Part shown: in pieces, positions 1 through 5,131 of the stretch
How positions within the stretch are numbered: the stretch's first letter is position 1
Layout of the letters: every line of letters begins with the position of its first letter
Source of the DNA: a virus
IMG/VR virus record: IMGVR_UViG_3300045988_031434
Reading direction: 5' to 3' (one strand)
Length of the DNA: 5,131 nt
Position numbers and translations under genes: made by a program
The notes under the pieces: generated by a model
Told to the model about the DNA's origin: nothing
The model's database searches: none
The model's input: the letters and a program-made list of their open reading frames with translations, nothing else

Positions 1-99
1 ATTTTTTTTTGAGCCAAAATATCACCTTCTTCGAAGTGTAAACCTAATAATTAACCTAAAGCAAATTATTATTAGGTTTTAGATTATTTTTGCGTCACC
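1..99. repeat. Terminal direct repeat, copy 1, identical to 5033..5131. It carries the duplicated 5' end of VP1 (codons 1-6 at 1..17) and part of the VP3/VP1 intergenic region
   Basis: Base-by-base comparison by eye found all 99 nt identical. The repeat runs to the last base of the window, so it reflects circular closure rather than a biological repeat. Confidence 0.95.
40..79. repeat. AT-rich perfect 12-bp inverted repeat (AAACCTAATAAT / ATTATTAGGTTT) with a 16-nt loop. The 7-mer AACCTAA occurs twice direct and once inverted
   Basis: 40..51 pairs perfectly with 68..79 and the loop is 52..67. AACCTAA sits at 41..47 and 53..59, and its complement TTAGGTT at 72..78. On the minus strand the element ends about 20 nt upstream of the VP1 start. 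Confidence 0.8.
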
Positions 100-140
100 T
101 ACGCCAGTTACATCAAGTAAGTAACTGGCTTCGGTGACGC
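92..140. promoter_or_regulatory. Compound hairpin in the main intergenic region: candidate replication origin, primosome site or mRNA 3' stabiliser
   Basis: The outer stem 92..99 (GCGTCACC) pairs with 133..140 (GGTGACGC), 8 bp perfect. A 3x3 internal loop separates it from the inner stem 103..111 (GCCAGTTAC) / 121..129 (GTAACTGGC), 9 bp perfect. The 9-nt loop is 112..120. The hairpin starts immediately after the VP3 stop codon (141..143). Confidence 0.75.
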
Positions 141-623
141 CTATTTTTGTGTTTCTTCATTATTTTGTTCTAAAGTGTTACTTTTTTCTTGCATTTGTTC
201 ACTACTTACGGACTGTTGTGGTTCGTCAAAGGTAGATTTACTACCATACAGACCTTGTTGTCGGAGATATTCGAGCGTTGCAGGATCATTCAAATGGTCG
301 ATGAAATTCATAGGATCATGACCAAATTTTGCTCGAACGTAAGCGGGTAAACTGTAGAATTCTTCACGAACTCCGGACACAAGCTCAAGAGCTGTGCTGT
401 AGTCGCCGGGAAGCGTTGCATCTCCAAACTGCAGGTAAGCGTATTGCGAACTATCACCGAGGTCAAGAGTCATAATACCTTTCTGACCGTCTGCATACTT
501 ATTTACGATGTAATTAATATCAGTTTCTTCTTTCTCGTCCTGAACCGTAAGAGAGGGCATGGTAAACTCAATGCCGCAATGATCATGATCTTCTACAGGA
601 TCATAAGCTGTCTTAAATTTCAT
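141..623 (-). CDS. VP3: Internal scaffolding protein VP3 (160 aa)
   Basis: Gokushovirus VP3 hallmarks are present: EFTMPSLTVQD..EETDINYIVNKY, then F.SLPA.VR.KF..DP..FI..L.DP. ATG at 623 is preceded by AAGGAGGTGA (637..628) with a 4-nt spacer. The GTG at 641 used by the ORF track lies upstream of that SD and is unlikely. Stop is TAG at 141..143. Confidence 0.88.
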   Translation of the reverse strand: MKFKTAYDPVEDHDHCGIEFTMPSLTVQDEKEETDINYIVNKYADGQKGIMTLDLGDSSQYAYLQFGDATLPGDYSTALELVSGVREEFYSLPAYVRAKFGHDPMNFIDHLNDPATLEYLRQQGLYGSKSTFDEPQQSVSSEQMQEKSNTLEQNNEETQK

Positions 624-642
624 AGTTTCACCTCCTTTCACA

Positions 643-670
643 GGCGCCTAGACGCGGCGGGCGTAGCGCA
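643..670. other. Short GC-rich island forming an imperfect hairpin in the VP3 leader
   Basis: GGCGCCTAGACGCGGCGGGCGTAGCGC has 22 of 27 bases G/C in an otherwise AT-rich genome. Pairs are 644-646/667-669, 648-650/664-666 and 653-655/661-663, with bulges at 647 and 651-652 and a loop at 656..660. It contains the palindrome GGCGCC. Confidence 0.6.
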
Positions 671-671
671 C

Positions 672-706
672 AAAAAAAGGGCGATCTCAATGAGATCGTC
701 CTTTTT
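672..706 (-). terminator. Rho-independent terminator downstream of the VP5-like gene (bidirectional architecture)
   Basis: The minus strand reads AAAAAGGACGATCTC-ATT-GAGATCGCCC followed by TTTTTTT. The core stem is 7 bp perfect (682..688 / 692..698) plus two G:C pairs (679-680/700-701) across one mismatch. An A5 tract lies 5' of the hairpin and a T7 tract 3' of it. Confidence 0.75.
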
Positions 707-723
707 CTGATACGCTCTTTATT

Positions 724-752
724 AGATTATCATTTAGTAGAATCACTGTCAA
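724..752 (-). promoter_or_regulatory. Weak candidate sigma70 promoter: TTGACA-N17-TAATCT with an extended -10 TG
   Basis: The -35 TTGACA is at 752..747. The 17-nt spacer contains TG at 732..731, and the -10 TAATCT is at 729..724, matching only 3/6 of TATAAT. It lies at the 3' end of the VP5-like gene and fires straight into the terminator at 706..672. Confidence 0.3.
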
Positions 753-1020
753 TAGTCTGCACATACTCTATGGCGCGACCAACAATGACAGGAATGTGGG
801 ACTCGTCACAATTCTCAATGTAATAGCGACCGTCGCTGTCACCGAGATTACCAACATAATAAAGAGAAAAGTCTTCAGGATACTTTTTAATAAGCATTTT
901 ATCATCGTTAACTATACCCTCAAAAGCTCGCAGAGCGAGCATATCGTTATGATAAACCTGCGGAGGACTGAACTGTTCAGCCTTGGAGTCATAAATGGAA
1001 TAAAGTCTCAGCGGAACCAT
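730..1020 (-). CDS. VP5: VP5-like non-structural protein (96 aa from ATG 1020; 102 aa if TTG 1038 is used)
   Basis: The pattern LYSIYDSKAEQFSPP....N...ALRAFEGIVND......KYPEDFSLYYVGNLGDSDG resembles the gokushovirus ORF5/VP5 family (hydrophobic-YD-K ... A.R.F ... PED[FY].L..[IV]G). It sits in the conserved position between VP4 and VP3. The start is uncertain: ATG 1020 abuts AAGGAG with no spacer, and TTG 1038 has only a weak AGGT 6 nt upstream. Confidence 0.65.
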   Translation of the reverse strand: MVPLRLYSIYDSKAEQFSPPQVYHNDMLALRAFEGIVNDDKMLIKKYPEDFSLYYVGNLGDSDGRYYIENCDESHIPVIVGRAIEYVQTIDSDSTK

Positions 1021-1228
1021 CTCCTTTTCTAAATGCAATTAAATACCTACGAATCATAAGATAAAGCATAGCTGATATAACAAAATAGTCATTATCAAGC
1101 CGAATAACCCTAGAACCATCAGGCTTAAGACGGTAAGCGGCATATTTACTACCACGAAAAGAGTAGTCAAAAGAAATATTACGATAACGACAGAAATTTT
1201 TAACAGCTTCAAATTCACTAATAAGCAT
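989..1228 (-). CDS. Hypothetical small protein (79-80 aa), an orphan accessory ORF between VP4 and VP5
   Basis: This is the only open frame filling the roughly 220-nt gap between the VP4 stop and the VP5 start. A near-consensus promoter and an AGGTGAT SD precede it. The start is ambiguous: GTG 1231 and ATG 1228 lie inside the SD, and ATT 1222 lies 4 nt after it. The 3' end overlaps the VP5-like start by 32-50 nt. I recognise no motif. Confidence 0.45.
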   Translation of the reverse strand: MLISEFEAVKNFCRYRNISFDYSFRGSKYAAYRLKPDGSRVIRLDNDYFVISAMLYLMIRRYLIAFRKGDGSAETLFHL

Positions 1229-1246
1229 CACCTCATTTCTGACTAA

Positions 1247-1275
1247 ATAGTAACACAGTCATAATACTTTGTCAA
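1247..1275 (-). promoter_or_regulatory. Candidate sigma70 promoter: TTGACA-N17-(TGt)TACTAT
   Basis: The -35 TTGACA (1275..1270) is a perfect consensus. The spacer is exactly 17 nt with an extended -10 TG at 1255..1254, and the -10 TACTAT is at 1252..1247. It overlaps the VP4 stop codon (1259..1261). The predicted TSS near 1240 gives a leader of about 10 nt before the AGGTGAT SD of the 80-aa ORF. Confidence 0.5.
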
Positions 1276-2170
1276 GCTTTCTGCCGAGAAAAAACTTATA
1301 CTTACCTTCCTGAACACGACAGCGGTCAACCAAACGCTCAAAAGTATTATTCTCCAAGTTATGAAGCATCTTCTCAATACGATTATAACGAATATATTCC
1401 ATCCAGTGAGGATGCGTTTCGTCAAATTTTTTATCATAATAACGAGGAGGACGCATCTTTTTGCCGTTGATAACAACATAATCATTGGCATAGCATTCTT
1501 CACCATGGTCTTCGAGCCATTTAGCACCTATGCCGGGACGATTGGAAGCAACCATGAATTCAGGAATACGACCTTTATAGTGAGAAGGAGCATCTTTACC
1601 TGTCTGCTTTTTAACTATATAGCGAGCGACATAGGCAGCAGAATCAAAGCTAAACTCACCAATAAGATGCAAACCGTATTTCCATACTTTGGCAAAACGA
1701 GAAGAAGTATAAGTATTATAACCATCTGTCCGGAAACGAAAAATTTTGTCATCAAAATCAATATTAAACAAAATGTAATGATAATGGGGACGACCATGAA
1801 GTTCACCATATTCACCACAGCCAAGAAAGCGAATACCACTGCCATACTCACGACGAAGATTTTTCATGAAAGTCTGATGAAATTTCTTGCTTAAGCTTTT
1901 ATCACGTGGCAAATGATAATCGTCGAAAGTGCAAGTGACGAAATAAGCAGAAGACGAAGAACGGGCTTCGTGAACAGCACGGACAGCCCACTGTCTACTA
2001 TTTTCGAGACGACAACCAATGCATTGTTTACAAGAACAACGAATGAAGCGGCTATCGCAAGCAAGCTCAGGGTGAGAGGCAAGGCTACCGTAAAAACTAT
2101 AATGTTGTTTTCCACTTTTAGTAATCGCTCCTTCAACCGAGCACATAAGAATAGGATTATAACAAACCAT
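1259..2170 (-). CDS. VP4: Replication initiation protein VP4 (HUH rolling-circle endonuclease, 303 aa)
   Basis: Motifs present are a Cys cluster CKQCIGCRLENSRQWAVR, motif I FVTCTFDD, HUH motif II RPHYHYILFN (HYH at 1778..1786), and motif III with two tyrosines AAYVARYIVKK (Y codons at 1631..1633 and 1619..1621). ATG at 2170 is preceded by AGGTGAT (2181..2175) and a 4-nt spacer. The GTG at 2179 used by the ORF track lies inside that SD. Confidence 0.92.
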   Translation of the reverse strand: MVCYNPILMCSVEGAITKSGKQHYSFYGSLASHPELACDSRFIRCSCKQCIGCRLENSRQWAVRAVHEARSSSSAYFVTCTFDDYHLPRDKSLSKKFHQTFMKNLRREYGSGIRFLGCGEYGELHGRPHYHYILFNIDFDDKIFRFRTDGYNTYTSSRFAKVWKYGLHLIGEFSFDSAAYVARYIVKKQTGKDAPSHYKGRIPEFMVASNRPGIGAKWLEDHGEECYANDYVVINGKKMRPPRYYDKKFDETHPHWMEYIRYNRIEKMLHNLENNTFERLVDRCRVQEGKYKFFLGRKLDKVL

Positions 2171-2187
2171 ATTAATCACCTGTACCG

Positions 2188-2216
2188 ATTGTATCAGGAT
2201 TAAATCAGAATGTCAA
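2188..2216 (-). promoter_or_regulatory. Candidate sigma70 promoter for VP4: TTGACA-N17-TACAAT
   Basis: The -35 TTGACA (2216..2211) is a perfect consensus and contains the VP8-like stop codon TGA (2215..2213). The spacer is exactly 17 nt. The -10 TACAAT (2193..2188) matches TATAAT at 5/6. The predicted TSS near 2181 coincides with the start of the VP4 SD. Confidence 0.55.
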
Positions 2217-2323
2217 ATCCTAAAACCACCTCGTCCTACTCTCTTAAAATTTCTACGCCTAGATCTGGAGGTACGCCGAAAAAGACGACGAGAACCTCGT
2301 TTAGATAAACGACGACGTCTCAT
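2213..2323 (-). CDS. VP8: Arginine-rich DNA-binding peptide, VP8 / phiX174 J-like (36 aa): MRRRRLSKRGSRRLFRRTSRSRRRNFKRVGRGGFRI
   Basis: I translated this by hand; it is too short for the supplied ORF track. It has 16 Arg and 2 Lys in 36 residues and no acidic residue. GGAGG at 2336..2332 lies 7 nt upstream of the ATG (2323..2321). The ATG overlaps the upstream stop as ATGA. Its position between VP2 and VP4 matches gokushovirus ORF8/VP8. Confidence 0.8.
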   Translation of the reverse strand: MRRRRLSKRGSRRLFRRTSRSRRRNFKRVGRGGFRI

Positions 2324-2559
2324 TTAGCATCCCTCCAAGAACCGAAAAAACGGCTAGTTTTTTTAGAATCATTCTTATTAGCAACTGGCTCAACAAGTTG
2401 CGCAACATCGGCTTGAAAATCCGAGGCAACCTTTTTAGCAGTAACAGTATTCGAAGAAGCTTTACCTTTCAGAGCTTCGATCAGATCTACAACTTCCTGA
2501 ATAAAAGGGACAACAACAGAAACGATAAAAGTAAGAATCATAGTAGTTTTATTAGACAT
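2320..2559 (-). CDS. Small protein with one N-terminal hydrophobic helix (79 aa); function unknown, candidate membrane or lysis protein
   Basis: ATG at 2559 is preceded by GGAAGGAG (2575..2568) and an 8-nt spacer. This initiation region is nearly identical to that of VP2. The N-terminus is MSNKTT, then MILTFIVSVVVPFI, then a polar, charged tail. The gene starts 4 nt after the VP2 stop, and its own stop overlaps the VP8-like start (ATGA). The TTG at 2577 used by the ORF track lies just upstream of the SD and abuts it. Confidence 0.65.
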   Translation of the reverse strand: MSNKTTMILTFIVSVVVPFIQEVVDLIEALKGKASSNTVTAKKVASDFQADVAQLVEPVANKNDSKKTSRFFGSWRDAK

Positions 2560-2563
2560 AAAA

Positions 2564-3292
2564 TTAACTCCTTCCAAAATAACGACCTCCGAAGAAGCCT
2601 ATAACATTTTTGATAGCAGAACCAACGCCAGTAGCAACAGATCTGGGAGCGCCTGTAAGACTTTCAAGATTCTTATAAAAATCACGTTCCATACCTGCCA
2701 TTTCAGTTTGAATATTATCAAAAGCAGCAGAAGAATTAGCCTTGTTAGCAGAAGCAATATTATTCAAAATACCAGAGCTAATATAAGAACCCTGAAGCCG
2801 AAGGTTTTCAAGCTCCAAATTCATCCTTTCAAGTTCGTAACCAAGGCGCTTTTCATAAGTCTGCTCACGAAGATTCAAATCATTTGCAAGAATACCATTC
2901 TGAAGAACTATACCATGGGTGCTCTGACGCACAGAATCGGCATCTGCGACGTTTTTTTCAATTTGAGATACTGAAAGATTCTCGGCATTCTTAGCCTGCC
3001 TTTCAGCGGCGCTAGCGGCTCTAGCAGAGTTCATGGTAGAACCTATATCACTCATACCTACAGAAGCAGCCGAAGCACCAGATATAGAACCGCCTATACC
3101 ATTAGTAGCGGCAAGAATAGGATTAAGGCCAGCCTTGCGCATATCTTCTACAGCCCATTGATAACGATGTTTATAGTTTTCAACGTTCCAAGCGTTAGCC
3201 TGTGCGGCATTAGCAGAATTGTAATGATTCTGAACTGCAGATCCTAAAACAGAACCAGCAACACTGCCTAAAGTATTAGAAAGCCATGACAT
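2564..3292 (-). CDS. VP2: Minor capsid / DNA pilot protein VP2 (242 aa)
   Basis: It has a Gly/Ser/Ala-rich N-terminus and then the conserved core YKHRYQWAVEDMRKAGLNPILAA, typical of Microviridae VP2/H-type pilot proteins. A long heptad-like helical segment follows (LNLREQTYEKRLGYELERMNLELENLRLQ). AAGGAG (3306..3301) follows the VP1 stop directly, with an 8-nt spacer to the ATG at 3292. Confidence 0.88.
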   Translation of the reverse strand: MSWLSNTLGSVAGSVLGSAVQNHYNSANAAQANAWNVENYKHRYQWAVEDMRKAGLNPILAATNGIGGSISGASAASVGMSDIGSTMNSARAASAAERQAKNAENLSVSQIEKNVADADSVRQSTHGIVLQNGILANDLNLREQTYEKRLGYELERMNLELENLRLQGSYISSGILNNIASANKANSSAAFDNIQTEMAGMERDFYKNLESLTGAPRSVATGVGSAIKNVIGFFGGRYFGRS

Positions 3293-3306
3293 AAAACCAA
3301 CTCCTT

Positions 3307-5049
3307 CTAGAAATGATCAACAAGGCCGGGAGTACCAAACATAGGCATAGGACGCACAGTAGTGTAACGGAAGCCTATGTCAAGCAAGAATTCAGGCTCA
3401 CTGGGAACAGCGATAATACGCTCAATAGGTGGATTTTCGACTATGAATTCTTCATTAAGAGTTGGAGCATTTTTAAAGAACTGGGACAAATGCCACATAT
3501 CCAAAGAACCATTAACTACAGAACTACGAAACTTACCTGTAATTTGCGAAGGTTTATAGCGATATTCGGCATAACGTTCCTGATAGCCAAAAACAGTAGT
3601 ATCAGCTTCAGAACCCTGAGCATAAATCTCACGAAGCTCAATAGCCTGTTCGCCAAGATGAGCGAATGTAGTCCAATAAAAATCATAAACAGTAGAGCGA
3701 AGCCACATCTTGTTAATACCCTGCTGATAAGTAAGATCAGCACGAGCACATACAAAACCAAAAATATAGCCATGCTCAACAAAAGACTTATTAAAACCAT
3801 GGAACTTAGCGGCAGTAACACCATAAGCAGAGAGATTGCCTTGAGGAGAGATATCGTCGGTTGCAGAAGTTTGAGCTATTGGATTGACATTTATCATTTT
3901 GGTAAAGGAGCCGAGAAATTCAGGACGCTGAAGACGGGCGTCCGGAGAAACTACACCAAAGAAAGAACGGAGCACTTCTGTATACCGAGTACCACCACGA
4001 GCAAGACGTTCATAGAACTTCTGCATCTGGAAAGCTGTGCGAAGACTGTTGATTGTAAAAATGCTTGAAGAGTCCAAATCAACATAAGAATCATTGCCAA
4101 GGTAAGCAGAACCAACTTGAGCAGAAATAGTTACCGGACCATCAGTATTACCAGCAAAACCGCCTACAGTACTAAATTCAGAAGCATAACGGGAGAACGT
4201 AACAACTCCATTACCTGATGCCATTCTTTTACCGCCTGAAGAAGAGGCGCTACCGCCATAAGCAGAAACAGCGGCGAGCTGATTAGCGTTACTATGGAGA
4301 AGATAGCCATTATCAGGTGTAGGGTCAACTATAGAAGCAGTACCAGCAAGACCTATAGAAACACCTGGTCCCTTCTGTGTCCAGGGCAGAGCAGAAGTGA
4401 AGTAATCATGGCGCTTACCGCGAGGGGGGCAAGGATATCCGGGAAAAATGTTAGATCCAGACTTGAACAACCAAGAAGGTTGATCAGAAACCCGGGCAGA
4501 GTTTAAAACTTCGTTAGTATCGCCTTTCTGAATCTTGACGGATTTTTGGAGGTTTTCATCTCTAAACCATTCATTCCAAATAAGGTAAACACCACGAAAC
4601 GGAAGAGCACTAATACCAGATATATTACCAGACGTATTTACGGGCAAACCGAAATAGTCCCAAAGAGAGCCTATGTAGTCATTTTTAGAGTTACCAGTAG
4701 CAGAAACGGTAGGGATAACATAATCAGTGCTATCATCAGGGTCTTCCTGCTCAAAGCAGAAGTTCTGCCAATGTTCCCAAACGAGGCGGTTTGGTACAAA
4801 AAAGAAAAACCAGTCCAGATAAATATTATCCATGATAGGCTTAATAGGAGTAGCCAAACGAGCGAAGTAATTAACAGACATACGAGCAGTATCGCCAGGC
4901 AAAACCTCATCAACAAATACAGGTATAAGCTTGCCTGAATCAAAAGTTGTCTTATAAACATGGGAACGGTCAAACTTAGTCCTTTTCATGTACATTGCAG
5001 GAGCATCGCTGAAGCGATGTCCTCGAACTCTTATTTTTTTTTGAGCCAA
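3307..5049 (-). CDS. VP1: Major capsid protein VP1 (F-like, 580 aa) with an apparent TTG start
   Basis: Conserved gokushovirus VP1 blocks include HRFSDAP...FDRSH.YKTTFDSGKLIPVFVDEVLPGDT, RHDYFTSALPWTQKGP, TINSLRTAFQMQKFYERLARGGTRYTEVLRSFFGV.SPDARLQRPEFLG and GYQERYAEYRYKPS. The frame opens after an in-frame TAA at 5083..5085, and no ATG or GTG occurs before TTG 5049. AGGTGAT (5059..5053) lies 3 nt upstream of that TTG. Confidence 0.93.
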   Translation of the reverse strand: MAQKKIRVRGHRFSDAPAMYMKRTKFDRSHVYKTTFDSGKLIPVFVDEVLPGDTARMSVNYFARLATPIKPIMDNIYLDWFFFFVPNRLVWEHWQNFCFEQEDPDDSTDYVIPTVSATGNSKNDYIGSLWDYFGLPVNTSGNISGISALPFRGVYLIWNEWFRDENLQKSVKIQKGDTNEVLNSARVSDQPSWLFKSGSNIFPGYPCPPRGKRHDYFTSALPWTQKGPGVSIGLAGTASIVDPTPDNGYLLHSNANQLAAVSAYGGSASSSGGKRMASGNGVVTFSRYASEFSTVGGFAGNTDGPVTISAQVGSAYLGNDSYVDLDSSSIFTINSLRTAFQMQKFYERLARGGTRYTEVLRSFFGVVSPDARLQRPEFLGSFTKMINVNPIAQTSATDDISPQGNLSAYGVTAAKFHGFNKSFVEHGYIFGFVCARADLTYQQGINKMWLRSTVYDFYWTTFAHLGEQAIELREIYAQGSEADTTVFGYQERYAEYRYKPSQITGKFRSSVVNGSLDMWHLSQFFKNAPTLNEEFIVENPPIERIIAVPSEPEFLLDIGFRYTTVRPMPMFGTPGLVDHF

Positions 5050-5131
5050 AATATCACCTTCTTCGAAGTGTAAACCTAATAATTAACCTAAAGCAAATTA
5101 TTATTAGGTTTTAGATTATTTTTGCGTCACC
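5033..5131. repeat. Terminal direct repeat, copy 2, identical to 1..99
   Basis: Same comparison as copy 1. The window ends inside the 5' arm (GCGTCACC) of the hairpin that is seen complete at 92..140. Confidence 0.95.

Follow-up and report, generated by a model that had tools for sequence, protein, structure and literature searches.

The window analyzed here, a gut gokushovirus contig of 5131 bases made up of a 5032-nt circle and 99 nt of terminal redundancy, carries an intergenic hairpin whose coding strand (positions 140..92) is probably the viral-strand (plus) origin of rolling-circle replication, nicked by the phage protein VP4 between G114 and A113. Judging from sequence comparison, this origin is likely bipartite, composed of a hairpin loop presenting TTACTTG/AT (the slash marks the putative cut) and a TGAC(G/A)C box that starts 16 nt 3' of the G. 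Given that the loop and the box at its fixed distance recur across hundreds of related small phages, they most likely represent the nick site. A VP4-nicked origin at this hairpin had been put forward as a candidate in a first-pass annotation of the window, and it is now supported by comparison with other genomes. Our search of the full-text literature, which did not cover the older, non-open papers on Chp2, SpV4, and phiMH2K, returned no description of where rolling-circle replication starts in gokushoviruses.

The window genome is ∼91% identical to gokushoviruses from human, pig, and dog guts, such as MG945759 and KX513872, and all of its genes lie on the minus strand. These are VP1 (5049..3307, with the start at 5049 corresponding to position 17 on the circle), VP2 (3292..2564), a small ORF (2577..2320), an Arg-rich ORF of 36 codons (2323..2213), VP4 (1259..2179), another ORF (1231..989), VP5 (1038..730), and the VP3 scaffold gene (141..641; Pfam Chlamy_scaf). 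VP4, assigned by its motifs, Pfam PF23343, and PHROG 942 to the HUH rolling-circle initiators, is the presumed enzyme acting on the element, which is flanked by the stop of VP3 (141) and the start of VP1 (5049). Upstream of VP4 is a sigma-70 promoter close to consensus (2216..2188), and a canonical intrinsic terminator separates VP5 from VP3 (709..671); a promoter and terminator scan of the window gave site numbers equal to those in shuffled sequences. Regarding the host, we found no prophage close to the window, the best matches having 63–70% identity over parts of VP1.

Read on the minus strand, positions 140..92 are GCGTCACC-GAA-GCCAGTTAC-TTACTTGAT-GTAACTGGC-GTA-GGTGACGC, which fold into outer and inner stems of 8 and 9 bp, separated by a 3x3 internal loop and capped by a 9-nt loop, exactly the compound hairpin, with the same stem and loop sizes, that the first-pass annotation had described. 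It begins, as also described there, on the base after the VP3 stop codon (TAG, 143..141). The outer stem pairs 133..140 with 92..99, and the latter arm recurs at 5124..5131 because of the 99-nt terminal redundancy. The internal loop is made of GAA (130..132) and GTA (100..102), and the inner stem of a 5' arm at 121..129 and a 3' arm at 103..111, enclosing the loop TTACTTGAT at 112..120. Within this loop, the predicted VP4 nick G114/A113 is placed by alignment with the phiX174 cut between G4305 and A4306. No other inverted repeat in the window is as long as this hairpin, which is also the most stable 60-nt segment of the genome (−19.7 kcal/mol against a genome mean of −4.0, sd 2.5), followed by the terminator at 709..671 (−16.1). 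Folding was strongly favored both as DNA (−19.7 kcal/mol, z = −8.7, with 0/200 shuffles as good) and as RNA (−32.6 kcal/mol, z = −8.9). The heptamer ACTTGAT occurs a single time in the genome, inside the hairpin loop; a chance expectation of about 0.3 per strand had been estimated for it, correctly. Searching Rfam on both strands with a permissive threshold returned no family at threshold, and a match to a Drosophila scaRNA (26.5 bits, with the gathering score at 88) was dismissed as chance.

A hairpin that starts right after the VP3 stop and folds this stably as RNA could act on the message, as a terminator or 3'-end stabilizer of the VP3 transcript, a reading that we consider highly improbable. 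The hairpin is flanked by A-tracts on the coding strand and by T-tracts on the gene-less plus strand only, with AAAAATAATC rather than a U-tract directly 3' of it in the coding sense, consistent with the first-pass statement that it is not a canonical terminator. Our terminator scan passed over it, yet found the canonical terminator at 709..671. Moreover, terminators need neither a conserved loop sequence nor a box at a fixed spacing, both of which characterize this element across the phages described below.

Comparison with relatives, which the first-pass annotation had suggested as a check, revealed a conserved loop on varying stems. Among 80 IMG/VR genomes with VP3 93–97% identical to that of the window, the region 170..81 varied at 1–2% of positions per 30 nt, compared with about 4–10% for most 30-nt blocks of the flanking genes. 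The loop was essentially invariant, with TTACTCGAT as the one variant. Compensatory pairs were found in the inner stem at 129/103 (G:C to A:T) and 128/104 (C:G to A:T), and the inner helix was paired in 99.4% of cells. Some relatives have TAC in place of GAA on the 5' side of the internal loop, which pairs with GTA and closes the loop; GTA itself, which forms the spacer between hairpin and box, was invariant. The 3' arm of the outer stem, which contains the box, was nearly invariant as well (one variant, GGTGACAC). Within this clade we found no compensatory change in the outer helix, and T137G in its 5' arm, present in 5/20 variants, was the sole departure seen in more than one variant. Since covariation was lacking within the clade, we do not claim that the outer stem has been selected as a helix by itself. 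Its 8 bp are present as the first-pass annotation had them, but the notion of an independent helix did not hold, given that the stem is built on a TGACAC(C) box.

The hairpin was also retained after VP3 in gokushoviruses of the same gene order that share, over part of the genome, ∼67–72% DNA identity with the window. The outer stem of MG945525 differs and its loop reads CTTACTTGAC, MG883714 has the loop CTCACTTGAC, and KX513874 (L081) has a wholly different inner stem, GTGTCTATTA, with the loop TCGCTTCTTGACG. In the last of these, TTTTT follows the homologous hairpin in the coding sense, an observation in favor of a role in the VP3 message; across 74 genomes, however, the downstream flank is A-rich. 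In divergent gokushoviruses, stem sequences were unrelated, but the loop kept (A/C)CTTG(A/T)T on the coding strand. ACTTG lies in the loop of the longest genome hairpin in phages of Chlamydia, Spiroplasma, and Bdellovibrio: on the coding strand, the longest perfect hairpin has a 14-bp stem and loop TCTACTTGAT in Chp2, a 10-bp stem and loop ATTACTTGTTATA in SpV4, and an 11-bp stem and loop GGACCCTACTTGTTGTAA in phiMH2K.

We then took a census that made no use of the motif, collecting all perfect hairpins of ≥7 bp from 80 diverse gokushovirus contigs, which were gathered via VP1 alone (49–62% identity to phiMH2K VP1) and of which 78 were kept for statistics. The top pentamers in coding-strand loops were TTGAT (44 of the 80 genomes), CTTGA (43), and ACTTG (39), followed by TACTT (32), TGATG and GATGT (27 each), and CTTGT (25), whereas the best unrelated pentamers reached ∼18 genomes. 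The loop of the longest hairpin contained CTTG in 41/78 genomes and CAAG, the opposite orientation, in 2/78. Any hairpin with CTTG in its loop was present in 65/78 real genomes vs. 9/78 shuffled genomes; by the criteria used, ∼15% of the sampled genomes were without the element. When 56 elements were aligned, RNAalifold returned an 8-pair helix with compensatory changes in 8/8 pairs. Anchoring 74 genomes on CTTG gave the consensus yT(A/C)CTTG(A/T)TGTAA, in which, counting the C of CTTG as 0, T+7 is conserved in 100% of genomes, T+5 in 91%, G+6 in 89%, and A+9 in 86%; the initial GTAA of the inner stem 3' arm in the window is part of the conserved CTTGATGTAA consensus. From +27 to +49, A was the commonest base at most positions, matching the A-rich tract AAAAATAATCTA that follows the box in the window (80..91). 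A covariance model (R1) from which the window and its close relatives had been left out matched the window once (minus strand, 88-141; E = 6e-9 at 39.3 bits). Among more distant microviruses, PP511800 (L332) and PQ006728 (L331) have CTTG-loop hairpins, and none was found in L333 and L334.

The second conserved part is the box. TGACAC(C) or TGACAG began exactly 16–17 nt after the G of CTTG in 66/74 genomes (16 nt in 48 genomes and 17 nt in 18), regardless of stem sequence, and the box followed 69 of 1136 CTTG sites, or about one per genome. The window box, TGACGC (97..92), starts 16 nt after G114 and is one base off the consensus, and the boxes of Chp2, SpV4, and phiMH2K are degenerate (TGATAG, TGACGA, and TCACAG, respectively). 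Given that the window box lies in the 3' arm of the outer stem (GGTGACGC), we interpret the outer stem as a clade-specific pairing between the conserved box, a candidate VP4 binding element, and an upstream complement (GCGTCACC). Other genomes pair the box differently: in 19/65 of them, vs. 1/65 with shuffled flanks, it pairs with a downstream complement to form a second hairpin. Scanning IMG/VR for CTTGATGTAA-N10-11-TGACAC yielded at least 120 matches, nearly all of those listed being contigs of 4–6 kb whose stems measured 6–17 bp. As a control, N7-9 spacing yielded 49 matches in the whole collection, mostly on large contigs, none with a stem >5 bp. In GTDB, 104 of 121 matches to the composite pattern were chance occurrences without a hairpin or microvirus genes, and 12 were microvirus contigs or prophages.

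The element was never inside a recognizable gene, with 73/73 surveyed elements being intergenic at about one copy per genome, and was most often upstream of VP8/VP4. Flanking genes were VP3-VP4 in 32 genomes, VP3-VP8 in 16, VP5-VP8 in 12, and VP3-VP1, the type of the window, in 9. Out of 183 composite motifs, 177 were on the VP1 strand and 6 on the opposite strand, and in these six cases the genes were all on one strand with the whole element inverted. Inverted-element genomes (L107, L113, L233, L251, L297, L318, and GenBank MZ089785) account for ∼3% of gokushoviruses. Given that inversion would destroy a signal acting at the RNA level, these seven genomes, in which the element stands against all genes with its sequence intact, at ∼50 bits in both of those scored with R1, count against a terminator or mRNA role. 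A secondary stabilizing effect on RNA in the window genome is possible. The inverted cases also weigh against the origin reading, under which such phages would have to package the antisense strand; no packaging of that kind has been reported among Microviridae.

Another kind of protein-DNA site, such as a packaging signal, a VP4/VP5 operator, or a XerCD/dif-type attachment site, seems quite improbable. Some gokushoviruses are temperate, and in the prophage of Phascolarctobacterium faecium DSM 14760, which has the gene order of the window, the element adjoins the integration junction. Yet it is intact and internal there, with an R1 score of 63 bits, and the prophage is bordered by separate dif-like repeats ATATATATTATGTAAA (2793-2808 and 7326-7341); therefore, attP must be a different sequence, and a XerCD/dif-type attP was ruled out for the unsplit element. 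The variable stems are likewise unfit for matching a host chromosome. As for packaging, phiX174 couples it to the action of gpA at its origin and is not known to use another signal, so that a function of this type would belong to the origin model instead of competing with it. Overall, terminator, mRNA stabilizer, and attP are disfavored as the primary function.

The reading of the element as the VP4-nicked origin draws on the comparison with phiX174. VP4 has all tested features of HUH two-tyrosine enzymes, as the first-pass annotation had recognized: motif 1 (uuTuxx) in YFVTCTF (79-85), the HUH motif in HYHYILF (132-138), and YxxxY followed by lysines in YVARYIVKK (183-191; Tyr183 and Tyr187). 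The phiX174 gpA protein carries GRLHFHAVHF and FYVAKYVNKK, so that YVARY in VP4 faces YVAKY in its counterpart. Because BLASTP aligned the HUH block alone (E = 0.015), the homology of VP4 and gpA rests on motifs and profile families. The phiX174 ori(+) is the 30-nt sequence CAACTTG/ATATTAATAACACTATAGACCAC, cut by the gene A protein, and the core CTTG/AT is common to both phages. The resemblance noted in the first-pass annotation was found in the phiX174 record J02482, where 4299-4328 reads CAACTTGATATTAATAACACTATAGACCAC with rep_origin annotated at 4306. Across the recognition decamer, 7/10 positions match (TTACTTGATG vs. CAACTTGATA), with an identical ACTTGAT core, and in the register of the gokushovirus consensus CTTG, A+4, T+5, T+7, and A+9 coincide. 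Further to the right, G+21, A+22, C+23, and C+26 are in register; this GAC match, ∼20 nt past the nick in the right-hand region of the phiX174 origin (…TAGACCAC), is short, at 3–4 bases. Recent work places the gpA cut between G4305 and A4306, with Tyr343/347 as the tyrosines, and describes synonymous changes as detrimental at codons Q107 to D115, equivalent to phiX174 4299-4325 and ending on GAC (2026 preprint).

As in phiX174, the proposed site is on the viral strand, is present in one copy per genome, and has a cognate enzyme with tyrosines four residues apart. Unlike the phiX174 origin, a hairpin-less site within gene A whose spacer is AT-rich, the gokushovirus element is intergenic, presents the nick sequence in a hairpin loop, and has the 3' stem arm as its spacer. 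The two architectures therefore differ, and a search of phiX174 with R1 gave no match.

A complementary-strand (minus) origin, at which host primase, PriA, or RNA polymerase recognizes a hairpin on viral ssDNA to prime the second strand, would likewise appear as a conserved hairpin on the packaged strand; the phiX174 n' site, the oric hairpins of G4, and ssoA of plasmids work in this manner. This is the main rival to a plus origin, and we regard it as unlikely, if somewhat less so than the other alternatives. In its favor, the hairpin folds very stably as ssDNA on what is presumably the packaged strand, and the minus origin of phiX174 is itself an intergenic hairpin overlapping a terminator. 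Known minus origins, however, differ even among coliphages, being dependent on host machinery, whereas the loop and box described here are conserved despite hosts as different as Chlamydia, Spiroplasma, Bdellovibrio, Phascolarctobacterium, and Sutterella. In addition, over ∼27 nt the conserved sequence agrees in register with the site cut by the enzyme family to which the phage's own initiator belongs, and CS-6 of ssoA (TAGCGT) is absent from the loop. A minus origin thus fits poorly with the breadth of hosts and with the in-register phiX174 match, and both alternatives named in the first-pass annotation, a priming site and an mRNA stabilizer, have been weakened. In other tiny microviruses, the reekeekee- and roodoodoo-microviruses, hairpins between genes, identical in the loop and with compensatory changes in the stem, were tentatively assigned by their authors to minus-strand priming (PMC9865509); the likeness of our element to these hairpins is one of description. 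The element may also have a dual role, as both viral-strand and complementary-strand origin.

Parallels to the proposed plus origin exist outside the Microviridae. Double-strand origins of the pC194/pUB110 family, which are served by an HUH-type Rep, contain TCTTGATAATAA (TCTTGATAA in pC194) and share CTTGATA with the element, and the pC194 origin is presumably nicked at CTTG/ATA. This family differs in that its members are plasmids and lack the TGACAC box, and its Rep_1 proteins have one tyrosine plus a glutamate (PMC5703833). CRESS-DNA viruses (gemini-, circo-, and nanoviruses) and the plasmids pMV158 and pT181 have origins of the same architecture as that proposed for the element. These origins differ in having an unrelated loop sequence (the CRESS-DNA nonanucleotide is TAATATT/AC), other Rep families, and iterons instead of a single box. 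Such stem-loop origins have the nick site in an extrudable hairpin loop, an adjacent Rep-binding element, and supercoiling-dependent cleavage (PMC5703833).

Along these lines, replication of the window phage could proceed as follows. Host enzymes would turn the incoming ssDNA into the supercoiled replicative form, a step established for phiX174 and assumed here. Supercoiling would then extrude the hairpin, leaving the loop single-stranded, and VP4 would dock on the stem and the box. By homology to phiX174 gpA, Tyr183 or Tyr187 would attack the bond between G114 and A113 and become joined to the 5' phosphate of A113, while the host replisome would use the 3'-OH of G114 as the primer for the leading strand. 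Once a round is complete, the hairpin would re-form in the displaced strand, and the second tyrosine would cut and reseal it, freeing a circular viral strand for packaging. In the clade of the window, pairing of the upstream complement (140..133) with the box would keep the box duplex even on ssDNA.

Gokushoviruses rank with the most common ssDNA phages of viromes from the gut and the environment, and a candidate origin with a predicted nick and a subfamily-wide bipartite consensus makes the question of their replication start site directly testable. It also ties the classical origin of phiX174 to the hairpin-presented form found in CRESS-DNA viruses and rolling-circle plasmids. More tentatively, the CTTG hairpin and TGACAC box could be the ancestral Microviridae origin module that sets which strand is nicked and packaged, with the hairpin-less origin of phiX174 being derived, a possibility that we offer as speculation. 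If this were true, the origin could be read from any microvirus contig and used to orient and circularize it, and gokushoviruses with an inverted module would package the antisense strand, making them the first negative-sense microviruses. The element provides an annotation landmark for orienting microvirus genomes and setting their start, and it flags the rare genomes whose packaged strand may be reversed.

In 19 of 65 genomes (L089-L167, for example L098, L101, L127 and L135), a second hairpin stands immediately downstream of the CTTG-loop hairpin, with the TGACAC box as its 5' arm, while in the window and in L081 (KX513874), L082 and L083 the box pairs with the upstream side instead. By either upstream or downstream pairing, the box tends to be kept as a duplex on single-stranded DNA. 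Given that the last 99 bases of the window (5033-5131) copy bases 1-99, a circular redundancy, the box and the outer-stem arm (92-99) are present twice in it. At the end of another public viral contig, L164 (IMGVR_UViG_3300045988_001800, ~5040-5104), we observed a 58-bp inverted repeat of Illumina/Nextera adapter sequence (…CTGTCTCTTATACACATCT…ATCTCGTATGCCGTCTTCTGCTTG), which is adapter contamination.

Several other structures accompany the candidate origin on the minus strand of the window. An AT-rich hairpin with perfect 12-bp arms (AAACCTAATAAT / ATTATTAGGTTT; 40-91) separates the origin element from the ribosome-binding site of VP1, is moderately conserved among relatives, and could contain the promoter of VP1, a region of unwinding or the minus-strand origin. 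Within the first VP1 codons, a small hairpin (CATCGC-TTCA-GCGATG, 5004-5019) falls inside a 30-nt block (5022..4993) with 1.7% variation among the 80 relatives with 93-97% identical VP3, as low as that of the origin region. Between VP5 and VP3, at 671-709, an intrinsic terminator of canonical form is present, in which GGACGATCTCA-T-TGAGATCGCCC runs into TTTTTTT and is preceded by an A-tract; VP3 is thereby placed downstream of a terminator and ahead of the origin hairpin. We also detected an unlisted 36-codon Arg-rich ORF (MRRRRLSKRGSRRLFRRTSRSRRRNFKRVGRGGFRI; 2213-2323), whose product is similar to the DNA-condensing proteins J/VP8. Next, ahead of VP4, comes a near-perfect sigma-70 promoter (TTGACA-17-TACAAT plus an upstream TG; 2188-2216). 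Across the 80 relatives, this ORF and promoter stretch was among the best-conserved parts of the window.

The origin-like element was also unbroken (7195-7248) in a gokushovirus prophage of Phascolarctobacterium faecium DSM 14760 (L388, NZ_QLTS01000001; 2793-7341), ~80 nt from the right junction. This prophage shares the gene order of the window, VP1-VP2-VP4-VP5-VP3-element, and has a dif-like sequence, ATATATATTATGTAAA, directly repeated at its two boundaries (2793-2808 and 7326-7341). Similar prophages were observed in contigs of Sutterella, Clostridia and Peptostreptococcaceae (L337, L413 and L392).

Intergenic CTTG-loop hairpins were also found in larger (6.3 kb) non-gokushovirus microviruses, L332 (PP511800, 4110-4151) and L331 (PQ006728, 3677-3716), the former with a 14-bp stem, the loop caacCTTGTTGTta and TGACAC at 17 nt past CTTG; none was seen in L333 and L334. 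The hairpin/box module may be older than Gokushovirinae.

Finally, in seven genomes (L107, L113, L233, L251, L297, L318 and L335), the entire hairpin and box were reversed relative to all genes, as at L107 739-792, L113 4113-4168 and L335 (MZ089785) 2608-2660, all on the minus strand. The reversed elements were unbroken in sequence, with 50-bit covariance-model matches for L107 and L113. These phages would package the antisense strand, should the element be the plus origin.

Follow-up and report, generated by a model that had tools for sequence, protein, structure and literature searches.

The window, a 5,131-nt stretch of viral DNA (IMG/VR record IMGVR_UViG_3300045988_031434), represents a new gokushovirus genome variant, with about 91 to 92% nucleotide identity to the nearest records, and it shares the ORF79 gene with them. 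Its VP1, VP4, VP5, and VP3 genes were identified by PHROGs and Pfam. ORF79 lies on the minus strand, in the slot between the genes for VP2 (pilot protein) and VP8 (DNA-binding protein) (Table 1). It runs from an ATG at 2559..2557 to a TGA at 2322..2320, and its translation is MSNKTTMILTFIVSVVVPFIQEVVDLIEALKGKASSNTVTAKKVASDFQADVAQLVEPVANKNDSKKTSRFFGSWRDAK. The VP2 stop codon (TAA, 2566..2564) is followed after 4 nt by the ORF79 start, and a Shine-Dalgarno (SD) sequence, comparable in strength to those of the structural genes, stands 8 nt from the ATG. At the other end, the ATG of the VP8-like gene (2323..2321), which encodes an Arg-rich protein of 36 amino acids (aa), overlaps the ORF79 stop codon as ATGA. 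The SD, the 8-nt spacer, the 4-nt gap after VP2, and the ATGA overlap had all been reported in the initial annotation, and all hold on the minus strand; the strand itself was absent from that annotation. A GGAGG-type SD at an equal distance from the start is present in 17 of 17 GenBank relatives, and 12 of 12 close relatives keep the overlap, whereas the VP8 start of distant lineages lies 11 to 65 nt downstream. The VP8-like protein is conserved in relatives, with a pN/pS of 0.08 and a weak match to phrog_10695.

Table 1. Features of ORF79 and its neighbors in the window
Feature	Position	Strand	Evidence
ORF79 coding sequence (240 nt; 79 codons and a TGA stop)	2320..2559	-	phrog_23638 full-length match; 90/90 intact; pN/pS 0.06
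Shine-Dalgarno GGAAGGAG, within the last VP2 codons	2568..2575	-	Sequence; 17/17 GenBank relatives
N-terminal module, residues 1-32 (MSNKTTMILTFIVSVVVPFIQEVVDLIEALKG)	2464..2559	-	Alignments, AF2, omega
Hydrophobic core TTMILTFIVSVVVPFI, residues 5-20, candidate membrane-spanning or -inserting segment	2500..2547	-	Hydropathy scales
Variable polar linker, residues 33-66	2362..2463	-	Alignments, AF2, omega 0.10
Basic C-terminal motif, residues 67-79 (KTSRFFGSWRDAK)	2323..2361	-	Invariant S, R, and F columns
ATGA overlap of ORF79 stop and VP8 start (translational coupling)	2320..2323	-	Sequence; 12/12 close relatives
Nucleotide-invariant block, ORF79 codons ~54-79, with VP8 SD TGGAGGG	2326..2400	-	Per-column variation, pS
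VP8-like, J-like Arg-rich 36-aa protein, downstream coupled gene	2213..2323	-	Translation; phrog_10695 (weak)
VP2 DNA pilot protein, upstream neighbor	2564..3292	-	phrog_8693, E = 1.9e-94

ORF79 is a real gene under strong purifying selection, far beyond a chance open reading frame. Each of the 90 distinct close relatives inspected has the frame open with its start codon, and the in-frame pN/pS (0.06; n = 89) is similar to those of VP4 and VP8, while the ratios for the other two forward frames over the same stretch are 3 and 16. Of the 64 columns that varied in a smaller set, 41 were third codon positions. The initial annotation had placed an extra gene with a hydrophobic N-terminal helix between VP2 and VP8 and had suggested looking for conservation and purifying selection; both were found, and the gene is genuine.

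Alternatively, the protein could be nonfunctional, with the frame kept open by constraint on the nucleotides (for example, by a promoter, by RNA structure, or by the region where VP8 initiates). Invariance is indeed seen in the 3′ third of the gene, including its synonymous sites: across the block listed in Table 1, the per-column nonconsensus frequency is 0.002 to 0.02, compared with 0.03 to 0.09 elsewhere, and pS over codons 67 to 79 is 0.012. Codons 1 to 66, however, show normal synonymous divergence (pS, 0.20 to 0.30) with a pN of 0.011 to 0.020, and every relative retains the start codon and the SD. Furthermore, lineages in which most nucleotides differ still encode a recognizable protein, and distant lineages encode the C-terminal SRF motif (described below) with different codons, so that this motif is conserved at the protein level. 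The pN/pS ratio, the pS of codons 1 to 66, and the SRF codon usage effectively refute this explanation, to which we give almost no credence.

To place the gene within a family, we considered profile matches, sequence records, and synteny. ORF79 matches phrog_23638, a family of unknown function, over its full length (E = 3.7e-51; residues 1 to 79 against profile positions 1 to 79 of 79), and it is 100% identical to a "hypothetical protein" encoded in KX513872 (ARQ16029.1). GenBank homologues come from gokushoviruses of the human, pig, and dog gut (e.g., ARQ16029.1, ARQ16008.1, ARQ16039.1, and AYQ58156.1). These full-length homologues have the same post-VP2 position and the same coupling to VP8, with no difference of substance; as a sequence, then, ORF79 is already catalogued and is not new. 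The family is small, with 31 representatives among 1.84 billion proteins in a profile search, and its carriers (20 of 2,877 GenBank microvirus records) form one monophyletic clade in the VP1 tree. The profile and synteny comparisons that had been proposed earlier thus yielded both a family and a conserved position, the gene lying after VP2 and before VP8/VP4 at all 17 GenBank loci and all 72 survey loci. The comparison of sequences indicates that ORF79 had a single origin, has long been retained, and is specific to its clade. Among the 172 other gokushovirus genomes of the survey, 166 (~97%) have no small ORF of transmembrane (TM) type in the VP2-VP8 slot; the ORFs present there in the remaining 6 are mutually unrelated, which speaks against a general gokushovirus "TM cassette" after VP2.

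A scan of a genome collection returned a single match, a whole-phage contig binned in a Clostridiales metagenome-assembled genome (MAG), and this is the sole clue to the host. Prophages and long contigs searched for the same purpose were uninformative, the ~10-kb contigs being assembly dimers. No cellular homologues emerged, as the genome scan gave only that phage contig and the profile search only small proteins and artifacts. P0221, a 750-aa match, was a low-complexity repeat artifact, and P0222, P0223, and P0226 were chimeric assemblies. Searches of Pfam, PHROGs, NCBIfam, PADLOC, and PDB sequences revealed no homology to phiX174 E or to any characterized protein; Pfam returned zero families at an E value of ≤1, and Foldseek gave no usable match against PDB and BFVD. 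Matches to a PADLOC "4TM effector" (14 bits) and to NCBIfam VapB (13 bits) were noise. In the literature, we found no described gokushovirus lysis protein and no description of ORF79.

The protein consists of a near-invariant N-terminal helix (residues 1 to 32), a variable linker, and, at the C terminus, a conserved SRF motif. The N-terminal module is predicted to be helical (AF2 pLDDT of 92 to 97 for residues 1 to 30), with a hydrophobic core at residues 5 to 20 and an acidic amphipathic continuation. Residues I8, L9, F11, P18, F19, I20, D25, I27, and G32 are invariant in both alignments (A1 and A2). The module has an omega of 0.037 at a normal pS (0.30), and its cross-lineage identity (62 to 81%) exceeds that of VP1 (52 to 69%), VP2 (34 to 57%), and VP4 (26 to 50%). 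These values and the invariance of Pro18, Phe11, Phe19, and Asp25 point to a sequence-specific constraint on the helix beyond hydrophobicity alone. The linker (residues 33 to 66) differs in length among family members, from about 25 to 55 residues, with a pLDDT of 49 to 58, an omega of 0.10, and a cross-lineage identity of 19 to 48%. S69-R70-F71, on the other hand, is invariant family-wide. What had been described as a soluble charged tail is indeed polar and slightly basic, but a more accurate description is a linker that is variable and predicted with low confidence, followed by the conserved SRF motif. The ORF79 protein of the window contains no Cys and therefore no lipobox cysteine, and by eye no AXA-type cleavage site follows the hydrophobic region, which is succeeded by the acidic amphipathic helix QEVVDLIEALKG.

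The uncharged run in the N-terminal module is 16 residues long, and its purely hydrophobic core of 14 to 16 residues contains a Pro. The Kyte-Doolittle (KD) 19-residue maximum is 2.06 (residues 6 to 24), compared with ≤1.49 for the other proteins, making this the only TM-grade segment in the genome and the sole one above 1.6. This hydropathy is inside the range of MS2 L and lambda S, two accepted lysis proteins of the membrane type. The Wimley-White octanol 19-residue sum is favorable (−5.96 kcal/mol), whereas the simple Hessa sum is unfavorable (+4.2, versus −3.4 for phiX174 E). The N-terminal hydrophobic stretch of the initial annotation is therefore real; a membrane-spanning helix is plausible from the hydropathy, although the core is short and the scales disagree.

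As the best reading of circumstantial evidence, we tentatively propose that ORF79 is a host-directed membrane protein that causes lysis. Lysis is suggested here by elimination and analogy, and ORF79 is the genome's best candidate for a lysis gene that is otherwise missing. Neither the ORFs of the window nor the called genes of related genomes were found to contain a peptidase, lysozyme, or amidase domain. Many relatives keep hydrophobic alternative-frame ORFs open within VP1, VP2, VP4, and VP5, but the omega of these ORFs in their own frame is >1 (0.82 for one in VP5), so that none shows purifying selection, and the idea of an E-like gene overprinted at another site of the genome was rejected. 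Gokushoviruses have no known lysis gene, an E-like gene being "markedly absent" (PMC7062461; also PMC3394797), and the literature thus agrees with the initial annotation that they lack a recognized E homologue. In other microvirus families, the VP2-VP4 interval is a site of lysis-associated accessory genes, namely, M15 peptidases (PMC9239249; PMC3394797). Levivirus ORFs have been screened after selection by minimum length, SD, and predicted transmembrane domain (TMD) (selection criteria in PMC7693330), and about 10% of them caused lysis although the host was a surrogate. ORF79 has the features by which such single-gene lysis proteins (Sgls) are screened (small size, SD plus ATG, TM-grade hydropathy, and no muralytic domain), which are criteria and not proof, and in addition it has demonstrated selection.

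Under the lysis reading, ORF79 would be expressed with the late genes (VP1-VP2-ORF79-VP8), and its N-terminal helix (residues ~5 to 31) would insert into the host cytoplasmic membrane and engage a conserved host membrane component. A host partner is suggested because the helix is more conserved than the core proteins of the phage. ORF79 would then serve as the clade's lysis effector, a nonenzymatic Sgl in the functional sense of phiX174 E and the levivirus Sgls, and may act either by direct damage to the membrane or by blocking the supply of cell-wall precursors at a membrane step. A more specific version, which we regard as doubtful, is that ORF79 is the first identified gokushovirus lysis protein: a free-standing, conserved Sgl whose helix (I8, L9, F11, P18, F19, I20, and D25) binds a conserved membrane enzyme that makes or exports cell-wall precursors, with the SRF motif recruiting a second factor. 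The host in this version would be an uncultured gut bacterium, possibly a member of the Clostridia or Negativicutes.

The N-terminal TMD of phiX174 E is its most constrained part, as is the helix in ORF79. Both proteins are small (79 aa for ORF79 and 91 aa for E), with an N-terminal hydrophobic helix that contains a conserved proline and with a polar, net-basic tail; both genes lie directly upstream of the gene for a small basic DNA-binding protein (J for E and VP8 for ORF79), and both come from phages without an endolysin. They nevertheless share no sequence similarity, the only PHROG match of ORF79 being a family of unknown function. E is overprinted in the scaffolding gene D, which gokushoviruses lack, whereas ORF79 occupies its own coding space. 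The ORF79 core is also shorter (16 versus 24 residues) and less hydrophobic (KD, 2.06 versus 2.79), and the conserved C-terminal SRF motif is an extra feature of ORF79. The levivirus Sgls (MS2 L, LysM, and Sgl-PP7) are likewise small, nonenzymatic, TMD-containing, lineage-specific proteins of minimal genomes, found by SD-plus-TMD criteria that also describe ORF79 (PMC7693330), but they are mostly embedded in other genes and evolve fast, whereas ORF79 is free-standing, monophyletic, and strongly conserved. The M15 peptidase genes of Microviridae occupy the same accessory slot (VP1/VP2-VP4) and have a presumed role in lysis (PMC9239249; PMC3394797); they encode enzymes acquired horizontally from bacteria, in contrast to ORF79, which has no enzymatic domain or cellular homologues. 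ORF79 also differs from holin-endolysin systems in that no muralytic enzyme is adjacent to it or encoded with it.

Several observations weigh against lysis. ORF79 has no homology to any lysis protein, its hydrophobic core is short and is interrupted by Pro, and ~97% of the other gokushoviruses surveyed have no small TM ORF in the slot. Enterogokushovirus EC6098 lyses Escherichia coli with six genes and no ORF79-like protein (PMC7062461), so gokushoviruses evidently have another lysis route. The known Sgls diverge quickly and resemble one another little (PMC7693330), whereas ORF79 is among the most conserved genes of its genome. In addition, a simple lysis model does not account for the conserved SRF motif, and tight coupling between two virion-protein genes suits a structural or assembly role equally well. 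ORF79 might accordingly be a virion, assembly, or DNA delivery accessory that works with VP2 and/or VP8, either packaged and aiding membrane penetration at entry or acting in SRF-tethered assembly in the manner of a scaffolding protein. Its location inside the structural block, its SD and purifying selection on a par with those of the core genes, and its design (a helix, then a flexible linker and a short motif conserved at the terminus), typical of a tether or scaffold-like protein, all fit such a role. VP2-like pilot proteins have predicted N-terminal transmembrane domains (Roux et al., PMC3394797), a precedent for membrane-active virion proteins in the family. We nonetheless consider this role rather unlikely, since most gokushoviruses assemble and infect without ORF79 and since an N-terminal helix more conserved than VP1 and VP2 is unexpected under coevolution with them. 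Derivation from VP2 itself, or fusion to it, was rejected: the exhaustive search of 1.84 billion representatives revealed no homology or fusion to VP2-sized proteins and returned only proteins of 33 to 117 aa and artifacts, and the VP2 N termini of the clade are no less hydrophobic than those of other clades, giving no sign of a split pilot protein. A docking peptide shared by the C termini of VP2 (RYFG) and ORF79 (RFFG) was also discarded, as the two show no covariation across lineages.

Exclusion and immunity factors are common among the small membrane proteins of phages, and ORF79 could similarly modulate the host without lysing it (by superinfection exclusion, by blocking a receptor or uptake channel, or by interfering with defense or the membrane). 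Its small membrane-type architecture, its status as a clade-specific gene in a known accessory slot, and the strongly conserved helix, suggestive of a conserved host partner, would all be compatible with this role. PADLOC and defense models, however, gave nothing beyond the 14-bit hydrophobic match, and exclusion genes are usually patchy, yet ORF79 is intact in 90 of 90 distinct close relatives; we judge host modulation unlikely. A variant of the lysis reading is that ORF79 is holin-like and permeabilizes the membrane, with host autolysins or an unrecognized muralytic enzyme completing lysis. One hydrophobic helix with a charged tail behind it would suit a holin, and some gut gokushoviruses carry M15 peptidases; for some of these, Clostridiales hosts have been suggested (Roux et al., PMC3394797). 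We find this variant improbable, because neither this genome nor its relatives carry an endolysin or peptidase gene and because the helix, including Pro18, is strongly conserved in its actual sequence, as would be expected for a specific protein target more than for the formation of generic holes.

Gokushoviruses are among the most abundant single-stranded DNA phages in guts and oceans. They lack an E-like gene (PMC7062461), and for their lysis ORF79 provides a concrete, delimited, and evolutionarily validated candidate from a clade abundant in the human and pig gut. If ORF79 is lytic, its near-invariant 32-residue helix would offer a new target interface for protein antibiotics; if it is indeed the first gokushovirus lysis protein, it would represent a new "protein antibiotic" family with a target interface outside the Proteobacteria. 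If it is not lytic, ORF79 is still the clade-defining eighth gene, and a role in entry, assembly, or exclusion would extend the minimal gokushovirus gene set.

The window is an essentially complete gokushovirus genome of 5,131 nt with all genes on the minus strand. GGAGG-type Shine-Dalgarno (SD) sites precede most genes and the GC content is 40%, a combination that we take to argue against a Bacteroidetes host. ORF79, the 79-aa candidate gene between VP2 (the DNA pilot protein) and VP8, starts with an ATG at 2559, 4 nt after the VP2 stop codon (TAA, 2566..2564), and is preceded at 2575..2568 by the SD sequence GGAAGGAG with a spacer of 8 nt. The product starts with MSNKTTMILTFIVSVVVPFIQ, and the stop codon (TGA, 2322..2320) overlaps the VP8 start codon (ATG, 2323..2321) as ATGA. 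The initial annotation had described the start signals, the 4-nt distance, the coupling, and the product length correctly, and all of its sequence-level claims hold. Two weak terminator-like hairpins with T-runs were observed on the minus strand (2 versus 0.4 expected from shuffles), one in the last VP2 codons just ahead of the ORF79 SD (2584..2599) and the other within VP8 (2288..2300).

Genes of the window and post-VP2 ORFs of the transmembrane (TM) type in other gokushoviruses
Feature	Coordinates	Strand	Basis or remark
VP1	5049..3307	-	Pfam Phage_F, E 3e-164
VP2 pilot protein	3292..2564	-	phrog_8693, E 1.9e-94
ORF79 candidate	2559..2320	-	ORF, 79 aa
VP8/J-like Arg-rich protein, 36 aa	2323..2213	-	ORF translation
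VP4 Rep	2179 or 2170..1259	-	ATG at 2170 fits 303-aa VP4 annotated in relatives
orf80, 79-80 aa, no family assigned	1231..989	-	between VP4 and VP5, overlapping VP5 start
VP5	1038..730	-	Phage_ORF5
VP3 scaffold	641..141	-	Chlamy_scaf
TM-type ORF, L105 (MK496736, capybara microvirus)	2747-3019
TM-type ORF, L256	4421-4597
TM-type ORF, L278	2990-3175

In a whole-genome megablast against GenBank, 10 gokushovirus genomes each matched at least 80% of the window; they derive from human, pig, and dog feces, and the closest show ~91 to 92% identity. By tblastn, ORF79 is present in 20 GenBank records (100% identity to the KX513872 product); IMG/VR holds 261 further relatives and a large protein collection 494 to 654 clusters (90% identity), almost all from ~5-kb contigs. 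The position noted originally is syntenic, as the homologue lies directly 3′ of VP2, with a GGAGG-type SD, in all 17 GenBank records that were fetched. Coupling to VP8 is by ATGA in close relatives, and VP8 starts 11 to 65 nt later in distant ones. The frame is open and the start codon retained in 90 of 90 distinct related sequences, and purifying selection is evident from a pooled in-frame pN/pS of 0.06 (n = 89), with 3.1 and 16 in the other two forward frames (for comparison, VP8, 0.08; VP4, 0.07 to 0.09; VP2 N-terminal half, 0.16). ORF79 is a real gene under strong constraint.

ORF79 is not new as a sequence; it is catalogued already, with its function uncharacterized. An end-to-end match (E = 3.7e-51) makes ORF79 a bona fide member of the PHROGs family phrog_23638 (“unknown function”). 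The homologue is labeled “hypothetical protein” in KX513872, KX513867, KX513874, and MG883714, and other records leave the gene unannotated; the label “nucleoside diphosphate kinase” on one JGI copy is a misannotation. In L012 (MG945719; 4233-4826), the homologue's frame stays open upstream, into VP2, and the feature deposited there (4251-4826) covers both. In L003 (OP971933), L010 (OP971938), and L011 (KT264819), the VP2 annotation extends 8 nt past the start of ORF79, which is itself unannotated. The literature that we searched describes neither ORF79 nor any gokushovirus lysis protein.

An HMM built from 22 sequences and searched exhaustively against 1.84 billion cluster representatives gave only 31 matches at E ≤ 1e-3, all of 33 to 117 aa barring one repeat artifact and a few chimeric assemblies. 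Only 20 of the 2,877 GenBank microvirus records having a VP1 homologue carry ORF79, and the genomes bearing it form one clade in a VP1 neighbor-joining tree (L003 and L012, which both encode it, are unflagged there owing to the script's ORF-length cutoff). ORF79 therefore arose once and was kept while VP1 diverged to ~52% identity. A genome-collection scan found no prophage carrying it, the sole match being a whole-phage contig binned in a Clostridiales MAG. The ~10-kb contigs that carry ORF79 were rejected as prophages because they are assembly dimers: L323 (GCA_019971555.1 JAHXDV010000481.1) is one genome duplicated in inverted orientation (palindromic), and L324 (JGI 3300076492) joins two related strains in tandem.

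The stretch from VP2 to the next core gene was surveyed for TM-type ORFs of 50 aa or more. Within the ORF79 clade, 71 of 77 genomes have one, compared with just 6 of 172 analyzable gokushovirus genomes from four other samples; since these six ORFs are also mutually unrelated, a general gokushovirus TM cassette was rejected. In a few unrelated gokushoviruses, VP2 is directly followed by other small ORFs whose N-terminal TM segment is strong; the L105 ORF has a Kyte-Doolittle (KD) score of 2.87, an uncharged run of 19 residues, and a basic tail. The ORFs of L105, L256, and L278 may be analogues acquired independently at this position. Among L243 to L322, relatives of Dulem virus 127 (PP511428), the interval from VP2 to the next core gene is long (mean, ~495 nt), and the survey found little there.

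The architecture of ORF79 is modular, with an N-terminal helix, a linker, and a C-terminal motif recognizable in alignments. Residues 1 to 32 are almost invariant family-wide (M1, K4, I8, L9, F11, P18, F19, I20, D25, I27, L30, K31, and G32), and AlphaFold2 predicts one long N-terminal helix (pLDDT, 92 to 97 for residues 1 to 30 and <60 beyond). After the 16-residue uncharged core TTMILTFIVSVVVPFI comes QEVVDLIEALKG, which is acidic and amphipathic (hydrophobic moment up to 0.46). Residues 33 to 66 form a polar linker, variable in sequence and length (~25 to 55 residues), and the short basic C terminus contains an invariant Ser-Arg-Phe (SRFFGSWRDAK, SRFLSKSKK, SRFIGRD, or SRFLQNNR). As the codons of this SRF motif differ between lineages (AGC/TCT/TCC/TCA, CGT/AGA/CGA, and TTT/TTC), it is conserved at the protein level. 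In close relatives, omega is 0.037 for the helix (pS, 0.30) and 0.10 for the linker, and the last 13 codons show hardly any change of either kind (pS, 0.012). Between divergent lineages, identity over the first 32 residues is 62 to 81%, compared with 52 to 69% for VP1, 34 to 57% for VP2, and 26 to 50% for VP4 of the same genomes.

At the nucleotide level, a ~75-nt block on the minus strand (2326..2400; ORF79 codons ~54 to 79) that ends at the VP8 start is near-invariant, synonymous sites included (non-consensus, 0.002 to 0.02; pS, 0.012 versus 0.20 to 0.30 upstream), and includes the SD of VP8 as well as a possible small hairpin (AGCCG-UUUUUU-CGGUU). A second invariant block (2176..2235, minus strand), just upstream of the VP4 start, coincides with a predicted near-consensus sigma-70-type promoter (TTGACA, 2216..2211; 17-nt spacer; TACAAT, 2193..2188; extended −10 TG; 11/12 matches). 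The second small ORF, orf80, is intact in 75 of 75 distinct relatives (pN/pS, ~0.44) and is predicted by automated gene callers; it has no match in Pfam, PHROGs, NCBIfam, or PADLOC, and its equivalent in MG883714 is annotated as hypothetical.

The N-terminal hydrophobic helix proposed in the initial annotation is a plausible membrane segment, although the scales disagree. Its 19-residue KD maximum is 2.06 (classical threshold, 1.6), and the Wimley-White octanol sum is favorable (−5.96 kcal/mol); the flat Hessa sum is unfavorable (+4.2), partly because of Pro18 and Gln21/Glu22. By the same measures, phiX174 E scores a KD of 2.79 and a Hessa sum of −3.4 with an uncharged run of 24 residues; the corresponding values are 1.74 and +3.4 for MS2 L and 1.61 and +4.3 for lambda S. 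ORF79 is thus inside the range spanned by accepted membrane lysis proteins, though far below E. No other protein of the genome exceeds a KD of 1.6, the next highest being the aromatic-rich, moderately hydrophobic orf80 (1.49). The charges flanking the core (+1 before, −1 in the 15 residues after) indicate no clear topology.

Judging from its hydropathy, the helix probably inserts into the membrane. Its conservation exceeds that of the structural and replication proteins of the phage itself, so that it probably interacts with a conserved host component rather than with a coevolving phage protein. Lysis would be the most economical role for a membrane protein directed at the host in an eight-gene lytic phage without an assigned lysis function, and we tentatively put forward ORF79 as a lysis protein acting by a specific target, a reading that is possible but falls short of even confidence. 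The genome has no other lysis candidate: no ORF of the window has a peptidase or lysozyme domain, and hydrophobic alternative-frame ORFs in VP1, VP2, VP4, and VP5, though often open, have own-frame omega values of 0.8 to 2.5, so they show no purifying selection in those frames, the signal being that of the main frame. In other microvirus families, the VP1/VP2-VP4 interval is where accessory genes associated with lysis are located (PMC9239249; PMC3394797). In screens of levivirus ORFs picked on an SD and a predicted TM domain (criteria in PMC7693330), ~10% proved lytic even in a surrogate host. The interpretation given in the initial annotation is supported in part. Functionally, phiX174 E is the closest resemblance: like ORF79, it is a small protein whose N-terminal hydrophobic helix contains a proline and whose tail is polar and basic, and both genes lie just upstream of the J-like gene of a phage that has no endolysin. 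ORF79 is not a member of the E family, however; it has no sequence similarity to E and is not overprinted, and its hydrophobic core is shorter and weaker.

The case against lysis is substantial. Most gokushoviruses have no equivalent, and six genes suffice for Enterogokushovirus to lyse E. coli (PMC7062461). Single-gene lysis proteins (Sgls) normally evolve fast (PMC7693330), unlike the highly conserved ORF79, and lysis leaves the SRF motif without explanation. ORF79 also sits within, and is coupled to, the virion-protein block, as an accessory of the virion, assembly, or entry might; we consider this role rather unlikely. Another host-modulating role seems a little less probable still, and a holin-like variant of lysis is highly improbable. 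A split pilot protein was rejected, as the profile search found no VP2-sized homologues and the N-terminal hydropathy of VP2 is not reduced in the ORF79 clade (median, 0.91, versus 0.38 to 1.27 in other clades). A docking motif shared by VP2 and ORF79 was rejected as well.

A lytic ORF79 would be the first lysis protein of any gokushovirus and would establish a new Sgl family, an outcome that we regard as somewhat doubtful. ORF79 is a well-validated and easily testable candidate for gokushovirus lysis.
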